Shown here: piece by piece, positions 1 through 64,000 of the stretch
Layout: the number at the start of each line of letters is the position of its first letter
How positions within the stretch are numbered: the first letter of the stretch is position 1
The notes under the pieces: generated by a model
What the model was told of the DNA's origin: nothing
The model's database searches: none
Seen by the model: the letters and a program-made list of their open reading frames with translations, nothing else
From: an uncultured Planctomycetaceae bacterium
Lineage (GTDB): Bacteria; Planctomycetota; Phycisphaerae; SM23-33
Direction of reading: 5' to 3'
Assembly: GCA_964536835.1 (NCBI GenBank)
Contig: CAZIAZ010000002.1
Coordinates: 4,912-68,911, forward strand
Length of the DNA: 64,000 nucleotides
Made by a program: the position numbers and the translations under genes

Positions 1-50
1 TTTTGCTGGCTGGCGACATCAGAAAAATGCGGCATATTTTTTTAAAAAAA
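1..50. repeat. Partial copy of a short interspersed repeat (ttttgctggctggc ... aaatgcggcatatttttttaaaaaaaa). The same segment recurs at 1854..1903 and, in part, at 60494..60521.
   Basis: Direct comparison within the window. Positions 1-50 align to 1854-1903 with a few mismatches. Confidence 0.6.
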
Positions 51-75
51 ACGTAAATGAACAAGGAGTGATACC

Positions 76-630
76 ATGAAAGAATTTCCGCTGGCAAAAG
101 TTTTTCATCTTCTCGAACCAGGGCCGACGGTTCTCGTAACGACTGCGTCAAAGGAGAGCGGCAGCAATATCATGACGATGAGCTGGCACATGATGATGGA
201 ATTCCAGCCGCCGCTCATTGCCTGCGTAGTCAGCCCGTGCAATTACAGTTACGCCGCGCTGCTTTCAACAAAACAGTGCGTAATCGCCATCCCCACGGTA
301 GAGTTAGCCGCCACCGTTGTCGGCATCGGGAATTGCGATGCGCCGGACGTCAACAAGTTCGAGAAATTCAGTTTAACCCCACTGCCAGCCAAAAAGGTCA
401 AAGCCCCACTTATCGCAGAATGCATAGCCAACATCGAATGTAAAGTCACGGACACACGCATGGCCAATAAATACGCCATGTTCATACTGACTGCGGTACA
501 GGCGTGGTTTGACCCAAAACACAAGGAACACCGCATGATTCATCACAACGGTGACGGCACGTTCGAAGTCGATGATAAAAAAACGCTTAACCTGCGAAGA
601 AAAATGACCAAATGGAAAGATATTTCGTAG
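76..630 (+). CDS. flavin reductase-like FMN-binding protein
   Basis: 184-aa ORF with an aaggag Shine-Dalgarno (SD) 7 nt before the ATG. Its size and the SKESGSNIMTMSWH... segment match the flavin reductase-like split-barrel family. Confidence 0.55.
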   Translation: MKEFPLAKVFHLLEPGPTVLVTTASKESGSNIMTMSWHMMMEFQPPLIACVVSPCNYSYAALLSTKQCVIAIPTVELAATVVGIGNCDAPDVNKFEKFSLTPLPAKKVKAPLIAECIANIECKVTDTRMANKYAMFILTAVQAWFDPKHKEHRMIHHNGDGTFEVDDKKTLNLRRKMTKWKDIS

Positions 631-658
631 AACCTATCCCAAAAACATGGGCCTCGCC
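628..658. repeat. Short repeat TAGAACCTATCCCAAAAACATGGGCcTCGCC. It is the left-terminal motif of the interspersed element family, and its TAG is the stop codon of the flavin reductase gene.
   Basis: Near-identical 31-mers occur at 1811..1841 and 42728..42758. A shorter hairpin version occurs at 52352..52387. Confidence 0.6.
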
Positions 659-672
659 TGGAACATGCTCTT

Positions 673-1779
673 CTAATACCTGCATTCAGAGCACTCGCGG
701 GCAAATGTTTTTATGTTTTCTACGTCGCCCTTGAAAAAATGGTCGCTTGGACTGCAGATATAACCCGCATTATCTTTCGTAGCTTCAAAACACTCGCGGA
801 CAAGTTTTTTAACAACCTGCGGCGTACCTCTTTCAAAACCGGCGTTCTGGTCGAATCCGCCGACAAAGAACATCTTGTCGCCGATTTGAGCCGACGCTTT
901 TTTCAAGTCGCAGTCGCCGCCCATACTCGGCGGCGTCATGGTTTCCAAGCCGTCGGCTCCGTTCTTCGTGACAATATTCAGCAGCGGCATCAGGCCGCCG
1001 CAAAGATGATAAACTATTTTTACCGGCGATATGCTCTTAACAGCCGAGTGTTGCCGTATATCGTACGGCAGGCAGAATTCGGAGTGCATATTCGGGCTTA
1101 TCACGGTGCTAGACCCGGCTCCGCCGCCGGTTTCGAGAAGGTCACATTCAAGTTTGCCTGCAACGTTCCAGAATCTGAGCCGCTTCTGCAATATGGATTC
1201 CAGCATCGCATGTATCCACTGCGGATTGTCACACGCAGCATATATGGCCTGCTGCGTATCCATCAGACAACACAAATCCTGCCACGGGCTACCTTGCCCG
1301 AATCCGAAATACAACCCGCGAACAATGCCTTTTTCGCCGATGCGATTCCGCGCCTCGATTATCGCCGACTGGTCACAGCCGCACGGCACGGGGATATACC
1401 TGTCCGCCAGCTCCCAATCGCGCTCGGTCTTTATCAGGTATTCCGTAGTCCAGGTCGTAAACCTGTTCGACGCAAATTGATGCGTCAGTTTGCCGCCTGG
1501 CGTAGAGATTATTTCTGCATAATGCGTTACGCCGTCGGCATCGGCTGGAGTTTCTATGCGTTCAATCCGCCATTTATCAAGGTCAGCCTCTTTGAATATG
1601 GATTTGGCGGTTACGTATACGACCTGATCCATGCCCTCGAAAAATTCATACGCTTCGTACTGATTCATGCCGTTCAGATAAGTATCGAGATAATACTGCA
1701 TCCAGCTATGTACCTGGCAGGGCAGCCGGTCAGGCCGCCCGTTATCGAGAACCGTCAATAGTCTTTCTCGCGAAGTCAT
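673..1779 (-). CDS. uroporphyrinogen decarboxylase (URO-D) superfamily protein, MtaA/CmuA-like
   Basis: 368 aa. The N-terminal RLLTVLDNGRPDRLPC motif is typical of URO-D-like methyltransferases and decarboxylases. Confidence 0.55.
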   Translation of the reverse strand: MTSRERLLTVLDNGRPDRLPCQVHSWMQYYLDTYLNGMNQYEAYEFFEGMDQVVYVTAKSIFKEADLDKWRIERIETPADADGVTHYAEIISTPGGKLTHQFASNRFTTWTTEYLIKTERDWELADRYIPVPCGCDQSAIIEARNRIGEKGIVRGLYFGFGQGSPWQDLCCLMDTQQAIYAACDNPQWIHAMLESILQKRLRFWNVAGKLECDLLETGGGAGSSTVISPNMHSEFCLPYDIRQHSAVKSISPVKIVYHLCGGLMPLLNIVTKNGADGLETMTPPSMGGDCDLKKASAQIGDKMFFVGGFDQNAGFERGTPQVVKKLVRECFEATKDNAGYICSPSDHFFKGDVENIKTFARECSECRY

Positions 1780-1810
1780 GTTGCATTCTCCTGTAACCGA
1801 TGTCCAGTTT

Positions 1811-1981
1811 TAGAACCTATCCCAAAAACATGGGCGTCGCCGAAATCGAGCAATTTTGCTGGCTGGCAAGGAAGAAAAATGGCGGCATATTTTTTTAAAA
1901 AAATATTCTGCCGTTTTTCTGACGCCGCCAGGCTGCAAAAGAGCCGATTGCAGGCAGCCAAGGTTTTTGGGATAGATTCTA
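1811..1981. repeat. Complete 171-bp interspersed element with 19-bp terminal inverted repeats (tagaacctatcccaaaaac / gtttttgggatagattcta). It is MITE-like or REP-like and lies in the intergenic space.
   Basis: The reverse complement of 1963-1981 equals 1811-1829 with one mismatch. Its internal sequence matches window positions 1-50. Confidence 0.55.
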
Positions 1982-2017
1982 GTATAAATTATATTTATTT
2001 GATATTCTTGCACGATA

Positions 2018-2926
2018 TTGAACGTTTTTTTATACTATACTGACATAATGGAAAAATATCTGCTTAAAACGTTCGTACCTGCGGACAGATTTTTTCATCT
2101 GCACAGGGCGGAAATAACATGGTCGAAACTGGACGCAGGCCATCTGCACGGCTATGCGGAGGTTTTTTGGGTTGAAAAAGGCGACTTGTTCCACGTCCGT
2201 AATGGGGTAGGCGAGCTGCTTCACGAGGGCGATGTTGCATGGTTACGCGCAGGCGATTCACACGCTATGCGGAATACCGGCAAAAAAACCTCGATAATAA
2301 ATCTGGCATTTGCTGATTCGGTGTTGTCTTCACTTGAGCGACGTTATTATTCAAAGTCGACTCCGGCGCCGTGGAAATGCCCGCTAAATCATCGGATAAA
2401 TCATCTTGATGCCAGGCAGATTGTAAAGTTTCAAAACCTCGCCAACGTATTAGCCTTCAGCCCGCAAACCCGACTCTCTCTGGATAATTTTCTACTCGAC
2501 CTGCTGCAAACCATAAGCATGAACAATTACCATAATATTACGCCGCAAACAGATTGCCCTGAGTGGCTGACACGGGCAATCAACGAATTCGCACAGAAAC
2601 AGTTATGGAATTTGACGCAGCAGGAGTTTGCGAAAAAACTGGCGGGCAGATCTGTCGAACACGTCGGACGGACTGTTAAAAAAATTTTTGGGAAAACCAC
2701 GAATGAACTTCTCAACGAATATCGTCTGGAAAAATCAGCCGCCGATTTGTGCATAACGAACAAAGCCGTACTCGAAATCGCCATGGATAGCGGCTTTGAC
2801 AACCTGGGCTATTTTTACAGGCTGTTTAAACGACATTTTAACGAGTCTCCCTGTCGTTTCAGAAAGTTGCATCAGGCGCTTATTTTCACTTTCACTTCGG
2901 GCGGCAAAAACGGCAACTGCAAATAA
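2018..2926 (+). CDS. AraC family transcriptional regulator with an N-terminal cupin-like domain and a C-terminal AraC helix-turn-helix (HTH)
   Basis: 302 aa. The C-terminal region (KAVLEIAMDSGFDNLGYFYRLFKRHFNESP) matches the second AraC HTH. The start may instead be the ATG at 2048. Confidence 0.7.
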   Translation: MNVFLYYTDIMEKYLLKTFVPADRFFHLHRAEITWSKLDAGHLHGYAEVFWVEKGDLFHVRNGVGELLHEGDVAWLRAGDSHAMRNTGKKTSIINLAFADSVLSSLERRYYSKSTPAPWKCPLNHRINHLDARQIVKFQNLANVLAFSPQTRLSLDNFLLDLLQTISMNNYHNITPQTDCPEWLTRAINEFAQKQLWNLTQQEFAKKLAGRSVEHVGRTVKKIFGKTTNELLNEYRLEKSAADLCITNKAVLEIAMDSGFDNLGYFYRLFKRHFNESPCRFRKLHQALIFTFTSGGKNGNCK

Positions 2927-2944
2927 GGCCGCCAAAGAGAATTT

Positions 2945-3592
2945 TCAAGATTTGTCGCAAAGAGGTTTTTGGCCTATAAACCGCCAGGCTCTGATAGGAT
3001 TGCCACGCATCGATTTTATATCTTCAGTCCACTCATCGCAGAAATTGAAAGCCGCCACGCGCTCATGAAGCGTCGCCATGCTCATGTGCCGCAATATGGC
3101 GCCGTCTGGCAATTCGAAGACGCCATATATCGAATATCGTTCGGCATATTTCTCATAACGCTCCACGCATCGGGTATGCGACTGTATCGGAAAATCGCTT
3201 ATGAAAACATATCCGCCCGGCCGTAGAATACGGATTATTTCATCCATAAGTCTACGTTGGCCGTCATCTGTCGGAATGCACGTCAGTACCGAAAAAAGCA
3301 GTGCCCCGTCAACAGATTCGTCATCAAGCGGAATCCTGCCATGCTCCATAAGCTCCAGATTCAACCCGCAACGACGGCCTTTATTCACCATCGCCGCAGA
3401 AATATCAAAACCTTTTACATTGATATACCCGTTATTGGCAAGTTCATCGCAAACGCGGCCATATCCGCAGCCGACGTCGACTATTACGCTCTGGTGAGCG
3501 AGATATTTTTCAAGTATGCCCAAATCAAGCGGCGCGGTGAATTCCTTGGCAATCTGCGAATCCCAGTAGGAACTCTGCGCGTCGATATTCAT
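2945..3592 (-). CDS. class I SAM-dependent methyltransferase
   Basis: Motif I is VVDVGCGYGRVCDELA. The start is set to the internal ATG (MNIDAQS...), which gives a 4-bp ATGA overlap with the upstream oxidoreductase gene. The longer ORF runs to 3700. Confidence 0.65.
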   Translation of the reverse strand: MNIDAQSSYWDSQIAKEFTAPLDLGILEKYLAHQSVIVDVGCGYGRVCDELANNGYINVKGFDISAAMVNKGRRCGLNLELMEHGRIPLDDESVDGALLFSVLTCIPTDDGQRRLMDEIIRILRPGGYVFISDFPIQSHTRCVERYEKYAERYSIYGVFELPDGAILRHMSMATLHERVAAFNFCDEWTEDIKSMRGNPIRAWRFIGQKPLCDKS

Positions 3593-4704
3593 TTTTCCTC
3601 CACCGCCAGAGCGGAAGCTGAAAATTTGAGACACTGCCGCGGAGTCATGCCGTGTATCCGCAGTTGTTCCAGCGGACTTTCCGGCTGAGCTGTTTGACAT
3701 GAAAGATATATGGCGTCAATCACTGCATGCGTAAGGAGATTTTCAGCTGCGGAACATTCATAATGCAAGACGCCTTCATTAATGGAATTTAAAAAATTCT
3801 GTACCTGCCGGACGTAAATTTCATGCGGCGGTTCTTTGGATTCAAAATAGTCAAGCACGTCGCCATCCGGATTTCTCAGGCGGCAGGTCTCGAAATTCGC
3901 AACTATCGACCCGCCGCGGCCATGCAGTGAAAATTCCTCGCTCGCCGGGCCGGTTATTCTCGACGTGACCACAGCCGCCATCGTGTCATCCTTGTATTTC
4001 AGTGTCGCCGAGGCGGTATCGTCGGTATCGTGAATCGAACCCGCAATGCCCTGCGTTTCATCGAGCAGGTTTCGTTTCCTCGCAATCATGTTTGCGCCGT
4101 ACACTTCTTCCGGCAGGCCGAGCGTCCATATCAGCAGGTCTATCGGATGATAGCCTACTTCCAGCAGTGCACCGCCGCCGGCTGATACTCTGTCGGCTCG
4201 CCAGTTAAGCTGGCTGCCCCAGTTAAACAGATAATGCGCACGCGCCAGGAAAACATCGCCTATGCTGAGTTTGCTTTCTGCAAGTTTACGATATGATTGC
4301 GAGAATCGGCGTTGTGTGCCGACGGCTAGTTTCAGGCCGGCTTTTTCAAACATTCGCACGAAATTGACAGCCTCCCCCAAATTTCTCGCCAGCGGAGCTT
4401 CCTTCCAGACGTGAACGCCATTCTGTGCGCAAAATCCCAACAACTCGCCCCATGCCATCGGAGGAGTTGCGACAAAAACGGCAAGCGGTTTTTTCTTCAA
4501 AATCATCTGCCGATTATCGGTATAACCCTCAACTCCCGCATCGGTTGCGACATTTTGCGCCACATCGGAAAGTTTGTCCGCCACCGCCACGACTTCCACA
4601 TTGTCGCACTGTTGAAGTGCCTTGAGCGTACGCTGTCCGAATGCGCCCAACCCTATCACGGCAACTGGAATTCTTGAGTCACTCATATTGCAAGAGTATC
4701 CCAC
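3589..4704 (-). CDS. Gfo/Idh/MocA family NAD(P)-dependent oxidoreductase
   Basis: 371 aa. The N-terminal Rossmann motif is IPVAVIGLGAFGQR. The C-terminal region has the alpha/beta fold typical of this family. Confidence 0.7.
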   Translation of the reverse strand: MGYSCNMSDSRIPVAVIGLGAFGQRTLKALQQCDNVEVVAVADKLSDVAQNVATDAGVEGYTDNRQMILKKKPLAVFVATPPMAWGELLGFCAQNGVHVWKEAPLARNLGEAVNFVRMFEKAGLKLAVGTQRRFSQSYRKLAESKLSIGDVFLARAHYLFNWGSQLNWRADRVSAGGGALLEVGYHPIDLLIWTLGLPEEVYGANMIARKRNLLDETQGIAGSIHDTDDTASATLKYKDDTMAAVVTSRITGPASEEFSLHGRGGSIVANFETCRLRNPDGDVLDYFESKEPPHEIYVRQVQNFLNSINEGVLHYECSAAENLLTHAVIDAIYLSCQTAQPESPLEQLRIHGMTPRQCLKFSASALAVEEK

Positions 4705-4781
4705 TCAAATCAAAATTTGTCAATCTCAAAATTGAATAATCGTCCACGATATGATATACTTCCTCCACCGGTGCAGCAGCC

Positions 4782-5765
4782 GTGAGGTATCGCCACATGA
4801 AGGAACTGGAATCCCTGCCTGTAGAATATATCGAAATCCCAACCGACACGCATCAGCCTGTGGCGTGGACGATTAACGATTATGCCAAACTCACGCCCAG
4901 GCATTTCGACATTCACACCGACCTTGAGCTGGGCATAGTTCTTCGCGGCGGCAGCAGACGATGGTACGAGGGGCATCATATGGAAGCGTTCCGCGGCCAA
5001 TTCTGGATGGCTGGCCTCTGGGAGCCGCACGGCATGGAAGTCATCCGCACGAATACCCGTCATCTGGTACTCGGCATCAAGCCGGAATTTCTGGACATCC
5101 CCGACCCGTTCGCCGCATTCGACTGGTTGTACTGTTTTCATCTCGACAACAGACAGCGGCCGCAGGCTAATACCGCGGAAGAAAAAAATTTCGTCATCGA
5201 ATTCGCGGAAAAGGTAATCGCCCTGATGGAAGGCGACAGCCCCTATTGGCAGCAGAAATTGCGGATATATCTCCAGGAATTTCTGCTGTACTTCATGGAG
5301 CGGCAGGCGAAACCCGCCGAGGTCTGTCAGACGTCCGACAGCTTCGGCAGCCGCCGAACCCTGCTGCCTGCGCTCCTGACGTTCGAGCGAAATCCGCACA
5401 AGACCATCACTCTCAGTGATGCAGCCCATATGGCGCACATGTCGCGTTCGAAATTCTCCGAAATGTTCAGGCAGACCATGGGCATACCATTCGGCAAATA
5501 TTGTCAGCGGCGGCGGCTCGCCGGAGCCATGCGGGATTTGCAGGCAACGGACATGAAACTCCTGGCCATCGCCAAGCGATGGGGATTTTCTGACGCGCCG
5601 CACCTGGCTCGCGCATTTAAAACGGCTACCAAGCAGACGCCGCAGGATTATCGGAAATCGTGGCGGCAGCAGGCAGTCAAAAACACGCCAGGCTGCGCGC
5701 CGAGAATGCCCGGCCAGAATAATGACGAACCGAACCAAAAGAGAAAATCACGACATCTCTGGTAA
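4782..5765 (+). CDS. AraC family transcriptional regulator
   Basis: 327 aa. The C-terminal AraC-type HTH is HMAHMSRSKFSEMFRQTMGIPFGKYCQRRR. The start may be the ATG at 4797. Confidence 0.7.
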   Translation: MRYRHMKELESLPVEYIEIPTDTHQPVAWTINDYAKLTPRHFDIHTDLELGIVLRGGSRRWYEGHHMEAFRGQFWMAGLWEPHGMEVIRTNTRHLVLGIKPEFLDIPDPFAAFDWLYCFHLDNRQRPQANTAEEKNFVIEFAEKVIALMEGDSPYWQQKLRIYLQEFLLYFMERQAKPAEVCQTSDSFGSRRTLLPALLTFERNPHKTITLSDAAHMAHMSRSKFSEMFRQTMGIPFGKYCQRRRLAGAMRDLQATDMKLLAIAKRWGFSDAPHLARAFKTATKQTPQDYRKSWRQQAVKNTPGCAPRMPGQNNDEPNQKRKSRHLW

Positions 5766-5871
5766 TTTTGAAATTTAACATTTGAATATTCTGAATTAAT
5801 ATGAGATCTGGGAAAAAGAGGTTATTATTTTAGACTTAAAACAAGTTAATTTATTATATGGCAAAACAGGA

Positions 5872-7125
5872 TTGACCGTGAAAGTGCCAGCTAATGCATA
5901 TATTTTAGAGTGTCCTGAGGTTCCGTCTTTGCCAGATATTGAGAAAACGGTTTATGCCGCACTCGCTAATCCGATTGAATCGCCATCGCTTGAGCAAATG
6001 ATAAAAAAACGCAAGCCGCAAACCGTTGCCATTACAATTTCCGACATTACCCGCCCTGTGCCCAATCGTGTTTTTCTTCCGGTAATTCTTAACATTCTTA
6101 ACAGATGCGGCATAAGAGATTCACAGATTGCGATTATCGTCGGTACTGGTATGCATCGGCCAAGTACGGCAGAGGAACATTGTTATCTTGTCGGAGCAGA
6201 TATAATGTCTCGCGTAGCAGTGGTAGACCACCATGCGACAGATGTTGCTACATTGAAAAAAGTATGTGATGACCCGCCGGTTAGTGTATGCAGACAGTTT
6301 GCAGAAGCTGACTTTAAAATTGTAACAGGATATATTGAAGCCCATTTTATGGCTGGTTTTTCCGGCGGACGAAAAGGCGTGTGTCCTGCACTTGTGGATT
6401 TGCAGACGATTCGTAATTTTCATGGATATGGCACATTATGTTCACCATATGCAGATACGGGAAACTTGCAAAATAATCCATGTCATGAAATCGCTTTAAA
6501 AGTGGCACATGCAGTAGGTGTGGATTTTCTTTTCAACGTTGCGATAAACAATAAACGCGAAATAGCAGGCATTTTTTGCGGCGAATTGAATGCGGCTCAT
6601 CTGGCTGGCTGTAAACAGGTTGCGGCCTGGACTACGGCAAAAACTGACGGCCCGTATGACTTGGTGATAACCAATGGTGGAGGCTATCCGCTGGATCAGA
6701 CGTTTTATCAGACGGTTAAAGGCATGTGTACTGCACTGCCTGCGATTGGAGAACATACCGTATTATTGCAGGCTAGCGCATGCAATGAAGGCTTGGGTTC
6801 AAAAGAATATGCAAACACGATATTGCGTTATGGCCATCAATGGCAAAAATTTCTGTCTGATATTTCTGATAGCAGGGATTTTACCGTTGACCAATGGCAA
6901 TTTCAGATGCAGACGCGAGTGATAAGTCGAATAGGTATTAAGAACCTGTGGTTTGTTACCGACGGAATTGAAGCAAATATACTCGAAAAACTTTGTTTGA
7001 CACCTGTTTATGACAAAGGCAATGCGAGCACGAAATTACAACAGGTCGTGGATAGGTTTGTATCCGATAATCCGTGCGCACGAATAGCCGTAATCCCTGA
7101 AGGTCCATATACAATTTTAAAATAG
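5872..7125 (+). CDS. LarA-like (lactate racemase N-terminal domain, DUF2088) protein
   Basis: 417 aa with a TTG start. The N-terminal region (PQTVAITISDITRPVPN...IIVGTGMHRP) resembles nickel-pincer-dependent racemase/epimerase LarA homologues. GC is visibly lower than the flanking genes. Confidence 0.5.
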   Translation: MTVKVPANAYILECPEVPSLPDIEKTVYAALANPIESPSLEQMIKKRKPQTVAITISDITRPVPNRVFLPVILNILNRCGIRDSQIAIIVGTGMHRPSTAEEHCYLVGADIMSRVAVVDHHATDVATLKKVCDDPPVSVCRQFAEADFKIVTGYIEAHFMAGFSGGRKGVCPALVDLQTIRNFHGYGTLCSPYADTGNLQNNPCHEIALKVAHAVGVDFLFNVAINNKREIAGIFCGELNAAHLAGCKQVAAWTTAKTDGPYDLVITNGGGYPLDQTFYQTVKGMCTALPAIGEHTVLLQASACNEGLGSKEYANTILRYGHQWQKFLSDISDSRDFTVDQWQFQMQTRVISRIGIKNLWFVTDGIEANILEKLCLTPVYDKGNASTKLQQVVDRFVSDNPCARIAVIPEGPYTILK

Positions 7126-7175
7126 CCGAAGACTTATGAAAAAGACTGAATCTGGAGCATGTTAAATTTTTAAAC

Positions 7176-7499
7176 ATGGAACGATACATGATAAAAAAAG
7201 AACCCACACTTGAGCAGTTACGGAAGGCTATCCGGCAACTTGACGACGAACTCGCCGGCAAAGCCGACCCGCTCCTTTCGTTTGTGCCGCGGGAAGCGTT
7301 CATTACATATCGCGAATATCTCCGCGAAATGCTCGATATCATTGAAACCGACAAACTGCCCGCAATACTGCCCAAACAGTACGATGAAATGTCGGCAGAC
7401 ATAATCGCAAATTGGCCGTTCACCTTTCTCGGCATGGGAATAGTAGAGGCTCAGCGGGCATTTGGAGACTATTATAATCAGGAGGCCGCCCGCAGATGA
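7176..7499 (+). CDS. hypothetical protein
   Basis: 107-aa ORF translationally coupled (ATGA overlap) to the downstream lipoprotein gene. No recognisable motif. Confidence 0.35.
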   Translation: MERYMIKKEPTLEQLRKAIRQLDDELAGKADPLLSFVPREAFITYREYLREMLDIIETDKLPAILPKQYDEMSADIIANWPFTFLGMGIVEAQRAFGDYYNQEAARR

Positions 7500-8314
7500 G
7501 ATTTTTGAGTTGCATTGTCATTTTATTCGCCACGCTTTGTGCCTGCGGTTGTAGCGAGCTGGTCGTAATCAAAACCAACCCGTCCGGCGCGGAAATATAT
7601 TGCAACGGCGAACGCGCCGGCGTCAGTCCGTGTAACGTACCGCTGCCGGAAAGCGAAGGCGATATGGTAGGCATGAACGTCATCGAAGCGAGAAAGGATG
7701 GTTATCTGCCGGAATACTATTATCTGTCCGGCAAACCGTCCGATGAAACCGTCGGCCACATTCAAACCTATTCGTTAGCCAGGCCGACCGTAGAAATCGA
7801 ACTCACGAAACTGCCTGAAAATATGACATCCGCTGACGTGCCCGACGTAGTCAAATCTGACTCCGAATCCATGACAGTTCTGCCAGGCGCATACGAAAAC
7901 AGGGCAACCATCGAGGTGCGGGTAGTGCGGGTAAAAGACGGCAGAGTGCTGGGACAGATTTCTCGCTACGAGGACATCGGCAACCCTACCGCCGTCGCAC
8001 AATCCATAGTAGGCGAACTCTGCGAATATCTGCCGCCTGCGGATGACAAGCCGGAAATTCGCGTCGTGCCGCTGAAAAACAGACGCCACAGTGACTTCGG
8101 CAAAAAACTCAGCGAAAATATTTCTGAAGAAATAATGCGGGAAACATGTTTTTCCGGCGGCTATCCAAAAGTTCAGACGCTGGAACTCAATGGCGTGGTA
8201 GACGAGGATAAACTCGACACGCAGGCGACTTTTAACAAAATCAAAAAGAAGGGCCTGCTTTACGGCGTCGATTACGTACTTATGGGCGGCGTAGCCGAAA
8301 GTATTAAACCATAA
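7496..8314 (+). CDS. lipoprotein with a PEGA-like N-terminal domain and an LpoB/CsgG/TolB-N-like C-terminal domain
   Basis: Lipobox LFATLCACGC. The segment VIKTNPSGAEIYCNGERAGVSPCNVPLP is PEGA-like. The C-terminal pattern IRVVPLKNR...GVDYVLMGGV matches the LpoB/CsgG fold signature. Confidence 0.45.
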   Translation: MRFLSCIVILFATLCACGCSELVVIKTNPSGAEIYCNGERAGVSPCNVPLPESEGDMVGMNVIEARKDGYLPEYYYLSGKPSDETVGHIQTYSLARPTVEIELTKLPENMTSADVPDVVKSDSESMTVLPGAYENRATIEVRVVRVKDGRVLGQISRYEDIGNPTAVAQSIVGELCEYLPPADDKPEIRVVPLKNRRHSDFGKKLSENISEEIMRETCFSGGYPKVQTLELNGVVDEDKLDTQATFNKIKKKGLLYGVDYVLMGGVAESIKP

Positions 8315-8391
8315 AACACACCCGCCGGATTTTTTGCGACGTCCGTGCCAGCTACATATTCAAATTCTTCGGGCATACGCTAAAAAAACCT

Positions 8392-8423
8392 TGCTTTCAG
8401 CGGAATTTTGGTTAATATACCAA
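8392..8423 (+). promoter_or_regulatory. candidate sigma-70 promoter for rpmE (TTGCTT-N16-TAATAT)
   Basis: Read directly from the sequence ~70 nt upstream of the rpmE ATG. The SD aaggag lies at 8478. Confidence 0.3.
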
Positions 8424-8490
8424 TCCTTTTATGGGCGATTGCGGGCAGAGGCGCGCTGCATACCGCCCCAAAATTGCAAGGAGTTTTTAA

Positions 8491-8754
8491 ATGAAAAAAG
8501 GCATACACCCTGAATATCGTCCTGTCGTATTCGTTGACGTGGCATCCGGCACAAAGTACGTAACCCGCTCAACTGTAAAGAGTAAAGACAAGGTTACCGT
8601 AGATGGCGTAGAATATCCGATGGTCAAGGTTGATATTTCAGCCGCATCGCATCCTTTCTATACCGGCCAACAGAAGTTTTTGGACACCGCCGGCCGCGTA
8701 GAAAAGTTCACCAAAAAATTCGGCGGCGAATATTTCAAAAAACGCAAAAAATAG
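8491..8754 (+). CDS. rpmE: 50S ribosomal protein L31, apparently the non-zinc type-B form (no CxxC pairs)
   Basis: The N-terminus [14 protein letters not shown] and the [11 protein letters not shown] motif are diagnostic of L31. There are no cysteines at the zinc-ribbon positions. Confidence 0.8.
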
Positions 8755-8768
8755 TTTCCGTAAAATCC

Positions 8769-8826
8769 AAACGCCGACGGATGGGGTAAAAAACTCATAA
8801 TAACCCCTGCCGCCGGCGTTTTTACA
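8769..8826 (+). terminator. rho-independent terminator after rpmE
   Basis: A nested inverted repeat (aaacgccgacgg..ggggt..acccc..ccgccggcg) is followed by TTTTT. Confidence 0.55.
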
Positions 8827-8862
8827 TTTACACGATATCAATGTCCGTCGAGCAAAACCCAA

Positions 8863-9960
8863 ATGGCTGATACGCTTATAGACAAACTGGATGAACTTGA
8901 TCGCCGCTTTGAGGAGATTTTTGGACAGATGAACAATCCAGCCGTCGCAGCTGACGGCCAGAAAATCGTCGCCCTGTCCAAAGAGCATGCCTCGTTAGCC
9001 AAGATTGTCATACCGTATCGCAAGTTCCGGCAGCTAGCCAAAAATTGTGATGAAGCGCAGGCTATCCAGAACGACCCCGCCGCCGATGCGGAACTTAAGG
9101 AACTTGCCGAAACTGAAGTTGCGGAACTCCGTCTTGCCGTCAACAATGCGTTGGAAGAGGTCAAAGGCCTGCTCGTAATGAGCGAAGAACAGGAAATAGG
9201 TTCGGTCATAATGGAAATCCGTGCCGGCACCGGCGGCGACGAAGCCGCACTTTTCGCCGGCGACCTGTTGGATATGTATCGTCATTATGCCGAACAGCGC
9301 GGCTGGAAAACGGAAATCATGGATGCCAGTCCCACTGAAATGGGCGGCTTCAAGGAAGTGGTGGTCAACATCAAGGGCGAATCCGTCTGGTCACGTCTGG
9401 GCTATGAAGGCGGCGGCCATCGCGTACAGCGAGTGCCAAAAACAGAAAATCAGGGACGCATCCACACATCCGCAGCCACCGTCGCCGTACTGCCAGAGCC
9501 GGAAGAACTCGACATCCAGATTGATTGGGAAAAAGACGTCCTCGAACACGTAAGCCGCGCAGGCGGCCCGGGCGGCCAAAATGTCAACAAGGTTTCGTCG
9601 GCAATCAAACTTGAACATCTGCCGACCGGCATAACAGTTTCAATGCGAGATGAAAAGTCGCAACACAAAAATCGCGCCAAGGCGAGACAGATTCTGACGG
9701 CTCGCGTTTACGAGCATTTCAGATCGCAGCAGGCGTCGGCAGAATCCGCGGCAAGAAAAGAAATGATAGGCTCTGGTGACCGCTCGCAACGAATCAGAAC
9801 TTACAACTTCCCGCAGAATCGTTGCACTGACCATCGTCTCAAGGGCGAAGGCCAGGAAGGTGCGAATTTTAATCTGGAACGCGTATTAGCCGGCGACCTC
9901 GACCCTATCGTCGATGCGCTGATTGCTCACGATAAGGCACAGCGGCTGGCAAACCTTTAA
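8863..9960 (+). CDS. prfA: peptide chain release factor 1
   Basis: GGQ motif (RAGGPGGQNVNKV). The RF1-type segment IRAGTGGDEAALFAGDLLDMY is present. The rpmE-prfA-queA neighbourhood is typical. Confidence 0.9.
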   Translation: MADTLIDKLDELDRRFEEIFGQMNNPAVAADGQKIVALSKEHASLAKIVIPYRKFRQLAKNCDEAQAIQNDPAADAELKELAETEVAELRLAVNNALEEVKGLLVMSEEQEIGSVIMEIRAGTGGDEAALFAGDLLDMYRHYAEQRGWKTEIMDASPTEMGGFKEVVVNIKGESVWSRLGYEGGGHRVQRVPKTENQGRIHTSAATVAVLPEPEELDIQIDWEKDVLEHVSRAGGPGGQNVNKVSSAIKLEHLPTGITVSMRDEKSQHKNRAKARQILTARVYEHFRSQQASAESAARKEMIGSGDRSQRIRTYNFPQNRCTDHRLKGEGQEGANFNLERVLAGDLDPIVDALIAHDKAQRLANL

Positions 9961-10105
9961 AAAAACAAACCGCATCAGCCAAAACTGTACCTCCATCCGT
10001 ACGCAAAATGAAACAACTGCCAGAAAATTCATACAAGATTGCCCGACTTCTGAAACAATTATATTTGTCTGCATCCATAGCCAACCAGGAACACTGGCGA
10101 CTGAT

Positions 10106-11170
10106 TTGATTTCCACAAAACAATTTGATTATCATCTGCCGGCGGAACTCATCGCACAACATCCCTCCGATGACCGCGCCGCGTCACGTCTCATGCATCT
10201 GACACGGTCGGATGGGAAAATCAACCATCGTACTTTTGCAGACATCGTCGAACTTCTTCAGCCCGGCGACCTGCTCATTGTCAACAATACCCGCGTAATT
10301 CCTGCCCGCTTTTACTGTCGGCGCGAGTCAGGCGCGCAGATTGAAGGATTGTTTGTAAAATATCTTGCCGATAACTGCTGGGAAGTGATGCTCAAAAACG
10401 CAACCCGTTGCAAAGAAGGCGAGACAGTCTTTTTCCGGAATGATGAGTTGCAAGGCTTGCGGCTCATGCAGCGACTGGGGCAGGGCCTGTGGAAAGTTTT
10501 GCCGCAACCAGCCGGCCTGGCGGAAGAAATTCTTGACCGCCTCGGCAGAACTCCATTGCCGCCGTACATACACCGTGAACAACTCTCGCCAGACGAAGAA
10601 GACCGCGACAGATATCAGACTGTTTTTGCCAGAACGCCAGGCGCCGTAGCCGCACCAACGGCAGGCCTCCACTTCACGCAAAAATTACTCGAAAAACTCC
10701 AGGCGCGCGGCATATCAATGGCTGACGTAACACTACACGTAGGATTGGGCACATTTCTGCCGGTAAAAGTCGATGACGCCTCAAAACACGAAATGCACAG
10801 CGAATGGTATGAAATATCCGCACAAACGGCAGAGGCAATCGGTTCGGCAAAACGCGACGGCCGACGTGTTATTGCCATCGGCACGACCAGCGTGCGTGTG
10901 CTTGAATCCGTAACCAGAAGATTTGATAAAAAAATTCAGCCATGCAGCGGCGAAACAAAACTCTTCCTCTACCCGTCGGCGGAATTTTACGCAGTCGACG
11001 CAATGATAACGAATTTCCATCTGCCGCAAAGTACTTTGCTAATGCTTGTAGCCGCATTTTGTTGTCCTGGCGGAAATAAAGGCATACAAATGATACTCGA
11101 CGCATATGCACAGGCGGTGCAACAACAATACCGCTTTTTCTCATACGGCGATGCCATGTTCATAGAATGA
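10106..11170 (+). CDS. queA: S-adenosylmethionine:tRNA ribosyltransferase-isomerase
   Basis: The QueA signature FDYHLPAELIAQHP lies near the N-terminus. I chose a TTG start at 10106. The table ORF extends back to 9923 and overlaps prfA, which is unlikely to be real. Confidence 0.8.
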   Translation: MISTKQFDYHLPAELIAQHPSDDRAASRLMHLTRSDGKINHRTFADIVELLQPGDLLIVNNTRVIPARFYCRRESGAQIEGLFVKYLADNCWEVMLKNATRCKEGETVFFRNDELQGLRLMQRLGQGLWKVLPQPAGLAEEILDRLGRTPLPPYIHREQLSPDEEDRDRYQTVFARTPGAVAAPTAGLHFTQKLLEKLQARGISMADVTLHVGLGTFLPVKVDDASKHEMHSEWYEISAQTAEAIGSAKRDGRRVIAIGTTSVRVLESVTRRFDKKIQPCSGETKLFLYPSAEFYAVDAMITNFHLPQSTLLMLVAAFCCPGGNKGIQMILDAYAQAVQQQYRFFSYGDAMFIE

Positions 11171-12063
11171 CGCGAATACTCGTAACAAGCGATTTGCATT
11201 ATGACGTCAAACGTTCGCAGGACGCTGCGGAACGGCTGGCAACTCACGCGTGCAAAACCGGCGGCGACGCGATTGTACTGGCAGGCGATACGGCTGGAGC
11301 GGATTTGGAAAAATTCTCGCAGGCGCTTGCACTGTTCAAAAATTTTTCCGGCCAAAAATTACTCGTGCCAGGCAACCACTGCCTGTGGTGCAATCCTATC
11401 GGCATTGACGGATTACCGCCCGACGCCTCTATTGAACGATATGAAAAACTCATCCCGCAGGTTGCGGAAGAGCACGGGTTTGCAGTGCTCGACCAACAAC
11501 CACTCGTAATGGACGGAACAGGTCTTGTCGGCTCGGTGGGATGGTACGACTATTCCATGCGATGCGAATCACTCGGAATCCCGCTGGATTTTTATCGTAT
11601 CAAACTTTCGCCAGGCGCGGCTAGATACATGGGCGGCTACGAAACTCTTTTGGAAAAATACGGCAATATATTGACGCAGGAGCATATGTCATTGGGAGTA
11701 AGATGGATGGACGGTTTTCGAGTGCGACTGGGAATGAGCGATGAGGCTTTTTTGAATTCACTGCTCGCCAAACTTAAGCGCCAACTGGAAGAAATTTCGC
11801 GACACGCAGATAGAATCATCGCATTCATTCACCACCTTCCGTTCATGGAATTAGTTCCGCAAAAACGTCCGATGCGATTTGCTTTTGCGGCGGCCTATCT
11901 CGGCTCGATCAGGATAGGTCAATTATTGCGGAATTTCGAAAATGTTACGGATATATTTTGCGGCCATTCACATTGGCCGGCGAAATATAATGACGGCAAA
12001 ATAATCGCCACGGCAATGGGTAATACGTATCTGGAAAAAAGACTGACTATCGTAGAATGTTGA
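11167..12063 (+). CDS. calcineurin-like metallophosphoesterase
   Basis: Motifs SDLHYD, LAGDTAG and GNHCLW are present. A 4-bp overlap with queA suggests co-transcription. Confidence 0.65.
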   Translation: MTRILVTSDLHYDVKRSQDAAERLATHACKTGGDAIVLAGDTAGADLEKFSQALALFKNFSGQKLLVPGNHCLWCNPIGIDGLPPDASIERYEKLIPQVAEEHGFAVLDQQPLVMDGTGLVGSVGWYDYSMRCESLGIPLDFYRIKLSPGAARYMGGYETLLEKYGNILTQEHMSLGVRWMDGFRVRLGMSDEAFLNSLLAKLKRQLEEISRHADRIIAFIHHLPFMELVPQKRPMRFAFAAAYLGSIRIGQLLRNFENVTDIFCGHSHWPAKYNDGKIIATAMGNTYLEKRLTIVEC

Positions 12064-12091
12064 ATTTACGGCTGCCGCGAAAAATGCAAAA

Positions 12092-14152
12092 TTATCTTTC
12101 ACCCGTCAAAATTTCAAGACGACGGATGTCATCTTTGGCTATTCGCAGATTATACGTCGCATAAGTGAAAGACGGATTTATCTGGAGCGTTTTTTCAAAA
12201 AATTCTTTTGCACTGCGGAAATCATGGAGAGCTTCTTCATTTTTGCCGGCTGATTCATATTTCATACCTCTCAACGCCAGCGTAGCGCCAAGCTCGAAAT
12301 ACGCCTCAGGCATATTTTTATCTTCCGCAATCAATTCCTCAAAAACCTCTATAGCCTGGTCATACCACCCCATGCGTTCAAGAGTAGACGCACCCAGATG
12401 CAGATTTATCGCCGGCCGCGTAGGACTGGACTCCCGCAGGTAGGCAATATATTTTCTGACATCAAAATTTTCTGGGGTAATTCTTTTTTGTCTGGCAAGA
12501 ATTGCATTGGGACCATCATTGCGGATGAACAATGCCTGTCTCACATCCAGGTCAACAAGACAGAATTTTTTATCCCTTGAAAGTTTTTCCAGCAAAGGCC
12601 TGTTGAAATCGCTCGTGCGCAATACAACGATTTGAACATCATATTTGTAGCACGCTTCATCAAACGACTTTTTCCCCCTGACATATTCTTCGTTCTCGGT
12701 CAGGCAAGACGGCTGACAGGCAAAGGTACATGAAAAACCCGGTACTTGCGGGCGAGATTTTACAAAAAACCAGATATTGCTTGTCGAACCGAAATCGCAC
12801 CAGATTCGTCCGACCGGCTGATAAGTGTTAATCCAGTCTATCGCCGAAAACGGCACGTCAAGTTCCGATTGCCCGCAATCAAAACGAAACATGCGACGAT
12901 CATAGCTATAAATCCTATTAGTGATTACCAGATATCCGGTCGTAATGCCTGCGGAAATAACAACAACGCTCAAAAATAACAGCACCACTTTACGAACATT
13001 GTTCTTCCACGGCGATATGATACTCCAGATGCATTCCGTCGCCATCGGAAGCATTACCACACACGACGGCAAAATATTCCTTCGCATGGTCAACGATTGT
13101 GCAACCATAAGCAGCATAAGTCCGACCATTAACCATTTGCGGCGATATAGCCCGCATATACATCCTGCTCCGACCAGTCCGAGTGAAATCACGTAAGTAT
13201 GAAAAATCGACGTCTGCTGCCAGTTGTCATTATCAAACGGGCTGAACAATTCAGTTATGCTGTTTATCGGAATTTGAGTATCCTGAGCAGCCTGCCGCAA
13301 ATAAAGCAGCATCTCAAACGGAAACATAAATAATCGCCACGGGCTGGGACTGACAAAACTTGCGGCTATCACGACAAAAAAGGCAATCGCAAGCCGCCGC
13401 AAAACTGGCAGATATTCCGCAGCATCGCCTTTACGATATTTTTGCCACAGCCACAGAATCGCAGTTTCGCATAACGGCAAAAATACAAACAGCCAGCCAA
13501 GAAGAAAATAACTGTGTACATTGACCATAAATATCTGAATCACGGCTAATAAAAATATTTTCTTCCAGGACAACACATCCAGCCGGCCCATATAAAACCC
13601 CAGCATCACGTGCAGATTACACAGCATGAAAATATAAGAAAAAAGTTCAGGCCTTATATAAAATCGCTCGTAGCCGGCAAAACTGCAAAGAAGAATCACC
13701 ACGCCACCCAACGAAGCCGGCAATCCCAACCGCACACACAGCCACCCCGTCAATCCGAGTATGCTGCCGACGAGAATCAGGGTCAACACGAAAATTCCGT
13801 CAAATCCCCAATTGTCGTAAAACCACCACATAACAGCCTGCGTGCCCCAACTGACAGGAACAATACGCATCACGCCGTTGTCGTCCCACCACTCTCCAGG
13901 GCCGATATCAGTTTTATCATCGGTTTTCACATAAACAAAATTGCTTTCTCTGACAAAACTGCCCGTCTTCCAGAGATGTTCACCGAATGAAAGATGATAG
14001 CCGATATCGGCATTGCCCACAGGCCGTACGGCAAAAAGAATGCACGCCGCAAACGCAACCACAAGCGCCAGCCAATCGCATGTTTTCGCCAGGTACGACG
14101 AAAACAATTTTGGCGGCTTACTCGATATTTCATGGATAGCCGTTGAAGTCAT
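12092..14152 (-). CDS. polytopic membrane protein with C-terminal TPR repeats
   Basis: 686 aa with about 12 hydrophobic segments in the first 450 aa. The C-terminal ~150 aa carries a TPR-like pattern (EAYFELGATLALRGMKYESAGKNEEALHDFRSAKEFFEKTLQINP). Confidence 0.45.
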   Translation of the reverse strand: MTSTAIHEISSKPPKLFSSYLAKTCDWLALVVAFAACILFAVRPVGNADIGYHLSFGEHLWKTGSFVRESNFVYVKTDDKTDIGPGEWWDDNGVMRIVPVSWGTQAVMWWFYDNWGFDGIFVLTLILVGSILGLTGWLCVRLGLPASLGGVVILLCSFAGYERFYIRPELFSYIFMLCNLHVMLGFYMGRLDVLSWKKIFLLAVIQIFMVNVHSYFLLGWLFVFLPLCETAILWLWQKYRKGDAAEYLPVLRRLAIAFFVVIAASFVSPSPWRLFMFPFEMLLYLRQAAQDTQIPINSITELFSPFDNDNWQQTSIFHTYVISLGLVGAGCICGLYRRKWLMVGLMLLMVAQSLTMRRNILPSCVVMLPMATECIWSIISPWKNNVRKVVLLFLSVVVISAGITTGYLVITNRIYSYDRRMFRFDCGQSELDVPFSAIDWINTYQPVGRIWCDFGSTSNIWFFVKSRPQVPGFSCTFACQPSCLTENEEYVRGKKSFDEACYKYDVQIVVLRTSDFNRPLLEKLSRDKKFCLVDLDVRQALFIRNDGPNAILARQKRITPENFDVRKYIAYLRESSPTRPAINLHLGASTLERMGWYDQAIEVFEELIAEDKNMPEAYFELGATLALRGMKYESAGKNEEALHDFRSAKEFFEKTLQINPSFTYATYNLRIAKDDIRRLEILTGER

Positions 14153-14155
14153 ATA

Positions 14156-14967
14156 TCAATGATGAGGGCTTTGGCCCCATTTGAGTTTATTGGAAAGCAG
14201 CTGCGTATAATGACGTTCAGGATGGGGGAATATTTTGAGGGTCACATCGGCTTTTCGCACGACAATCGATTGGCCGGCACAGAGTTTATGCGATATCTGG
14301 CCGTCGATTATCAGCGTAGTGCCGGCATTTGCGCCCATGACGTTTATATGTACCGGCGCAAATGTGTCCAGCACTATAGGCCGTAATGACAGCGTATGAG
14401 GGGCTATGGGCGAGACGGCTATGGCGTCAAGAGTGGGTTGAAGCACCGGCCCGCCGACGGAAAGATTGTAGCCTGTCGATCCTGTAGGCGTGGCAACCAC
14501 CAGGCCATCGCCGCGGAATCGTGCCAGCATATTTTCATCGTGCGAAAAACTCAGGTCTATCATGCGAAAAGGCGCTCCTGCCGATATTGCGAGATCGTTA
14601 ACGGCAAGGCTGCAGAAATCACAGCAGCACACGTCCAGCATTATACGCTCAACGGGTTTTATTTTCCCTTCAACAAGAGCGGGAAGAAAGCGGTAAAGTT
14701 CATCCAGATTATATTCAGCCAGAAATCCCAGCTTGCCCATGTTCACGCCGATAAACGGTATGCCCAGCCGCGCAAGCCGCCTGCCCGCGGAAAGAAGCGT
14801 GCCGTCACCGCCGAACACTAGGCACATGTCAGATTTCGGCAAATCATCGACTGCTACGGTATGTGGAAACACGCCGCCAAGAAGGCCACGTTTTTCAAGC
14901 CTTTTGCTGGCGGATTCCACCGCTTCACAGACATCCTGTCTTTCCATGTTGCCGAGAATAATCATTT
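14156..14967 (-). CDS. nadK: NAD+ kinase
   Basis: GGDGTLL motif. The start is set to MIILGNMER, where the sequence reads TGA-AA-ATG directly after the rpsA stop. The table ORF runs to 15175 and would overlap rpsA. Confidence 0.8.
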
Positions 14968-14975
14968 TCAAACCT

Positions 14976-16508
14976 CTATCCGAGTCGCAATTCTCCAAAA
15001 GGCGTCCGCGCCGTACCGCCGTCAAGTCCACCCTTGCGCTTTTTGGATTTTTTTGTTTCGGTGTTATTGACCCGTTTGAGATCATCCATCGTTCCCTGCG
15101 ATTCGGCAGCAGCTTGGCCGGCGGCATCTTCCTGAAGTTTTTTAAGTGAAAGCGAAATGCGACGCCGCTGTTCATCGACTTCCAGAACGACGGCTTTTAC
15201 GGCTTGGCCTTCACGCACGACTTCATGTGCCGAATTCACGCGTTTTGGCGAAAGCTGGCTGATGTGAACAAGTCCTTCAACTCCCTCGCCCAAACTTACA
15301 AAAGCGCCGAATTCGGTTATGCGGGTAACCGTACCTTCAGCCACACTGCCAGCCGGCCAGCGTACTTCGGCGCCCACCCACGGATCATCGCCTATGCGTT
15401 TAAGCGACAGACTCATACGGTGATTTTCCGGCTCGATTTTAAGAACGCGGAGTTTAACCATATCGCCTACGTTGAGCACTTCACGCGGATGGCCGATACG
15501 TCGTCCGAATGAGAGTTCGCTTATCGGCACAAGTCCTTCAACACCAGGCTCAAGTTCCACGAACGCGCCGAAATCCATCAGTTTGACGACTTTGCCCGTC
15601 ACTAACGAATCTGCCGGATAATTCACCGCTGCCGAATCCCACGGATCCGCCAGATTCTGCTTGAGGCCGAGGCCCACACGGTTGTTTTCACGGTCGAGGC
15701 TGATAACCTTGAGTTCGAGTTTCTGGCCGAGCTGAACTATATCCTGCGGTTTTTCAACGCGGGAATGCGCCATATCTTTTATATGCAGCAAGCCGTCTAT
15801 ACCGCCAATATCGACAAACGCGCCATACGGCATGATACTGCGAACTGTACCCTGTACAATCATGCCTTCATGGATATTTTTCCACAGTTCTTCAGCCTTG
15901 GCGTCGACTTCGCGCTGAAGCAGAATCTTCCGCGACACGATTACATTCGAATTTGCGCGGTCAACTTCCGTGACTTCGCATTCAAGCCGCTGATTAACAA
16001 ATTCGCCCATCGCTTCGGTTTCTATGCGTTCGAGAGCTATCTGGCTAATCGGCATAAATGCACGAATGCCGTTTATGTCCACATCGAGGCCGCCCTTGTT
16101 AAAACCAGTCACGCGTCCTTCGACTTTAAGGCCTTTCTGAATGGTATCCCATGCGGCTGCCTGCACGGCACCCTGGCGGCTCAGACGGATAAGACCTTCG
16201 CCTGGAATCACGCCTTCTATCACTACTTCAATCTCATCGCCGACAGCCGGCAATTCGCCGTCACGAAATTGGTCTGTCCCTATAACGCCATCCTGGCGAG
16301 AACCGATATTTACAAAAATATCTTCGCCGTTGATGTCCATGACCTTACCTTTGATGATTTTGTCGCTTTTAATTCGCGCGGCAGAATGACTTTTCTCTTC
16401 CTCGGCGATAAGGTCGTCGATATTCATATCGCCAAGCGCGTCGGCTATCTCCTGTTCAAGCGACGGGTCGAGCTGAGTTTTAGGGTTAAAATAATTGTCG
16501 TTCATCAC
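14976..16508 (-). CDS. rpsA: 30S ribosomal protein S1
   Basis: 510 aa with several S1 domain repeats, and an acidic N-terminus. The true start is probably the ATG at 16505. Confidence 0.8.
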   Translation of the reverse strand: MMNDNYFNPKTQLDPSLEQEIADALGDMNIDDLIAEEEKSHSAARIKSDKIIKGKVMDINGEDIFVNIGSRQDGVIGTDQFRDGELPAVGDEIEVVIEGVIPGEGLIRLSRQGAVQAAAWDTIQKGLKVEGRVTGFNKGGLDVDINGIRAFMPISQIALERIETEAMGEFVNQRLECEVTEVDRANSNVIVSRKILLQREVDAKAEELWKNIHEGMIVQGTVRSIMPYGAFVDIGGIDGLLHIKDMAHSRVEKPQDIVQLGQKLELKVISLDRENNRVGLGLKQNLADPWDSAAVNYPADSLVTGKVVKLMDFGAFVELEPGVEGLVPISELSFGRRIGHPREVLNVGDMVKLRVLKIEPENHRMSLSLKRIGDDPWVGAEVRWPAGSVAEGTVTRITEFGAFVSLGEGVEGLVHISQLSPKRVNSAHEVVREGQAVKAVVLEVDEQRRRISLSLKKLQEDAAGQAAAESQGTMDDLKRVNNTETKKSKKRKGGLDGGTARTPFGELRLG

Positions 16509-16522
16509 TTTTTATATCCTTG

Positions 16523-17911
16523 TTATGCCTTTAATTTCCTGCTCCAGTAAGCAAGTTGCTGTTTGAGTTGTTTAGGGCCGCCAGCGCCAGCCGGCGAATA
16601 ATGCGTCACGACGTTAGCTGCCGTGAGACTGTTTCTGACGTCATCACCGAAGACGGGTGAAAAATTCTGCAATTCCGCAAGCGAAAGCTCCGCCAGCGAT
16701 TTGCCGACAGCGTCAGCCGCCGCCACCGCCCTGCCCACGATATGATGCGCCGTCCGGAACGGCACAGCCTTGTTCACAAGATATTCCGCAAGACTCGTTG
16801 CGTCAAGAAAACCCTTGTCAATGTTGGCCGTTATGGACTTTTCGCAAAATGTGGTGCTTTCAATCAGGCCAGGCATGACGGCAAGTACGTCCGACATTGT
16901 CGCCACCGACGCGAACGCGAAACGTTTGTCGTCCTGCATATCACGGTCATACGCCAGCGGCAGACCTTTTATAAGCGTCAACATGCCAATAAGCTGGGCA
17001 ATGCCGGCAGCACTTTTGCCGCGTATCAATTCAAGCGTATCGGCGTTTTTCTTCTGCGGCATCATCGAACTACTGGTACAATAAGCATCGTGCAGGCTGA
17101 TGAGTGCAAACTCGCCGGACGAATAAATTATCCAGTCTTCAGCCCAGCGTGACAGATGCACTCCCATCAAGGCTACGTCGAAACAGAGTTCCGCGAGAAA
17201 ATCACGGTCGCTCGTGGCGTCGATGCTGTTTCTCGTAATATTCTCGAAACCGAGTGCCGCAGCGGTAAATTCGCGGTTGAGCGGGATACTCGTACCTGCG
17301 ACCGCTCCGCTGCCAAGCGGCGAAACATTGATTCTCCTGCGTGCGTCCGCAAGCCGCTCGGCGTCCCGCTCAAGCATCTCCACATATGCAAGCAATGAAT
17401 GGCCGGCTACTATCGGCTGCGCTCGCTGCAGGTGAGTATACGCCGGCATGACAAGCTGACCCTGTTTTTTTGCAAGTGACACAAATGCCTTCTGCACCCG
17501 ACGAACGGCATCGATGAGATTATCGGCGGCATCGCGTGCCCACAGCCGCAGGTCGAGAGCGACCTGATCGTTGCGGCTTCTGCCGGTATGCAGCTTGCCG
17601 CCGACAGGACCTATGCGACGTATAAGCTCAGCCTCGATTACCATATGAATATCTTCAAGCGAGACATCGGGCGTTATAGCATTTTTTTCAAAATCTGCGG
17701 CAATGTCGAGCAGGCCTTTTTTAATACGGGCGAATTCGGCCTTGTTTATGATACCTTCTTTGCAGAGCATTTCCGCATGTGCAATCGAGCCGGCGATGTC
17801 ATACCGCCAAAGCCGACAGTCAACGTCTATGCTCGCCAGCAGCCGAGCCGTTGCCGCATCTGCATCAGCCTTCAGGCGGCCCTGCCATGATTTTTTGGAT
17901 TCTTTGGCCAT
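16523..17911 (-). CDS. argH: argininosuccinate lyase
   Basis: Fumarate-lyase signature GSSMMPQKKNADTLELIRGK. The N-terminus WQGRL...RLWRYDIAGSIAHAEML is typical of ArgH. Confidence 0.9.
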   Translation of the reverse strand: MAKESKKSWQGRLKADADAATARLLASIDVDCRLWRYDIAGSIAHAEMLCKEGIINKAEFARIKKGLLDIAADFEKNAITPDVSLEDIHMVIEAELIRRIGPVGGKLHTGRSRNDQVALDLRLWARDAADNLIDAVRRVQKAFVSLAKKQGQLVMPAYTHLQRAQPIVAGHSLLAYVEMLERDAERLADARRRINVSPLGSGAVAGTSIPLNREFTAAALGFENITRNSIDATSDRDFLAELCFDVALMGVHLSRWAEDWIIYSSGEFALISLHDAYCTSSSMMPQKKNADTLELIRGKSAAGIAQLIGMLTLIKGLPLAYDRDMQDDKRFAFASVATMSDVLAVMPGLIESTTFCEKSITANIDKGFLDATSLAEYLVNKAVPFRTAHHIVGRAVAAADAVGKSLAELSLAELQNFSPVFGDDVRNSLTAANVVTHYSPAGAGGPKQLKQQLAYWSRKLKA

Positions 17912-17937
17912 CGCAATTCATCTCCGCAAATATGTTT

Positions 17938-20106
17938 TCATATTGCAGCTTCAATCCCGACGATTTCGTATTCATACACTTCGCCTTCGAAGTCCAGTTC
18001 GATTTTTTCGCCGGCAGCCAGGCCCATTAGGTTCTGAGCCAGTTTCGTCGTGTATGAATAAATCTTTTCGTCCGGATTGCTGTCCCACGGGCCCAGGAAA
18101 GTCATTTCGGTTTCAGCCGCGTTATCAAGCCGCCGTATCATAATTTTCGAGCCTATGCCGACACTATCGCGCGGCACATCGGAACGTTCGAGTACGCGGG
18201 CCATGGCGATTTCAGAGTTTATTTTCCGCACGCGCGATACAAGCATGTCGCGTTCTTCGATAGCTGCCTGCCAGTCGGCATTTTCACGAAGGTCACCCTG
18301 TTCGGCGGCAAGGCCTATCTGCTTGGCGTTCGCCGGCATGAGCACTTCCTTTATATGGTTGAGTTCTTCGCCGCGTGCGTTATAGGCGGCTTGCGTGGTC
18401 CAGATAACGTTTTCATCCAGCCACGGCGCAATTTTCTTTTTCACAAAAAGAGCAAAATGATTTTCGCGGATTTTGCCCATCATGGCTTCATACATGGTGA
18501 TGGCCAGGTTGTGCAGGCGATCTATTTTTGTACGGATGACGCTGGCCATGGCTTCGTCCATGGCATCTATGGTCTCATTGTATATTTTGAATTTGGACGC
18601 AGACAGCGCCGCGCGTATAGCCTGACGACGAGCCTTCTTTTCCTCATTCGGCGCAACGAGCCGGTGGTCGATATCGTTAAGCACTTCCAGCAGTTTTATC
18701 AGTATAGTCGAATGGGACGGCAGATTCGCAATTTCCACGCCAGGTTTGTTCCACAGCCATATTATTATCTGCGTGTGGTCGAGCGGTTCATTCAGGGCAA
18801 CATCGATAGCCCGCTCGGCGGCATCATTACGACCCATCTTTTCAAGGCGACTGACAATATCATCCAGAAGGTCTGCCGGCGAAATAAGCATAAGTCGCTC
18901 AAACTGGTCCGCGGCATCAGGCCTTTGTGCAAGTGCGTCAAAGGCATCTTTCTGCAAGGCGACGTCTTTTATCTGAACTATCATCTCCGCAGCATTTTGG
19001 GATGCCTCTATAAGTTGTTGCGTAGTCGGGCAATTTGTCGGAGCATTGGCGCCAAGCCTGACTGCGTGGTCTATCATCAGAGTAACTTCAAGTGCGTCGG
19101 CCGGACAGTTTTGCGAAAACTGTGTCGCAAGTGCAGCCAACATCGAGATTATATCGTCAACAAAATCAGACTGAACGTCCACGGAACGCTTGGCCGCTTC
19201 AGAATAATATGTTTTGATGAGGTCAAAAAATTCCTTAGGAGCGCGCGCCGCCGTACGAGCCGGTGCAAGCTCATCTTCCAGCGTAAGGGCCTGTTCATGA
19301 AGAACAACGACGGCAGGATTTTTACCTTCTATCGTCAGATTCGCCGATTTGCGTACCGCACTGCGCGCACGCGACCACCAGTTGGACCATTTGTCGTCGG
19401 ATATGATTCCGCCGGTCACAATTTCACGTAGCGTCTCGGTGTCCACCTGCCCGCCGCGGGATTTGCATATCGATACCAGCGCCTTAAGCGGATTTTCGGC
19501 AAATGTATCAGACATGCCCTGCGGATTGACCCGCTTCAGAACACGAAAATCGTCATCGCCGAGAACTTCATATTCGTCGGCAAGTTTTTTGGGATCGAGC
19601 GAACCATCTCCGTCGTCGCCGGTGTATTCGTATTCGTCCATGGCGTTGAGCCGTTCTATACGAATGACGGAGTTGTTATAGCGATTAGCCATATAACTGC
19701 CAGGCTTGACGTCAAGACATGTATCCAGCGTACGAAGGGCCCGTTGCGGACGCTGTTTGCCTTCAAGATCGGCGGCTTTCCAGAGCATGTCGAAATTTTC
19801 CCTGCCGGAATTCACCTTGCGATAAAGTTCCGAGGTGATTTTTCGAAGTTCTTCGCTGGCTGGCACTGCAAGCAGGACGGCCTTTGCGAGGCTGAGCTGT
19901 TTTTCATCCGGCGACTTCTTATGGGCGTCAAGCAGCGCCCAGCCCATTGTTTCAGCCGAGGTTGTCCGGCCAGCCTGCATGAACGCATCCAGCACAAACG
20001 ACGCGAACGTCGGCGAAACGCTGTCCACGATGGCATCCATCCACAAATCTTCGGCGGCACTGTAATCCTTGTCTGCCAGTGCCTGTTTGATTCTTTCTCT
20101 TTTCAT
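17938..20106 (-). CDS. GreA/GreB-family transcription elongation factor with a ~560-aa N-terminal extension (Chlamydia-type 'long GreA')
   Basis: The C-terminal ~160 aa aligns to full-length GreA. It has a coiled-coil part with GDLRENADWQAAIEE, then an FKBP-like domain ending in EYEIVGIE. The N-terminal 560 aa have no recognisable motif. Confidence 0.6.
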   Translation of the reverse strand: MKRERIKQALADKDYSAAEDLWMDAIVDSVSPTFASFVLDAFMQAGRTTSAETMGWALLDAHKKSPDEKQLSLAKAVLLAVPASEELRKITSELYRKVNSGRENFDMLWKAADLEGKQRPQRALRTLDTCLDVKPGSYMANRYNNSVIRIERLNAMDEYEYTGDDGDGSLDPKKLADEYEVLGDDDFRVLKRVNPQGMSDTFAENPLKALVSICKSRGGQVDTETLREIVTGGIISDDKWSNWWSRARSAVRKSANLTIEGKNPAVVVLHEQALTLEDELAPARTAARAPKEFFDLIKTYYSEAAKRSVDVQSDFVDDIISMLAALATQFSQNCPADALEVTLMIDHAVRLGANAPTNCPTTQQLIEASQNAAEMIVQIKDVALQKDAFDALAQRPDAADQFERLMLISPADLLDDIVSRLEKMGRNDAAERAIDVALNEPLDHTQIIIWLWNKPGVEIANLPSHSTILIKLLEVLNDIDHRLVAPNEEKKARRQAIRAALSASKFKIYNETIDAMDEAMASVIRTKIDRLHNLAITMYEAMMGKIRENHFALFVKKKIAPWLDENVIWTTQAAYNARGEELNHIKEVLMPANAKQIGLAAEQGDLRENADWQAAIEERDMLVSRVRKINSEIAMARVLERSDVPRDSVGIGSKIMIRRLDNAAETEMTFLGPWDSNPDEKIYSYTTKLAQNLMGLAAGEKIELDFEGEVYEYEIVGIEAAI

Positions 20107-20136
20107 TTGTAAATCTGTTCTTCCTGCTGATACTGC

Positions 20137-21594
20137 TTATGCTCCGCCAATCTGGCCTTTTGAGCCGAGATAGAAATTCTGTCCCGGCGCTATCGTGATT
20201 TCCTTGCCGAGTTTTTTCAGCTTATCGGCAAGTTCATCCGCACTGTTGGCGAATAGTGGTGAAATTTCAATCGCAGCCGCCACGAGGCCACTCGCGTCAC
20301 GAGGTATTTTGACGCCGGCTGCGTCCAGCCAGCTTGCCCAGCGCCGCACCTGATCGTGCAGGCAGGTAGCCGGCGAATCATTGCCCTCCGCATTCTTTAT
20401 GGGGCTGAACTCTTCTTCACGACGTGTTTCATATATAACCGTCTTTTCCGCCAGCGGCATGGCGTCGAAAACGAACATCTCAAGTTTGACGGCGTTCTCA
20501 TTTTCAGGCTTGACGAGTTCGCCGGCGTCGTTGACATAAGGCACTTTCTTGTCCGCGCGATGGAACGGCAGCATGCATTTGCCGCCGTCGGTGAGTTTTT
20601 CCATAAAAGCGCGGCTGAAGATGTGAATCGCAATCGAGCCGGCTGAAAATTTCAGTGTACCGTCCTGATTGCACGCCATCGCCAGCGATTGCGGCATATC
20701 GGAATATTCAATGACGCAGGTTTTGCCGTCGACTACGCAGAAGTTGCCGAGCTTTTCAAGCGGCTCGCGTTTGGGGAGCGATTTGGCTGACATTTCGGCG
20801 CCGTTCATGGCGTGCAGGCCGATGAATATCGGGTCGATAGCCCTGACGAGCGGATTGTCAACCTGGAAATAGCTGATATATTCTATGCCGCGCCTGGCCA
20901 TGTCCGCCAGTGCACCGCTGTGACGCAGCGCCGTCAGACTGCCGCCGTGGCCGTCCGGGCTGACCGCCAGACGATATTTGCGGCCAAGCAGCAGTTTGCC
21001 GTCGTAGCCTATCGCAGGCATTGTGCCCTGCTTGACAAAAATGATGTCCTTGGGATCGAACGCCCAATAATCGTTCTGGCGAAAATGCGCCTGCGTGGCG
21101 GTATCATTAGTAGGGCTGGTGAGAATGTACCACGGAATGGTTTTACCAAAACGCAAAGACGCCGAGCGAATCTGCTCGGCAAAAAGACGGAACAGCGGCT
21201 TGTTGACTACCGGCGTACATTCAAAACACCCTTTGGGGCCTTCATAGCCCAGCCGCGTACCCTGGCCGCCAGCTACCGTAAAGGCTGCAACCTTACCTTC
21301 CGAGATAAGTTTTTCGCCGAGTTTGCGGGCTTGAGCGTAAATGCCCGTAAGTGGCAGGCCGGGCTTGGGAGAGGCGGGAATGGTTTGCGGAGGCGTCATG
21401 TCACGCGGCACTTCCACGGCAGGCTTGTCAAACACGTATTCCCTGGTGAGTTTGTCCATAAAATCAAAATCTATTTCCGAAAGCTGTTCAAGCAACAACT
21501 GCTGATGATCCGGCCCGAGTTCATCGAAGAACTTCAACAAGTGCTGCTGCGAATGTTTTTCGAGTATTTCTTTTATGCTCTTGTAGTCCTTCAT
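20137..21594 (-). CDS. UDPGP-family nucleotidyltransferase (UDP-N-acetylhexosamine or UDP-sugar pyrophosphorylase-like)
   Basis: The nucleotide-binding motif AAFTVAGGQGTRLGYEGPKG is typical of the UAP1/UDPGP family. 485 aa. Confidence 0.6.
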   Translation of the reverse strand: MKDYKSIKEILEKHSQQHLLKFFDELGPDHQQLLLEQLSEIDFDFMDKLTREYVFDKPAVEVPRDMTPPQTIPASPKPGLPLTGIYAQARKLGEKLISEGKVAAFTVAGGQGTRLGYEGPKGCFECTPVVNKPLFRLFAEQIRSASLRFGKTIPWYILTSPTNDTATQAHFRQNDYWAFDPKDIIFVKQGTMPAIGYDGKLLLGRKYRLAVSPDGHGGSLTALRHSGALADMARRGIEYISYFQVDNPLVRAIDPIFIGLHAMNGAEMSAKSLPKREPLEKLGNFCVVDGKTCVIEYSDMPQSLAMACNQDGTLKFSAGSIAIHIFSRAFMEKLTDGGKCMLPFHRADKKVPYVNDAGELVKPENENAVKLEMFVFDAMPLAEKTVIYETRREEEFSPIKNAEGNDSPATCLHDQVRRWASWLDAAGVKIPRDASGLVAAAIEISPLFANSADELADKLKKLGKEITIAPGQNFYLGSKGQIGGA

Positions 21595-21805
21595 ATGTTT
21601 GTCTCCAATTTTTTAATATGTCCTTCGTAATTCTACGGTCTTTCAAAAAAAAGACCCGCAGATGAAAGCATCCGCCATCAGACGGACAGGCAATAACCTT
21701 AAAACTAAATACAACCTATGACCCGTAGTAATTCATTTATCGTGTATTATTACGACCTGTCGTATTTTATGTAAACCGAAAATACAAATCCGTAAAATTT
21801 TGTTA

Positions 21806-22894
21806 TCAGACAATCGATATCATCTTTTCAAGCGCCTTTCGGGCGTTGACTGCTTCCTCATACGGCACTTCAATAATGCCGGCAGATTTTTTTTGGCCAA
21901 GTATGGCTTCCAGGCAGTTTTTCAGCGAAACAAGGTCCGTCTTGCCCATCTGCTCGCAGAAAGATTTTTGCGGATTGAGGTTCAACACCGTCTTGTCAGG
22001 ATTATTTTTTGCCAGCCGGCCCACAAACGTCGACTCCGTACCCACGGCCCAACATGAACCTGCCGGCGAACCGTTTATAGCCGACATCATCATTTCAGTA
22101 CTGCCAGCCATATCCGCCAGTTCCACCACTTCATGCGGACATTCAGGATGCACCACCACCTTAACGTCCGGATGCTCCTTGCGAACGGCTGAAATATGTT
22201 TGGGCGTAAACTTCTGGTGAACGTAACAATAGCCTGGCCAAAGTATGAATTTTGAACGTCTGAAAGTACTGGCATCAATACCGCCTTCCGGCATTTCGTG
22301 GTCAAACATGCAGATGTCGTCTTCCGTAAAACCCAGCTGGAATGCCGTGTTGCGAATAAGGTGCTGGTCAGGCAGGGCAATGATTTTGCCTGATTCGCCA
22401 GCCTGTTCCATAGCCCATCTGACGACTTGTCCGGCATTTGAACTCGTGCAGCATGAACCGCCGTATTGTCCGGTAACAGCTTTTACGGCAGCCGTCGAAT
22501 TGACGTATGTTACCGGTATCACGCGATGTTTGCCGTTATCCAATTTTTGCAGAATTTCGATTGCGGCAGCCATGTCGTCCGCAGTGGCCATGTCAGCCAT
22601 ATCGCAGCCGGCTGAAGTTTTGGGCATGACGACGGTCTGATTTTCACCGGCGAGAATCTCCGCCGACTCAGCCATGAAATGCACGCCGCAAAATACTATG
22701 TATTGCGAGTTCTGTCCGGCGGCTATCTGCGAAAGTTTAAGGCTGTCGCCGACAAAATCAGCCTGAGCCACGATTTCATCTTTCTGATAGTGATGAGCCA
22801 ATATGCACACCCGCTGCCCAAGCTCACGCCGCAGGTCGCTGATGCGGGCGGAAAGTTCGCCGGCAGACGGCTTGTCATGCACTGCTTTATTCAT
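21806..22894 (-). CDS. nadA: quinolinate synthase A
   Basis: The N-terminal CILAHHYQKDEIVAQADFVGDSLKLSQ segment is present, with conserved Cys residues distributed over three repeats. Confidence 0.8.
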   Translation of the reverse strand: MNKAVHDKPSAGELSARISDLRRELGQRVCILAHHYQKDEIVAQADFVGDSLKLSQIAAGQNSQYIVFCGVHFMAESAEILAGENQTVVMPKTSAGCDMADMATADDMAAAIEILQKLDNGKHRVIPVTYVNSTAAVKAVTGQYGGSCCTSSNAGQVVRWAMEQAGESGKIIALPDQHLIRNTAFQLGFTEDDICMFDHEMPEGGIDASTFRRSKFILWPGYCYVHQKFTPKHISAVRKEHPDVKVVVHPECPHEVVELADMAGSTEMMMSAINGSPAGSCWAVGTESTFVGRLAKNNPDKTVLNLNPQKSFCEQMGKTDLVSLKNCLEAILGQKKSAGIIEVPYEEAVNARKALEKMISIV

Positions 22895-24060
22895 GCGTCT
22901 TTACATCCTTCTGATTTGCCTGCAACGACATCATTCGCAGAATCCTTGCGGAGATACAAAGTCTGGGTCGGGAATGCAAATGAAATTCCTTCTTTGCAGA
23001 ACCGTTCGAACAATTCCATATTGAAGTCGCTGCTGAAACTCAGATAATCAAACCATTGGGCCGGAGTGTACCAGTACGTCACGCCGATTTCCAGGCTCGC
23101 CGAGGCCAGCGACATAAAATATACCTTTCCAGGTTTGTTTTCCGGAAAATCCTTTTGTCGCGATTTGAGCATTTCTTCAATAATCCCTATGGCGCGGCTG
23201 AGCTGCGCCGGCGAGGATGAATATTCGATGCCGACGGTAAAATCGCGGCGGATATAAGGCCTTATGGAAATGTTTTCCACGGCATCATTGGTCATGTTCT
23301 GATTTGGAATCGACACGTAATGCCCGTCGAGCATGCGTACCCGCGTCGAACGGAATCCTATCTCATCGACTGTTCCCTCGTAGTTGCCTATTTTAATATG
23401 GTCGCCGGGCCTGAATGGTTTGTCAAAAAGTATGGTTATCGACCCGAAAAAATTAGCCAGCATGTCTTTTGCCGCAAGAGCGAACGCCAAGCCGCCTATT
23501 CCCATGCCAGCCAGAATCGTCCCTATGTCGCCGCCGAAAACTTTTGACGTAACATACAAAGCGCCGACGATAACCACAAAAATCCGCATGGACTTGCGGA
23601 TAATCGGAATGAGCTGGACATCCAGAAGTGAACCGGCCTTGTGCGAAACCTTCAGCATCATGTGCTCGAGCACATCCACCAGCCGGAAAAAAAACCATAT
23701 AACGGATATCGCCAGCAAAAACAGAACCGAACGCTTGTATATCAGATCCACATCCTGTGCCATCCATATGAATGCGTCGCCTATTTTGAGGCCGAAACCG
23801 AATGAAAACAGCATTATCGGCTTGCTCATGGATTCGAAAAGTATGGCTAAGGTCGTGAAATGCTTTTTGCACCTGAAATGACGAGCCTGCTTTTCGAAAA
23901 ATACGGACAGAATTTTCCCGGCCAGCATAAAAATGAATATGGTAAGGAACAGCAATATCCATTCAAAGCATTTATTGCTCAAAAATTCCTGGTTTACGAA
24001 ATCCATAGTATTTTTCCAAATCGCCGTCCAGTCCATTGCATCTCCAGTCTGAATTTTCAA
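22891..24060 (-). CDS. MscS-family mechanosensitive ion channel
   Basis: Three or four N-terminal transmembrane helices (TMs) are followed by an MscS beta-domain (FRPGDHIKIGNYEGTVDEIGFRSTRVRMLDGHYVSIPN). A 4-bp overlap with nadA. Confidence 0.75.
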   Translation of the reverse strand: MKIQTGDAMDWTAIWKNTMDFVNQEFLSNKCFEWILLFLTIFIFMLAGKILSVFFEKQARHFRCKKHFTTLAILFESMSKPIMLFSFGFGLKIGDAFIWMAQDVDLIYKRSVLFLLAISVIWFFFRLVDVLEHMMLKVSHKAGSLLDVQLIPIIRKSMRIFVVIVGALYVTSKVFGGDIGTILAGMGIGGLAFALAAKDMLANFFGSITILFDKPFRPGDHIKIGNYEGTVDEIGFRSTRVRMLDGHYVSIPNQNMTNDAVENISIRPYIRRDFTVGIEYSSSPAQLSRAIGIIEEMLKSRQKDFPENKPGKVYFMSLASASLEIGVTYWYTPAQWFDYLSFSSDFNMELFERFCKEGISFAFPTQTLYLRKDSANDVVAGKSEGCKDA

Positions 24061-24342
24061 CCGCTTACAGATTGCCCGGCATAATTGTTAAACGGTTTTA
24101 TATTTTATTCCTTTTTCCTGTCAATTTCCATTCTATTTGAACGCCATAACCCATTAAACTAGCCGCCCGGTCCGTTTCTTTTATATATGATATAAAAAGA
24201 GTTACGACATATCTTCCGACAGCCGGCATCTTACGAAATCAGCAAATAATGGAAGTTGTTGCCATTTTTCTGCGGAATACCCCGCCGCCAAGCCGATAAA
24301 TTCAAATATAATACCCATTTTATGCGTACGGGAGTTTTAAAA

Positions 24343-26271
24343 ATGTCAGTAAAGCGAAAACAATTTCCTGTCGAGTTGAAAGACGTTGAAATAACCGGCG
24401 GCCTCATAGGCCAGCGGGCTGAAAAAAATGCCAAAATCAGCATTGCCGACCAATATCGCAAATGTCTTAAGACTGGCAGAATCGATGCCATCCGGCTCAA
24501 GTGGAAGGCTGGCCAGCCCGACAAGCCGCACCAATTCTGGGACTCCGACGTAGCCAAATGGGTCGAAGCGGCAGCTTACACGCTCATGAAGCATAAAAAC
24601 TCGAAATTGGCCGCGCAGCTTGAGGACGTTGTTACGCTGTTCATCCAGTCGCAACAGCCTGAGGGGTATATCAACTCGTACATTATGGCCGTCGAACCCG
24701 AATATCGATGGAAAAATCTGCAGAATGGTCATGAACTCTACACCGCCGGCCATATCATCGAAGCCGCCGTCGCATATTATCAATATTGCGGTAATGACCG
24801 ATTCCTGAAGGCGGCCTGCAGATTCGGCGATTACATCGCCAAAATTTTCGGGCCAGGAAAAGACCAGATAAAGGGCTATCCCGGCCATCAGGAAATAGAA
24901 CTCGCACTGGTAAAACTGTATCGGACCACAAAAAACCCCAAATATCTTGAGCTTGCAAAATTTTTCCTCGACCGCCGCGGCACTCAGCCGTCCTATTTCA
25001 AGCAGGAAGCCGCCAACCTCGCGCCAAATCAAATCAATCCGATTACGTCGCAGCATAATTATCTGCACGTCCAGGCACATAAGCCCGTGCGGGAACAGCA
25101 TACTGCCGTCGGACACGCCGTGCGGGCCTGTTACATGTACGGCGCAATGGCTGACGTAGCCGCGGAAACCGGCGATTCATCTCTTTTTTCAGCCTGCCGG
25201 CGGCTTTTCAAAAACATTTCTGAAAATCGCATGTATATAACCGGCGGAATAGGTTCTTCGCAATACAGCGAGGCTTTTACATGCAATTACAATCTGCCGA
25301 ACATGAACGGTTATGCAGAAACATGTGCCGCCGTCGCCTTGGTATTTTTTGCGCACAGAATGCTGCAGATAGACCCCGACAGCAAATACGCCGACGTTAT
25401 GGAACGCGCACTATATAATAACGTGCTGGCTGGCGTGAGTCTGGCCGGCAATACATATTTTTACGCCAATCTTTTAAAAGTCGTGCCGGCGGCTGTTGAT
25501 TTCCCCAATCACGGCAGCATTCACTCAAAACGACAGAATTGGATGGACTGCGCATGCTGTCCGAGCAATTATTCGAGGTTGATTTCATCGCTCGGCGGCT
25601 ACATATATACGTCAGCCCGGCAGGGCCCGCTTTACATACATCTTTATACGCCGTCGAAGGTCGAATTGAAAATCGGCAGAACTCCTGTCAGGCTGGAGCA
25701 GCAGACGGATTATCCCTGGGACGGCAAGATAATCATTTCCGTCACGCCGGCTGAACCGGTGACGTTTTCTCTCATGCTCCGCGTGCCGCAGTGGTGCGAA
25801 AACTGGCGGCTGAAGGTTAACGGCATCGAACAGACAAACGTCGCCGTCAAAAAAGGTTACATTCTGTTGCGACGGCAGTGGCTTGCCGGCGATGCCGTTG
25901 AACTTACGCTGGAAATGCCGGTACAGCGAATAGTATCTCATCCAGATGTGGACGAGAACGTCGGCAAAATTGCCCTGCAACGCGGCCCGCTGGTGTATTG
26001 CCTGGAAGAATGCGACAATCCCGCAAACGTCCACGCCATCTCATTGCCGACAAACGCGGAATTCAAAACCCGTTTCGACAAAGCACTTTTGGGCGGCTGC
26101 GTGGTTATAGAAACATCGGGATTCGCGCCAGACAAGGCTGGCTGGAGCGGCAGGTTGTATCAGCCGGCGGCAATAGAATCGCAACATCCTATAAAAGTCA
26201 AGGCGGTCCCATATTTCCTGTGGTGCAACAGAAAACCTGGCAATATGACGGTCTGGATAAACGAGGCTTGA
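24343..26271 (+). CDS. glycoside hydrolase family 127 / DUF1680 protein (beta-L-arabinofuranosidase-like)
   Basis: About 640 aa. The Cys cluster DCACCPSNYSRL and overall length fit HypBA1-type GH127. The start is set to MSVKRKQF. The table ORF begins at 24256. Confidence 0.5.
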   Translation: MSVKRKQFPVELKDVEITGGLIGQRAEKNAKISIADQYRKCLKTGRIDAIRLKWKAGQPDKPHQFWDSDVAKWVEAAAYTLMKHKNSKLAAQLEDVVTLFIQSQQPEGYINSYIMAVEPEYRWKNLQNGHELYTAGHIIEAAVAYYQYCGNDRFLKAACRFGDYIAKIFGPGKDQIKGYPGHQEIELALVKLYRTTKNPKYLELAKFFLDRRGTQPSYFKQEAANLAPNQINPITSQHNYLHVQAHKPVREQHTAVGHAVRACYMYGAMADVAAETGDSSLFSACRRLFKNISENRMYITGGIGSSQYSEAFTCNYNLPNMNGYAETCAAVALVFFAHRMLQIDPDSKYADVMERALYNNVLAGVSLAGNTYFYANLLKVVPAAVDFPNHGSIHSKRQNWMDCACCPSNYSRLISSLGGYIYTSARQGPLYIHLYTPSKVELKIGRTPVRLEQQTDYPWDGKIIISVTPAEPVTFSLMLRVPQWCENWRLKVNGIEQTNVAVKKGYILLRRQWLAGDAVELTLEMPVQRIVSHPDVDENVGKIALQRGPLVYCLEECDNPANVHAISLPTNAEFKTRFDKALLGGCVVIETSGFAPDKAGWSGRLYQPAAIESQHPIKVKAVPYFLWCNRKPGNMTVWINEA

Positions 26272-26490
26272 CGCCGGCGAAACCGACCGACCTGGTCTGG
26301 AGCATGTTAAAATTGATATGCGCCATTTCTGCTTTGAAAAATACAAAAAGCATCGCTTTTCGGCATTATTCCCTGTTTTTCACAAGCAACGGTCTTTTCC
26401 GGTTTTTTTATCGCCGCAGCGGTATATAATTTATCTGTGAATGCGCAATATCGTATAGCTGAAATTTTGCTGAATTTTTTTTGAATAACC

Positions 26491-28203
26491 ATGGAATTCA
26501 AACACGCAAATAAAGTTTTCATATCACTGTTCGTAATGGCGATAAGCTTTTCGACGAACGCCTTCGCCGCGCGGGAGATAAGGTGCGGCCTTCCGTATAT
26601 TCCGCCGCTCATGTATCGTAATCAGGAAGGCAAACCCGCGGGCCTCTGTATAGATCTTCTGACATATCTGGCCAAACAGCACGATTGGAAACTCGTTTTT
26701 GTGGACGGCACGTGGGATAACTGTCTTCTGTGGCTAAAGGAAGGGAAAATCGACATCCTGCCAAGCGCGATACGGATTCCTGAACGTGACCATGATTATG
26801 ATTTTTCGAGCGAACCTATCGTCAGGATATGGAACGTCCTGATAGTGCCGGCTGATTCCAAAATCAAAAACGTCATGCAGCTGGAAAATCAGAAAATTGC
26901 AGTATTAGCCGGCGATGTCAATGTGCGCAATTTCGTTAAGTTGACCGATTCATATTCTGTCACGTGGCAGCCGGTGCCGGTGGAAAGTTATGCTGAAGTC
27001 AAGGCTATGGTCGCCAATCACGCAGTTGCCGGCGGGCTTATGAACCGCTTTTCCGCATGGACCATCGACAATCCCAACATAAAACATACGGACATCACGT
27101 CCATTCCGGTCGCTACGTATTTCATGACGTCAAAGGGAAAAAACGGCGATATTCTAAAGGCTATCGACAGGGGCATGATTTCGTTGACAAACGATCCGCA
27201 ATCTTATTACTACCTGCTGCTCGACAAATATCTCGATGAGAACTCCAAACTGCATTTTGAAGAATCGTTTTTCGAAAAATACAAAGGCCCCATTATTTGG
27301 GCGTTGGGAATCGTCAGCGGTTTTCTGGTGGTTATAATGATATTTTTGGCTGCACTGAAGGCTGAAGTAAATCGACAAAGCCATCTTCTGATGCAGTCGG
27401 AAGACGCCCTCAAGCAGGCACACGAAAAGGAACTGCTCATAGGCTCAAAAATACAAAAAACCATTCTTACGAATCTGCCGCCAGCCGACATGAAAGGCCT
27501 TGAAATAGCACAGATGCTCATTGCGGCCAAACATGTCGGCGGAGATTTTACCGATTATTACATGCACAACAGCCATACGGTTGACGTGGTCATCGCCGAC
27601 GTCATGGGAAAAGGCGTGCCAGGCGCACTGCTCGGCGCAGCCGTCAAACACGCACTCTATAAAACCGTCCATCAAACTCTACCGTCGCCAAAAAATCCAC
27701 CGTCAGTAGCCGATATTATAAATCAGACAAACCGTAATATAGTCCACGAACTCATTTCACTTGAACAGTTCGTAACGCTGCTTTACCTGCGAATAAACAC
27801 GGCTGACATGAAAATGGAGATGGTCGACTGCGGCCATTCGCTGGCACTGTGGTATCAGGCGTCTACCGACAAACTGCAAAAACTTCACAGCACAAATATG
27901 CCCATAGGTTTTGTCGACAGGGAAAAATTCACACAATCTACTTACGACATCTCTGCCGGCGATATTATAGTGCTGTATACGGACGGCATTCCCGACACAA
28001 CCAACACTGCCGGCAAAATTTACGGCCAATCGCGTATCGAGCAGGTTTTTATGGAATATCGCAACGAATCGGCGGAGATGATACTTCATGCCATACAGAA
28101 CGATTTGCAGGCATTCATGGGCATTCAGCCGCAAAAGGACGATTTCTCCTGCGTCGTCATCAAAATTCTTCCGCAAAATAAGAATAACACTCAGCCGGCG
28201 TAA
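26491..28203 (+). CDS. sensor PP2C (SpoIIE-type) serine phosphatase with a periplasmic SBP_bac_3-like ligand-binding domain and one TM
   Basis: Signal peptide, then a periplasmic binding-protein-like domain (CGLPYIPPLMYRNQEGKPAGLCIDLL). A TM lies around aa 265-285. The C-terminal PP2C motifs are VGGDFTDYY and ILYTDGIPD. Confidence 0.65.
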   Translation: MEFKHANKVFISLFVMAISFSTNAFAAREIRCGLPYIPPLMYRNQEGKPAGLCIDLLTYLAKQHDWKLVFVDGTWDNCLLWLKEGKIDILPSAIRIPERDHDYDFSSEPIVRIWNVLIVPADSKIKNVMQLENQKIAVLAGDVNVRNFVKLTDSYSVTWQPVPVESYAEVKAMVANHAVAGGLMNRFSAWTIDNPNIKHTDITSIPVATYFMTSKGKNGDILKAIDRGMISLTNDPQSYYYLLLDKYLDENSKLHFEESFFEKYKGPIIWALGIVSGFLVVIMIFLAALKAEVNRQSHLLMQSEDALKQAHEKELLIGSKIQKTILTNLPPADMKGLEIAQMLIAAKHVGGDFTDYYMHNSHTVDVVIADVMGKGVPGALLGAAVKHALYKTVHQTLPSPKNPPSVADIINQTNRNIVHELISLEQFVTLLYLRINTADMKMEMVDCGHSLALWYQASTDKLQKLHSTNMPIGFVDREKFTQSTYDISAGDIIVLYTDGIPDTTNTAGKIYGQSRIEQVFMEYRNESAEMILHAIQNDLQAFMGIQPQKDDFSCVVIKILPQNKNNTQPA

Positions 28204-28955
28204 TTGTGAAGGCCGACAAAGCTGCCGGAAAGATTCACCCATACCAGCGTAAGAATGACGCACGCAAATCCCGCGAGGGATATGACTATAGCCGTTTTCT
28301 GTTTAGCCGGCATTGCAATCCTGAAATGCAGGTATGCAAAATAAACGCACCAGCAGGCAAGCGACCAGAGTTCCTTCGGGTCCCAGTTCCACCAGTCGCC
28401 CCATGCGCGTTTGCCCCAAACCGCGCCCAGCAGCAGGCCAGCCGTCATGAACGGCATTGCAAGTACGACGATTTTATCAACCGCTTCGGCGGCAGCTATG
28501 CCGCGCAACACTTTTGACGAAATGACCGCAGCCTTGAAAAGCAGCACATAGGCAAGCATATAACACAATACGTGCGGAGCGAAAAGATTGCTTCGTAATA
28601 TCGGCGCTATCGGTTTCGCCTCAGGGCTGAATGCAAAGGCAAGCGGACAGAGTAAAAGCAGTTGTACGATTGCGTCGGCAAAAATGGTTGTCTGGCCGGT
28701 GAGTTTTCGGCACAAATCACCGGCTGGAATATATAGCGCAGCAAGAATCAGAAATACGTCAAACATGTCTCGCAGCGGCAGGCCGTTCTCGATGAACGCG
28801 CGGCAGACCACGTCGACCATAAGCACGACGCTTGCCGCCCATAATGCCGACGAAGCGCGGGACGATTTTGCCGCCAGACATATCAACGACACTACAGCAA
28901 AAACGGCAGCCAGACAGATAAACATGTATGTGGCCATGAAATACCCCAGATTCAT
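28191..28955 (-). CDS. ccsA: cytochrome c-type biogenesis protein CcsA/ResC-like (system II heme-handling protein)
   Basis: Trp-rich WWD motif WGKRAWGDWWNWDPKELW. Polytopic membrane protein, 254 aa. Confidence 0.6.
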   Translation of the reverse strand: MNLGYFMATYMFICLAAVFAVVSLICLAAKSSRASSALWAASVVLMVDVVCRAFIENGLPLRDMFDVFLILAALYIPAGDLCRKLTGQTTIFADAIVQLLLLCPLAFAFSPEAKPIAPILRSNLFAPHVLCYMLAYVLLFKAAVISSKVLRGIAAAEAVDKIVVLAMPFMTAGLLLGAVWGKRAWGDWWNWDPKELWSLACWCVYFAYLHFRIAMPAKQKTAIVISLAGFACVILTLVWVNLSGSFVGLHNYAG

Positions 28956-30298
28956 GCCGCAGCCCTCCTGCGATTAAGCAATTTTAGCACGCACCAGCCG
29001 GTCACTCCAGCCCCGAGCAATACGAATCCGCTCCACACCCAGAAGATTCCGCAATTACGGCGGGCGAAAATTTTCACACTCATACCATCGATGTCATAAT
29101 CGGAAATCGTGAAATCATACCCGCCATAGCCGGCTGGCCTGTTTATGCCGATTCGCACAAATTTTTCGTCATCAAAAACGCATTCGGCAAAAACCTGTTT
29201 CTCCGGCTGTTCAAGGCGGAAAAGCAACCCTGCCCTGCCGTCGGAAATCCATTGCTGTTCAGTTTCATACAACGGCAACAGCGAAAATCTTACCTGCCTG
29301 TCATTTTCGACGGCAGCCGTCACGCCGGTCATGACCGTGCCGTCCCTGCGAAGCCGTAAAATCACAGCAAACGGACTTGCCCTTCCACCACGATTCACAC
29401 CAACCGGCAGATACATCAACATCCTGCCATCCTGCCCGAATACGTTCAGCCGTACCGTTTCTCCAGGCGAAAAAACATAATGTTTCCGGCCATTCGCATC
29501 AACCAGACTCACTGCGCGATTCACTCTGCCGTCGTCGGAATCAATCGCCATAATCTGTTCGTTCGAATTTATATCGAATCTGAGATTATCATAAAATTTT
29601 TCAATCGTCGCCGACAGATGCGTGAACATGTTTGAAACAATATCTATTTGCCGATTCTTTACCAGCGGTTCGTATTCCCAGCCGGCATTGTTCGGCCAGA
29701 TTAACTGCGGAAGCGTAAAACTGTCCGGAAGAATCCAGTCGAATTTTTCGCACATGATTTTTCGGCCAGGTATTACAAAACCCTTCATCGCAACAGGCAG
29801 ATTATCAACATTCCGAACCGGAGTCAGCCGGACTTCTCCTTTATCAGAACACGTTTCAAGGTATATTTTCCAGGCAAGCATGGAGTGCGCGACAGGATAA
29901 TACTCCACGCGAATGTTGCGCAATTTCATGACGATATCGCCCAGTTTAGCCGTCTGTCCCTCGCGAAGTTCCGTCCATGCCCGCGCCGGCGCAAGGCCTC
30001 GCCAGCCGCATACCCGTTCACTGCCGAGAAGCCCCCCGATAATGATTGCTGCACAGCCCAGGTGTACCGCCGCAATGAATAATTTTCGACGAATCAGATT
30101 GCCGGCCGCGACAAACAGAAACATAAATCCCAAGATACACCAGCACACGCCGGCGAAAGAAGAATTGAAAATCTCCGCCGCCCTGTCCGCCCCCATGAAT
30201 GCACCATATATGCAGACACCCGACAGCAGCAGCAATATTGCGGCAGCTGAAAACGACCCCAAACTTTTTTGGCGGAAAAATCTCATTCGTCCATCCAT
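28952..30298 (-). CDS. ccsB: ResB/CcsB-like cytochrome c biogenesis membrane protein
   Basis: N-terminal TMs carry a His in a transmembrane segment (AAVHLGCAAIIIGG). A large periplasmic domain and a C-terminal TM follow. A 4-bp overlap with the downstream ccsA-like gene. Confidence 0.45.
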   Translation of the reverse strand: MDGRMRFFRQKSLGSFSAAAILLLLSGVCIYGAFMGADRAAEIFNSSFAGVCWCILGFMFLFVAAGNLIRRKLFIAAVHLGCAAIIIGGLLGSERVCGWRGLAPARAWTELREGQTAKLGDIVMKLRNIRVEYYPVAHSMLAWKIYLETCSDKGEVRLTPVRNVDNLPVAMKGFVIPGRKIMCEKFDWILPDSFTLPQLIWPNNAGWEYEPLVKNRQIDIVSNMFTHLSATIEKFYDNLRFDINSNEQIMAIDSDDGRVNRAVSLVDANGRKHYVFSPGETVRLNVFGQDGRMLMYLPVGVNRGGRASPFAVILRLRRDGTVMTGVTAAVENDRQVRFSLLPLYETEQQWISDGRAGLLFRLEQPEKQVFAECVFDDEKFVRIGINRPAGYGGYDFTISDYDIDGMSVKIFARRNCGIFWVWSGFVLLGAGVTGWCVLKLLNRRRAAA

Positions 30299-30379
30299 GA
30301 CAAAGCCCAGCCATTGCTGACTGGGCTTTGAGTGTTATTGGCCATTTGATTTTTTAATTTTAAGCGATTTTGAGGAAAA

Positions 30380-31186
30380 TCACTTTGCGAATTCCGTCAA
30401 AAACGTTCCCTGCGGAACTATCCAGAGTTCGACGCGTCTGTTGAGGACGTTGCCGCGGTGGCCAGCCTTATTAGGTGCAATCGGATGATATTCGCCAAAA
30501 CCCATTACACACATGCGTGAAGGTGCAATGCCGGCTTTGACCATAGCCTTTTCAACGCCGACCGCGCGGTGCACGGACAGATACCAGTTGTCAGGATGAC
30601 GACGACGAGTACCCTCTTTGGCGATGGGCATATCATCGGTATGGCCGGCGATATAGATGCAGAAACTCTTGGCCTGCGGAGAATCAAGAATCCGGCCGAG
30701 TTTGTTCAGAGCCTCTGAAGCCTTCGGGTTCACCGTAGTGCTGCCCGGATCAAACGTCAGATCACTCTTGAGCTTGACCATGCCGTTTTGGGAATCGAAC
30801 GTCACAATATCAGGATTGGCCGCCGCAAATTCCTTCAACGCCATATCAAGGCCAGTCGGCAGTTTGCCTACTTCAAACTTGCGGTTTTTGAGTTTTTCGA
30901 TAAGCGCTTCCTGGTCTCTCAGCCTGGCAATAAGTTCTTCCTTGCCCTGGTCGAGCGACGCCAGCATGGCGTTTTTATCATCCAGAGCCTTTTTGGACTC
31001 GGCGAGTTCTTCTCGCAATTGGTCGCGTTCTATTTCCGCCTGATTCAGGTCCTGTTCCTGTTTTTCAAGACGGGCGCTAAGCGTACGGTTTTCAGCTTCC
31101 AGCTGTTTTATCCTATCGCAGCCCATAAACATGCCGGCAGCGACAACACATGTCCCAATAATCAATAAATTTTTCGTGGCATTCAT
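30380..31186 (-). CDS. OmpA/MotB-domain lipoprotein with a coiled-coil linker
   Basis: Lipobox at AAGMFMGC. A heptad-rich coiled coil (ENRTLSARLEKQEQDLNQAEIERDQLREELAESKK) precedes a C-terminal OmpA-like peptidoglycan-binding domain (GHTDDMP...NRRVEL). The start is set to MNATKN, which has an AAAGGGG SD. The table ORF runs to 31276. Confidence 0.65.
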   Translation of the reverse strand: MNATKNLLIIGTCVVAAGMFMGCDRIKQLEAENRTLSARLEKQEQDLNQAEIERDQLREELAESKKALDDKNAMLASLDQGKEELIARLRDQEALIEKLKNRKFEVGKLPTGLDMALKEFAAANPDIVTFDSQNGMVKLKSDLTFDPGSTTVNPKASEALNKLGRILDSPQAKSFCIYIAGHTDDMPIAKEGTRRRHPDNWYLSVHRAVGVEKAMVKAGIAPSRMCVMGFGEYHPIAPNKAGHRGNVLNRRVELWIVPQGTFLTEFAK

Positions 31187-31277
31187 AATAAAGCCCCTTT
31201 CGTTTTTCTGATTTTTTAACAATTTTTTTAAAAAATACCGGCTATCTATCAAGCCGATATGATAGTTTGAAAACATT

Positions 31278-32144
31278 TTATTTGGTCTGGAAGGCTTTGC
31301 CGACTATCATGCCTGCGCCGCCGGCTATCACGGAGAACACTACGACTATTGCTAGTACCATGCCCATGTTCGCCTGCATTGCCGAGAGATATCCCGGCAC
31401 GCTATCGCCGGTCATCGCCGCCAGCCCAGCCATAAGGCCCATGAAACCAGCCAGACACGCACCTACCAGCAAGCCGGTAAAAACGCCGCTGGTCGGGTCT
31501 ATTTCTTCCACAAATGTCGGCGGTTCGTAGCTGATGGCCGGCGAAGCAATGGTGCTCATGGACGTATCAACGTCGCCGGACTCCACCAGGCCACTGCCCA
31601 AACCGCTGCCCAGCCCGCTGCCGCTCATGCCTTCCACATCCAGATTGTCAAGCAGGTCAAGGTCCGCACCGAGCGATGTGTCGTCGCTCTCGCGCGTGAG
31701 ATCAAGCAGGCCACTGCCGCTTCCTACGCCGCCGAGCGCGACTTCATCGTCAACATTCGGAGCCGGCGCCGTATCCGACAATGTGCCGGCGTTGTCTATC
31801 TGAAGGTCTTCATCATCGAATATGCTGATGCCTTCGGACGTGATAACGGTATCTTCTTTGCCGCCGACGGAGATTTCCGCGGCATCATCCAGTTCGGAAA
31901 GATTTATGGCGTCAGCGTCGGCACTACCGGCAGCAGTAGCGGCAGTACCCAGTGATTCGGCGAGCTTGTCGACATCGCCGGCTTTGAAAACGTGTTTGGC
32001 TCCGTCCTGATACATCTGCAGCTTAGCCGTATTGACGAACTGTTCCATCAGTCCGCCGCTGTTTACGCCCAGCTTCTGACAGGTTTCCTCTTCGGAGTAA
32101 TACATCTTGGCCATTTCTGACTCCTGGGGTTGCGTCCGGTTCAC
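31278..32144 (-). CDS. hypothetical membrane protein with a Gly/Ser/Leu/Asp-rich repetitive linker
   Basis: The N-terminal region is soluble. A low-complexity acidic stretch (SGSGLGSGLGSGL) follows, then two C-terminal TM helices. Confidence 0.35.
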   Translation of the reverse strand: MNRTQPQESEMAKMYYSEEETCQKLGVNSGGLMEQFVNTAKLQMYQDGAKHVFKAGDVDKLAESLGTAATAAGSADADAINLSELDDAAEISVGGKEDTVITSEGISIFDDEDLQIDNAGTLSDTAPAPNVDDEVALGGVGSGSGLLDLTRESDDTSLGADLDLLDNLDVEGMSGSGLGSGLGSGLVESGDVDTSMSTIASPAISYEPPTFVEEIDPTSGVFTGLLVGACLAGFMGLMAGLAAMTGDSVPGYLSAMQANMGMVLAIVVVFSVIAGGAGMIVGKAFQTK

Positions 32145-32563
32145 TTCTCGACATTGTCAGCCGGCATTGCAAGCCTGTGCTGCCTGCCGACCAGATCTCG
32201 CACTTCACGCGGTGTAGGGTCGGACGTGTTGAACTCATCGAGATTCACATCGAAGCGATACGTCCTGGCCGACATCAGCCGCAATTTCCGATCACCCGGA
32301 CTATACTGATATACACAAATCGTCTGATTTTCATAATCGACAAGGTACAATCCGTAAGTGTTCGAGGATATCTGGCCGGCAACTATGTATACGCCGTTAT
32401 TGCCGGCGCCAACTGCTGGCGTCTGAGCCACTGCATTATCCATCGACACAAACAAACCCGTCAGAAGCGCTCCCGCCGCCATAAACAGAACAGCGAGAAC
32501 TCCCAGACGCAAAATACCCATCTGTCGAATCTGTAAACCCATAGCGGGCAATTCTCTATCCAA
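32141..32563 (-). CDS. hypothetical secreted protein
   Basis: 140 aa with a signal-peptide-like N-terminus (ILRLGVLAVLFMAAGALL). A 4-bp overlap with the downstream ORF. Confidence 0.3.
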   Translation of the reverse strand: MDRELPAMGLQIRQMGILRLGVLAVLFMAAGALLTGLFVSMDNAVAQTPAVGAGNNGVYIVAGQISSNTYGLYLVDYENQTICVYQYSPGDRKLRLMSARTYRFDVNLDEFNTSDPTPREVRDLVGRQHRLAMPADNVEK

Positions 32564-32716
32564 ATTTTATCATTTCAGGCCTATTGACACATTTGTCGCA
32601 ATTTATTATCCGCTGATTATAGTGACGGGAAGTCGGATAATGCAAGATTTTTTTCGATGCATTGACATGCTTTGGCGAAAAAAGATACCATCTGACGGCC
32701 TGTCCGCCATATAGAT

Positions 32717-33634
32717 TTATTTTTCCCTTTTCGGCTGTTTATTGCCGGTCAGCCGGTCAAGCTGTTCGGCAAACCACTTATCGCCCATGGCGATTATGCT
32801 CAGGTGCGAGGCAATACCGACGGTTTTAAGCTCCTTTTTGCCGCCAGCCGCCTCGTAAACCGCCTTTCCCTGTTCATAAGGCACTATGGCGTCCAATCTT
32901 CCGTGTATGACAAGCAGGGGACATCTGATTTTTCTGGCGGCGGCGATTACATCCGCGTCGTCAGGCTGAAAACCGGCGATTTCACCCGCACGAGCCCAAG
33001 CCGCCGCAAACTGCTCATCGGAAATATAGCCGGAATGATGGTGGAGGACTGTTCTGGCGTCGGAGTAGGGTGCGATGGCAACGACGGCTTTACAGCGGGA
33101 ATCGTCAGCGGCATAGAGTATGGCGGTGGCTGCGCCCATTGAAAAACCCATCGCGTAAAGCGGCTGGTTAATTACGTGTTCATTCAGAAGATAGTCGGCT
33201 ATCGCCAGTACGTCCCGCCGTTCCACCGCACCAAACGTGACATATTTGCCGCCGCTTCTGCCGTGCGCTCGCATATCGTTCAGAACTACGTCATAACCAT
33301 CACCGGCGAGCGTTTCACCAAGGCTGAGCATATTGCGCTTGGAATCTTCAAACCCGTGCAGAAGCATGACCGTACCCTTGGTCTTTTCATATTCGCGTTT
33401 TTTGCTGAAAATCACCCACACGTCAAGATTTATGCCATCGGCGGCTTTTATTACGTAATGTTTATCTATCGTGCCGAGCTTAATCATGGAGTCGACATCA
33501 TGCGTCATCGCCTCAAGTCGCCCCATCGACGTATCCTGCTCCAGAATTCGCCGTGCATTATCTTCCGTCGAACAGCCGCCGCACGCGCAGCCTGCGATAA
33601 CTGTCATCAAAATGAATCGCAAAAAATTTCTCAT
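32717..33634 (-). CDS. alpha/beta hydrolase lipoprotein
   Basis: Lipobox AGCACGGC. Nucleophile elbow GFSMG. An HG pair lies near VMLLHGFEDS. Confidence 0.7.
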   Translation of the reverse strand: MRNFLRFILMTVIAGCACGGCSTEDNARRILEQDTSMGRLEAMTHDVDSMIKLGTIDKHYVIKAADGINLDVWVIFSKKREYEKTKGTVMLLHGFEDSKRNMLSLGETLAGDGYDVVLNDMRAHGRSGGKYVTFGAVERRDVLAIADYLLNEHVINQPLYAMGFSMGAATAILYAADDSRCKAVVAIAPYSDARTVLHHHSGYISDEQFAAAWARAGEIAGFQPDDADVIAAARKIRCPLLVIHGRLDAIVPYEQGKAVYEAAGGKKELKTVGIASHLSIIAMGDKWFAEQLDRLTGNKQPKREK

Positions 33635-33707
33635 TATTCCTTCCCCGATTCATATGAAACGGGCCTGTCAAATGACAGGCCCGAAAATCAGCTATCAGCA
33701 GCAGCCG

Positions 33708-34688
33708 TTATTTTACTTCTACAGCCTGCTTTTTTGCCGGAGTTTTTTTTACAGCCTTGGCTGCCTTGTTTTTCGCGGAAACTTTTTTCTTGCCGACCTG
33801 GTCTTTAGCAACTTTTTCAACCTGCCTGGCTAGCCAGCCGTCGTAATCCATGCCAATGATAATCTGTTCAGGCGATCCGGCGAGAACGACTTTCAATTCT
33901 TTTGGTTTGTTGGCTACAGCGAAGATTGCTTCGCTGTCTGAAACCGGCACTATCAAATCAGCCGTTCCGTGTATCAGGTACAGCGGGCATGTGAGATGTC
34001 TTGCGGATTCGAGCGCCGATGTGCCGCGCGGGTCGAAACCGGCGTCTTCTTTGGCATTTTCAAGAGCCTTGTTGAGGTCTTCGGGGCTGGCGAACAGGCC
34101 GAGGTCGCGTTTGAACTTGGTAACGGTGTCCTGCCATGGGCCAATCGCAACCACGCCTTTTACTCGCGGGTCGATTTCAGCATAAAGTATGCCTGTAACC
34201 GCGCCATAGTTCACGCCGAAGACATAGAACGGCTGGGCGATTTTGCCCTCGGCGGAGAGCTTGTCCATTATAGCCTTGACGTCGTCTTTCTCCTTGGCGC
34301 CGCAGGTAATGTATTTGCCGCCGCTGTCGCCGTGATGACGGAGGTCGACAAGAACAACATCATAGCCGTCGGCGGCAAGTTTTTTGCCCATGCCCATGTA
34401 GTTGGCCTTGCTCTCGTAAAGGCCGTGAAGAATGACCGCCGTGCCTTTCGATTTGCCGTGTGCGTCTATGGACCAGTAAGCTATTTTAACGCCATCGGCT
34501 GAGGTAATTTCACCGGCTGCTTCGAGTTTTTTCTGAGCCACCAGCTTGTCGCCATCGCCAGCAAGTTCCATAACTATATTATTCTGTGAAGAAGTGGTGA
34601 CCTGCAAATTGCGATTTTCATTCTCGTCGCATCCTGCCAACACCCATGCCGCCGCCACCGTAACTATAATCAACGCCTTCGCTTTCAT
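33708..34688 (-). CDS. alpha/beta hydrolase lipoprotein, a paralogue of 32717..33634, with a Lys-rich C-terminal tail
   Basis: It shares the block HGLYESKANYMGMGKKLAADGYDVVLVDLRHHGDSGGKY with the neighbouring gene. Lipobox VLAGC. The start MKAKAL has an AGGAGA SD. Confidence 0.7.
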   Translation of the reverse strand: MKAKALIIVTVAAAWVLAGCDENENRNLQVTTSSQNNIVMELAGDGDKLVAQKKLEAAGEITSADGVKIAYWSIDAHGKSKGTAVILHGLYESKANYMGMGKKLAADGYDVVLVDLRHHGDSGGKYITCGAKEKDDVKAIMDKLSAEGKIAQPFYVFGVNYGAVTGILYAEIDPRVKGVVAIGPWQDTVTKFKRDLGLFASPEDLNKALENAKEDAGFDPRGTSALESARHLTCPLYLIHGTADLIVPVSDSEAIFAVANKPKELKVVLAGSPEQIIIGMDYDGWLARQVEKVAKDQVGKKKVSAKNKAAKAVKKTPAKKQAVEVK

Positions 34689-34851
34689 GTTGCAGTCTCC
34701 TTGAAAGAAGTCCCTTATGCACATGCAATACGCTGATATTGTGTCACTCCTCAGCCCAAAATGCAAGTGTCTGATACAAAAAACGATGGCAAAACCGTAT
34801 ACTGTCGCGATACGGCGTCTATCGTTGCGACGTACAAGCAGACGAACGATT

Positions 34852-36102
34852 TTACAGTTTGTCGTTTGGCAGCGGGAATCGTTTACAAAGGTCGTGTATT
34901 TTCGCGGCGGTTCTGTTTATGACGGCAGTATCGCCGTTCGACATCAGTACCGTATCCATGAGGTCAGCCAATACGTTTATTTCATCCTTGCCCAAGCCGC
35001 GAGTTGTGATTGCCGGCGTGCCGATACGAAGACCTGACGTCTTGATAGGCGGCCGCGGGTCGTTGGGAATGGCATTTTTGTTGCAGACTATCTGTGCCGC
35101 GTTCAGCCAGTTGGCTGCATCATGGCCGGTAACGTCGGGCAGCTTGCTCCGCAAATCCACCAGGAACAGGTGATTATCCGTGCCGCCGGAAACTATCCGC
35201 CAGCCTTTTTCGTGCATTACGCCTGCAAAATATCGGGCATTTTTAATTACATTTGCGATATATTCGTGAAAAGACGGCTGAAGCGCTTCGTGGAACGACA
35301 CCGCTTTTGCGGCGATGGCGTGCATGAGCGGGCCGCCCTGAATGCCGGGGAAAATTGCCGTATCAATCTTTTTAGCCCACTGCTGCCTGCACAGAATCAG
35401 GCCGCCACGAGGGCCGCGAAGAGTTTTGTGATTCGTAGTCGTTATGAAATCAGCGTGCGGGAACGGATGAGGATGCTGGCCGGTCACGACAAGGCCGGCG
35501 ATGTGAGCCACATCGCACATCAGCAGACAGCCGACTTCCCTGGCGATTTCGCCGAAAGCCGCAAAATCTATCTGCCGCGGATACGCACTTGCGCCGGCGA
35601 CGATGATAGCCGGCTTTTCCGTCTTCGCCTGCTGCCGGATTTTATCCATGTCCAGCCGCTCACTATCGCTCTCCACGCCGTAAAATACCGTCTTATACAT
35701 CTTGCCGGACAGATTTATCGGCAGGCCGTGCGAAAGATGGCCGCCGTGAGCCAGGTTCATGCCCATGATTTTATCGCCCGGGTTGATGGCAGCCAGGTAG
35801 ACCGCCAGGTTTGCGTTTGTGCCGCTGTGCGGCTGAACGTTGGCGTGTTCGGCGTTGAAAAGTTTTTTGGCGCGGGTGATGGCGAGGGCTTCTACTTCGT
35901 CGACGGCTTCACAGCCGCAGTACCAGCGCTTTTCAGGATAACCTTCGGCGTATTTGTCGGTAAGAACCGACCCCAACGCCTGAAGTACGGGTATGGAAAC
36001 GTGATTTTCCGACGCTATCAGTTCAATCGTATTGCGCTGACGGTCGTGTTCCTTTTCTATCAATGCCTTTATTTCAGGGTCTTCCTGTGCCAGTCTGTCC
36101 AT
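34852..36102 (-). CDS. glyA: serine hydroxymethyltransferase
   Basis: Highly conserved SHMT N-terminus ([31 protein letters not shown]) and the PLP-lysine region [14 protein letters not shown]. Confidence 0.9.
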
Positions 36103-36382
36103 TTTCAGCCTTTCCTTGCTTCATTAATTCAAAATTGAAGACGCAGAGTTTAACTCTCCACCCAATTTTTCGCAAGCCATTAGGCAGGATTTTCTTAATC
36201 AACTGATGGAATATTTGCCGAAAATGGTATAATAACTACCCAAATACTTTATCCGAAGGAGTTTTACGGTTTTAGCGCAAGCCTGCTGGGCTGCCGCTAA
36301 AGAAAGATTCAGGCGTCAGCCTTTTTACGGGGCTGCAATGTGCCCTTGAAAAACCGTAAAATCATGAAGGACTTCTCATAAA

Positions 36383-37105
36383 ATGCCGCACGAACAGATG
36401 AATATAAAACAGCTGGCATCATATCTTTCGATGGATGCGAGAGAATTGCATAAGCTCGCTTCACGCCAGAAGTTACCCTGCCGCAAAACCGGCGGCAATT
36501 TCATTTTTACCAAATGTGAAATCGACCGGTGGGTCTGGGACACTTTAAATGAATTCAACAGCCGTGAACTTCAGGGCATTGAGCGCGGCGTCGCCAAACA
36601 TCACGGCTTCAATGCCGACATACCGATAATCTGCCCGCTGGTACATAAAAACACGATGGTCATGCCACTCAACGTTCACTCGCAGGACGCCGTCCTGCGC
36701 GGCTTGGTGGATTCAGCCGACGCAGCAGGCCTGATTTATGACAGGGAGCATCTTCTTGGCGAATTGAAAGCCAGAGAGCAGCTTTGCAGCACAGCCATCC
36801 TGCCGGGCGTCGCTTTACCGCATCCACGACAGCCTCTGCCATACGATATTGCGGAATCTTTTATAATACCGGGACTTACGCCTGCCGGCATACCATTCGG
36901 AGCGGAAGACGGCTCACTGAGCAGGCTGTTTTTTCTGATATGCTGCAAGGATGAACGGACGCATCTTCACGTGTTAGCCCGCATAGCACGAATCCTCGAC
37001 AAGCCCGGCATGATTGATATGCTTATGGAGTGCACCTCGCCAAAAGAATTTGGAGAAACTCTCGCCCATCGTGAAATAGAATTGATAGGCCTGCACGATG
37101 AATGA
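36383..37105 (+). CDS. PTS EIIA type-2 (PtsN/fructose-type) domain protein with an N-terminal excisionase/MerR-like HTH
   Basis: The N-terminal KQLASYLSMDARELHKLASRQKLPCRKTGGNFIF is a DNA-binding-like motif. The C-terminal EIIA-2 has the phospho-His region ALPHPRQ. Confidence 0.55.
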   Translation: MPHEQMNIKQLASYLSMDARELHKLASRQKLPCRKTGGNFIFTKCEIDRWVWDTLNEFNSRELQGIERGVAKHHGFNADIPIICPLVHKNTMVMPLNVHSQDAVLRGLVDSADAAGLIYDREHLLGELKAREQLCSTAILPGVALPHPRQPLPYDIAESFIIPGLTPAGIPFGAEDGSLSRLFFLICCKDERTHLHVLARIARILDKPGMIDMLMECTSPKEFGETLAHREIELIGLHDE

Positions 37106-37117
37106 TAAAATTGTGAC

Positions 37118-38569
37118 ATGATTCCATACGATGCCAAAAAATTCATTGCCGTCGTGACCATGCTAGCCGCATTAGGCGGTTCAGGTGTCTTTGCGCAAAC
37201 ATCCCAGCCATCGACTCAGGAGGCTCTGCGCAAGGAAATCATTGAGATGAGCAGAAACGACCGGCTTTCAAACCTTTTTACCAAAATATATCAAGCCGTC
37301 TCTCCCTCCGTCGTCGTAATCCATACCGCCAGAGTCTCCTCTGCCGACATTCTTTCATATTATCAGGACAGATACATTCGCGAACAGTTCAATCACGACT
37401 ATAACGTCGGCCTGGGCAGCGGCGTGATAATCGACGCAGAAAACGGGTACGTCGTCACGAACAATCACGTGGTGGCTAACGTTCAGCGTGTCGAAGTGAT
37501 ACTCAGTGACGGCAGGATTTTGAGGGCGCAGTGGGTGCGCAGCGACCCGCTCAGCGATATAGCCGTCATAAAAATACCGCCGCAAAATCTCACTGCTACG
37601 CCACTGGGCGACAGTGACCGGCTGGAGGTCGGCAGCCTGGTGCTGGCGTTCGGAGCTCCGCTGGGCCTGCCGCAGACCGTGACAGCAGGCATAGTCTCCG
37701 CAAAAGGACGCAAAACAACAGGCATGGATTACCAGGATTTCATCCAGACCGATGCCGCGATAAACCTGGGCAATTCAGGCGGCCCTCTGGTAAACATGCG
37801 AGGCGAAGTGGTCGGCATAAATACGCTGATACTCTCATCAACAGGCATGTATGCCGGCGTCGGCCTGGCGATTCCGTCCAACATGGTTCGGAACATAATG
37901 AAACAGCTCGTTCAAAAAGGGCTGGTAATGCGCGGCTACCTCGGCGCATACATTCAAAACGTCAGCCCGGCGCTGGCCAGAAACATGAATCTGCCGCATA
38001 ACAACGGCGCACTGATAACCAACGTGTTCACCGACAGCCCAGCCGGCAAAGCCGGCCTGCTGGAACGCGATTTCGTAATCTCGGTCAATAACAAAACCAT
38101 CCGCAACGCCAACGATTTGCGAAACGCCACCGCCTCTCTGATGCCGGAAGAAACCGCGACAATGAAAATCCTTCGCGACGGCAAAGAGATTGAATTAAAA
38201 GTGATTATGGGCCGCTCTCGCAGAAAGACGATTCCGCCGGCAAAAACATTTTTGAACCGACCGGCTGAAACATTCGAAGACCAGGTGGGTCTGTTCTGCA
38301 AAACGCTTACACCAACCACCGCCATACAGTACGGCTATGCCGCAGAAATGAACGGCGCAGTGGTGGCGAAAGTATTAGCCGGCAGCGAAGCGTTTGAAGC
38401 AAACATAGTACCCGGCATGCTCGTCACGCACGTAAACGACAATCCGATAAAATCGGAATCGGAACTGAAAACGGCTATCGACCGTTCGCGAGGTACGGGA
38501 ATACGGCTTACCGTCACGACACCTATCGGCGGAAAATGGTATATTTTCCTGCCGCTTGAAATTTTTTAA
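37118..38569 (+). CDS. Do/DegP/HtrA-family periplasmic serine endoprotease with two PDZ domains
   Basis: Catalytic triad context TNNHVV ... D ... GNSGGPLVN. Signal peptide present. 483 aa. Confidence 0.8.
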   Translation: MIPYDAKKFIAVVTMLAALGGSGVFAQTSQPSTQEALRKEIIEMSRNDRLSNLFTKIYQAVSPSVVVIHTARVSSADILSYYQDRYIREQFNHDYNVGLGSGVIIDAENGYVVTNNHVVANVQRVEVILSDGRILRAQWVRSDPLSDIAVIKIPPQNLTATPLGDSDRLEVGSLVLAFGAPLGLPQTVTAGIVSAKGRKTTGMDYQDFIQTDAAINLGNSGGPLVNMRGEVVGINTLILSSTGMYAGVGLAIPSNMVRNIMKQLVQKGLVMRGYLGAYIQNVSPALARNMNLPHNNGALITNVFTDSPAGKAGLLERDFVISVNNKTIRNANDLRNATASLMPEETATMKILRDGKEIELKVIMGRSRRKTIPPAKTFLNRPAETFEDQVGLFCKTLTPTTAIQYGYAAEMNGAVVAKVLAGSEAFEANIVPGMLVTHVNDNPIKSESELKTAIDRSRGTGIRLTVTTPIGGKWYIFLPLEIF

Positions 38570-38572
38570 TAT

Positions 38573-38741
38573 GACTGTACGCTATACAGGTACTTTTAAA
38601 AACTTTTTAACATGACCATTCTGAATATATAGGTTACTTTTAAAAATTTTTTAGAACGACCGTTCAGAATATATAGGTTACTTTTTAAAACTTTTTAATG
38701 CGACTGTTCAGAATATGCTATTTTAAAAATTTTGAAAAATT
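38573..38741. repeat. four imperfect tandem copies of a ~44-bp AT-rich unit (GACYRTTCWGAATATATAGGTTACTTTTAAAAAYTTTTTAA)
   Basis: Read directly: the unit starts near 38573, 38614, 38658 and 38702. The array lies between degP and the LysM lipoprotein gene. Confidence 0.7.
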
Positions 38742-38760
38742 AACGTGAAAGGATTTTTAT

Positions 38761-39291
38761 ATGCAAAATGGAAAGATGATGAAACAGGTTTTGTGGCTGA
38801 ATATTCTGCCGGCGATTATAGGCCTTCTGCTGACGGCTGGCTGCGCAAGTAAGCCGAAACAGAATGTTCAGATGGACACGTCCGAACTGAATCCACCGGC
38901 GGAGTCGACAGCCGCGAATGCTCCCGCCGTAGCCGACGAACCGGTTGCGCCGGCCACTGCCGCACCCGTAACGACGGAGGCTGCCTATAAGCCCGCGCCA
39001 TCGCCGGCACCGTTGAATCCAGACGCTGAAAAACCCAAACCTTCGCCCAGGCCTATCAGAAAAGTTGAACCGGCCACGCTTACCGAAGCAATGAATACCC
39101 CAAAAAAACCAGCCGCTTCGTCGAAAGTGAACTATTACATAGTTCGACATGACGACACTTTCTGGAGCATATCACGTCGCGTGTACGGCTCGGGCAAATA
39201 TTGGAAAACCATTCAGGACGCAAATCCGGATGTCAGCCCCGAACGACTGATGGTCGGCCAAAAAATCGTAATTCCCGAAATCGCAAAATAA
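38761..39291 (+). CDS. LysM-domain lipoprotein with a Pro/Ala-rich linker
   Basis: Lipobox LLTAGCAS. The C-terminal LysM is YYIVRHDDTFWSISRRVYGSGKYWKTIQDANP. SD gaaaggat. Confidence 0.65.
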   Translation: MQNGKMMKQVLWLNILPAIIGLLLTAGCASKPKQNVQMDTSELNPPAESTAANAPAVADEPVAPATAAPVTTEAAYKPAPSPAPLNPDAEKPKPSPRPIRKVEPATLTEAMNTPKKPAASSKVNYYIVRHDDTFWSISRRVYGSGKYWKTIQDANPDVSPERLMVGQKIVIPEIAK

Positions 39292-39411
39292 AAATCTTTA
39301 CCTTTTCGCTTTGTATACGGAAATCTGTTAAACTGGAGCAGTTCTCAAAACTCTTTTGCCTTTGGGAACTGCTCCAGTCAGTTTGAAAAACTAAAAATGA
39401 AAGGATTTTTT

Positions 39412-40194
39412 ATGGTTAAAGTCTGGAACGCTCTGCCGTATGTCGTACTTGCATGCATTTTGGCGATAATCTGCTACTGTACATGCGGCGGCGGCGAAAA
39501 AAACATGGGTCTCAAGATAACCAGTGAAGACGGCTTTATCGAATGGGGCACTTGCGTGGCGTTCGGCATTACCGGTCTGCTGGGCATGTGCGCGGCGGTT
39601 ATGAAACGGAAAATGCTTACAAAAAATCAATTAATCTTTCTGGTAGTGTTTTCGATAATATGCTTTTTAGCCGTCGGGGAAGAACTCAGCTGGGGTGAGC
39701 GGATATTCGGATTCGCTCCGCCGGAAAACATGGAAACCACGTCCAGCTCGGCAGTCACGTTCGGACATAACGACGTTACGATGCATAATCTGGACTTCAA
39801 ATTCGGCAAGGTCAGTTTTTCAATCGGCGGAATGCTTTTCGGCGTGACGCTTATCGTGGCGTTAGCCATCCACGGCATAGTGCTGCCGATATTGTATAAA
39901 AAACGTCATCCGAAAATCGTAAAATTCGTCGACAAACTCGGCCTTTTTCTGCCGCCGCTGAACTTCGGCATACTCGTTACCGCCGCCGCACTGATGTTTT
40001 ACATCCTTAGAAGAACAACCATCGACGATATGACCGAGCCGAACGAATTTAAGGAATTTTTCGTGCCCGTCGTTTATGCAGCCATTGTCGCCGTCACGTT
40101 TTTTAACGGAAAAACCAAAGGCGAACGGGTCTGCCTTGAATTTCTTTTTATCCTCTTCATGCTCGGCATAACCGCGAGCGTAACTAAAATGTAA
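39412..40194 (+). CDS. hypothetical polytopic membrane protein
   Basis: About 7 hydrophobic segments. It has the same gaaaggatttttt-ATG initiation context as the LysM gene. The table ORF starts at 39397. Confidence 0.4.
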   Translation: MVKVWNALPYVVLACILAIICYCTCGGGEKNMGLKITSEDGFIEWGTCVAFGITGLLGMCAAVMKRKMLTKNQLIFLVVFSIICFLAVGEELSWGERIFGFAPPENMETTSSSAVTFGHNDVTMHNLDFKFGKVSFSIGGMLFGVTLIVALAIHGIVLPILYKKRHPKIVKFVDKLGLFLPPLNFGILVTAAALMFYILRRTTIDDMTEPNEFKEFFVPVVYAAIVAVTFFNGKTKGERVCLEFLFILFMLGITASVTKM

Positions 40195-40200
40195 TTCGCT

Positions 40201-41259
40201 GTGCATGAAATGGAAAAGCGAATCGTAATATTGGGTTTTGAAAGCAGTTGCGATGAAACCGCAGTTTCGCTCGTAGTTGACGGCCGAAAAGTTCTTTCGG
40301 ACGTCGTTGCCAGCCAGATAGACCAGCACCGCCGTTACGGCGGCGTCGTGCCGGAACTCGCCAGCCGCGCACACGTCGAAGCCGTCAATACCGTCCTGGC
40401 CGACGCTCTCGCGCAAAGCGGAATAAAACGCGACGAGATATCCGCCGTCGCCGTCACGCATCAGCCGGGGCTAATCGGTTCATTGCTGGTTGGATTGATG
40501 GCGGCAAAAACGACGGCGTGGCTGCTCGGCGTGCCGCTGATTGGAGTAAATCACGTCTGCGCGCACGCATACGCCGCCGCACTGGACGACGAACCCATCA
40601 ACTACCCAGCCGTCGCACTCGTATGTTCGGGCGGCCATACGTCGCTGTATCATCTTCAATCGCCGACGAAAATGGAACTGCTCGGCAGCACCATCGACGA
40701 CGCAGCCGGCGAAGCCTACGACAAGGTGGCATCCATACTTCATCTGGGTTTTCCAGGCGGACCGGTTATCGACAGGGCAGCCCGCCGCGGCAATGGCCAT
40801 GCCGTGGATTTTCCACGCACGCTGCTCAAAGGCCAGTCGCTCGACTTTTCATTCAGCGGCATAAAGACGGCTGTCCTGTATCACGTCAACGGCGTGCCGA
40901 ACGCAAAGACCGACAACGGTCATGCGAAGGGCATTGAAAACTTTTCATCGCAGGAAGTGGACGACATCGCCGCCAGTTTCCAGGACGCCGTAACCGATAT
41001 CCTCACCATCAAAATGCGGCGTGCCGCCAAAATCACCGGCGCCAGGACGCTTATACTTGGCGGCGGCGTGGCAGCAAACTCAGGCCTTCGTGAAAAAGCA
41101 CAAAAAGTAGCAGATAAAATCGGCTGTACGCTGCGGCGGCCGCCGATGAAATACTGCACCGACAACGCAGCCATGATTGCCGGGTTGGGATATCACCTGC
41201 TGCTCGCCGGCCAAATCGCCGATTTACGATTATCCGCCACGCCGACTGTGCGCATATAG
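40201..41259 (+). CDS. tsaD: tRNA N6-adenosine threonylcarbamoyltransferase
   Basis: Kae1/TsaD N-terminus ILGFESSCDETAVSLV. The metal-binding His pair lies in VNHVCAHAYAA. The start may be the ATG at 40210. Confidence 0.85.
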   Translation: MHEMEKRIVILGFESSCDETAVSLVVDGRKVLSDVVASQIDQHRRYGGVVPELASRAHVEAVNTVLADALAQSGIKRDEISAVAVTHQPGLIGSLLVGLMAAKTTAWLLGVPLIGVNHVCAHAYAAALDDEPINYPAVALVCSGGHTSLYHLQSPTKMELLGSTIDDAAGEAYDKVASILHLGFPGGPVIDRAARRGNGHAVDFPRTLLKGQSLDFSFSGIKTAVLYHVNGVPNAKTDNGHAKGIENFSSQEVDDIAASFQDAVTDILTIKMRRAAKITGARTLILGGGVAANSGLREKAQKVADKIGCTLRRPPMKYCTDNAAMIAGLGYHLLLAGQIADLRLSATPTVRI

Positions 41260-41338
41260 AGCGGTTTTTAAAAAATTTAAAAAGTGCCCGCCAAAAATTT
41301 TGGGGATTATAGCCGTTCACAAAAATCCTCCGACTATA

Positions 41339-42694
41339 ATGTCTTGCATGGCATGGCAATCGAGAATTCGCGTCTTCTCCTCAAAAACCGCCCGCAACGA
41401 CGGCAGATATGTGCTTTACTGGATGCAGCAGTCGCAACGAACCCGTTATAACCATGCGTTGGAATATGCAACGGAAGAAGCCAACCGGCTTGGCCGGCCG
41501 CTGATGGTTGCATTTTGCGTTGCTGCGTATCCGCAGGCTAATGTCCGGCATTACGCGTTCATGCTGCAAGGCATAGACGAAGTGCGTCGCGAACTTGAAA
41601 AACGTCATGCCTGTTTCATAACGAGAATCGGCCAACCGTCCGACTTAATAAGCGAACTCGCCAAACCAGCCGCCCTGCTCATAACCGACAGAGGTTACAC
41701 CCCCATACAATCTCGCTGGCGGCAGGATGTCTGTAAAAATTGCGACGTACCAGTAATTGAAGTCGAGTCGGACGTCGTCGTTCCAGTCGATATCGCCAGT
41801 GACAAACGGGAATATTCGGCGGCTACGCTCAGGCGGAAGATAACTCCGCTTATCGACGAATATCTTTTGTTGCCGCGGCAGCGCAGCCTGAAAATCGCGG
41901 CTGACGCCATCAATGAAAAATCCGACGATATTTCTCTCAAAAACGTTACGAAAAAATTGCATCTTGACGCATCCGTCTCCCCTGTCGACGGTTTTTGTGG
42001 CGGATATTCGCAGGCGGAAAAGCGTCTGACTGAATTCGTGTCAAAAAAACTCCGCGGTTACGACGAATTGCGCAATGACCCGACGAAAAATTTTACGAGC
42101 GGCCTCAGCGCGTATATGCATTTCGGCCAGATTTCGCCGATAGAAATCGCCCTTGCCGTCAAAACCGCCGATGCGCCAAAACCTGACCGCGATGCCTTTC
42201 TTGAACAGTTGACAGTCCGCCGTGAACTGGCGATGAATTTCCTGCGATTCTGTCAGAAAGCGGATGATTATGAATCATTGCCAGGCTGGGCGCGTGCCAC
42301 GCTTGAGTCGCACGACAAAGACCGCAAAAAAACATACACGCTCCGGCAGCTCGAACAGGCCTCCACTGTCGATGAATATTGGAACGCAGCCCAACGACAG
42401 CTTGTACGAACCGGAACAATACATAACTACATGCGGATGTATTGGGGCAAAAAAATCCTCGAGTGGGCGCCGTCGGCGAAACTTGGATTTGAATGGTGCG
42501 TACATCTGAACGACCGTTACGCACTGGACGGCCGCGACGCTAACAGTTATGCGGGAATTGCGTGGTGCTTCGGCAATCATGACCGGCCGTGGAGCGAGCG
42601 GCCTATTTACGGCAACGTGCGATGTATGACGGCAGGCGGACTTGAAAGAAAATTCGACATCCGCAGTTATGCGAAAATGTGGAGCGAGCCATAG
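41339..42694 (+). CDS. class II CPD deoxyribodipyrimidine photolyase-like protein
   Basis: N-terminal GRYVLYWMQQSQRTRYNHALEYA. A C-terminal FAD-binding-like region has WNAAQRQLVRTGTIHNYMRMYW. The start is set to the ATG at 41339. The table ORF begins at 41177 inside tsaD. Confidence 0.65.
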   Translation: MSCMAWQSRIRVFSSKTARNDGRYVLYWMQQSQRTRYNHALEYATEEANRLGRPLMVAFCVAAYPQANVRHYAFMLQGIDEVRRELEKRHACFITRIGQPSDLISELAKPAALLITDRGYTPIQSRWRQDVCKNCDVPVIEVESDVVVPVDIASDKREYSAATLRRKITPLIDEYLLLPRQRSLKIAADAINEKSDDISLKNVTKKLHLDASVSPVDGFCGGYSQAEKRLTEFVSKKLRGYDELRNDPTKNFTSGLSAYMHFGQISPIEIALAVKTADAPKPDRDAFLEQLTVRRELAMNFLRFCQKADDYESLPGWARATLESHDKDRKKTYTLRQLEQASTVDEYWNAAQRQLVRTGTIHNYMRMYWGKKILEWAPSAKLGFEWCVHLNDRYALDGRDANSYAGIAWCFGNHDRPWSERPIYGNVRCMTAGGLERKFDIRSYAKMWSEP

Positions 42695-42727
42695 CAACAA
42701 ATGGTGTCGTACGTTATCTTTGAAAAT

Positions 42728-42777
42728 AGAACCTATCCCAAGAACATGGGCGTTGCCATTGGTGGATAGGTGCTATT
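42728..42777. repeat. third copy of the TAGAACCTATCCCAAgAACATGGGCGTtGCC repeat, with a downstream partial inverted partner (ggatagg)
   Basis: Direct comparison with 628..658 and 1811..1841. Confidence 0.55.
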
Positions 42778-42783
42778 TAAAAA

Positions 42784-42815
42784 CCCCGTCTCGACGGTCA
42801 AGACGGGGTTTCGTG
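42784..42815. terminator. stem-loop terminator between the convergent photolyase and porin genes (ccccgtctcgac / gtcaagacgggg)
   Basis: An 11-12-bp stem with TTTT on the minus-strand side and ttt on the plus-strand side. Confidence 0.5.
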
Positions 42816-42853
42816 CAATGGCCTATAAAAAGGCTGTATTCAGAAGAATTTGT

Positions 42854-44191
42854 CTAAAATTTCCATTCGACGTCAAACAGGGTTGTTACGTCGGTCGGGC
42901 CTGCCATCGGGCCAGCGATATCCTGGGTAAGGAAGACCTTGCCGCCGACGGTCAGGAAATCGGCAAGATTGTACTTGGCGTCGATTACATGGCCCTTCTT
43001 GTTGACGTAGCCGAAATCACTGTCGGCAAAATAACCAGGCGTGGCGTTGGCTTCGATATATGCGTATTTATAGCCGACCGACCAATCGCCCTTTTTCTTG
43101 TTGTTGCCGAACTTATATCCGACCGCATAAGCCTTGTTCTGATTCTTGTAATCGTAATTCGGGTCATCGTCGGCACAGTTATAGGCCCAGTCGAAATAAG
43201 CCTTGTTTTCTTTGCCAAGAAATTTGAACTTAAACTCGTTGGTCAAGTTAAAAACCCTGAATGCACCGGCGGCAAGATTCTTGTCCGAATCAACGTCATT
43301 GCCGTTGGCGGCGCCGTAGTTATAGGAATATTGATAATTATCCCATACGTAATAGTTGGCTGCCAGCGTCCATTTGAAATCTTTGGCCAACTCCCAGTCA
43401 AAGCCCAATTCAAAGTCCGCCATCGTGCAGTCGTTATAATCATACTGCGAGTTTTCCTTGACGATAAAGTAACCGGCGCCAACGAACGGCTTGAATCCGC
43501 CAGGCAGTTGTGAATATTTATATTGTGCCCAAAAACCTTCCGGATTTACGTCGTCGTCCCATATCATATCCGTATGCACCATGGGGGTGGGCATCTTGCC
43601 GCCGATGACTTCCAGCCCTTTTAGAAATTTGGGCGTATATTTGACGTACGCCTGATCCAGCCAGATGTCTTTTTTGCTGAAATCGTTAGTCATCGTCACG
43701 TTGGTTGACGTCGGTTCATTATTTCCAGGATATTTGGTATCATAATCGCCCGTCGCCAGCCGTGCCGCCACCAGGAACTGGTCATCCAGCAGGGTCTTTT
43801 CAAATCCTATACGAAAGCGGATTCGCGACCGATTGCGCCACGGCTTGGATTTATCCTTGTCAACCGTCTGATTATATCCGCGGTAGCTTTGGCCTTGATA
43901 GCGCAGCCTTAAATCACCGCTAATTTTAAAGCCGTGCAGCCAATCCACATTGCCGATATCGTCGGCAACCTTGTAGAGTTTGTCTTCATTCGCCCGCTGT
44001 TTTTCGAGAAGCTCGGCAACGTCGACCTGTTGATTTTTGAGCTGTTTGAGTTCTTTCTGCTGGGCTTCGAGTTGTGCCTGCAACTGCTTTATGGTAGCCT
44101 GCACCTCTTCATCCGCCGCCTGAGCGTCGGCCATCCCAATCCATGCCGCCAACACGGCGGCAATGACGCTGAAAACGATTCTTTTTCTCAT
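42854..44191 (-). CDS. outer-membrane beta-barrel protein with an N-terminal coiled coil (DcaP-like putative porin)
   Basis: Signal peptide. A ~60-aa coiled coil (QATIKQLQAQLEAQQKELKQLKNQQ) follows. The remainder has alternating aromatic beta-strand pattern and a C-terminal ...DVEWKF. Confidence 0.5.
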   Translation of the reverse strand: MRKRIVFSVIAAVLAAWIGMADAQAADEEVQATIKQLQAQLEAQQKELKQLKNQQVDVAELLEKQRANEDKLYKVADDIGNVDWLHGFKISGDLRLRYQGQSYRGYNQTVDKDKSKPWRNRSRIRFRIGFEKTLLDDQFLVAARLATGDYDTKYPGNNEPTSTNVTMTNDFSKKDIWLDQAYVKYTPKFLKGLEVIGGKMPTPMVHTDMIWDDDVNPEGFWAQYKYSQLPGGFKPFVGAGYFIVKENSQYDYNDCTMADFELGFDWELAKDFKWTLAANYYVWDNYQYSYNYGAANGNDVDSDKNLAAGAFRVFNLTNEFKFKFLGKENKAYFDWAYNCADDDPNYDYKNQNKAYAVGYKFGNNKKKGDWSVGYKYAYIEANATPGYFADSDFGYVNKKGHVIDAKYNLADFLTVGGKVFLTQDIAGPMAGPTDVTTLFDVEWKF

Positions 44192-44516
44192 TTATCTATC
44201 CTTTACGAAAATGACCATATCCGGCCGACCGTCAGCCTGATTTCTCAATGAAAAGTTAAAGAATTGAAATTAAGAAAGTATTAGGATGTGTCTAAGAACC
44301 CATTAAATAAGACCACCGGTTGAGGTTGGTTTTTGACAGACGACTCTCGTCAGACGACAACCTGCCATATCGGCAAAAATTCAGCTTTTTTTGCGCATTT
44401 GGGCAGTTTTCGACAAACGACAAAAGTGCTATTTGTTTTGTAACTTCTTTAGTGTACGCGTATTATGTGCTTTGGCATTATGCTTGCTGCTATAAAAGAA
44501 CCTGCGAGGTGTATTT

Positions 44517-44975
44517 ATGGTATTGGCGTTGAAGGACAACTCGGCTCCGCTAGAATTGGTAGTTACCGGCGAGGTTGCCAGTTGGCTGCCGGCGCTGGAG
44601 CAGGTGGTAGGGCCGAATTGGCTCAAGACGCGGCGTGTGCGCAGCGGCCATGAATTGTTGGAGGTCGTCCGCCACGGCCGAGCCGACGCTGCCGTATTGG
44701 ACGACGAATGCGACTGGGACCTGGATGTGCTGCAAATGCTCCGGATGCTTCGCCAGCTTGACAGGTCGTTGCAGGTTGTGGTCGTTACACACCACACGGA
44801 AAGGCAGTGGATGGAAGCTGCGTTGAAGCTGGCGGCATACAGCGTTTTGACCAAGCCGCTGGGCTTTGAGCCGCTGGTACGACAGATTCACGGCATAATG
44901 CTCAAAATGCACAAGCAGCTTAACTCGCAGCCTACCGCAATCATGAAACTTGATGATTGGAATAAAAACTGGTAA
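44517..44975 (+). CDS. stand-alone atypical (pseudo-)receiver domain protein
   Basis: REC-like layout has a candidate phospho-Asp in VLDDECDWD, a VVVVT segment and a K in TKPLGFEPL. The N-terminal acidic pair is missing. Confidence 0.4.
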   Translation: MVLALKDNSAPLELVVTGEVASWLPALEQVVGPNWLKTRRVRSGHELLEVVRHGRADAAVLDDECDWDLDVLQMLRMLRQLDRSLQVVVVTHHTERQWMEAALKLAAYSVLTKPLGFEPLVRQIHGIMLKMHKQLNSQPTAIMKLDDWNKNW

Positions 44976-44981
44976 AAATTT

Positions 44982-45168
44982 GCCTGTCCGCCCGACGGCG
45001 GATGTTTTTTTTCTACGATTTTTGTTAAAAAAACGTAGGATTAAGACGGACATAATGAATCTCTACGGGTTAAAACCCGTAGCATCATAGTCATCAGGCT
45101 TTCGCCTGTCCGCCTCACGGCGGATACTTTCATCTACGGTTTAAAAACCGTAGAATTAAGACGGACAT
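44982..45168. repeat. two ~70-bp hairpin-rich direct repeats (gcctgtccgccNNacggcggat...ctacgNttt..aaaNcgtagRattaagacggacata) flanking a perfect hairpin (ctacgggttaaaacccgtag)
   Basis: Read directly. Each unit contains a GC stem (tccgcc/ggcgga) and an AT-rich stem (ctacg..cgtag). The unit ends are inverted (gtccg...cggac). Confidence 0.65.
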
Positions 45169-45182
45169 ATTAAAAAAACGCG

Positions 45183-45216
45183 TTGAAAAGGCAAAAGGAA
45201 ATAACATCGTTTTGAG
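45183..45216 (+). promoter_or_regulatory. possible heat-shock (sigma-32-like) promoter for groES (TTGAAA-N14-aaCATcgT)
   Basis: The -35 TTGAAA matches the sigma-32 consensus. The -10 is only a partial CCCCATNT match. SD gaggaga at 45214. Confidence 0.25.
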
Positions 45217-45226
45217 GAGACAGAAA

Positions 45227-45538
45227 ATGGCTAAAGCCAAATGCACGAAATGTAAAATTCGCCCCCTGGGTGACAAGGTCCTGGTAAAGCGTCTGGAGGC
45301 GGAATCCATCACAGCCGGCGGCATAGTCCTGCCCGATACCGCCAAGGAAAAACCCAAGCAGGGAACGGTTCTCGCCGTCGGCGAAGGCAGCCTGAACAAG
45401 GACGGCAGCCGTACCCCCCTTCAGGTCAAAACCGGCGATACTGTCCTGTTTACCAGCTACGCCGGAACTACCGTCAAAATCGACGGCGACGAACTCATGC
45501 TCATGGATGAGAGCGACATCCTGGCAATCATTGACTAA
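45227..45538 (+). CDS. groES: co-chaperonin GroES
   Basis: [44 protein letters not shown]. 103 aa. Confidence 0.9.
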
Positions 45539-45633
45539 ATAATTGTTAGGACAGCTTTCTGACTTGAGGATAGGATTCCTCTAGCCGCCACTCAAGCTGC
45601 CCATTTAGTTATCTCTTTTCAGGAGTATTAATT

Positions 45634-45924
45634 ATGGCAAAGGCAGCTGGAATTTTCATGGATGTAACAACGAGATGGGCGGAAAAGCTTCAAGTCGATA
45701 TGACGGTTCTCGAATGGGCATTCGACAATCTTAGACATAATGCATCTAACGAAGGATGTCATAATTTCCCATCAAGAGATGATGTAGCCTCTAATGACAT
45801 TTTCTTTAATGCAGTTCGCCGAATGTATGAAATAAGAACTGGCAGAGTGCTTGAAAAAAGTGAATATCCTATGCTCAGAAGAATGATTCTAAAAGTACAT
45901 AAACAAGGTAAAACCCCAAGATAA
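45634..45924 (+). CDS. hypothetical 96-aa protein in a low-GC insertion between groES and groEL
   Basis: Own SD (aggagt). The start context nearly duplicates that of groEL (aggagNattaNNNATGGCAAAG). GC is visibly lower than in both chaperonin genes. Confidence 0.35.
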   Translation: MAKAAGIFMDVTTRWAEKLQVDMTVLEWAFDNLRHNASNEGCHNFPSRDDVASNDIFFNAVRRMYEIRTGRVLEKSEYPMLRRMILKVHKQGKTPR

Positions 45925-45946
45925 TTGCAGCTAGGAGATTATTGAA

Positions 45947-47584
45947 ATGGCAAAGAAGAAAATAATATTTGACGTAGATGCCCGTTCGAGCATTCTCAAG
46001 GGCGTCAAACAGCTGGCGAGAGCCGTCAAGGTCACCCTCGGTCCTACCGGCCGTGTTGTAGTACTGCAGAAAAGTTTCGGCAGCCCGACCGTCACAAAAG
46101 ACGGCGTGAGCGTAGCCAAGGAAATAGAGCTGGCCGACCCGAATGAAAACATGGGCGCCCAGATGGTCAAGGAAGTCGCGTCAAAGACGTCGGATATCGC
46201 AGGCGACGGCACGACGACCGCGACCATTTACGCCGAAGCCATCTTTGAAGAAGGCCTTAAAAATGTAACCGCCGGTGCAAATTCAATGGAACTCAAGCGC
46301 GGCATCGATAAAGCCGTCGCCGCAATCATCGACGAACTCGGCACACTCTCCAATCCCGTCAAGAGTTCAAAAGAGGTCGCACAGGTCGGCGCCTGCTCGG
46401 CCAACCAGGACGCCGAAATCGGCAAAATGATTGCAGATGCAATGGACAAGGTCGGCAAGGACGGCGTAATCACGGTCGAGGAAGGCAAATCGCTCGACAC
46501 CTATGTTGACCTCGTCGAAGGCATGCAGTTCGACAAGGGCTACATCAGCCCCCATTTCGTGACGGACATGGCCGCCATGGAATGCAAACTTGAAAAACCA
46601 CTTATCCTGATATATGAGAAAAAACTCACAGCCATCAAGGACCTTGTGCCGCTTTTGGAAAAAATCGCACAAGCCGGCCGGCCGCTCGTCATCATCGCGG
46701 AAGACGTCGAAGGCGAGGCGCTGGCGACGCTGGTAGTGAACCGTCTGCGCGGCACGTTCCAGTGCGTGGCGGTCAAGGCCCCGGGCTTCGGCGACCGTCG
46801 CAAGGAAATGCTGCGTGACATCGCAACGCTCACCGGCGGCAAAGCCATCATGGAAGACATGGGCATCAGCCTTGAAAACATCCAGATGACCGACCTCGGC
46901 ACAGCCAAGGAAATCCGCGTCGCAAAAGATACCACGACCATAATCGAAGGCGCAGGCAAGGAAAGCGACATCAGAGGCCGTATCGAACAGATAAAGACCC
47001 AGATTGAAACCACCACCAGCGATTATGACCGTGAAAAACTCGAAGAGCGTCTGGCCAAGCTCGCCGGCGGCGTCGCCCGCATCAACGTCGGCTCAGCCAC
47101 CGAAGTCGAGATGAAGGAAAAGAAAGCCCGCGTCGAAGACGCCCTGCACGCCTGCCGGGCCGCAGTTGAAGAAGGCATTCTGCCTGGCGGCGGCACAGCT
47201 GTGCTGGCTGCCGTCAAAGTCCTCGACAAGGTCAAGACGTCAAACGAAGACGAAAAGACCGGCGTGGATATAATTCGCCGCGCATTGTCGGCGCCAATCA
47301 AGCAGATAGCCGCCAACAGCGGTCTGGACGGCAGCGTCGTAGCGATGAAAGTTATGGAAAATCCCGAAAAAATCGCCAATTTCGGCTATAACGCGTTAAC
47401 CGGCAAATATTGCGACCTCGTGAAAGACGGCGTAATTGTGCCGACCAAGGTTGAACGCTCAGCCCTGCAGAACGCCGCCAGCGTTGCCGGCCTTCTGCTG
47501 ACCACTGACGCTGTCATCTCCGATTTGCCTGAAAAGAAAGACAAACCCGCCATGCCCGGCGGCGGCATGGATGACATGATGTAA
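45947..47584 (+). CDS. groL: chaperonin GroEL
   Basis: Canonical GroEL sequence throughout, with the C-terminal GGM-type tail (PGGGMDDMM). Confidence 0.95.
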
Positions 47585-47605
47585 TCAAACATCCCCTCAA
47601 AATAA

Positions 47606-47655
47606 AAGGCCTGTCGATATTTATCAAAAATGTCGGCAGGCCTTTTTGTTTTGTT
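47606..47655. terminator. intrinsic terminator after groEL, possibly bidirectional with gyrB
   Basis: Imperfect 13-bp stem (ggcctgtcgatat / atgtcggcaggcc) followed by tttttgttttgtt. Confidence 0.55.
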
Positions 47656-47675
47656 ATAAAAAACAGAGAATCGCT

Positions 47676-50192
<2,517 letters not shown>

Positions 50193-50331
50193 CTATCGTA
50201 AAAACAAATCCGCCGGGCTGCCGATTTGCGGTTAGCCGACGAAAAAATCAATCCTTTACGAATCACGATATTATGACAGAAACGGCAGAAAAAAGCGAGT
50301 GATTTTCGCCTTCTTTTATGTGAAAAAATCC

Positions 50332-52002
50332 TTATTTTTCGACGTTTTTAAGCGGCTGGACAGCGTTTTGCGACAATGTTGTTCCAGATGAGTTAGTGAC
50401 CAGGAAATTATCATTCCTGGAGTCGATGATTTTGACCGCCGGCACAGCCTGTTGCAGTTTTTTCAAATATTTCTGTCCGCTGACGAAACACCATATCGGC
50501 CGGCTGGAATTCAGTTCGGCAGTTAGATTTTCAAATGCGGCAGTATCGCGTTTGGATATTACCGGCGCAGTATAATGGCCGGTGTAAAACATGAACGAAA
50601 GATTTTCGTCAGGATAAAGACAGACGTTTGTTGCTGCCTGCGGCAGCAGTTGTGCTTCTCTGCGGGACGAAAGAAACTCCAGACCAGAAGGAACGATATG
50701 CACCAGCATATATAGCTGCAACATTACCACGCATCCCGCCGACCAGTGTATGAATCTGACTCGTCGTTCCGTGCGGATAAACCGTGCCATGCGGAATATC
50801 GCATAGAAAACAATCACGCACGGCACAACGGCAGATAAGTCCAGCCATCTGAATTTCCATTCAAAACCGACGATTACGACAGTCATTACTGCAACGAATT
50901 CCATCAGTGTCCATGCGCCGATTCGCATGAGTTTGTCCGGCTGGCTTGACGCTGACCATCTGCCGACAAATACGCCCAGCATAACCATGAGCGGCGGAAA
51001 TACCGGCAGGATATAGCTGACCAGTTTTGTGTGGCTGAACATGAAAAACAGCAGTGGCATGACCGTCGCCGTCATCAGGAATACGATAATTTTTTCCCGT
51101 CCGGTTTTTCCGAAAAACATCGGCACGTATCTGATAAATGCGCCAGGAATGTACACGCACCACGGCAGGCAGCCGGCGAAAAGTATGGGAATGTATAAAA
51201 TTCCCGGCCATGAATGACCGAGATCTCCGCCGCCGGTGACCCGGCCGAAATTTTCCCTGCCGAAAAACGCCCCAAAATATTCCGGATATTTTATCGATGT
51301 CGCAATGAACCACGGACACGCCACCAGCAGGTAAATCGCCATGCCGGCGGGATTGAAGAATTCAAGTATGCGGCGAAACTGGCGCGTTGCCAGAAGATAC
51401 GTGCCCACGACCATTACCGGCAGCGCCAAACCGGCCGGGCCCTTGAAAAGCGTCGCCACGGCAGCCCAGAAATAGAATCCGCGCCAGCATGAATTGCCTG
51501 CGCGCCTGTCGACAACGGCACACGTCTCCCGCGATGCGAAATAATACATCGCCGCCCACATCGACGTCACGAACGGCATATCCATGCGGTAGTAACGGCC
51601 CATTATCCAGAATTCCATGCACGTCGCGAGCATAATGCCGGCAAGCATGGCTACCGATTTTCTCTCGAATTTCCGTACCAGCTTGTATGCCAGCACAACC
51701 GCAAACGCCGCAAAAATGGCCGACACTAACCGGCCGGCAAATTCACTGTCGTCCGTCAGCCACTGAACGCCAGCCGTCAGCCAATAATACGGCGCAGGTT
51801 TGTTATAATAATTCTTCCCACAGAGCGTCGGCATCAGCCAATTACCCGATTGGAGCATTTCGCTGGTGGTCAATGCGCAGCGGGCTTCTTCCGGCTCGCA
51901 CAAAGGAAAAGACGATATGCCGGGAACATACAAAAGTACGCACAGAAGAATCAGCAATAAAATGTTCCTGCGGTCGCTGTAGAGGTCGTTATTGCTCGTC
52001 AT
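50332..52002 (-). CDS. GT39/GT83-type (ArnT/PMT-like) polyprenyl-phosphate-sugar-dependent glycosyltransferase
   Basis: 556 aa with about 12 TMs. The first periplasmic loop has the acidic motif (PEEARCALTTSEM). The topology follows the ArnT/FlmK/LgmB pattern. Confidence 0.7.
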   Translation of the reverse strand: MTSNNDLYSDRRNILLLILLCVLLYVPGISSFPLCEPEEARCALTTSEMLQSGNWLMPTLCGKNYYNKPAPYYWLTAGVQWLTDDSEFAGRLVSAIFAAFAVVLAYKLVRKFERKSVAMLAGIMLATCMEFWIMGRYYRMDMPFVTSMWAAMYYFASRETCAVVDRRAGNSCWRGFYFWAAVATLFKGPAGLALPVMVVGTYLLATRQFRRILEFFNPAGMAIYLLVACPWFIATSIKYPEYFGAFFGRENFGRVTGGGDLGHSWPGILYIPILFAGCLPWCVYIPGAFIRYVPMFFGKTGREKIIVFLMTATVMPLLFFMFSHTKLVSYILPVFPPLMVMLGVFVGRWSASSQPDKLMRIGAWTLMEFVAVMTVVIVGFEWKFRWLDLSAVVPCVIVFYAIFRMARFIRTERRVRFIHWSAGCVVMLQLYMLVHIVPSGLEFLSSRREAQLLPQAATNVCLYPDENLSFMFYTGHYTAPVISKRDTAAFENLTAELNSSRPIWCFVSGQKYLKKLQQAVPAVKIIDSRNDNFLVTNSSGTTLSQNAVQPLKNVEK

Positions 52003-52321
52003 TTGCGGCGATTTCCTTTTTGGCGGCGGCGCATTTTCTGGGATGAATATGTATGAAATATAGATTGCGCACGTAGATTATCAGATTCAGGCTGAACCCC
52101 GCGATAAAAACCGGATCTTTTCTGTAAATCGAATACGCCAGCAGTATCAGCGTCCCAACCAGCGACAGATACCAGAACGCCAGCGGTATTATTGATTTTT
52201 TCGCTCTTTCCGTGGCAATCCATTGCACAATGAATCGAAGGCCGAAAACCACCTGCCCAAAAAATCCGACAGCCATCCAAATGTCAGCCGCCGATAATTT
52301 TAAAAATATTTTGCCGAACAT
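51989..52321 (-). CDS. lipid-A-disaccharide-synthase N-terminal-like (LAB_N, PF07578-type) small membrane protein
   Basis: FFGQVVFGLRFIVQWIATERAKKSIIPLAFWYLSLVGTLILLAYSIYRKDPVFIAGFSLNLIIYVRNL matches the LAB_N consensus closely. A 14-bp overlap with the GT39 gene. Confidence 0.6.
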   Translation of the reverse strand: MFGKIFLKLSAADIWMAVGFFGQVVFGLRFIVQWIATERAKKSIIPLAFWYLSLVGTLILLAYSIYRKDPVFIAGFSLNLIIYVRNLYFIHIHPRKCAAAKKEIAANDEQ

Positions 52322-52351
52322 CGCTATAAGTCCATTCTTTTAAGATAAACA

Positions 52352-52387
52352 TAGAACCTATCCCAATAATTGTTACAGATAGGTTCT
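52352..52387. repeat. hairpin copy of the tagaacctatccca repeat (agaacctatc / gataggttct) in the divergent promoter region of the glycolipid-modification cluster
   Basis: A 10-bp perfect stem. The same 14-mer heads the repeats at 628, 1811 and 42728. Confidence 0.55.
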
Positions 52388-52445
52388 TTAAAAAGTTCCT
52401 TCTACTGGATACCGCATGGGAATTATTATATAATTTCGGTTTCAT

Positions 52446-53306
52446 ATGGAAACAGGAAAAAAATGTAAAGTCATAATCAACGGCGACGATTTTGGCCTTT
52501 CACGGCGGGTATCGGAAGGGATTATTCATGCCCACAAGTACGGCATTTTGACGTCAGCGACGTTTCAGGCTAACGGCGACGCATCCGAATATGCAGCCTC
52601 ACTGCTGGCGGAAGTTCCGACGCTCGGCGTCGGCGTTCACCTGAACATATCGCAGGGCCGCTGCATCTCCAAAGCCGGCATGAAACTGGCAGATGAAAGC
52701 GGCATGATGAACCACACTGCCGTAGGTATAATCATGCTTCTGCTTAAAAAGCCCAATCTCCTTTCAGCCGTCAGGGAAGAGTTTGACGCTCAAATACGAC
52801 GTGCCGTTGCCATGGGCATTCGGCCGACGCACCTTGACACGCACAGGCACAGCCACGGATTTGGCCCCGTCTGTTCGATAGTGGCAGAGTTGGCGAAAAA
52901 ATACAACATCCCGTTCATTCGTCGTCTTGGCGAACATCTGCCGTGGGTCGGATGGCCAAAAGCGCCGGCCAAACAGAAACACATATCCAATATATTGACT
53001 TTCTTGGGCGATATGAACAAACTGCGTCACTGGAGGTTTTTCAGAACGGCTGGCACGTGGGGCGTGGCGCATACGGGCTGCATTACACGCGAGTGGCTGT
53101 TGACTGCCGCCGGCGCACTTGTAAAAGTCTGTCCATGTAAAACCATTGAAATCATGACTCATCCAGGGTACTGCGATGATTTGGACGAATCGGTAACGAG
53201 ACTTATCGAAAGTCGGCAGATTGAACTCGCCGCACTTTGCGACGACGACGTGCGAAAGGCGTTCGATGCAAACGGGATTGAACGGATAAATTATGGAAAC
53301 CTCTAA
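52446..53306 (+). CDS. YdjC/ChbG/HpnK/NaxD-family carbohydrate de-N-acetylase
   Basis: N-terminal VIINGDDFGLSRRVSEGIIHAHKYGILTSATFQANG, with the conserved metal-binding Asp and His. 286 aa. Confidence 0.7.
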   Translation: METGKKCKVIINGDDFGLSRRVSEGIIHAHKYGILTSATFQANGDASEYAASLLAEVPTLGVGVHLNISQGRCISKAGMKLADESGMMNHTAVGIIMLLLKKPNLLSAVREEFDAQIRRAVAMGIRPTHLDTHRHSHGFGPVCSIVAELAKKYNIPFIRRLGEHLPWVGWPKAPAKQKHISNILTFLGDMNKLRHWRFFRTAGTWGVAHTGCITREWLLTAAGALVKVCPCKTIEIMTHPGYCDDLDESVTRLIESRQIELAALCDDDVRKAFDANGIERINYGNL

Positions 53307-54279
53307 AAAAATAACATACAGCATTGTCGTCCCGTTCTATAACGAGCAGGACATAATCGAAAAACTTCATGACCGCCTTGTAAAGGTCATGGATAGCGTG
53401 GGCGGCGAATATGAGCTTGTATATGTCAACGACGGCAGTCGTGACGATACGCCAGCCATATTGGAGAAAATCGCCACAGCCAATCCGCGTGTGGTTTTTG
53501 TAGACCTGCGGCGCAACTTTGGCCAGACTACGGGGCTGATGGCCGGTTTCGATGTGGCTGGCGGTGAAATAATCATCTCAATGGATGGCGACTTGCAGCA
53601 CGACCCGTATGAAATTCCGATGTTCATTGAAAAAATTCGCGAAGGTTACGACATAGCCAGCGGCTGGCGCATCCGTCGCGGCGACAACTTCGTCATGCGC
53701 CGTCTGCCGTCCAAAATTGCCAACCGGCTGCTCGCCGCCGTCAGCGGCGTGGCGCTGCATGATTTCGGCACGACATTCAAAGCCTATCGCCGTGAAGTTC
53801 TTGAAGATGTCCGACTTTACGGCGACATGCACCGGTTTGTTCCGGCGGTCTGCCAACGGCTCGGCGCCAGAATCTGCGAAGTGCCCATAAAAAATGTCCG
53901 CAGGGCAGCTGGCAAAAGCAATTACGGCATTGGCAGAACATTCCGTGTTGCGTTGGACATAATCACGCTAAAATTCATCACCGGTTACCTCACGAGGCCT
54001 ATGCACTTTTTCGGCCGCTGGGGCATGGCCAGTTTCGCCTTTGGCCTTTTAATACTTTTTTATGGCTTTTTAAGGAAGATTTTTGCGTGGAACGAGTTCC
54101 GGCTTTTCGAAGAGCATGGGCCGCTGATGGCATTGGGATTTCTTCTGCTGATAGTGGGCATGTTCTTTCTCTCGACCGGCCTCATAGGCGAGATGCTCAT
54201 GCGAATCTATTTTGAAAGTACCAACGCCCGAACTTACGCCGTCAAACGTATCTTCCGGAACGCCAGGCAGGAAAAATGA
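53293..54279 (+). CDS. GT2 polyprenyl-phosphate glycosyltransferase (ArnC/FlmF2/LgmA/DPM1-like)
   Basis: YSIVVPFYNEQD ... VYVNDGSRDDT (the DXD region) is followed by two C-terminal TM helices. A 14-bp overlap with the deacetylase gene. Confidence 0.75.
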   Translation: METSKKITYSIVVPFYNEQDIIEKLHDRLVKVMDSVGGEYELVYVNDGSRDDTPAILEKIATANPRVVFVDLRRNFGQTTGLMAGFDVAGGEIIISMDGDLQHDPYEIPMFIEKIREGYDIASGWRIRRGDNFVMRRLPSKIANRLLAAVSGVALHDFGTTFKAYRREVLEDVRLYGDMHRFVPAVCQRLGARICEVPIKNVRRAAGKSNYGIGRTFRVALDIITLKFITGYLTRPMHFFGRWGMASFAFGLLILFYGFLRKIFAWNEFRLFEEHGPLMALGFLLLIVGMFFLSTGLIGEMLMRIYFESTNARTYAVKRIFRNARQEK

Positions 54280-54351
54280 TTTTCCAATGCGGCCAACCGT
54301 TATTCTCGACGCACACGACTGTGGCCTATTTTTTAAGATGTAAGAATTTTT

Positions 54352-55569
54352 TTGAAGACTTTGATGCGTTTATCATTAAAAGATTTGCAATATCTTGTAA
54401 GCGGTGCGGCGGATGAGTTTTTGACGGCCGACTTGCCGGCTGACCCGCTGTCATTACAAAAGGCGCTGCGCAAATGCGTTGGGCCGGATGAAGCGATGGC
54501 AATCGACCAGCTCCGCCGCGTCCGTAAAAAAGCTGCTGCCAAGATGCCTCTGCCACAAGCCGAAAAAATGCTCGCCGATGACACCATGATTCAGCAGGCG
54601 TCATCGCTAGCCATTGCGGCGTATAAGGGCCAAAAAATACTCCAGCGATGGCCTGACGTGCGGCATGTGCTGGATTTATGCTGCGGCTGCGGCTTGGACG
54701 CAATAGGGTTGGCGAAGTGCGGATTGACTGTCGATGGCTATGATGAATCGTCGGCTGCGGTTTTTTGCGCATCATATAACGCTGCCGTTTGCGGCTGTGA
54801 AAAATGTTGCACGTTCCATAATGCCGACGTGACTTTGTTAAAAAATTTTTCAGCCGGCAGTGTTGTGCATTTAGATCCCGACCGCCGCGTTACCGGCCGC
54901 CGCAGCGCATCGTTAGCCGATTATTCGCCAGGCCCGCGATTTGTGGAAGAACTTATACGCCAGCCAGGCCTGCGGGGCGTCATCAAGCTCTCGCCCGCCA
55001 TGCCGAAAGACGAACTGGCGGCTCTCTGTATGCCGCTGGATATAGAGTACGTCAGCACACATAACACCTGTCGCCAACTGCTTGCGTGGTTTCCAGCCGT
55101 CGGCGAAGGAAGCCGTCTTGCAACTGTTATCCGCGGTGAATATCCCGATTATCGCGTCGATTCGGTATTCGCCGCAGCCGGGCCGGCTGCATACGGCGCT
55201 GCGGCTGGTAAATATCTCATAGAACCCGATGCCGCCGTACTCGCAGCAGGCGCAGAAAGCGCCCTTGCGATGAAATTATCGGCATGGAAACTTGCACCAG
55301 GATTGGTGTGGTTATTTGCCGACAAAAAACCGGCGACTGATACGGCTGGCCAGATTTTTGAAATTATTCAATCCGTGCCAGGCCGACTGGACGACATAAA
55401 AAAGGCGCTGAAAAATCTCAACGCCGGCAATGTAGAACTCAAAACCCGCGGCGTGGATTTGAATGCGGACAAGGTTCAGCGGCAGCTTCACGGAAAAGGA
55501 ACTCAACCACTGACCGTTCTGTGGGGCAGAGTCGGCCTGAACCAGCTCGCGTTTATCGCAAAACGCTGA
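54352..55569 (+). CDS. putative class I SAM-dependent methyltransferase
   Basis: Motif-I-like VLDLCCGCGLDAIGLA. 405 aa. Otherwise unassigned. Confidence 0.35.
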   Translation: MKTLMRLSLKDLQYLVSGAADEFLTADLPADPLSLQKALRKCVGPDEAMAIDQLRRVRKKAAAKMPLPQAEKMLADDTMIQQASSLAIAAYKGQKILQRWPDVRHVLDLCCGCGLDAIGLAKCGLTVDGYDESSAAVFCASYNAAVCGCEKCCTFHNADVTLLKNFSAGSVVHLDPDRRVTGRRSASLADYSPGPRFVEELIRQPGLRGVIKLSPAMPKDELAALCMPLDIEYVSTHNTCRQLLAWFPAVGEGSRLATVIRGEYPDYRVDSVFAAAGPAAYGAAAGKYLIEPDAAVLAAGAESALAMKLSAWKLAPGLVWLFADKKPATDTAGQIFEIIQSVPGRLDDIKKALKNLNAGNVELKTRGVDLNADKVQRQLHGKGTQPLTVLWGRVGLNQLAFIAKR

Positions 55570-55880
55570 CAGCCAGAACATATGTAATTTGAGACTACGC
55601 TTTAATACGTCCGCGAGAACAATACTGACAAGGAAAGCGAAGCCGACAGCTTGACGTCACCAAGTCGATGCCGCAAGCAGCAGTATGGCCATATCTCATG
55701 CTTGTATTTTTTATTGCGGTTCTCAAAAACTTACTGCCAAGTAAAAAAGACACGGCGAAACACATTGTGTTCCACCATGCCTTTTTTATGGAGAAGTGAT
55801 TGTCGGTTTTCTTTATCGGCGTGTATCCTTACCGTGGATTTCGTCGTCATTGGCACAACGCAGGGCACGACAAAAATTTT

Positions 55881-56222
55881 TCAGCCTATTGCTTCACCGC
55901 CGGTCTCGCCGGTACGAATACGGATGCACTCATCCAGCGTTACGATAAATATTTTGCCGTCACCGATATGGCCGGTTCGTGCGCCTTTTATTATGGCGTC
56001 GATGGTTGGTTTGACGAATTTGTCATTGACGGCTATTTCCAGTCTTACCTTTTTGAGCAGGTTCACTTCCAGCCTGACTCCGCGGTACGTCTCGTGATAG
56101 CCCATCTGCTGTCCGCAGCCCATGACGTTGCTTACGGACATCTTGTGTATCTCATCGGCATATAGTGCCTGCTTTACGTCGTTCAATCTTTCGGGCTGAA
56201 TGTATGCTATTATCAGCTTCAT
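55881..56222 (-). CDS. glnK: nitrogen regulatory protein P-II
   Basis: [20 protein letters not shown] ... the T-loop YRG ... GDGKIFIV. 113 aa. Located directly downstream of amt. Confidence 0.85.
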
Positions 56223-56258
56223 GGTATTTGACTCCTGTTTGTGATTTCAGTTTACGGG

Positions 56259-57602
56259 TTAGATGTTGGAGAATATCTGGAACCCTGCATATGCTTCCAT
56301 GCCGTGTTCGCCGATATCCAGGCCTCTGAGTTCTTCTTCACGGCTGACTCGCAACCCTATGGTCTTGTTGATAACTGTGAAGAGTATCATGCCCAGTACG
56401 AAGGCCCATGCGAATGCCGTAGCTACGCCCAGCGCCTGGGTTCCCAGCAATTTCAAACTGCCGGTATAAAGCAGGCCGTCGCTCATGCTGAACAGGCCTA
56501 CCGCCAGAGTGCCGAATGCTCCGCATACGCCGTGTACGCTGACCGCACCGACCGGATCGTCTATCTTAAGTATACGGTCGATGAAAGTCACAGCCAACAC
56601 TACCAGGACACCTGCACAAAGGCCGATGATGATGGCTCCCAGCGGGCTTACTGTGTCACAGCCGGCAGTGATGGCTACCAAGCCGGCAAGTGCACCGTTC
56701 AACGCCATGGAGGCGTCAGGCTTGGAGAAAATTCCCCACGCTACAGCTATGGCCGCAAGTGCGCCGCCCGCAGCTGCCAGATTGGTGGTTATCGCTATGT
56801 ATCCTATCAGACCGCTGCCGACGGTCGTACTGCCGGGGTTGAATCCGAACCAGCCGAACCACAATATGAACACGCCTAGTGCGGCGAGCGGCAGATTATG
56901 GCCGATGATTGCGGCCGGCTTGCCGTCGGGCCGATACTTGCCGATACGCGGGCCGAGGACTACAGCACCGGCTAACGCCAGCCATCCGCCTATGCTGTGA
57001 ACGACGGTTGAGCCGGCAAAGTCATGAAAGCCCATGTTCGCCAACCATGAACAGTTGTCGGTAATCAGCAGATTGCCCCAAGCCCATGAGCCGAATATCG
57101 GATATATCAGCAGCGAAATGAACGCACTGTATATCAGATAGCCGACGAACTTGGTGCGTTCCGCCATCGCACCGGAAACTATGGTTGCAGAAGTGCCGGC
57201 AAAGACGGTCTGGAACATCAGGAACGTCCAGTCCCAACTATCGCCAGGCTCCACGCCGCTCATGCCGAACAGCGTAGTGCCAAAAAAGCCGTTACTTTTT
57301 CCGAACATCAGGCCGAAGCCCACGAGGAAAAACACCAGCGTCGCCGCCACGAAATCCATGAGGTTTTTCATCATGATGTTCACCGCGTTTTTTGCGCGGG
57401 TAAACCCGGTCTCTACGCAGGCAAAGCCGGCCTGCATGAAAAACACCAGAAACGCGGCTACGCAGGTCCATACGATATTGAGATTCAACTGCACACTGTC
57501 GGCAGTCGCAGCCGGAGCGTCGCCGGCAAAACACGGTGCGGCAGACAGCATCAGAAATACCGATGCCGGCAGAATCAAATTCTTTCTTGCAAATATTCGC
57601 AT
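56259..57602 (-). CDS. amt: ammonium transporter (Amt family)
   Basis: Signal peptide plus 11 TMs. The Amt signature regions include DFAGSTVVHSIGGWLALAGAVVLGPRIGKY. Confidence 0.9.
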   Translation of the reverse strand: MRIFARKNLILPASVFLMLSAAPCFAGDAPAATADSVQLNLNIVWTCVAAFLVFFMQAGFACVETGFTRAKNAVNIMMKNLMDFVAATLVFFLVGFGLMFGKSNGFFGTTLFGMSGVEPGDSWDWTFLMFQTVFAGTSATIVSGAMAERTKFVGYLIYSAFISLLIYPIFGSWAWGNLLITDNCSWLANMGFHDFAGSTVVHSIGGWLALAGAVVLGPRIGKYRPDGKPAAIIGHNLPLAALGVFILWFGWFGFNPGSTTVGSGLIGYIAITTNLAAAGGALAAIAVAWGIFSKPDASMALNGALAGLVAITAGCDTVSPLGAIIIGLCAGVLVVLAVTFIDRILKIDDPVGAVSVHGVCGAFGTLAVGLFSMSDGLLYTGSLKLLGTQALGVATAFAWAFVLGMILFTVINKTIGLRVSREEELRGLDIGEHGMEAYAGFQIFSNI

Positions 57603-57825
57603 CTGTAAAACTCCTTCAATAAAATCCTGACTTTTTGCTATTTGGTATCAATCTGGAAAATTACGATCACTTCATCCCGCCGGTTTGCCAGCCCTATTGG
57701 CTGATAGCCGTACACAGGCTGGCCGGCATTTCATTTTCGATGTTGTCGCGTCATTTTTTGACTCCTTACAAATCTGTCTGGTCTGTAAATTGCAATAATT
57801 TCTACCGGAAGACCTGCCATGAAGA

Positions 57826-57841
57826 GTTGCACAAAGCGTGC
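57826..57841 (-). promoter_or_regulatory. candidate sigma-54 (-24/-12) promoter for amt-glnK: TGGCACGctttGTGCA on the minus strand
   Basis: Read directly. It matches TGGCAC-N5-TTGCA except T to G at the first -12 position. It lies ~225 nt upstream of the amt start, divergent from a sigma-54 activator gene. Confidence 0.35.
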
Positions 57842-58049
57842 CATAGAATTATTTATTTTATAACTACATATTTTTAAAGACGTTAAAGATATTTACCAAA
57901 AAGATGGTAAAATTGAATAAAATTACAATTATGTAGCTTATAATTATATTGATTACAAATATGTTCCAAAAATGAGCCTGTTTTCAAAAATGACACGTGC
58001 ATGAAGTCAAGCGACAAGATTGTCTTGGAATTTTTTTTAGGATTACCTG

Positions 58050-59606
<1,557 letters not shown>

Positions 59607-59613
59607 TTTGTAA

Positions 59614-59744
59614 AAAGGTTCAAGTAACAAGAAACAACCTACAAGCAATCTTAAAAACTCAAATTTCAATTTAAAGAAGTCTCTCTTGAATCTTAAAATT
59701 TGAATTTTGCTTGTAGGTTGTTTCTTGTTACTTGAACCTTTCTT
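59614..59744. repeat. ~130-bp near-perfect palindrome with 35-bp perfect arms (aaaggttcaagtaacaagaaacaacctacaagcaa) and a partly self-complementary 60-nt AT-rich centre
   Basis: The reverse complement of 59709-59743 equals 59614-59648 exactly. It lies between convergent genes. Confidence 0.75.
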
Positions 59745-59749
59745 ATAGG

Positions 59750-60211
59750 CTATAGGACTTTTCGATTTTCATCCTCATGGCTGCCATGTTCCGCCTGGGT
59801 GCGATTTTCATCCTGCCGTCTGTGGTTTATGCCGAGTTTTTTCTCATACAGACGATAAACGTCCTCCGATTCGAGGCCCAGGAGCTGGCAGATGCTTATC
59901 CAGAAAAAGAGCATGTCGGTGGCTTCAACGCGGGCGTTCTGCAAATCCTGGAGTTGATATTGCCTGCCGGCTTTCGCTTCGGCGTACCAGTGTTTCCAAC
60001 TGAGACAGTCTTGAAGTTCATTGCATTCGGAGGCCATCGCGTCGATATAATTTTTCAGGGCGCGGCCTACATGCAGACGGATTTCCATATTGGTCTCATC
60101 AGTATTGAGCGATTTGCCGAGAGCGAGGGTATCGAATCCTGCACGTGAATTTAACGCCGCCTGCAGCGGCCAGATGTCTTCCAGGCTGTTGATGTTTTTA
60201 TCTTCTTCCAT
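59750..60211 (-). CDS. all-alpha NTP pyrophosphohydrolase (dimeric dUTPase / MazG-like, dUTPase_2-type)
   Basis: 153 aa. The pattern WKHWY...EATDMLFFWISICQLLG...YRLYEKKLGINHRRQDE resembles dimeric dUTPase-family proteins. Confidence 0.4.
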   Translation of the reverse strand: MEEDKNINSLEDIWPLQAALNSRAGFDTLALGKSLNTDETNMEIRLHVGRALKNYIDAMASECNELQDCLSWKHWYAEAKAGRQYQLQDLQNARVEATDMLFFWISICQLLGLESEDVYRLYEKKLGINHRRQDENRTQAEHGSHEDENRKVL

Positions 60212-60493
60212 TGCTTCTGCTCCTTATCGCATTTCAACCTTGATAATTCAGGTTTGCCGGTTTACTTTGTCCGTGATTACGTCATAAAAATTCGGAATAT
60301 CACCAAATATGCCTAATTTCCCTTCCTTACTACAACCGTAAAAATCGGAACTCTCAACTTTTAAATGCTCCATTTTCCAAAAACGCAATTCATTTTAGCG
60401 ATTATAGGATTATCGGGAAAAATTGCAAACTACGAATAAAAGTTACAGGCAATCCTGCGTTGATTGCAATGCAGACAGGCGCTGCCAGGGAAG

Positions 60494-60567
60494 AGAAATG
60501 GCGGCATATTTTTTTAAAAAATCATTCCTGTGGAATTTTTTGCGATATTGTGCCGGAAGCCGCCATT
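60494..60567. repeat. third copy of the aaatggcggcatatttttttaaaaaa repeat, with an 11-bp inverted partner (gaaatggcggc / gccgccatttc) 45 nt downstream
   Basis: Direct comparison with 24..50 and 1874..1903. Confidence 0.55.
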
Positions 60568-61154
60568 TCCAACTGCCGCTTGCGAAGAATTTCCAGCCGC
60601 CTGACCGGCGAGAGTTTTAGAAGTTCATCCCGCTCCTGTAGCGTGAACGACGAAAGAACGGGACCGACCCAATCATTCTGTGAAGGGCTGATATTGAATC
60701 TTTTTTGGAATTCAGCCAAAATTTTTGCCTGCTCCTGCTGCGGCAGAAGCAGAAACGCTTTGGCACTGCGCGATGCCTGCGACTGCTGAGCCGGCGTAAG
60801 ATGACTCCATGCCAGGCTGGCGGCATCGTCAGTGGAACGCGCCCCGCCCACCCACATCATTATGGCCAATACCGCGATAGCCGCCATCGTCAGCGGAACG
60901 GCTAATCGCGTTATACGGTAAAAAGGGCTTTTGGCTGGATCATGCTCAGCGGCAAGACAAATAACGTCGCCTAAAAATTCCGCCGGCTTGGGTGTTTCCC
61001 ATCGCTTCATAAATTTGTCGAGTTTCCGAAAATCCGCACAAGTCATGGCTGCCTGAGCATCGTCAAACAGAATTTTACGTACTTTCTCGGATTCTTCAGC
61101 ATCAAGTTCGCCATCCATCCAGGCAGATATATTATCCAAATCATTCGTATTCAT
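60522..61154 (-). CDS. membrane-anchored anti-sigma factor (RseA-like N-terminus)
   Basis: N-terminal ISAWMDGELDAEE motif, one TM (AVPLTMAAIAVLAIMMWV), and a position downstream of an ECF sigma gene. Confidence 0.5.
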   Translation of the reverse strand: MNTNDLDNISAWMDGELDAEESEKVRKILFDDAQAAMTCADFRKLDKFMKRWETPKPAEFLGDVICLAAEHDPAKSPFYRITRLAVPLTMAAIAVLAIMMWVGGARSTDDAASLAWSHLTPAQQSQASRSAKAFLLLPQQEQAKILAEFQKRFNISPSQNDWVGPVLSSFTLQERDELLKLSPVRRLEILRKRQLEMAASGTISQKIPQE

Positions 61155-61314
61155 AAAAAATTCCTTATTTCAGATTGCCTGATTTATCTGTCTGTGTAAC
61201 ACTTGCCCCTATAAAAGAGTTTCGCAGAAAAAAGTCAAAAAAACGGTTTTTTGCCCTATTTTCCCTCAATATAGAGCATAAACCGTAAATATATATAGGG
61301 CGATTACCCTAATT

Positions 61315-61956
61315 TTACGCAGTCAGATATCGGCTGAGTTTGGTTCGCAGTGTCATTCGTGCGCGGCTTAGCAGGCTTTTGACGGCTGACTGCGAGATTT
61401 CCATCACATTTGCAATTTCGTCGTAGTTCAGTTGCTCGTATTGCTTGAGAATAATGGCCAGGCGTTGATTTTCCGGCAAATCGTCGATGGCGTTTTTGAT
61501 TATTCTGTTTAGTTCGTCATCATTAAGTTTTTCACTCGGCGTACGTTGAGCCTTGTCCTGCAGGTCGACTGAAACATCATTATCGTTACTATTATCCAGG
61601 GAATATGTACGTTGATATTTTTTGGCTCTGATGGCATTGAAGCACAGGTTTGCGACAATTCTGTACAGCCAGGTACTGAACTTCGCCGTCGGCTGATATG
61701 ACTCGGCGTGGCGGTATATCCGCAAAAAAGTCTCCTGGGTCAAATCGTCCACATGCGATTCGTTGCGCATGAACCTGAAAATAAGGGAGTGGACGTTGCC
61801 AAGATTTCTACGGACGAGTTCTTCGAACGCCCCGTGATTGCCGGCTTTGAACTGAAGCATTAATTCGGCGTTTCTGTCCGTGCTTTTTGTCTGGTCAGTC
61901 ACCAATTTCACGTTTGAAGTACCCCTATCTCGAATTGTACCGACTATTACTGTCAT
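61315..61956 (-). CDS. RNA polymerase ECF-type sigma-70 factor
   Basis: Region 2 is HVDDLTQETFLRIYRHAESYQPTAKFSTWLYRIVANLCFNAIR. Region 4 is LPENQRLAIILKQYEQLNYDEIANVMEISQSAVKSLLSRAR. Confidence 0.8.
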   Translation of the reverse strand: MTVIVGTIRDRGTSNVKLVTDQTKSTDRNAELMLQFKAGNHGAFEELVRRNLGNVHSLIFRFMRNESHVDDLTQETFLRIYRHAESYQPTAKFSTWLYRIVANLCFNAIRAKKYQRTYSLDNSNDNDVSVDLQDKAQRTPSEKLNDDELNRIIKNAIDDLPENQRLAIILKQYEQLNYDEIANVMEISQSAVKSLLSRARMTLRTKLSRYLTA

Positions 61957-62160
61957 AATATATTTTAGGTTCGCTAATGCCAGAAAATTCCGGAAAACCT
62001 CAAAATAATGAAAAGCTTTTTAAAAAACTGCCCCCATTGCGAAGCTACAATAAGGCTTGGCCGGAAATAATACATTTATAAACAGCTTTAAAAATGGCTT
62101 AAAAAGATTCTCGAAATGTGTAATCGGAGAAAATGACACGGCAATGCAAATCCTACTTAT

Positions 62161-63180
62161 TCAGGCGTTTCGCCTTCTGAGTTGGCCGCACGCGGAATCA
62201 GCGTCGATACCCTTGCTGCGGCGAACGGTGACATTGACGTGTTTGCGGCGCAGCAGTTCGGCAAAATCATTTACCACCCGTTCATCCGGCCTTACATACG
62301 GCAAGGAACTTACAGGATTATAACGTATGAGATTTACGTTGCAGCGGAGCGTAGCTGCTATCGCCGCCAGTTGTGCGGCACATTGCGGCGAGTCGTTTAT
62401 GCCGCCGATAAGCGTATATTCCAGCGTGACTTCCCGCTTGTGCGAGTTGAAGAACTCAGCGGCGGCAGAGATAATTTCGGCGATGGGGTATCGCGAGGCA
62501 ACCGGCATAAGTTTTCGACGAAGTTCGTCGTTCGGAGCGTGCAGCGATATGGCAAGCGTTATGGGCAGTTCCAGTTCTGCAAGTTGACGTATCTGCTTCG
62601 GAAGGCCTGAGGTCGATACCGTAATTTTGCGAGCCGATATTGCACCACGGCGGGAATCGGCTAACGTTCGTACCGCATTTATTGTGGCATCAAGATTCGC
62701 CAGCGGCTCGCCCATGCCCATGAAAACCACGTTTGTTACTCGTTGGCCGGTTGCCTGTTCGAGCAGCAGAACCTGCTGGACAATTTCGCCGGAAGTCAGA
62801 TTCCGCCGCAGCCCGTCAAGGCCGGACGCACAAAAACTGCACGCCATTGCACAGCCGGCTTGCGTAGAAACGCACGCAGTAAGCCGCTCTTCAGCAGGTA
62901 TGGCAACAGTCTCGATTCGTTCGCCGTCGGGATATTCAACCAGCAACTTCACGCAGCCGTCTCCGCTGTCGCGGCGTGCTGCGATACTGCCGGTAATGAT
63001 GTCGAACTCCCCAAAAAGGTTTTCCCGTAATTTTTTTGACAGATCGCTCATCAGGGCAAAATCCGTCACTCGCTTCTGCCATATCCATTGCAAAATCTGC
63101 GTGGCGCGGAATTTTTTTTCGCCGATTCGTTCGATGTGCTCACAAAAACGTTCCGGCGTAATGTCCAGAATATGTATCAT
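62161..63180 (-). CDS. rlmN: 23S rRNA (adenine2503-C2)-methyltransferase / dual-specificity RNA methyltransferase
   Basis: Radical-SAM Cys cluster GCAMACSFCASG and the RlmN N-terminus KFRATQILQWIWQKRV. The start is set to MIHILD. The table ORF runs to 63252. Confidence 0.8.
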   Translation of the reverse strand: MIHILDITPERFCEHIERIGEKKFRATQILQWIWQKRVTDFALMSDLSKKLRENLFGEFDIITGSIAARRDSGDGCVKLLVEYPDGERIETVAIPAEERLTACVSTQAGCAMACSFCASGLDGLRRNLTSGEIVQQVLLLEQATGQRVTNVVFMGMGEPLANLDATINAVRTLADSRRGAISARKITVSTSGLPKQIRQLAELELPITLAISLHAPNDELRRKLMPVASRYPIAEIISAAAEFFNSHKREVTLEYTLIGGINDSPQCAAQLAAIAATLRCNVNLIRYNPVSSLPYVRPDERVVNDFAELLRRKHVNVTVRRSKGIDADSACGQLRRRNA

Positions 63181-63181
63181 T

Positions 63182-63601
63182 TCAGAAAAAAGCCTCCAGC
63201 CTGCCGTCCGCCAGAAAAACGTCCAGCTCCTCCAGCGTGGCAAATACGGCATGGCTGTAAAGTCGTACCACCCAGTTGGCAGCCATCGGCGTGACGGTGA
63301 GAACTACTGCGCCATTCTGGTATGCCTCGTACATTTCAATAGCCGTGCCCATCGACGCAGACGGCAGATACGCTATAACAAGGTCGCTGCCGGCACAACG
63401 TCGTACGCCGTCGTCAAAAGTCTCGCGGATTTTTCCGCCGCTGTAAGTCAGTGAATTCGGGTGTTCGGAATAATGACAATAAACCTCGGCGTCAGGTATG
63501 CGTCGCAAAATTATTTCGCGTATCGGCCCGCGCCAATCCTGCGGATGAATGGTGTCGTCCCTGACTGAGCCCTGCATTATGCCTGCCAGGAAAATTTTCA
63601 T
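63182..63601 (-). CDS. nucleoside 2-deoxyribosyltransferase-like / YtoQ-family small protein
   Basis: MKIFLAGIMQGS ... SASMGTAIEMYEAYQNGAVVL resembles the Rossmann-like YtoQ/NDT fold. It is wedged between lspA (4-bp overlap) and rlmN (1-bp gap). Confidence 0.35.
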   Translation of the reverse strand: MKIFLAGIMQGSVRDDTIHPQDWRGPIREIILRRIPDAEVYCHYSEHPNSLTYSGGKIRETFDDGVRRCAGSDLVIAYLPSASMGTAIEMYEAYQNGAVVLTVTPMAANWVVRLYSHAVFATLEELDVFLADGRLEAFF

Positions 63602-63972
63602 TTTGCGGCAACTCCTGCGTTTTTATTTCGCATCTCTTTCCGCCACAGCCAAAGCGAATTGAGCAGCACCATCGCAACGCCGATAACCAGCCACGCGTCC
63701 GCCACATTGAAAACCCATTGATAGCCGATATCGCTGCAATCGATGAAATCGCGCACGTGAAAACGTATCGGCACAAGCGGCGAAATGCTCACGACGCTGA
63801 ACAGCCTGTCGTACAGATTGCCTGCCGCCCCGCCGAGTATCAGTGCGAAGGCGGTTATCAACCAGTAATCGCGACGACTGCAGAACGAAAAGAACATGCA
63901 GACCGCCAACATCATCGCGACGGTGAAAATGTTGACTACGTACCGAGGCATGCCGCGGTAGCCGAACACCAC
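63598..63972 (-). CDS. lspA: lipoprotein signal peptidase II (the N-terminus may extend beyond the ORF shown)
   Basis: Conserved LspA blocks GGAAGNLYDR, VRDFID and FNVAD. Confidence 0.7.
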   Translation of the reverse strand: MVFGYRGMPRYVVNIFTVAMMLAVCMFFSFCSRRDYWLITAFALILGGAAGNLYDRLFSVVSISPLVPIRFHVRDFIDCSDIGYQWVFNVADAWLVIGVAMVLLNSLWLWRKEMRNKNAGVAAK

Positions 63973-64000
63973 GCCCGGGTTCGTCGACAGCGTGAATCGC

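Follow-up and report, generated by a model that had tools for sequence, protein, structure and literature searches.

Results

An imperfect palindrome between two divergent genes

Between two divergent genes of the window, by which we mean the whole 64,000-nucleotide stretch of DNA that was analysed, lies a 171-bp element with inverted-repeat ends (1811–1981; Table 1). A URO-D-like gene (673–1779, minus strand) is on its left and an AraC-type gene (2048–2926, plus strand) on its right, which places it upstream of both neighbours and 31 nt from the URO-D-like start codon. The element begins with TAGAACCTATCCCAAAAAC (1811–1829) and finishes with GTTTTTGGGATAGATTCTA. Sequence comparison bore out the preliminary description of this DNA in that 1811–1829 and 1963–1981 are 19-bp terminal inverted repeats (TIRs) with one mismatch. 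The complementarity of the ends continues to 25 nt at 88%, and along its full length the element is a near-complete, imperfect palindrome. The segment had been called non-coding, and a Pfam search of its sole internal ORF (61 aa) accordingly gave no match. The JGI pipeline calls a 61-aa gene on the minus strand (window 1776–1961; 9741–9926 on L132 and 720–905 on L133, L numbers denoting the loci fetched for comparison) that lies almost wholly within the element. This gene call is almost certainly spurious and induced by the repeat. Size (within about 70–300 bp), absence of coding capacity, TIR length (within about 15–30 bp) and the many dispersed copies described below are those of a MITE.

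The copy at 1811–1981 is identical in five assemblies (L001, L002, L003, L132 and L133), and sequence identical to the window is found in the 160.5-kb JGI contig Ga0116247_10000110 (sample 3300010352), Ga0116170, two ENA assemblies and GCA_035403485.1. Contigs of two assemblies terminate 54 nt into the element, as repeats usually interrupt short-read assemblies.

Table 1. The candidate MITE, its related copies in the window, and palindromes with the same terminal inverted repeat (TIR) in other lineages.
Feature	Window position	Strand	Loci	Remarks
Full-length candidate MITE	1811–1981	.		171 bp, counting in TA at 1811–1812 and 1980–1981
Left TIR, GAACCTATCCCAAAAAC	1813–1829	+		Same end as IS5/IS427-type insertion sequences
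Right TIR, GTTTTTGGGATAGATTC on the plus strand	1963–1979	−		One mismatch to the left repeat
Decayed left half-copy, 3´ part	1–50	+		Interior match 21–50 at 97%
Left-end fragment, 31 nt	628–658	+		97% identical; between convergent genes
Internally deleted derivative, 49 bp, both ends	42727–42775	+		Left 31 nt 90% identical; right end GGATAGGTGCTA degenerate
Mini-palindrome, 36 bp, two terminal cores, TAGAACCTATCCCAATAA ... GATAGGTTCTT	52352–52387	+		Between divergent genes
Decayed internal fragment, 33 nt	60489–60521	+		97% identical to element positions 60–92; intergenic
Same-TIR palindromes, Chlamydiae			L012/L077	
Same-TIR palindromes, Rickettsiales			L020	
Same-TIR palindromes, candidate-phyla-radiation bacteria			L029/L035/L065	
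Same-TIR palindromes, unclassified "bacterium" MAG			L032/L036	Copies resemble L029
Same-TIR palindromes, Kiritimatiellae			L070	
Same-TIR palindromes, Kofleriaceae			L048	
Same-TIR palindromes, beta/gammaproteobacterial MAGs			L039/L010	

Related copies and other repeats within the window

With up to one mismatch, the terminal 15-mer TAGAACCTATCCCAA occurs at five sites in the window (628, 1811, 1967–1981 on the minus strand, 42727 and 52352), as against none in 100 dinucleotide-preserving shuffles. Several related copies are thus present within 64 kb, as had been claimed, and the accompanying statement that all of them are intergenic is broadly right. The TAG that starts the left-end fragment (628–630) is at the same time the stop of a flavin-reductase-like gene (76–630). 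When an element that inserts at TA and has G as its first base hits the TA of such a codon, a TAG stop is restored. A degenerate right end of this copy may reach 675. The stops of the convergent genes 76–630 (plus strand) and 673–1779 (minus strand), TAG at 628–630 and CTA at 673–675, border a stretch of 48 nt that opens with the left-end fragment.

The preliminary description placed recurrences of the left-end 31-mer at 628–658, which stands, and at 42728–42758, which is off by one (42727–42757 is correct). The latter copy is also more than a left end, since it is an internally deleted element that has retained both ends, located between a photolyase and a porin gene in convergent orientation. 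Immediately beyond this derivative, the same gap contains a terminator-like hairpin of classical form, AAAAACCCCGTCTCGACGGTCAAGACGGGGTTTCG (42779–42816). The hairpin reported at 52352–52387 is there, with both terminal cores in 36 nt. Its CCCAATAA end variant also occurs in other lineages, and this mini-palindrome is probably what is left of another subfamily. Contigs of two other assemblies that encode the same YdjC-family protein (window 52446–53306) carry it without change.

The interior of the element was said to recur at the window start, positions 1–50. The match found there covers 21–50 at 97%. On the full contig (L001/L132), this copy proves to be a left half of 82 nt that matches element positions 13–93 at 91% identity, has a degenerate terminus and lacks the right arm, and it lies directly upstream of gene 76–630. 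The partial interior copy noted near 60494–60521 is likewise found, starting at 60489. The 49-, 36- and 31-nt forms, the half-copy and the inner fragment would represent internal-deletion derivatives and decaying remnants of insertions. A CRISPR or tandem-repeat array was considered and ruled out, the copies being dispersed.

Repeats of other kinds are present in the window as well. An unrelated long palindrome (59614–59741), with 56-nt arms that are 86% complementary and separated by 16 nt, occupies the gap between genes 58050–59606 (plus strand) and 59750–60211 (minus strand), which are convergent; it may act as a bidirectional terminator or be a further fold-back repeat. A motif of roughly 36 nt (CTACGGTTTAAAAACCGTAGAATTAAGACGGACATATTAAAAAA type) is found at 45024–45059 and 45139–45177 and, inverted, at 21609–21646, each copy being preceded by CCTGTCCGCC..CGGCGGAT. 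The two first copies are upstream of an ORF starting near 45228 and of a putative groES/groEL pair (45634–45924 and 45947–47584, identified from ORF sizes and adjacency), and the third is upstream of a minus-strand gene (20137–21594). The motif has the appearance of a promoter or operator common to these genes, with a possible link to stress. Three tandem 44-nt repeats, 73–86% identical, occupy 38591–38722 immediately upstream of ORF 38761–39291.

A dispersed family in digester metagenomes and in a second species

Scanning of metagenomes with the family-specific left end AACCTATCCCAAAAACATGGGC yielded 54 contigs from four related digester samples, one of which (Ga0116170) also yields L133, the locus identical to the window. 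None of the contigs overlaps the window, and they consequently represent other loci. The de-duplicated set holds 25 distinct full-length sequences of 154–172 bp, mostly more than 95% alike, and five internal-deletion derivatives of 67–79 bp. Full-length copies and derivatives together have 74 distinct 15-nt outer flanks, equivalent to at least about 37 insertion sites, a count that is not per genome because the contigs may derive from two or more closely related strains or species. The TIRs are conserved in all 25 aligned copies, and the differences between copies consist of few substitutions and a variable central loop. The high identity of most copies suggests that the family has spread recently. 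In a Pirellulales MAG representing a different species (CAZBKA01; L026 and L051), copies that are roughly 95% identical, as read by eye from the alignment, have other flanks and occupy other sites. Further copies are present beyond the window, and the family is not confined to conserved orthologous positions.

Crude ORF maps of 23 copies placed 8 in tandem, 6 in convergent and 4 in divergent contexts, with 5 at contig ends where no context could be assigned. The few overlaps with ORFs involve marginal ORFs only, and the neighbouring ORFs differ from copy to copy.

Two observations were made on individual contigs. On L110 (Ga0116171_10003960), copies of another repeat family, related to the first and with ends that read TAGAATCCATCCC(T/C)CAA..., lie at about 13160–13340 and at about 12160–12230 (contig end). 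One of its copies abuts a copy of the window family, with a single TA in common, and the other is about 1 kb away. This organism hence has at least two MITE subfamilies. In L097 (821–992) and L125 (5485–5656), a copy of the element has a common left flank and different right flanks, a pattern produced either by chimeric assembly across the repeat or by real recombination between copies.

Folding of the element and its relation to neighbouring genes

As RNA, the plus strand of 1811–1981, with the left arm read first, folds at −88.4 kcal/mol (z = −9.65, matched by no shuffle) and the minus strand at −76.9 kcal/mol (z = −7.9), a difference of 11.5 kcal/mol in favour of the former. G-U or U-G predominates at three stem positions in the pair table of the 25 aligned copies, and these positions may contribute to the difference between the strands. 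The stability of the hairpin and the better folding of one strand could be explained if the copies were a family of small structured RNA genes with the long hairpin as the functional product, one of the options of the preliminary description. We consider this very unlikely. Palindromic DNA of any kind folds well as RNA, and a scan of the whole window against Rfam 15 gave no match. Two-sided change was seen in 1 of 59 pairs, with a covariation term of −0.12 kcal/mol, in a test for which the 25 copies are too similar to be informative. Furthermore, the orientation of the copies is mixed, with five running with the genes and three against them among the eight tandem contexts (counted by hand).

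Another option raised at the outset was a shared cis-regulatory module, i.e. a palindromic operator, promoter or bidirectional terminator, kept by the host and immobile. The full copy does sit in a divergent gap, and because the URO-D-like start codon is so near, the promoter of this gene must lie inside or beyond the element. TTGGGA of the right TIR, taken as a −35 box, makes up a promoter-like site with the flank (1967–1995), and the half-copy at the window start is placed immediately upstream of a gene. On the other hand, the number of promoter-like sites (two) is no higher than the 2.9 expected from shuffles, no terminator-like site was called at 1811–1981, and the copies are spread over tandem, convergent and divergent contexts next to varied ORFs. 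In addition, the same ends are found on transposase-encoding insertion sequences (ISs) of archaea and bacteria, as described in the next section, which is unexpected for a host operator. A dedicated regulatory module is, in our judgement, highly improbable. An intrinsic terminator was rejected separately, as none is called in an element that is upstream of both its neighbours.

The ends are those of IS5/IS427-type insertion sequences

A genome collection with one genome per prokaryotic species was scanned with the pattern TAGAACCTATCCCAANAA (17 specified bases). The scan is noisy, with about 70 matches estimated to arise by chance, and among the matches listed many go beyond chance, being located at contig ends, several per MAG, or in inverted pairs. 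In Nitrososphaerales MAGs, the same terminal 15–18 nt enclose elements of 976 bp (L013, L041) and 907 bp (L021), with a pair of overlapping ORFs that match NCBIfam NF033580 "IS5 family transposase" and Pfam DUF4096 and DDE_Tnp_1. The TIR of these archaeal ISs reads GAACCTATCCCAA(A/T)A. Their downstream ORF enters the TIR and ends ...FLG followed by TAG, the underlying TTT TTG GGA TAG being the reverse complement of the conserved CTATCCCAAAAA. On plasmids of E. coli and Vibrio, IS5-family ISs of 862–871 bp show the ends GA(A/G)CCTATC(C/T)CAA, a TIR of the form GA(A/G)CCTATCCCAA, and a C-terminus of LLG before the stop; E. coli plasmid NZ_CP027138.1, for example, carries one of 871 bp. In a Planctomycetaceae MAG, contig ends (L019/L067) encode ...IVIFLRFLG and a stop that run into the same TIR, and their 22 terminal nt are common with the right arm of the element at 1811–1981. 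In autonomous relatives, the right end thus encodes the transposase C-terminus, (F/L)LG, and its TAG stop. This overlap with the last codons and the stop of the transposase offers a simple explanation for the near-identity of the end in archaea and on enterobacterial plasmids.

The IS427 group of the IS5 family comprises elements of 800–1000 bp with two frameshifted ORFs, a DDE transposase and short (2–4 bp) duplications (PMC3281130). The three archaeal elements fit this group in length, in their two overlapping ORFs and in their TTA flanks. A motif search of the window gave no transposase with these ends, and a tblastn search for a partner IS over all fetched loci, including the 54 metagenome contigs, returned the archaeal ISs only and none in Phycisphaerae contigs.

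Assemblies of other organisms also end in such sequences. Contigs of a Chloroflexota MAG (JAEYTI01; L005, L031, L037) and of the Planctomycetaceae MAG CAZVYJ01 (L019, L040, L063, L067) stop 36–60 nt inside an element with the same terminal repeat, which indicates that IS427-type elements or their MITEs fragment those assemblies too.

The target site

TA adjoins both ends of essentially all copies, and the outer flank positions −4 to −2 are strongly A/T-rich. No longer direct repeats are visible in the listed flanks when read by eye. At three places, abutting elements have exactly one TA in common (GGTTC-TA-GAACC; L016, L096, L110), which is predicted if TA is a duplicated target and is not predicted if TA belongs to each repeat. 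The planctomycete IS ends with the same TIR (L019/L067) have TA on both sides, and the complete archaeal and plasmid ISs have 3-bp TTA/TAA flanks, not TA. It seems that the duplication length differs within the IS group or that the inference of a 2-bp TA duplication is incomplete. Target-site duplication had been proposed for scrutiny, and the evidence for it consists of the TA at both ends and of the single TA between abutting elements; no empty site was found. All loci were compared with the window by BLAST, as were reconstructed flank+TA+flank junctions with all loci, and nothing usable resulted; a single match in L048 was rejected as a local repeat. The nearest homologue of the URO-D-like protein outside this organism is only 61% identical, and no close relative is therefore available for comparison of the orthologous locus.

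TA at the ends is a hallmark of IS630/mariner elements. The family could accordingly be envisaged as MITEs moved by another TA-targeting transposase (IS630/Tc1-mariner type), with ends that are IS5-like by resemblance, and the TTA/TAA flanks of the complete IS5-type relatives would agree with this. We give this idea very little credence in view of the 17–22 terminal nt that are identical to IS5/IS427-type ends, including the part coding for the transposase C-terminus, and of the TA on both sides of the planctomycete IS ends. Among the loci examined, these ends were not met on any element of IS630 type, and 2-bp duplications are common in the IS427 group (PMC3281130).

Palindromes with the same ends in other lineages

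The same TIR bounds strongly self-complementary, non-coding elements of 125–283 bp in a dozen MAGs from at least eight other lineages (Table 1), with Patescibacteria, Paceibacterota and Saccharibacteria among the MAG labels. These elements have ends of 15–18 nt, mostly TA flanks, and fold z-scores of −4.7 to −18.5. They have their ends in common with the window family, whereas their interiors are unrelated to it in sequence. They give the impression of MITEs that arose independently from a single IS group, which appears to spawn fold-back MITEs repeatedly.

Discussion

We propose that the element at 1811–1981 is a MITE with IS5-family (IS427-type) ends that is moved in trans by a DDE transposase, and place the probability of this reading at about 85%. 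Of the options in the preliminary description, it is the mobile miniature element that gains from the nature of the ends, the dozens of sites and the TA flanks. In the mechanism that we envisage, the element would keep only the two TIRs recognised by a DDE transposase of the IS5-family, IS427-group type, with a non-coding, self-complementary interior between them. A full-length IS elsewhere in the genome, sharing these ends, would supply the transposase, which would bind both GAACCTATCCCAAAAAC termini, and the element would be moved or copied into a TA within AT-rich intergenic DNA, the TA being duplicated in the process. Mobilisation in trans, the 2-bp TA duplication and current activity are features that we infer. 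We read the element as selfish DNA that may have incidental effects on neighbouring genes, and not as a dedicated regulatory or RNA module.

As selfish DNA of an ordinary kind, the family opens no new field, and its interest is in part practical. Short-read assemblies of this Phycisphaerae lineage are interrupted at the element, which also induces a spurious gene call and touches gene ends, in one case by providing the stop of the flavin-reductase-like gene and in another by lying 31 nt from a start codon. For these reasons, annotators should mask it. The family also supplies dozens of potential sites for strain typing and recombination, and it draws attention to IS5/IS427-type transposition in an uncultured planctomycete of anaerobic digesters, where the identity above 95% of most copies suggests recent activity.

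From the viewpoint of mobile DNA, the appeal lies in a single IS end, constrained by overlapping transposase codons, that seeds unrelated MITEs in many phyla. As a speculative extension, the element may belong, as one of the branches, to a pan-prokaryotic and so far unrecognised superfamily of fold-back MITEs built on the 15–19-nt IS427-type end. Such a superfamily would have had independent origins in Planctomycetota, Chlamydiae, Rickettsiales, candidate-phyla-radiation bacteria and others, lineages with small genomes included. The end would be frozen by its role in encoding the C-terminus and stop of the transposase, and in some hosts the hairpins could have been co-opted as RNA or transcription signals, with which the folding asymmetry between the strands would fit. 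We regard this wider proposal as tentative and, as it stands, rather unlikely to hold in full.

Extensive secondary structure, an intergenic multi-copy distribution and internal-deletion variants are traits of MITEs as a class, and several known MITE families affect transcription or mRNA processing. A study of MITEs in P. gingivalis reportedly also mentions the IS5 family. Searching the literature by end sequence gave unrelated primer matches only and no paper with the end sequence in a microbial context, and a search on MITEs in Planctomycetes gave nothing on the window family.

Short palindromes that are interspersed between genes bring to mind the REPs, which are 20–40 bp long, tagged at one end by GTAG or CGTC, and associated with RAYT tyrosine transposases (PMC3733652). 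The mini-palindrome at 52352–52387 is of REP-like size, and tagged REPs have been reported in Planctomycetes (PMC3733652). An origin as REP/REPIN-like extragenic palindromes spread by a RAYT (an IS200/IS605-like tyrosine transposase) is nevertheless scarcely credible. G stands before TAG in only 11 of the 74 flanks, and neither a GTAG nor a CGTC tag is present; the ends of the element match those of DDE-type ISs; and its main form, at 165–172 bp with 19-bp TIRs, is larger than a REP and corresponds to the definition of a bacterial MITE (70–300 bp, 15–30-bp TIRs, no coding capacity; PMC3733652).

The comparison with IS5/IS427-type ISs themselves is closer. The TIRs and the short, T/A-rich target are alike, whereas the element has a length of 171 bp, no transposase gene and an interior unrelated to that of the ISs. 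Being without a transposase, it is to be viewed as a derivative of the IS427 group and not as a member. MITEs are well known as a class, and what is added here, judging from sequence, is the placement of this element as a derivative of IS5/IS427-type insertion sequences. Bacterial examples of the class are RUP, NEMIS, Bcr1, ERIC, YPAL and Nezha (PMC3733652), with which the window family has size, TIRs and lack of coding capacity in common, while forming a sequence family of its own in an uncultured Phycisphaerae lineage.

Follow-up and report, generated by a model that had tools for sequence, protein, structure and literature searches.

The structured repeats that precede the chaperonin gene groES in this uncultured Phycisphaerae lineage are, with a probability that we put at roughly 80%, copies of a lineage-specific, non-autonomous dispersed repeat of a REP/BIME- or IS200/IS605-like kind that arrived by insertion. 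Among the observations behind this reading are that copies 93-100% identical to one another occupy multiple sites in the genome, and that the corresponding spacer of the nearest relatives holds none. Here, we describe the repeat unit, its distribution in the window (the whole stretch of 64,000 nucleotides that was analysed) and in sister metagenomes, and its possible effects at groES.

The groES spacer and the repeat unit

The groES (Cpn10) gene is located on the forward strand at 45227-45538, with its ATG at 45227, and is followed by a 96-aa open reading frame (ORF) and then by groEL. Directly 5' of it, at 44517-44975 on the same strand, lies an orphan gene for an atypical single-domain receiver, and the order receiver-groES-groEL is conserved in related Phycisphaerae. 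The protein encoded at 44517-44975 is identical to an NCBI/JGI entry, 'response regulator [Phycisphaerae bacterium]', and JGI metagenome 3300010352 contains it on a 160-kb contig. Further, the locus upstream of groES was assembled identically in six samples and is thus no assembly artefact. A single-domain receiver immediately 5' of groES-groEL was seen in at least eight Phycisphaerae relatives (P0002-P0027); the protein lacks the N-terminal acidic pair (VVTGE) while the Asp (AVLDDE), Thr and Lys positions are kept, and its role may be that of a chaperonin-operon partner particular to this lineage. The 96-aa ORF (45634-45924), which has no Pfam domain, is present in all strain-level contigs and in the relative L083, whose receiver is 88% identical, and is absent from the more distant L007 and L009.

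The spacer between the receiver gene and groES is 251 bp long and contains, as the earlier note had described, two direct repeats (44979-45059 and 45101-45174, with 83-88% identity when aligned piecewise), each including a GC stem (TCCGCC-N4-GGCGGA at 44987-45002 and 45109-45124) and an AT-rich CTACG...CGTAG hairpin (45014-45039 and 45134-45153), as well as a perfect hairpin, CTACGGGTTAAAACCCGTAG, between the two (45063-45082). The palindrome CTACGG..CCGTAG occurs three times within 90 bp upstream of groES. These repeats are far above chance expectation, with three matches to the stem motif in the window against 0.04 expected, and three matches to the 3' block of the repeat against 0.00 expected.

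Alignment of copies from this and other sites gave a repeat unit of about 123 bp with four hairpins, laid out as AGTGAATCT-CTACGGGTTAAAACCCGTAG-CATCATATTCAT-CAGGCTTTCGCCTG-TCCGCCTCACGGCGGA-TACTTTCAT-CTACGGTTTAAAAACCGTAG-AATTACGAAGGACATATTA(A)n. Its ends are conserved (5' AGTGAATCTCTACGG, 3' CCGTAGAATTACGAAGGACATATTA(A)n), ATATTA always ends the unit, and the interior features two near-identical 20-nt palindromes, each starting with CTAC and ending with GTAG, around a 51-nt spacer that holds two further GC-rich hairpins. The outer of the four hairpins, 0 and 2, are 88% identical; hairpin 0 starts 9 nt in from the 5' end, and about 20 nt separate hairpin 2 from the 3' end. In the groES spacer the two arms (45062-45082 and 45134-45154, 51 nt apart) are 81% complementary, and since each arm is itself palindromic they are direct repeats as well.

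From these alignments, and from a covariance model (CM) of the unit built from seven copies, we read the groES spacer as 1.6 copies of the unit arranged head-to-tail, one older and truncated at its 5' end (c1) and one complete (c2). Copy c1 (44979-45055, + strand; CM 43 bits, E 4e-8) begins 4 nt past the receiver stop codon, lacks the first ~48 nt of the unit and, by a hand count of roughly 15 differences in the alignments, matches the family consensus at about 80% of 75 nt. Copy c2 (45054-45176, + strand; CM 154 bits, E 7e-36) is a full 123-bp unit of a young subfamily and is 93-97% identical to copies on other contigs, with hairpin 0 at 45063-45082, hairpin A (CAGGC/GCCTG) at 45095-45108, GC hairpin 1 at 45109-45124, hairpin 2 at 45134-45153 and the tail AATTAAGACGGACATATTAAAAA at 45154-45176, all on the forward strand. 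The perfect hairpin, which had been taken for a separate element between the repeats, is therefore the first hairpin of the second unit (45054-45176). Similarly, the inverted gtccg/cggac pentamers that had been thought to bound each repeat are present as TGTCCG/CGGACA flanks in both c1 and c2, but they form no boundary of the family, all other members having GAAGGAC, and their pairing overlaps the GC stem such that the two structures are mutually exclusive. Both c1 and c2 carry ATTAAGACGG where every other copy has ATTACGAAGG, which suggests that the two neighbouring copies have undergone local gene conversion or duplication.

The unit is predicted to fold strongly, with -45.9 kcal/mol and z = -6.8 for the four hairpins of the sense strand. 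This fold, together with a strand-asymmetric excess of wobble pairs, would fit a multi-copy family of small RNA genes in which each unit is an independently transcribed structured RNA. In the divergent copies, counting by hand from the per-pair table gave 11 G.T and 3 A.C mispairs for the four hairpins with a Watson-Crick consensus, and a separate count over all 39 pairs of the model gave 24 G.T and 3 A.C; the excess is marginal (about p 0.06), with some cells resting on doubtful alignment, and is a weak hint that the sense strand is the functional one, either as RNA or as single-stranded DNA. However, the opposite strand folds equally well (-47.7 kcal/mol, z = -6.9), neither a promoter nor a terminator frames the unit, no sigma-70-like promoter was predicted inside it in the sense direction, and Rfam returned no credible match, whether the window was searched at the gathering threshold or the region at an E-value threshold. 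Derivatives that are truncated, tandem or reduced to a solo hairpin are, moreover, typical of repeat DNA and not of genes, and we regard independent small RNA genes as a very improbable explanation. Covariation is uninformative about selection on structure as the seven copies are too alike: no pair had changed on both sides, a count equal to that of shuffled controls. The hairpins, in which compensatory base-pair changes are absent, may be inherited without being selected.

Dispersal through the genome

Copies of the unit are found well beyond groES. Within the window, a full-length but older copy, c3 (21610-21737, - strand; about 70% identical, CM 116.5 bits), is located between nadA and a UDP-sugar pyrophosphorylase gene (Pfam UDPGP), ending ~16 nt before the ATG of the latter. 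The stretch 36246-36382 (+ strand), directly upstream of a PTS-EIIA/HTH gene (Pfam), is weakly indicated as a degenerate relic of the element by nhmmer (E 0.0014) and the CM (15.5 bits, E 0.27), its 3' half being the best kept (ACCGTAAAATCATGAAGGAC). The AAGGA of this stretch may now be the Shine-Dalgarno (SD) sequence of the PTS-EIIA/HTH gene. The 10 kb that precede the window on the source contig (L135) contain two full copies (L135:6018-6140 and L135:7655-7777, 2-4 kb before the window begins), which flank accA in antisense orientation to the neighbouring genes. The first of them adjoins a 42-nt solo-hairpin derivative (L135:5976-6017) comprising the 5' end, one hairpin and the 3' tail of the unit.

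A scan of metagenomes with a strict two-block pattern recovered eight true copies, confirmed by nhmmer, on other contigs from sister samples, the other 13 matches being due to chance. This pattern undercounts copies, as both full L135 copies have a common C-to-A change in the GC stem that falls within it. The contigs bearing copies correlate with the window at a tetranucleotide r of 0.94-0.975, as compared to 0.92-0.97 among pieces of the window itself, ~0.75 for related Phycisphaerae and 0.26-0.73 for the chance matches, and therefore belong to the same organism. Five of the eight sister-sample copies are situated at a contig end, as usually happens where a multi-copy repeat has interrupted the assembly. 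Overall, a contiguous sequence of 74 kb has four strong loci, and the ~130 kb of the organism that were covered have at least nine distinct sites. In the identity matrix the young subfamily stands at 93-100%, with L065 at ~84% and c3 at ~70%. Additionally, CM, nhmmer and end-motif scans revealed further degenerate or variant copies on sister contigs, among them L068:4409-4496, which has the same termini and a different interior. At L068:4409-4621, two variant elements are placed tail-to-tail around a bidirectional terminator-like hairpin (AAAAAATCCCG..CGGGATTTTTTT), and their A-tails merge into the A/T runs of the terminator, a hint that A/T tracts beside hairpins are preferred targets.

All copies are intergenic, and the genes beside them are functionally unrelated, including those for UDPGP, PTS-EIIA/HTH, DUF1844, a purine-nucleoside-phosphorylase-family protein (PNP), prepilin peptidase, DeoR, CbiM and accA. 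The unit lies in sense orientation just upstream of a gene in the case of the groES copies, c3 and L068, antisense to both flanking genes in the two L135 copies, and facing the 3' end of a convergent gene at L078 and L065, while at least four sites (L081, L074, L064 and L071) are between divergent genes, as are L081 and L074, or upstream of a divergent gene.

Three times a new copy directly adjoins the tail of a resident one, with junctions GGACATA|ATGAATC at groES, GGACAT|AGTGAATC in L135 and GACATATTAAAAA|AGTGAATC in L071. TA is found on both sides of the unit in five of nine copies and an A-run on the left in the other four, the left-flank 4-mers being CAAT, TTAT, ACAT (twice), CGAT, GCGT and A-runs. 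The three junctions suggest a preference for insertion into the element's own tail or into TA- or A-rich targets. No target duplication of fixed length could be established from the copy flanks, and no sufficiently similar empty site was present among the sequences. A search for terminal inverted repeats (TIRs) found none between the 5' end AGTGAATCTC and the 3' end GGACATATTA; the sole inverted similarity near the ends, AATCTCTACGG / CCGTAGAATT, is subterminal on the 3' side.

A scan with GCCTGTCCGNCNNANGGCGGAT of a genome collection in which the source species seems not to be represented gave 51 matches, all of them single chance matches in unrelated phyla, with none in Phycisphaerae and no full element by nhmmer, and three scans of viral contigs gave no true copy. 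Other intergenic repeats were observed alongside. A second family, an AT-rich tandem array of a 44-bp unit (38583-38716, in the spacer 38570-38760; 3.1 copies, 84% matches), sits between two + strand genes, and a similar array of 44-45 bp with ~8 copies, each bearing a small AACCGT..ACGGTT hairpin, is found in the 10 kb upstream of the window on the same contig (L135:7250-7600). The more distant Phycisphaerae contig L009 has its own unrelated palindromic repeat families, a GGGTGGCATGG-hairpin and CACAGGTT..AACCTGTG, which at 375-900, 2450-2780 and 3414-3590 occupy every intergenic region of a 6.4-kb locus, including the receiver-groES spacer. Hairpin repeats thus seem to be common in this group of Phycisphaerae.

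Relatives and the heat-shock reading

In the two closest relatives, L083 and L084, with receivers 88% and 87% identical, the receiver-groES spacers are only 72 and 86 bp long; the spacer is 147 bp in a relative with a 66% identical receiver, and 69 and 258 bp in more distant ones. A CM search of the spacers of both the closest and the more distant relatives detected no copy of the element. In L083 and L084 the stop codon of the receiver is followed by ~12 nt, TTGGAA, AAAAGG..TAAC.., TCGTTTTCAGGAGACA and the ATG, which aligns with 45184-45226 of the window (+ strand), a groES-proximal region, evidently ancestral, that comprises TTGAAA, AAAAGG, TAACAT, TCGTTTT and the SD sequence GAGGAG (45215-45220). 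The short spacer of the relatives has its counterpart in no more than the 47 nt that separate the element from the groES ATG, and because it aligns with the stretch downstream of the element, the repeat of ~195 bp sits between the receiver stop codon and this ancestral region. The TTGAAA (45184-45189), previously proposed as a sigma-32-like -35 box, is conserved as TTGRAA in L083 and L084; its distance from the aligned TAACAT-like '-10' is not constant among the window and these two relatives (13, 16 and 18 nt), which leaves the reading as a sigma-32 -35 element unsupported.

The earlier note had offered, as one of its explanations, a lineage-specific heat-shock element, that is, the operator of an unidentified repressor or an RNA thermometer in the groES leader standing in for CIRCE or HAIR. 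The position directly upstream of groES and the three CTACGG..CCGTAG palindromes in 90 bp speak for such an element, as does the missing CIRCE and HAIR, for the note was right that neither is present: at up to three mismatches the whole window had zero matches to CIRCE (TTAGCACTC-N9-GAGTGCTAA), which was also not seen by eye in the spacers of the relatives, and zero to HAIR (CTTGAGT-N7-ACTCAAG). Between groES and the 96-aa ORF, CTTGAGG-N20-ACTCAAG at 45562-45597 resembles HAIR half-sites, with a spacing of N20 instead of N7, and is probably a chance occurrence or a simple hairpin.

Against a heat-shock element, the unit is found beside at least eight unrelated genes in both orientations, and the note had itself counted occurrence at many unrelated intergenic sites as evidence for a generic repeat. 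The comparison of groES upstream regions, which the note had proposed, leads to the same outcome, since the closest relatives lack the element before groES, and as CIRCE and HAIR are also absent from these element-less relatives, nothing has been replaced. No Rfam thermometer family matches the unit. The groES SD is 40 nt downstream of the element, and in predicted folds of the leader with both copies its probability of being unpaired is 0.64, 0.68, 0.71 and 0.75 at 30, 37, 42 and 50 C, respectively, as compared to 0.74-0.79 at 30-50 C in folds without the element. Predicted SD accessibility is thus independent of both temperature and element, which makes no contact with the SD in these folds, and thermometer behaviour is not predicted. 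We consider a heat-shock operator or thermometer extremely improbable, whereas the REP-like alternative, which the note had also raised, is borne out in kind by the many unrelated intergenic sites at which the unit occurs.

Affinities, probable origin and possible effect on groES

The reading as a dispersed repeat can be placed among known systems. REPs, as defined by an unpaired GTAG/CGTC tag, REP doublets and the associated RAYT proteins are described in PMC3733652, as are REP dimers with spacers containing stem-loops, and the REPIN concept is covered in PMC3337134. The present family resembles these in having short palindromic units in many intergenic copies (20-nt palindromes at nine or more sites), in that each main palindrome ends in GTAG, in its doublet of palindromes around a structured spacer, similar to the REP dimers of PMC3733652, and in its singlet derivatives and arrays, G.T pairs in stems and restriction to a lineage. 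It differs in that the GTAG of hairpins 0 and 2 pairs with CTAC as part of a perfect palindrome and forms no unpaired end tag, in its greater length (123 bp) and conserved non-palindromic ends, and in stems that are AT-rich in the middle. Further, classical REPs are mainly downstream of genes, in convergent or co-directional pairs, whereas at least four sites here lie between or upstream of divergent genes, which speaks against the present reading, and no RAYT gene was seen in a weak search of ~120 kb of the organism.

Transposases of the IS200/IS605 type recognise secondary structures near the element ends (PMC6006769). The likeness of the unit to non-autonomous elements of this group (PATEs) consists of the absence of terminal inverted repeats and of a clear target duplication, of similar subterminal hairpins (8-9 and ~20 nt from the respective ends), and of the hint of strand specificity. 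For the bottom strand of IS608, a similar spacing of 10/19 nt is reported. In contrast to PATEs, no conserved target of 4-5 nt could be established on one flank, the four copies on the source contig have no orientation bias (three + and one -), and no TnpA, TnpB or IscB partner was found in the sequence searched.

A MITE would have terminal inverted repeats at its very ends, which the unit lacks. Pneumococcal BOX and Neisseria Correia elements are likewise about 100-150 bp long, modular, strongly folding and close to gene starts, and are in principle able to give neighbouring genes terminators, promoters or processing sites; Correia elements, however, combine terminal inverted repeats with a TA duplication, BOX elements consist of boxA/B/C modules, and neither has sequence similarity to the unit. 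The heat-shock systems CIRCE/HrcA, HAIR/HspR and ROSE/fourU are like the unit only in a position upstream of groES and in inverted repeats; the unit has no sequence match to them, is not chaperone-specific, does not occur in relatives and does not sequester the SD. We conclude that the repeat adds a new family to a well-known kind of element, in a phylum that has been little studied.

The family would have spread non-autonomously, with the subterminal hairpins recognised by a transposase acting in trans. The lack of terminal inverted repeats, the hairpins ending in GTAG and the slight excess of G.T over A.C on one strand would make a single-strand enzyme of the HUH/Y1 type the most likely one, either a REP-associated tyrosine transposase (RAYT) or an IS200/IS605-like transposase. 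A tblastn search of ~120 kb of the organism, using IS200-TnpA and the E. coli RAYT as approximate queries, gave no match better than E 0.2, which is a weak negative. At groES, we take c1 to have been inserted before c2, both of them landing between the receiver stop codon and a proximal region that was already in place.

One of the two groES copies may have acquired a local role. In c1, the GC stem forms a terminator-like hairpin identified by a terminator scan (44985-45012, + strand), with an 8-bp stem (TGTCCGCC/GGCGGATG) of which five pairs are GC, a 4-nt loop and a T8 run, located 10 nt past the receiver stop, and c1 is the only copy with all of these features of an intrinsic terminator. 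The T8 run is unique to c1, other copies having ACTTTCAT at the same place, and the change from ACTTTCAT to GTTTTTTTT right after the GC stem involved four substitutions and one insertion within 9 nt. It is plausible that the GC stem and T8 act as an intrinsic terminator of the receiver gene, for which they are a candidate by sequence, so that the note's terminator option is tenable for c1 only; the promoter of groES would then lie in the conserved proximal region, inside the element or beyond it. The relatives lack such a hairpin and have only ~70-85 bp between the two genes, and it may therefore be through the insertion that groESL transcription became independent of the receiver gene. The tail GGACATATTAAAA was considered as a general promoter motif and discarded, being found outside the element only once in a relative and in another repeat.

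More broadly, copies that are or once were mobile could be kept as cis-acting modules, serving as terminators or insulators, as mRNA-stabilising hairpins in 5' or intercistronic positions, or as carriers of outward promoters; at groES, such a module would uncouple groESL from the receiver gene and set the stability of the groES mRNA. The T8 gained by c1 beside its GC stem is consistent with this, as is the end of the unit lying ~16-50 nt before a co-directional start codon in three cases (c3, L068 and groES), a gap with little or no room for a promoter, so that the unit must be either transcribed or promoter-supplying. The G.T over A.C mispairs on the sense strand agree with it too, and REP/BIME sequences are known to affect termination and mRNA stability according to PMC3733652. 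However, orientation is inconsistent, with two same-contig copies antisense to both neighbours and two copies facing the 3' end of a convergent gene, and the unit has neither a predicted sigma-70-like promoter in the sense direction nor covariation. The 93-100% identity of the young copies, moreover, fits recent spread better than long-term selection, and general retention of the unit as a regulatory module appears unlikely. We would be equally cautious about a bolder version of the insertion reading, a rather doubtful one in our view, in which the family represents a new type of hairpin-ended mobile element without terminal inverted repeats in Planctomycetota, moved by a single-strand HUH enzyme, inserting preferentially into resident tails or TA/A-tracts and forming head-to-tail arrays, with one groES copy exapted as a terminator that uncouples groESL from the receiver.

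For the regulation of groES, a dispersed repeat implies no surprising biology. For annotation, it warns against taking structured repeats in front of a stress operon for a regulatory element, in a lineage that is uncultured, until the genome has been checked for further copies. The repeat also matters for assembly, as it breaks metagenome assemblies of this organism, with five of the eight sister-sample copies at contig ends. Finally, the family offers a usable case for studying the spread of small repeats in Planctomycetota and their occasional donation of a terminator to a neighbouring gene.

What the first reader, a model, noticed from the sequence alone, without database searches (positions are those of the whole stretch)
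45540..45946. Low-GC 96-codon ORF inserted between groES and groEL, with a duplicated translation-initiation context
groES and groEL are almost universally adjacent, typically with a spacer under 100 bp. Here they are separated by about 410 bp. This spacer contains a well-formed ORF (45634..45924) with its own SD. Its GC content and codon usage are clearly poorer than those of the flanking chaperonin genes. The ORF's start context (aggagtattaattATGGCAAAG) nearly duplicates that of groEL (aggagattattgaaATGGCAAAG). That pattern suggests an insertion or recombination event that copied the groEL ribosome-binding region. The product has no motif I recognise. Its sequence is MAKAAGIFMDVTTRWAEKLQVDMTVLEWAFDNLRHNASNEGCHNFPSRDDVASNDIFFNAVRRMYEIRTGRVLEKSEYPMLRRMILKVHKQGKTPR. 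It would be co-expressed with the heat-shock chaperonins. A complex hairpin (cttgagg..cctc..cactcaag) immediately after groES may attenuate read-through.
Basis: seen in the sequence. Interest (0 to 1): 0.7.

Follow-up and report, generated by a model that had tools for sequence, protein, structure and literature searches.

The report
Orphan small gene inside groESL operon
A real, selection-maintained 96-codon gene of unknown function sits between the chaperonin genes groES and groEL in one group of Phycisphaerae bacteria; its only relatives lie next to DNA methyltransferase and phage-defence genes, so a nearly universal two-gene operon has picked up a third gene here.

Summary
groES (45227..45538) and groEL (45947..47584) are 407 nt apart. 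The gap holds a 96-codon ORF (45634..45924) with its own AGGAG. Its GC3 is 0.29, against 0.68 in both flanking genes.

The ORF is a real gene, here called X. X belongs to a rare orphan family of about 17 clusters among 5.8 billion proteins, with no Pfam, NCBIfam, PHROG, PADLOC, PDB or fold match. dN/dS is 0.12-0.22.

At least seven further lineages carry X at the same position, downstream of a conserved response-regulator gene. In most of them X starts 2-8 nt after the groES stop codon, which suggests translational coupling. A separate X subfamily lies directly after a Dam-type methyltransferase. Other copies lie near a DruE-like helicase, an MTase-Mrr fusion or an integrase.

The closest GTDB relatives lack X. 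A sister clade carries an unrelated 67-77-aa gene (Y) at the same site.

The insertion is therefore real but old, not recent. The "duplicated RBS" is only AGGAG plus a 9-nt ATGGCAAAG repeat. The proposed hairpin folds no better than shuffled sequence. No terminator separates the three genes.

Function is unknown. My best guess is a small binding protein captured from a mobile DNA-modification or defence gene pool and now co-expressed with the chaperonin.

The parts
44517..44975 (+). Stand-alone response-regulator receiver gene (152 aa), the conserved upstream neighbour of groES
   Evidence: Pfam Response_reg E=1e-10. Homologues lie upstream of groES in X-bearing loci L009, L012, L014, L017 and L019, and also in X-less loci L020 and L021. 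It therefore belongs to the ancestral locus and not to the insertion.
45227..45538 (+). groES (Cpn10), 103 aa
   Evidence: Pfam PF00166 E=1.1e-35. GC3 is 0.683.
45539..45633 (+).
   Evidence: Sequence. Folds are not better than shuffles. No terminator-like site was found. GC is 0.40.
45634..45924 (+). Gene X: 96-aa orphan protein, the middle cistron
   Evidence: ORF. The family has about 17 clusters. Purifying selection is shown. AF2 gives a helical-bundle model with pLDDT 81.9. Invariant residues are G6, V11, W15, R34, A37, G41, C42, P46, R48, A52, Y65, R82, R83, K90, G92 and P95. GC is 0.385 and GC3 is 0.289.
45925..45946 (+). 22-nt spacer with the groEL SD (AGGAG, 45933..45937)
   Evidence: Sequence.
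45947..47584 (+). groEL (Cpn60), 545 aa. Its first 9 nt (ATGGCAAAG) repeat the first 9 nt of X.
   Evidence: Pfam PF00118 E=5e-76. The 9-mer direct repeat is at 45634-45642 and 45947-45955, its only two occurrences in the window.
47604..47646 (+). Intrinsic-terminator-like hairpin (19 pairs plus T-rich tail) that ends the groES-X-groEL unit
   Evidence: It is the only strong + strand terminator-like site downstream of groES.

Best explanation
Shown:
- 45634..45924 is a genuine protein-coding gene (X). It is the middle cistron of a three-gene groES-X-groEL transcription unit.
- X belongs to a rare orphan family of ~96-aa soluble proteins predicted to be helical, with one invariant Cys in a G-C-x-x-[FY]-P-x-R-[DE]-[DE] loop.
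- The family has two habitats. One is the groES-groEL spacer of a Phycisphaerae subclade. The other is DNA-modification and defence-island neighbourhoods, most often directly downstream of a D12 (Dam-type) methyltransferase.

Inferred:
- X was captured from that accessory gene pool into the chaperonin operon, either once with later losses or twice independently. It has been kept there by selection since before lineages with about 80% GroEL identity diverged.
- It is transcribed with groES and groEL from the heat-shock promoter.
- In most lineages it is translated by ribosomes re-initiating 2-8 nt after the groES stop codon. In the window's lineage it has its own AGGAG.

Guessed mechanism:
- X is a small binding or adaptor protein, not an enzyme. 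Its partner is common to both habitats.
- In this operon it most plausibly modulates or exploits the chaperonin, or regulates the operon.
- I give about 0.35 to a direct chaperonin link. The confidence of 0.6 given for this explanation refers to the core description: a real, old, selection-maintained third cistron of accessory-pool origin.
For: Real gene:
- The L001 orthologue is 70% identical, with pN 0.19 against pS 0.83.
- Unsaturated pairs give dN/dS of 0.12-0.22 in both habitats.
- 16 residues are invariant across 16 sequences.
- The AF2 model has pLDDT 81.9.

Conserved position:
- groES-X-groEL is found in L001, L008, L009, L012-L017, L019, L103-L106 and L109.
- L010 shows X followed by the groEL N-terminus.

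Single transcription unit: there is no terminator-like site between the genes, and a strong one follows groEL.

Coupling: X starts 2-8 nt after the groES stop, with no SD, in L008, L009, L012, L017, L105 and L109.

Insertion rather than ancestral gene:
- X is absent from the 7-kb groESL loci fetched for the nearest GTDB relatives L020 and L021, and from those of 78 other genomes.
- The median groES-groEL spacer is 45.5 nt.

Accessory-pool relatives:
- L011 and L108 carry a HicB-domain protein, then a D12 MTase, then X.
- L101 carries the same MTase C-terminus followed by X.
- In L102 an apparent integrase C-terminus, read by eye, lies next to X.
- L107 carries an N6_N4 MTase fused to Mrr_cat nearby.
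- L018 carries X after a DruE-like helicase C-terminus (PADLOC E=1.9e-22).
- Sources.

Phylogeny: the X tree has three clades, (W, L001) 200/200, MTase-linked 200/200, and the other groESL copies.
Against: - No homology or fold match gives a function.
- The same invariant residues occur in groESL-linked and MTase-linked copies, so the biochemical activity is probably not chaperonin-specific.
- X is dispensable or absent in L020 and L021, which nest among X-bearers in the GroEL tree. Monophyly of X-bearers gets 5/200.
- X evolves much faster than GroEL (38-70% against 78-84% identity). It stays AT-rich relative to its flanks in all eight loci, as passenger or accessory genes often do.
- pI ranges from 4.8 to 9.6, so there is no consistent charge signature.
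- Transcription and translation are inferred from sequence only.
- The family was not found in phage, plasmid or IMG/VR collections, so a mobile origin rests on neighbourhoods alone.
Confidence: 0.6

Rival explanations
1. Passenger gene. X is a defence-island or DNA-modification accessory gene whose function has nothing to do with protein folding, for example a regulator, sensor or partner of methyltransferase or nuclease modules. It merely uses the groESL operon as a strongly expressed, stress-induced, hard-to-lose harbour. The groES-groEL spacer of Phycisphaerae would then be a permissive landing site.
For: - Five members sit in MTase, DruE or integrase neighbourhoods with the same invariant residues.
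- An unrelated small gene Y occupies the same spacer in sister-clade genomes L023-L026.
- L018 (after DruE) nests inside the groESL-type X clade (143/200 with L105), which implies movement between contexts.
- There are two junction geometries. In W and L001, X abuts groEL and has its own spacer. In the others it abuts the groES stop. These match two X clades and two GroEL clades, so two independent insertions are plausible.
- X is persistently AT-rich and evolves fast.
Against: - The position has been retained over deep divergence with dN/dS about 0.2.
- Tight coupling to the groES stop codon in six lineages is more typical of functionally linked cistrons.
- No copy was found on phages, plasmids or viral contigs.
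Confidence: 0.35
2. Autoregulator. X is a small nucleic-acid-binding regulator of the operon it sits in. It would act as a feedback regulator of groESL in place of the missing HrcA/CIRCE system, and as a controller of methyltransferase expression in the other habitat.
For: - No CIRCE operator is found anywhere in the 64-kb window, even with 3 mismatches allowed.
- Invariant basic residues are R34, R48, R82, R83 and K90.
- Lineage-specific repeats lie upstream of groES in every locus.
Against: - No HTH, RHH or other DNA-binding family is detected.
- pI is 4.8-6.6 in 9 of the 15 members computed.
- The upstream repeats differ completely between lineages, whereas X's invariant surface does not.
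Confidence: 0.12
3. One reading: a recent horizontal insertion that copied the groEL ribosome-binding region, with a hairpin after groES attenuating read-through.
For: - The AT-rich block 45539..45946 has GC 0.36-0.40 against flanks of 0.56.
- A 9-nt direct repeat ATGGCAAAG brackets exactly X plus the 22-nt spacer, and it is unique in the window.
- L001 also has identical 9-mers (ATGGCTAAG) at both starts.
Against: - The orthologue in L001 has saturated dS and the same arrangement, so the event predates that split.
- The repeat does not extend beyond 9 nt.
- Met-Ala-Lys is a family N-terminus outside groESL as well.
- The sequences upstream of the ATGs are unrelated in L001.
- The hairpin gives z = -0.64 and +0.17, has no U-run, and is not conserved.
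Confidence: 0.05
4. Spurious ORF: a non-coding AT-rich spacer that happens to be open.
For: Small size, atypical codon usage, and no database annotation beyond "hypothetical".
Against: - About 17 homologous clusters share a conserved length of about 96 aa and have invariant residues.
- pN is far below pS.
- The AF2 fold is confident.
Confidence: 0.01

Closest known systems
Canonical bicistronic groESL (cpn10-cpn60) operon
   Same: The flanking genes, their order and strand are the same. There is a single downstream terminator and an SD-led groEL.
   Different: A third, unrelated cistron lies between the two genes. The spacer is 407 nt against a median of 45.5 nt in 80 comparator loci. No CIRCE operator is present. 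A stand-alone receiver gene is the conserved upstream neighbour.
RbcX, a small helical assembly chaperone encoded between rbcL and rbcS in cyanobacteria (from general knowledge; analogy only)
Phage- or mobile-element-encoded chaperonin accessories (T4 gp31, RB49 CocO; from general knowledge)
   Same: The concept is similar: an accessory-genome protein that works through GroEL. X's relatives lie in accessory neighbourhoods.
   Different: X has no Cpn10 domain. It is not found in phage collections. No interaction with GroEL has been shown.
Controller (C) proteins and other small regulators of restriction-modification modules
   Same: Small size and tight linkage to a DNA methyltransferase gene in L011, L101 and L108.
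   Different: No HTH_3/Xre or other DNA-binding domain is detected. X lies downstream of the methyltransferase, not upstream of a nuclease. pI is acidic to near-neutral (4.8-6.6) in 9 of the 15 members computed.
Catalytic-cysteine half-domain of ubiquitin-like E1 enzymes (UBA1, UBA2, UBA3)
   Different: The scores are weak and cover only a sub-bundle of a large domain. Foldseek finds nothing significant. There is no adenylation domain or partner in the neighbourhood. Alignment of the Cys residues could not be checked.

Membership tests
groESL operon | A Cpn10 gene directly upstream of a Cpn60 gene on the same strand | tested here: met
   PF00166 E=1e-35 and PF00118 E=5e-76, both on the + strand.
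groESL operon | Short non-coding spacer (tens of nt) between groES and groEL | tested here: not met
   The spacer is 407 nt and contains a conserved gene. The comparator median is 45.5 nt, and 74 of 80 are <= 150 nt.
groESL operon | One transcription unit (no internal terminator) | tested here: inconclusive
   The consensus scan finds no terminator-like site between groES and groEL and a strong one after groEL. There are no expression data.
HrcA/CIRCE-controlled heat-shock operon | CIRCE inverted repeat TTAGCACTC-N9-GAGTGCTAA upstream | tested here: not met
   0 matches in the 64 kb with up to 3 mismatches.
Cpn10/GroES-like co-chaperonin | Cpn10 beta-barrel domain | tested here: not met
   No Pfam hit for any of 14 members at E <= 10. 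The predicted fold is mostly helical.
Restriction-modification controller / HTH regulators | Recognisable HTH or RHH DNA-binding domain | tested here: not met
   Pfam, NCBIfam and PADLOC give no such hit.
Known anti-phage defence proteins (PADLOC) | Match to a defence-system profile | tested here: not met
   Only two single-member chance-level hits, E = 0.03 and 0.08. Neighbours in L018, L107 and L108 do match DruE and MTase profiles.
Phage protein families (PHROGs, INPHARED, IMG/VR, BFVD) | Sequence or fold match to a viral protein | tested here: not met
   The best PHROG hit is E=0.057 over 17 residues. tblastn against phages finds nothing. The viral-contig scan finds nothing. The best BFVD hit is E=1.3.
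Mobile insertion with target-site duplication or a homing endonuclease | Flanking direct repeats beyond chance, plus a nuclease or transposase | tested here: not met
   The only repeat is a 9-nt ATGGCAAAG that is also coding sequence for Met-Ala-Lys. There is no nuclease domain.
E1 catalytic cysteine domain | Significant structural match, with the catalytic Cys in an equivalent position | tested here: inconclusive

The most novel reading that the evidence does not exclude
In Phycisphaerae the groES-groEL junction may be a recurrent capture site for small accessory genes: X in two clades with two different junction geometries, and the unrelated Y in a sister clade. X may be a previously unknown chaperonin-coupled factor, made roughly one-for-one with GroES by termination-reinitiation. 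It could act as an adaptor or modulator of GroEL. One lead is the flexible, conserved N-terminal G-x-[FY]-[LM]-G-V segment, which from memory resembles the GroES mobile-loop and peptide motifs that bind the GroEL apical groove. Alternatively it could be a guard that links chaperonin status to DNA-modification or anti-phage modules. Either reading would explain why the same protein also accompanies Dam-type methyltransferases and a DruE-like helicase.
Probability: 0.2. Interest if true: 0.8.

Novelty: new variant of a known kind. Interest (0 to 1): 0.55.

Why it matters
groES-groEL is one of the most conserved gene pairs in bacteria, and the chaperonin is usually regarded as a closed two-component machine. 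A third cistron that selection has kept, and that is translationally coupled to groES, would be a candidate lineage-specific chaperonin accessory or regulator. This phylum has no recognisable CIRCE control at this locus.

X's only relatives sit beside DNA methyltransferases and defence genes. A second unrelated small gene occupies the same spacer in a sister clade. Together these suggest traffic between the accessory (defence or modification) gene pool and a core heat-shock operon. That idea is directly testable by binding assays and by reconstitution in E. coli.

If X turns out to be only a passenger, the locus still shows how an essential operon can serve as a safe harbour for small genes.

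Tried and rejected
Searches for a known family or fold, all without a significant hit:
- Pfam, NCBIfam, PHROGs and PADLOC on X alone and on all 14 members.
- PDB sequence profiles built from 2 and from 14 sequences.
- Rfam on 44800..46100 gave only chance-level hits.

Searches for more family members:
- The search for related loci with the 2-sequence alignment found nothing in genome or metagenome contigs, because it used lineage-specific N-terminal patterns. As a result the genome-contig collection was never scanned with a family-wide X pattern.
- Viral contigs, INPHARED phages and PLSDB plasmids gave no match.
- A third profile search added only three clusters.
- Literature searches on groES/groEL/Planctomycetes and on the phrase "between groES and groEL" found no report of such a gene.

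Ideas rejected:
- Spurious ORF, because of the selection evidence and the family.
- Recent HGT scar, because the orthologue has saturated dS and the same GC deficit.
- Terminator or attenuator hairpin, on fold z-scores and the terminator scan.
- Duplication of the groEL RBS beyond 9 nt.
- Pseudogenisation in L019. The 72-aa product is a frameshift variant at a homopolymer, and L105 carries the intact 96-aa gene.
- JGI's name "ribosomal protein L11 methylase PrmA" for P0002, which no profile search supports.

Full report
**1. What is in the sequence**

The window carries groES at 45227..45538 (Cpn10, E=1e-35) and groEL at 45947..47584 (Cpn60, E=5e-76), both on the + strand. They are separated by 407 nt. 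AGGAG lies 8 nt upstream of its ATG.

The ORF has GC 0.385 and GC3 0.289. Both chaperonin genes have GC 0.56 and GC3 0.683. Forty-four long genes of the window average GC3 0.568 (sd 0.052). Only 0.36% of 97-codon genic segments are as low in GC3, and no 291-nt genic segment is as low in total GC. In 80 groESL loci fetched from GTDB genomes the median groES-groEL spacer is 45.5 nt, and 74 of 80 are at most 150 nt.

**2. It is a real gene**

A search of 5.8 billion proteins found only the protein itself (NCBI: hypothetical protein, Phycisphaerae bacterium MAG) and one relative at 70% identity. A full HMMER pass over 1.84 billion representatives, followed by two profile iterations, raised the family to about 17 clusters. 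Nearly all are 94-99 residues long; the few shorter entries are mis-called starts, a frameshift variant or an unchecked 87-aa cluster. There are no fusions and no Pfam annotation.

Between the window and L001, non-synonymous divergence is 0.19 and synonymous divergence is 0.83, which is saturated. Pairs with unsaturated dS give dN/dS of 0.12-0.22. Sixteen positions are invariant in 16 sequences: G6, V11, W15, R34, A37, G41, C42, P46, R48, A52, Y65, R82, R83, K90, G92 and P95.

With 14 sequences, AlphaFold2 gives a compact bundle of four to five helices at pLDDT 81.9. The N-terminal dozen residues are less confident. I call the gene X.

**3. Where its relatives sit**

Every relative with enough flanking DNA falls into one of two habitats.

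*Habitat A: groES-X-groEL.* This arrangement usually follows a stand-alone response-regulator gene. It is found in L001, L008, L009, L012-L017, L019, L103-L106 and L109. L010 shows X followed by the groEL N-terminus. GroEL in these loci is 78-84% identical to the window's, GroES is 65-78%, and X is only 38-70%.

*Habitat B: DNA-modification and defence neighbourhoods.*
- L011 and L108 carry a HicB-domain protein, then a D12 Dam-type methyltransferase, then X. By eye the HicB-domain protein has a GIY-YIG-like motif, which Pfam does not call. In L108, X overlaps the end of the methyltransferase gene.
- L101 has the same methyltransferase C-terminus followed by X.
- In L102, by eye, a tyrosine-recombinase-like C-terminus lies next to X.
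- L107 has an N6_N4 methyltransferase fused to an Mrr nuclease domain 1.6 kb upstream.
- L018 has X right after the C-terminus of a DruE-like (Druantia) helicase with an MrfA Zn-binding domain.
- Sources.

No copy was found in IMG/VR, INPHARED or PLSDB.

**4. History**

The nearest GTDB groESL loci lack X within the 7 kb fetched. L020 has a 14-nt spacer and L021 has about 100 nt. All 78 more distant loci also lack it. The upstream receiver gene is present with or without X, so it is ancestral to the locus.

In a bootstrapped NJ tree of GroEL:
- The X-bearers plus L020 and L021 form one clade (196/200).
- (W, L001) is a pair (182/200).
- L020 and L021 group with the remaining X-bearers (152/200).
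- Monophyly of the X-bearers alone is rejected (5/200).

The X tree has three clades: (W, L001) at 200/200, the methyltransferase-linked copies at 200/200, and the other groESL copies. The DruE-linked L018 nests in that third clade.

The two groESL clades also differ in anatomy. In W and L001, X lies 95-141 nt after groES and 17-22 nt before groEL. In L008, L009, L012, L017, L105 and L109, X starts 2-8 nt after the groES stop codon with no SD, and ends 26-48 nt before groEL. In L009 the true start is the ATG at 3977, not the annotated one.

The data therefore fit two scenarios: one old insertion followed by loss in L020 and L021 and remodelling of the junction, or two independent insertions. 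They do not fit a recent event.

A further point in favour of a permissive or favoured site is that genomes L023-L026 in the sister clade carry a different conserved ORF of 67-77 aa (Y) between groES and groEL. The Y copies are 45-57% identical to each other, have no Pfam match, and are unrelated to X.

**5. Composition**

X has lower GC3 than both flanking genes in all eight groESL loci:

| Locus | X GC3 | Flanking GC3 |
|---|---|---|
| W | 0.29 | 0.68 |
| L001 | 0.42 | 0.83-0.85 |
| L010 | 0.24 | 0.58 |
| L012 | 0.53 | 0.90-0.95 |
| L019 | 0.52 | 0.86-0.89 |
| L008 | 0.62 | 0.81-0.87 |
| L017 | 0.68 | 0.88-0.91 |
| L009 | 0.73 | 0.78-0.91 |

Part of this reflects the strong codon bias of the chaperonin genes. 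In W the value also lies far below the other genes of the same window. For L001 and L010 I had no such background, so there the comparison is only with the flanks. W and L001 have diverged to saturation at synonymous sites yet both keep the deficit. The AT-richness is therefore maintained, by relaxed codon selection under AT-biased mutation or by selection for low translation or structure. It is not a leftover of recent transfer. This last step is inference.

**6.

The two start contexts share AGGAG and the 9-mer ATGGCAAAG. That 9-mer is the only direct repeat flanking the insert, and these are its only two occurrences in the window. L001 likewise has ATGGCTAAG at both starts, but the sequence upstream of the two ATGs is unrelated. 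The other lineages show no resemblance. Met-Ala-Lys or Met-Ala-Arg is a common N-terminus of the family outside groESL as well. A copied ribosome-binding region is therefore not supported. Microhomology at ATGGCNAAG during insertion, or local conversion, remains possible for the W/L001 lineage.

The hairpin after groES folds no better than shuffled sequence (z = -0.64 and +0.17). It has no U-tract, is not called by the terminator scan, and is absent from L001. The only strong terminator follows groEL, at 47604..47646.

**7. Function**

No search gives a function. Pfam, NCBIfam, PHROGs, PADLOC and PDB profiles are empty. Foldseek against PDB and BFVD is not significant.

The protein is soluble and has no predicted membrane segment. 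One Cys is invariant, in the loop G-C-x-x-[FY]-P-x-R-[DE]-[DE]. pI varies from 4.8 to 9.6.

The same residues are invariant in both habitats, so the molecular activity should be the same in both. Its partner should then be something present in both settings.

My best reading is that X is a small binding or adaptor protein from the accessory DNA-modification and defence gene pool. It has been captured as a third cistron of the heat-shock chaperonin operon and is co-translated with GroES. I put about 0.35 on X acting on or through the chaperonin. I put about 0.35 on X being a functionally unrelated passenger that exploits a strongly expressed, indispensable operon. I put about 0.12 on X being an autoregulator. 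No CIRCE is present in the window.

**8. Novelty**

Two literature searches found no description of a gene between groES and groEL in this or any phylum, and the family carries no name in any library. I rate the locus as a new variant of a known kind: a tricistronic groESL operon with an orphan middle gene.

Interest is moderate to good for chaperonin and defence-island specialists. It is limited by the absence of any functional handle and by the uncultured hosts.

Noticed in passing
L023:2458-2691, L024:2699-2902, L025:376-579, L026:1945-2148: A second, unrelated conserved small ORF (Y, 67-77 aa, for example MDSTALRTALKELNGQRDLRIEFAGSHPCIVKRALLVPQESDGLVKVTDGSHIYVFDAERVAWIEIG) lies between groES and groEL in four Planctomycetota/Phycisphaeraceae MAGs of the sister clade. 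The copies are 45-57% identical, have no Pfam match, and have GC3 close to the flanking genes.
   Followed up: partly
window 44979-45174: The region between the response-regulator gene and groES has two copies of a composite element about 75 nt long (CTGTCCGCC-N4-GGCGGAT hairpin, CTACG...CGTAG hairpin, AAGACGGACAT), plus a third CTACGGG..CCCGTAG hairpin. Rfam finds nothing. It could be a promoter or operator, or the terminator of the upstream gene.
   Followed up: partly
L109:4400-4695, L008:1-120, L023:1760-2056, L020:1920-2216: Each related lineage has its own short tandem repeats just upstream of groES (gcattgagcattggg..., ttagcattcggcatt..., ccgaatg..., cagggattattggatt...). They are unrelated to each other and to the window's repeats.
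   Followed up: no
L108:3000-5276; L011:76-1880; L101:3-507: A conserved three-gene module: a HicB-domain protein, a D12 Dam-type methyltransferase, and X. By eye the first protein has a GIY-YIG-like motif (GLYLF...SQTxNLxHRxERH), which Pfam does not call. The module may be an uncharacterised modification or restriction module.
   Followed up: partly
L018:1-1932: An X copy lies 45 nt downstream of the C-terminus of a DruE-like (Druantia) helicase with an MrfA Zn-binding domain. By eye that C-terminus ends in a DUF559-like tail. By sequence this X nests within the groESL-type clade.
   Followed up: partly
L019:906-1231 versus L105:5001-5291: The 72-aa cluster representative P0006 is a frameshift variant at a TTTTCCCCCC run. 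A contig from another sample (L105) carries the intact 96-aa gene.
   Followed up: yes
window 5872-7125: A LarA-like lactate racemase gene (Lar_N and LarA_C) is the only other clearly low-GC gene in the window (GC 0.436, GC3 0.37). It may have been acquired horizontally.
   Followed up: partly
P0002 / L001:386-679: JGI names this X orthologue "ribosomal protein L11 methylase PrmA". No profile search supports that name.
   Followed up: yes
window 45227-45260; L009:3617-3691; L020 around 2190-2216: GroES in this clade carries a basic N-terminal extension: [10 protein letters not shown] in the window, about 25 extra residues in L009, and MAKAKSKSKAAKT in L020. The extension is present whether or not X is.
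   Followed up: no

Follow-up and report, generated by a model that had tools for sequence, protein, structure and literature searches.

Gene arrangement and intergenic region

The 64,000-nt stretch of DNA analyzed here (the window) originates from a metagenome-assembled genome (MAG) of an uncultured member of the Phycisphaerae (Planctomycetota). It contains two divergent gene pairs that are separated by a spacer of 124 nt. The pair on the minus strand encodes a GT-C membrane transferase of the ArnT family (50332..52002; 556 aa; Pfam PMT_2, E = 1.5e-16; PMT, E = 5e-16) and a small membrane protein of the LAB_N family (51989..52321; 110 aa; Pfam LAB_N, E = 4e-31). The pair on the plus strand encodes a de-N-acetylase of the YdjC family (52446..53306; 286 aa; Pfam YdjC, E = 3e-51) and a GT2 glycosyltransferase of the ArnC/GtrB type (53293..54279; 328 aa; Pfam Glycos_transf_2, E = 3e-33). 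The genes of each pair overlap by 14 nt.

An earlier, sequence-only reading of the window had assigned the four genes to these Pfam families (PMT/PMT_2, LAB_N, YdjC, and GT2) and had named a methyltransferase-like gene as their neighbor; all five open reading frames are located where it had placed them, and the four family assignments are borne out by Pfam. The fifth gene (54352..55569, plus strand), whose product has a THUMP-like and a class I methyltransferase domain (Pfam) and is RNA-methyltransferase-like, lies beside the other four in no organism other than that of the window and is not co-conserved. The identical five-gene arrangement is present in independent assemblies of that organism. 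A relative with 74–86% identical proteins carries the genes of the GT-C, LAB_N, and YdjC proteins in the same arrangement as the window, and the start of a further open reading frame, which is cut by the end of the contig, overlaps the end of its YdjC gene. Outer-membrane-type proteins encoded in the window comprise an OmpA-family protein and a putative porin; no gene of lipid A biosynthesis was seen within the window.

The spacer contains an inverted repeat (52353..52387) with perfect 10-nt arms (52353–52362 and 52378–52387) and a 15-nt loop. Its left arm, located 31 nt upstream of the start codon of the LAB_N gene, is a copy of the window-wide motif TTGGGATAGGTTCTA, which is over-represented in the window (10 sites vs. 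1.8 expected; no shuffle reached 10). The hairpin copy of an interspersed repeat reported previously between the two pairs is real. It cannot be a conserved control element of the module, since it is missing from relative L098 (86% identity), where the spacer is shorter by 45 nt, and it probably lies outside the module's core. A promoter-like site upstream of the YdjC–GT2 pair (52406..52434, plus strand; TGGATA, 17-nt spacer, TATAAT), is recognized purely by its match to 10 of the 12 consensus positions; the block CTGGATACCGCATGGG..TTATTATATAAT is kept in L098.

Family assignments of the enzymes

The GT2 protein has a DGD motif at residues 98–100 and two C-terminal transmembrane helices. Full-length matches in the PDB are ArnC (9hwj, 9bhc, and 8vxh; E = 5e-49 to 3e-44) and GtrB (5ekp; E = 4e-31), and the alignments with both take in the C-terminal helices. 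The best NCBIfam matches are PgfS (183 bits), a glycosyltransferase that we take to be part of a streptococcal protein-glycosylation system, and ArnC (177 bits; equivalog cut-off, 529 bits), both below their cut-offs. The only match to a hopanoid-linked GT2, HpnB, is marginal (E = 0.002). The protein is a putative synthase of undecaprenyl-phosphate-linked N-acetyl-hexosamine (Und-P-HexNAc).

The YdjC protein, which has no transmembrane segment, covers positions 1–265 of the 266 positions of the Pfam profile, in agreement with its earlier assignment to this family, and residues D14, D15, H65, H129, and H133 do not vary across the aligned family. Its NCBIfam matches, ChbG (145 bits) and HpnK (123 bits), are below the respective cut-offs (227 and 233 bits), and its matches in the PDB are EF_3048 (2i5i) and a chitooligosaccharide deacetylase (7vi8). 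The protein would convert Und-P-HexNAc to Und-P-HexN.

The GT-C protein has at least 11 transmembrane segments and ends in a soluble region of about 110 aa. ArnT is its sole match both in NCBIfam (NF009784; 189 bits, E = 1e-55; equivalog cut-off, 567 bits) and in the PDB (5ezm), whether searched with the single sequence (E = 2e-25) or with the family profile (E = 1.3e-54); the profile detected no other GT-C or PMT structure in the PDB at E ≤ 1. The protein therefore groups with ArnT rather than with protein O-mannosyltransferases, as had been proposed, and the label "GT39" used in the earlier reading agrees with Pfam and annotation naming but should give way to ArnT family for the protein itself. 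The family keeps the ArnT positions D55/E56, R58, K85, D158, R270, and Y345, presumably catalytic or phosphate-binding, which are roles reportedly assigned by Petrou et al. in 2016. ArnT Y59 is replaced by cysteine in 31 of the 34 members of the window-type family (class A), and the positions of the ArnT zinc site differ. The predicted function of the GT-C protein is to move HexN off Und-P-HexN and onto an acceptor in the periplasm. Because the scores for ArnT, ArnC, ChbG, and HpnK are far below the equivalog cut-offs, neither substrate nor acceptor can be transferred from those enzymes.

The LAB_N protein

The AF2 model of the LAB_N protein (pLDDT 69) has three transmembrane helices (residues 11–40, 47–67, and 70–92). 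SemiSWEETs occupy all top 15 positions in a fold search of the PDB, and a SemiSWEET (4x5m) is also the best match in a profile-to-sequence search (E = 0.057). The three-helix bundle is shared with SemiSWEETs and the eukaryotic PQ-loop protein MPDU1; there is weak full-length profile similarity, and an invariant glutamine of LAB_N aligns with that of the PQ motif, but identity is only about 18–25%, and the E-values of fold and profile comparisons are marginal (0.03–0.06).

The presence of a LAB_N gene had been considered unusual, a view that does not hold: in all eight contexts inspected (from Alphaproteobacteria, Fusobacteriota, Aeromonas, Bacteroidota, and a Paenibacillus), a gene for a GT2, a GT-C, or both lies within 4 kb, which makes LAB_N a habitual partner of these enzymes in several phyla. 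GT2–LAB_N–GT-C triads occur in Azospirillum, Thalassospira, Ilyobacter, Aeromonas, and Pelagovum, and the same three gene types occur in Paracoccus in the order LAB_N–GT-C–GT2.

Given the SemiSWEET-like fold of the model, LAB_N may move the lipid-linked sugar as a half-transporter or flippase, or it may assist the GT2 as a partner in the membrane. The cargo of SemiSWEETs differs in that they transport free rather than lipid-linked sugars. MPDU1 is needed for every glycosylation that depends on a Dol-P-monosaccharide, which parallels the genomic link of LAB_N to enzymes of Und-P-sugars.

Synteny in related genomes

Among relatives, 24 species-level loci were flanked by at least 3.5 kb in either direction. 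The GT2 gene is located immediately downstream of the YdjC gene in all of them (60–75% identity), and the pair is adjoined by a LAB_N gene in 14 and by a gene for an ArnT-type GT-C in 12; all four gene types are found together in eight loci. Thus, the predicted co-conservation is complete for YdjC and GT2 and extends to LAB_N and GT-C in about half of the relatives each, with varying gene order. Co-directional clusters have the order GT-C–YdjC–GT2–LAB_N in L045, YdjC–GT2–GT-C in L016, and GT-C–YdjC–GT2 in L049. The adjoining GT-C belongs to the window-like class A in three loci and in nine to class B, another, more divergent ArnT-type subfamily of about 650–700 aa. This pattern, in which the partner GT-C is missing or different (mostly class B), suggests that the acceptor-side enzyme is interchangeable.

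A putative pathway and its alternatives

The four genes probably constitute a single envelope-glycosylation module of the same pathway type as Lgm and Flm/NaxD. The earlier proposal of such a pathway stands at the family level, based on Pfam, the matches to ArnT and ArnC, and synteny; what needs correction are its side claims on LAB_N, "GT39", the hairpin, and the methyltransferase-like gene. The ArnC/GtrB-type GT2 would load an N-acetyl-hexosamine from a UDP-sugar onto undecaprenyl phosphate on the cytoplasmic side of the inner membrane, and the soluble YdjC protein, translationally coupled to the GT2, would strip the acetyl group to yield Und-P-HexN with a free amine. The lipid-linked amino sugar would then be moved to the periplasmic face, a step for which the candidate is the SemiSWEET-like LAB_N (probably dimeric), unless LAB_N serves as membrane partner of the GT2. 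Finally, the ArnT-family GT-C would pass the HexN to an acceptor in the periplasm. As the analogous enzymes ArnT, LgmB, and FlmK suggest, the likeliest acceptor would be a phosphate of lipid A, which would render the surface less negatively charged, but this part of the reading is put forward tentatively and with rather less than even confidence.

The same route from Und-P-HexNAc via Und-P-HexN to the GT-C could also serve another acceptor, such as the core or O-chain of LPS, peptidoglycan, a surface protein, or another glycolipid. Similar routes are the transfer of GalN to arabinogalactan by mycobacterial PpgS/Rv3779 and the glycosylation of teichoic acid by CsbB/GtcA/YfhO. Such an acceptor would agree with the varying class of the partner GT-C, the cysteine at the position of Y59 and the lack of zinc-site residues in class A, the best NCBIfam match of the GT2 (PgfS), and the occurrence of a GT2–LAB_N pair in Paenibacillus, a Gram-positive organism without lipid A. 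It is nevertheless somewhat unlikely, because ArnT is the only characterized relative detected with the GT-C sequence or its family profile. To our knowledge, every experimentally defined system of YdjC, GT2, and ArnT-type transferase modifies lipid A.

It is considerably less probable that the ArnT-like gene is a mere neighbor with a different donor and that YdjC and GT2, with or without LAB_N, are a self-contained maker of lipid-linked HexN. Three orthologs of the GT-C (P0249, P0265, and P0268; 36–41% identity) indeed have neither a YdjC nor a LAB_N gene nearby, 12 of the 24 relatives have no GT-C gene within 4 kb of YdjC, and no second GT2 or GT-C is encoded elsewhere in the window, so that the linkage cannot be contrasted inside it. 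By contrast, the class A orthologs in L016, L045, and L049 are tightly clustered and co-directional with YdjC–GT2 although the gene orders differ, and the GT-C gene of the window overlaps that of LAB_N, which is itself linked to YdjC–GT2 in more than half of the relatives. Moreover, a lipid-linked monosaccharide would have no obvious purpose without a transferase.

A role of YdjC outside carrier-lipid pathways, either with the GT2 in an HpnK-like synthesis of hopanoids (bacteriohopanetetrol-glucosamine) or in a ChbG-like catabolism of chitin oligosaccharides, is suggested by its best NCBIfam matches and the structure 7vi8 but is highly improbable, given scores far below the cut-offs, a partner GT2 of the ArnC/GtrB type with C-terminal helices and only a marginal match to HpnB, the absence of hopanoid, PTS, or chitobiose genes near YdjC in the window, and the low identity (24–37%) to plasmid-borne hpnK and chbG genes, which are found in other contexts.

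Comparison with known systems

In Bordetella, LgmA is an ArnC-like GT2 and LgmC a deacetylase. LgmB has been described as an ArnT-type glycosyltransferase (PMC5454989), and the addition of GlcN to lipid A needs lgmA, lgmB, and lgmC (PMC4993483). The fourth gene of the cluster (lgmABCD, BP0399–BP0396), lgmD, is non-essential (PMC4993483, PMC9858536). Compared by description, the locus, which places GlcN on the phosphates of lipid A, has the same types of components as the window (a GT2, an ArnT-like GT-C, a deacetylase, and a fourth gene), but its genes form one operon under Bvg control, unlike the two divergent pairs of the window, which have no adjacent two-component system.

Modification of Francisella lipid A with GalN requires flmF2 and flmK (PMC2233673); NaxD, a member of the YdjC superfamily, deacetylates Und-P-GalNAc before GalN is transferred to lipid A (reviewed in PMC11279074). 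Again compared by description, FlmF2, NaxD, and FlmK follow the same logic as the window genes (GT2, YdjC-superfamily deacetylase, and ArnT-like transferase), and naxD is active also in Acinetobacter baumannii. FlmK transfers mannose as well, and we know of no single compact cluster of the Flm/NaxD genes and of no LAB_N partner described for them.

The uncharacterized triads of GT2, LAB_N, and "GT39" in Alphaproteobacteria, Fusobacteriota, and Aeromonas resemble the window in that LAB_N lies beside or overlaps the genes of a GT2 and an ArnT-type GT-C. Their GT2 proteins are shorter (about 240–270 aa, based on annotated gene lengths, vs. 328 aa), and a two-component system adjoins the triad in three annotated contexts (Paracoccus, Ilyobacter, and Thalassospira). 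Because the triads lack a YdjC deacetylase, they probably handle a sugar other than an amino sugar.

Among solved structures, the GT2 and GT-C are closest to ArnC and ArnT of the enterobacterial Arn pathway, which attaches L-Ara4N to lipid A in the same four steps as proposed here: an N-acylated sugar is loaded onto Und-P, de-acylated, flipped, and transferred. The window set differs from the Arn pathway in the low equivalog scores of both proteins (177 of 529 bits for ArnC and 189 of 567 bits for ArnT), in a de-acylase of the YdjC family instead of the polysaccharide-deacetylase fold of ArnD, in a SemiSWEET-like LAB_N instead of the SMR-type ArnE/F as candidate flippase, in the lack of arnA and arnB genes, and in a GT-C family that has not kept the zinc-site residues of ArnT. 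The resemblance of the four genes to the standard bacterial route that builds an amino sugar on a carrier lipid and attaches it to the envelope points to a known kind of pathway in an unstudied phylum.

Gene set and genomic context

The five open reading frames delimited in the sequence-only reading were all recovered with exactly those boundaries. The reverse strand encodes a GT-C glycosyltransferase (50332-52002; 556 aa; Pfam PMT_2, E 1.5e-16, and PMT, E 5e-16) and a small LAB_N protein (51989-52321; 110 aa; Pfam LAB_N, E 4e-31), and the forward strand encodes a YdjC protein (52446-53306; 286 aa; Pfam YdjC, E 3e-51, with the full profile covered) and a GT2 glycosyltransferase (53293-54279; 328 aa; Pfam Glycos_transf_2, E 3e-33). 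The genes of each pair overlap by 14 nt, and a spacer of 124 nt separates the divergent pairs. The set is flanked by housekeeping genes (GroEL, GyrB, P-II, Amt, and a sigma-54 activator), and no further GT-C, GT2, YdjC, or LAB_N genes were found across the window. The forward-strand gene that follows (54352-55569; 405 aa) combines a THUMP-like C-terminus with a class I methyltransferase domain (Pfam) and looks like an RNA methyltransferase; because it is of this type and adjoins the set only in the window organism's own assemblies, it was excluded as a member. Elsewhere in the window, the 722-aa product of the ORF at 17938-20106 (-) has GreA/GreB domains confined to residues 568-719 and an N-terminal extension of ~560 aa without any Pfam match.

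A YdjC protein of identical sequence is encoded on seven contigs of public assemblies, including GCA_035403485.1, which NCBI names a Phycisphaerae bacterium MAG. The gene order of the window is repeated at each of the five places viewed on these contigs, as far as the contig reaches, and the attribution to a PVC-type organism is therefore correct. The arrangement of GT-C, LAB_N, and YdjC is kept also in a relative with 74-86% identical proteins, whose contig stops just past the start of a further ORF overlapping the end of YdjC.

Spacer between the divergent pairs

The hairpin noticed between the two gene pairs is real and lies at 52353-52387. Its left arm is part of a longer motif, TTTTTGGGATAGGTTCTA, and copies or near-copies of the consensus (GCCCATG)TTTTTGGGATAGGTTCTA are present at five places in the window: 629-640 (-), 1812-1823 (-), 1969-1980 (+), 42728-42739 (-), and 52353-52364 (-), with a related site at 42765-42774 (+). 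The 10-nt core of the motif occurs 10 times, compared with 1.8 expected occurrences. Four of the five long copies precede a start codon by 27-37 nt, namely those of a URO-D-like gene, an AraC-type regulator, a 141-aa ORF, and LAB_N; this position is more suggestive of a promoter or operator than of a mobile repeat. The hairpin itself was rejected as a conserved operator because it is missing from the relative with 86% identity (locus L098), where the spacer is 45 nt shorter.

The same relative has kept a promoter-like block (TGGATA-17-TATAAT) that is present upstream of YdjC. At 52406-52446 of the window, only 11 nt separate the end of the conserved -10 hexamer of this promoter-like block from the annotated start codon of YdjC, so that the leader would be very short or the transcript leaderless, unless the true start site differs from the prediction.

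Family assignment of the transferases and the deacetylase

The YdjC protein is a family member, as proposed, with its Pfam match over the full length and the Asp and His residues of the family (D14, D15, H65, H129, and H133) invariant among 17 relatives. Its closest solved relatives are two proteins, EF_3048 and a separate chitooligosaccharide deacetylase, and simple hydropathy revealed no transmembrane (TM) segment.

The GT2 protein aligns end to end with structures of ArnC (E 5e-49 to 3e-44) and GtrB (E 4e-31), and its sequence and hydropathy profile contain a DGD motif and two C-terminal TM helices. By family and architecture, it is classified as a GT2 of the ArnC/GtrB type, although its NCBIfam scores stay under the equivalog cut-offs of ArnC (177 of 529 bits) and PgfS (183 of 500 bits). 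HexNAc is its putative sugar, judging only from the coupled YdjC gene.

The GT-C protein has at least 11 TM segments and a soluble C-terminal region of ~110 aa, as judged from simple hydropathy. Its sole match in NCBIfam is ArnT (NF009784; 189 bits, E 1e-55, residues 11-438), and its sole match in the PDB is ArnT of Cupriavidus metallidurans (5ezm, E 2e-25). The Pfam models PMT and PMT_2 take in both the ArnT and the protein O-mannosyltransferase groups. A profile built from 28 members of the GT-C family retrieved ArnT 5ezm from the PDB with E 1.3e-54 and neither a protein O-mannosyltransferase nor any other GT-C structure at E<=1, which speaks against a grouping with protein O-mannosyltransferases. 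Of the earlier description as an ArnT/FlmK-like GT39 transferase, the ArnT part thus stands, and the label GT39 is better replaced by the ArnT family. Since its 189 bits miss the ArnT equivalog cut-off of 567 bits, the GT-C is best described from its sequence as an ArnT-family member and not as an L-Ara4N transferase equivalog. The family assignments are secure, but none of these proteins reached an NCBIfam equivalog cut-off (ArnT, ArnC, PgfS, ChbG, or HpnK), and specificities cannot be transferred.

Residues D55/E56, R58, K85, D158, R270, and Y345 of ArnT, which we take to be catalytic or to bind the phosphate of Und-P, correspond to E38/E39, R41, K68, D141, R254, and Y330 of the window GT-C when mapped through the 5ezm alignment and an alignment of 121 sequences. 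These positions are invariant or almost so among the 34 closest members of the GT-C family. The position of ArnT Y59 is occupied by Cys in 31 of the 34, and the zinc-site positions also differ in the family, with E84 replaced by Asp or Asn, H265 mostly by Arg, and H267 always by Asn.

Co-conservation in relatives

A scan of species-representative genomes with the YdjC alignment yielded 80 loci, none of them from Bordetella or Francisella, which were searched by tblastn with the window proteins and with HMMs built from the homologs found here. A Planctomycetota-type clade accounts for 41 of the 80 loci, with YdjC proteins 36-53% identical to that of the window; adjacency was counted at the 24 of these 41 with flanks of 3.5 kb or more on either side. 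The co-conservation on which the sequence-only reading had staked its proposal was borne out. At all 24 well-flanked loci, YdjC is directly followed by a GT2, whose identity (60-75%) exceeds that of YdjC itself. LAB_N adjoins at 14 loci, divergently oriented at 12 of them, an ArnT-type GT-C is present within 4 kb at 12, and all four genes occur together at 8.

The ArnT-type GT-Cs near YdjC-GT2 are of two kinds. Class A, which resembles the GT-C of the window (at least 490 bits), was found at the three loci L016, L045, and L049; the more divergent class B (~650-700 aa) was found at nine, including L009 (5521-7554), L021 (6920-8860), and L044 (1371-3404), and reaches only 38-48 bits with the ArnT model. 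ArnT is the strongest NCBIfam match of the representatives scanned from both classes, with at most one, much weaker second match. In Planctomycetota, class B is a commoner neighbor of LAB_N, YdjC, and GT2 than the GT-C type of the window.

All three class A clusters are co-directional, with the order GT-C-YdjC-GT2-LAB_N at L045, YdjC-GT2-GT-C at L016, and GT-C-YdjC-GT2 at L049. Such recurrent linkage in differing arrangements is good evidence for a functional connection. Three other class A orthologs, located on long contigs, have neither YdjC nor LAB_N alongside, indicating that the link to the GT-C is looser than that between YdjC and GT2.

The loci L016 and L049 come from MAGs labeled "Proteobacteria bacterium" and "Actinomycetota bacterium". 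Their proteins are nevertheless near the Phycisphaerae versions (YdjC 45-52%, GT2 60-66%, and GT-C 35-39% identity), which mis-binning or horizontal transfer could explain. At locus L043, the module seems to have been rearranged locally: a second, partial YdjC (7624-8124; 49% identity, residues 1-166) is located 2 kb upstream of a complete YdjC-GT2 pair, and LAB_N and a GT-C fragment are found at a distance of 8.5 kb.

Next to the distant YdjC genes (~30% identity) of Acidobacteriota and Gemmatimonadota, a clear GT2 is mostly missing. Similarly distant YdjC genes of Campylobacterales, Alphaproteobacteria, Elusimicrobiota, Omnitrophota, and a Dehalococcoidia MAG are accompanied by a GT2 (~25-29% identical), either directly or at a distance of a few kb, and a weak GT-C, a GT2, and YdjC follow each other in this order at two alphaproteobacterial loci (L077 and L085). 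The module type is thus not confined to one phylum.

LAB_N and its possible role

The presence of LAB_N had been considered unusual for such gene sets, which proved incorrect. A tblastn search located LAB_N genes in 19 annotated plasmid or chromid records, and a GT2 and/or an ArnT-type GT-C is encoded within 4 kb of LAB_N in all eight contexts inspected. The order is GT2-LAB_N-GT-C in Azospirillum, Thalassospira, Aeromonas, and Pelagovum, GT2-LAB_N-GT-C-GT-C in Ilyobacter, and LAB_N-GT-C-GT2 in Paracoccus; the Gram-positive Paenibacillus has GT2-LAB_N only, and a plasmid of Hymenobacter sp. HDW8 (L100, 3608-4276) carries a tandem pair of LAB_N genes and, 3.6 kb from them, a GT39 gene. The GT2s in these contexts are short (~240-270 aa), and YdjC is absent from all eight.

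Triads of a short GT2, LAB_N, and an ArnT-type GT-C recur in six genera (L091-L094, L101, and L102), and a two-component system is located beside the triad in Paracoccus, Ilyobacter, and Thalassospira. The triad appears to be an uncharacterized module, in which LAB_N may be a membrane part of the GT2 or a flippase. A two-component system is also found beside the tandem LAB_N genes of Hymenobacter, whose duplication is suggestive of three-TM proteins acting as dimers, like SemiSWEETs and ArnE/F.

The AlphaFold2 model of the window LAB_N (pLDDT 69) has three TM helices, and its top 15 fold matches in the PDB are all SemiSWEETs (probability ~1, E 0.03-0.7; target-normalized TM-score 0.54-0.79). 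The best PDB sequence match of the LAB_N profile is likewise a SemiSWEET (4x5m), over the full length and with a marginal E value of 0.057; the Gln of its PQ motif aligns with the invariant Q33 of LAB_N. From these lines of evidence, which are marginal singly and concordant with each other, we infer that LAB_N may be a half-transporter-like unit that either flips an Und-P-sugar or partners the GT2.

Beyond ArnE/F and GtrA, proteins for the translocation of Und-P-monosaccharides are poorly assigned; a parallel case is eukaryotic MPDU1, whose role is not settled. One PQ-loop family has been proposed to comprise SWEETs, MPDU1, cystinosin, and the KDEL receptor, and MPDU1 is required for all Dol-P-monosaccharide-dependent glycosylations (Saudek 2012, PMC3281891). 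It is conceivable, if rather doubtful, that LAB_N proteins are dimerizing half-transporters of the SemiSWEET fold that move or present Und-P-monosaccharides, and would thus represent an unrecognized family of carrier-lipid flippases and a bacterial counterpart of MPDU1. Such flippases would serve GT2/GT-C modules for periplasmic glycosylation in five or more phyla, with Und-P-HexN as the cargo in the present case. No paper linking LAB_N to SemiSWEETs or flippases was found in the literature searched. With its putative SemiSWEET-like fold and its recurrence next to both polyprenyl-phosphate glycosyltransferases and ArnT-type transferases, LAB_N is a concrete, testable candidate for the passage of Und-P-monosaccharides to the periplasmic face.

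Predicted pathway, acceptor, and relation to known systems

In the pathway proposed for the set, the GT2 would load HexNAc onto Und-P, and YdjC would then strip the acetyl group from the lipid-linked sugar, a reaction for which NaxD provides a precedent (PMC11279074). LAB_N would aid translocation of the lipid-linked sugar, and the ArnT-type GT-C would pass HexN to a periplasmic acceptor. By analogy with the lipid A modifications by LgmABC of Bordetella (PMC4993483) and FlmF2/FlmK of Francisella (PMC2233673), a lipid A phosphate is the likeliest candidate for this acceptor. Consistent with an outer membrane, genes for an OmpA-family protein and a putative porin are present in the window; a scan of its other large ORFs brought up no genes of lipid A biosynthesis.

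An acceptor other than lipid A is the serious alternative, favored by the change of the partner GT-C among relatives, by the zinc-site and Y59 positions, at which the class A family departs from ArnT, and by the occurrence of GT2-LAB_N in a Gram-positive bacterium. The three clusters in which class A genes are co-directional with YdjC-GT2, together with the 14-nt overlap between GT-C and LAB_N, make it less likely that the GT-C is an unrelated neighbor of the set. A role of YdjC in hopanoid (HpnK) or chitobiose (ChbG) metabolism is rejected, given its sub-cut-off scores with HpnK (TIGR03473; 123 vs 232.6 bits) and ChbG (NF002559; 145 vs 227 bits, with the good match confined to residues 7-157), its ArnC-type GT2 partner, and a context of membrane glycosyltransferases rather than chb/PTS genes, with no hopanoid genes in the neighborhood and window ORFs scanned.

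Should lipid A indeed receive a cationic hexosamine from the module, this would be the first sign of a charge-masking lipid A modification in Phycisphaerae and would predict an intrinsic tolerance to cationic peptides and polymyxins. To our knowledge, the envelope chemistry of Planctomycetota is barely characterized, and no paper treating Planctomycetes, lipid A, and ArnT together, as judged by title and abstract, came up in the literature searched.

The pathway type is already known; its Phycisphaerae member is new and uncharacterized, with the module occurring widely across this clade. A tblastn search of plasmids with YdjC for proteobacterial LgmC-like loci matched only chbG, hpnK, and Gram-positive deacetylases. 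The lgm cluster of Bordetella has a further, non-essential member, lgmD (BP0396) (PMC4993483, PMC9858536). With the Lgm, Flm, and NaxD systems, the set of the window shares a de-N-acetylase of the YdjC superfamily encoded together with the transferases and a GT-C of the ArnT family.
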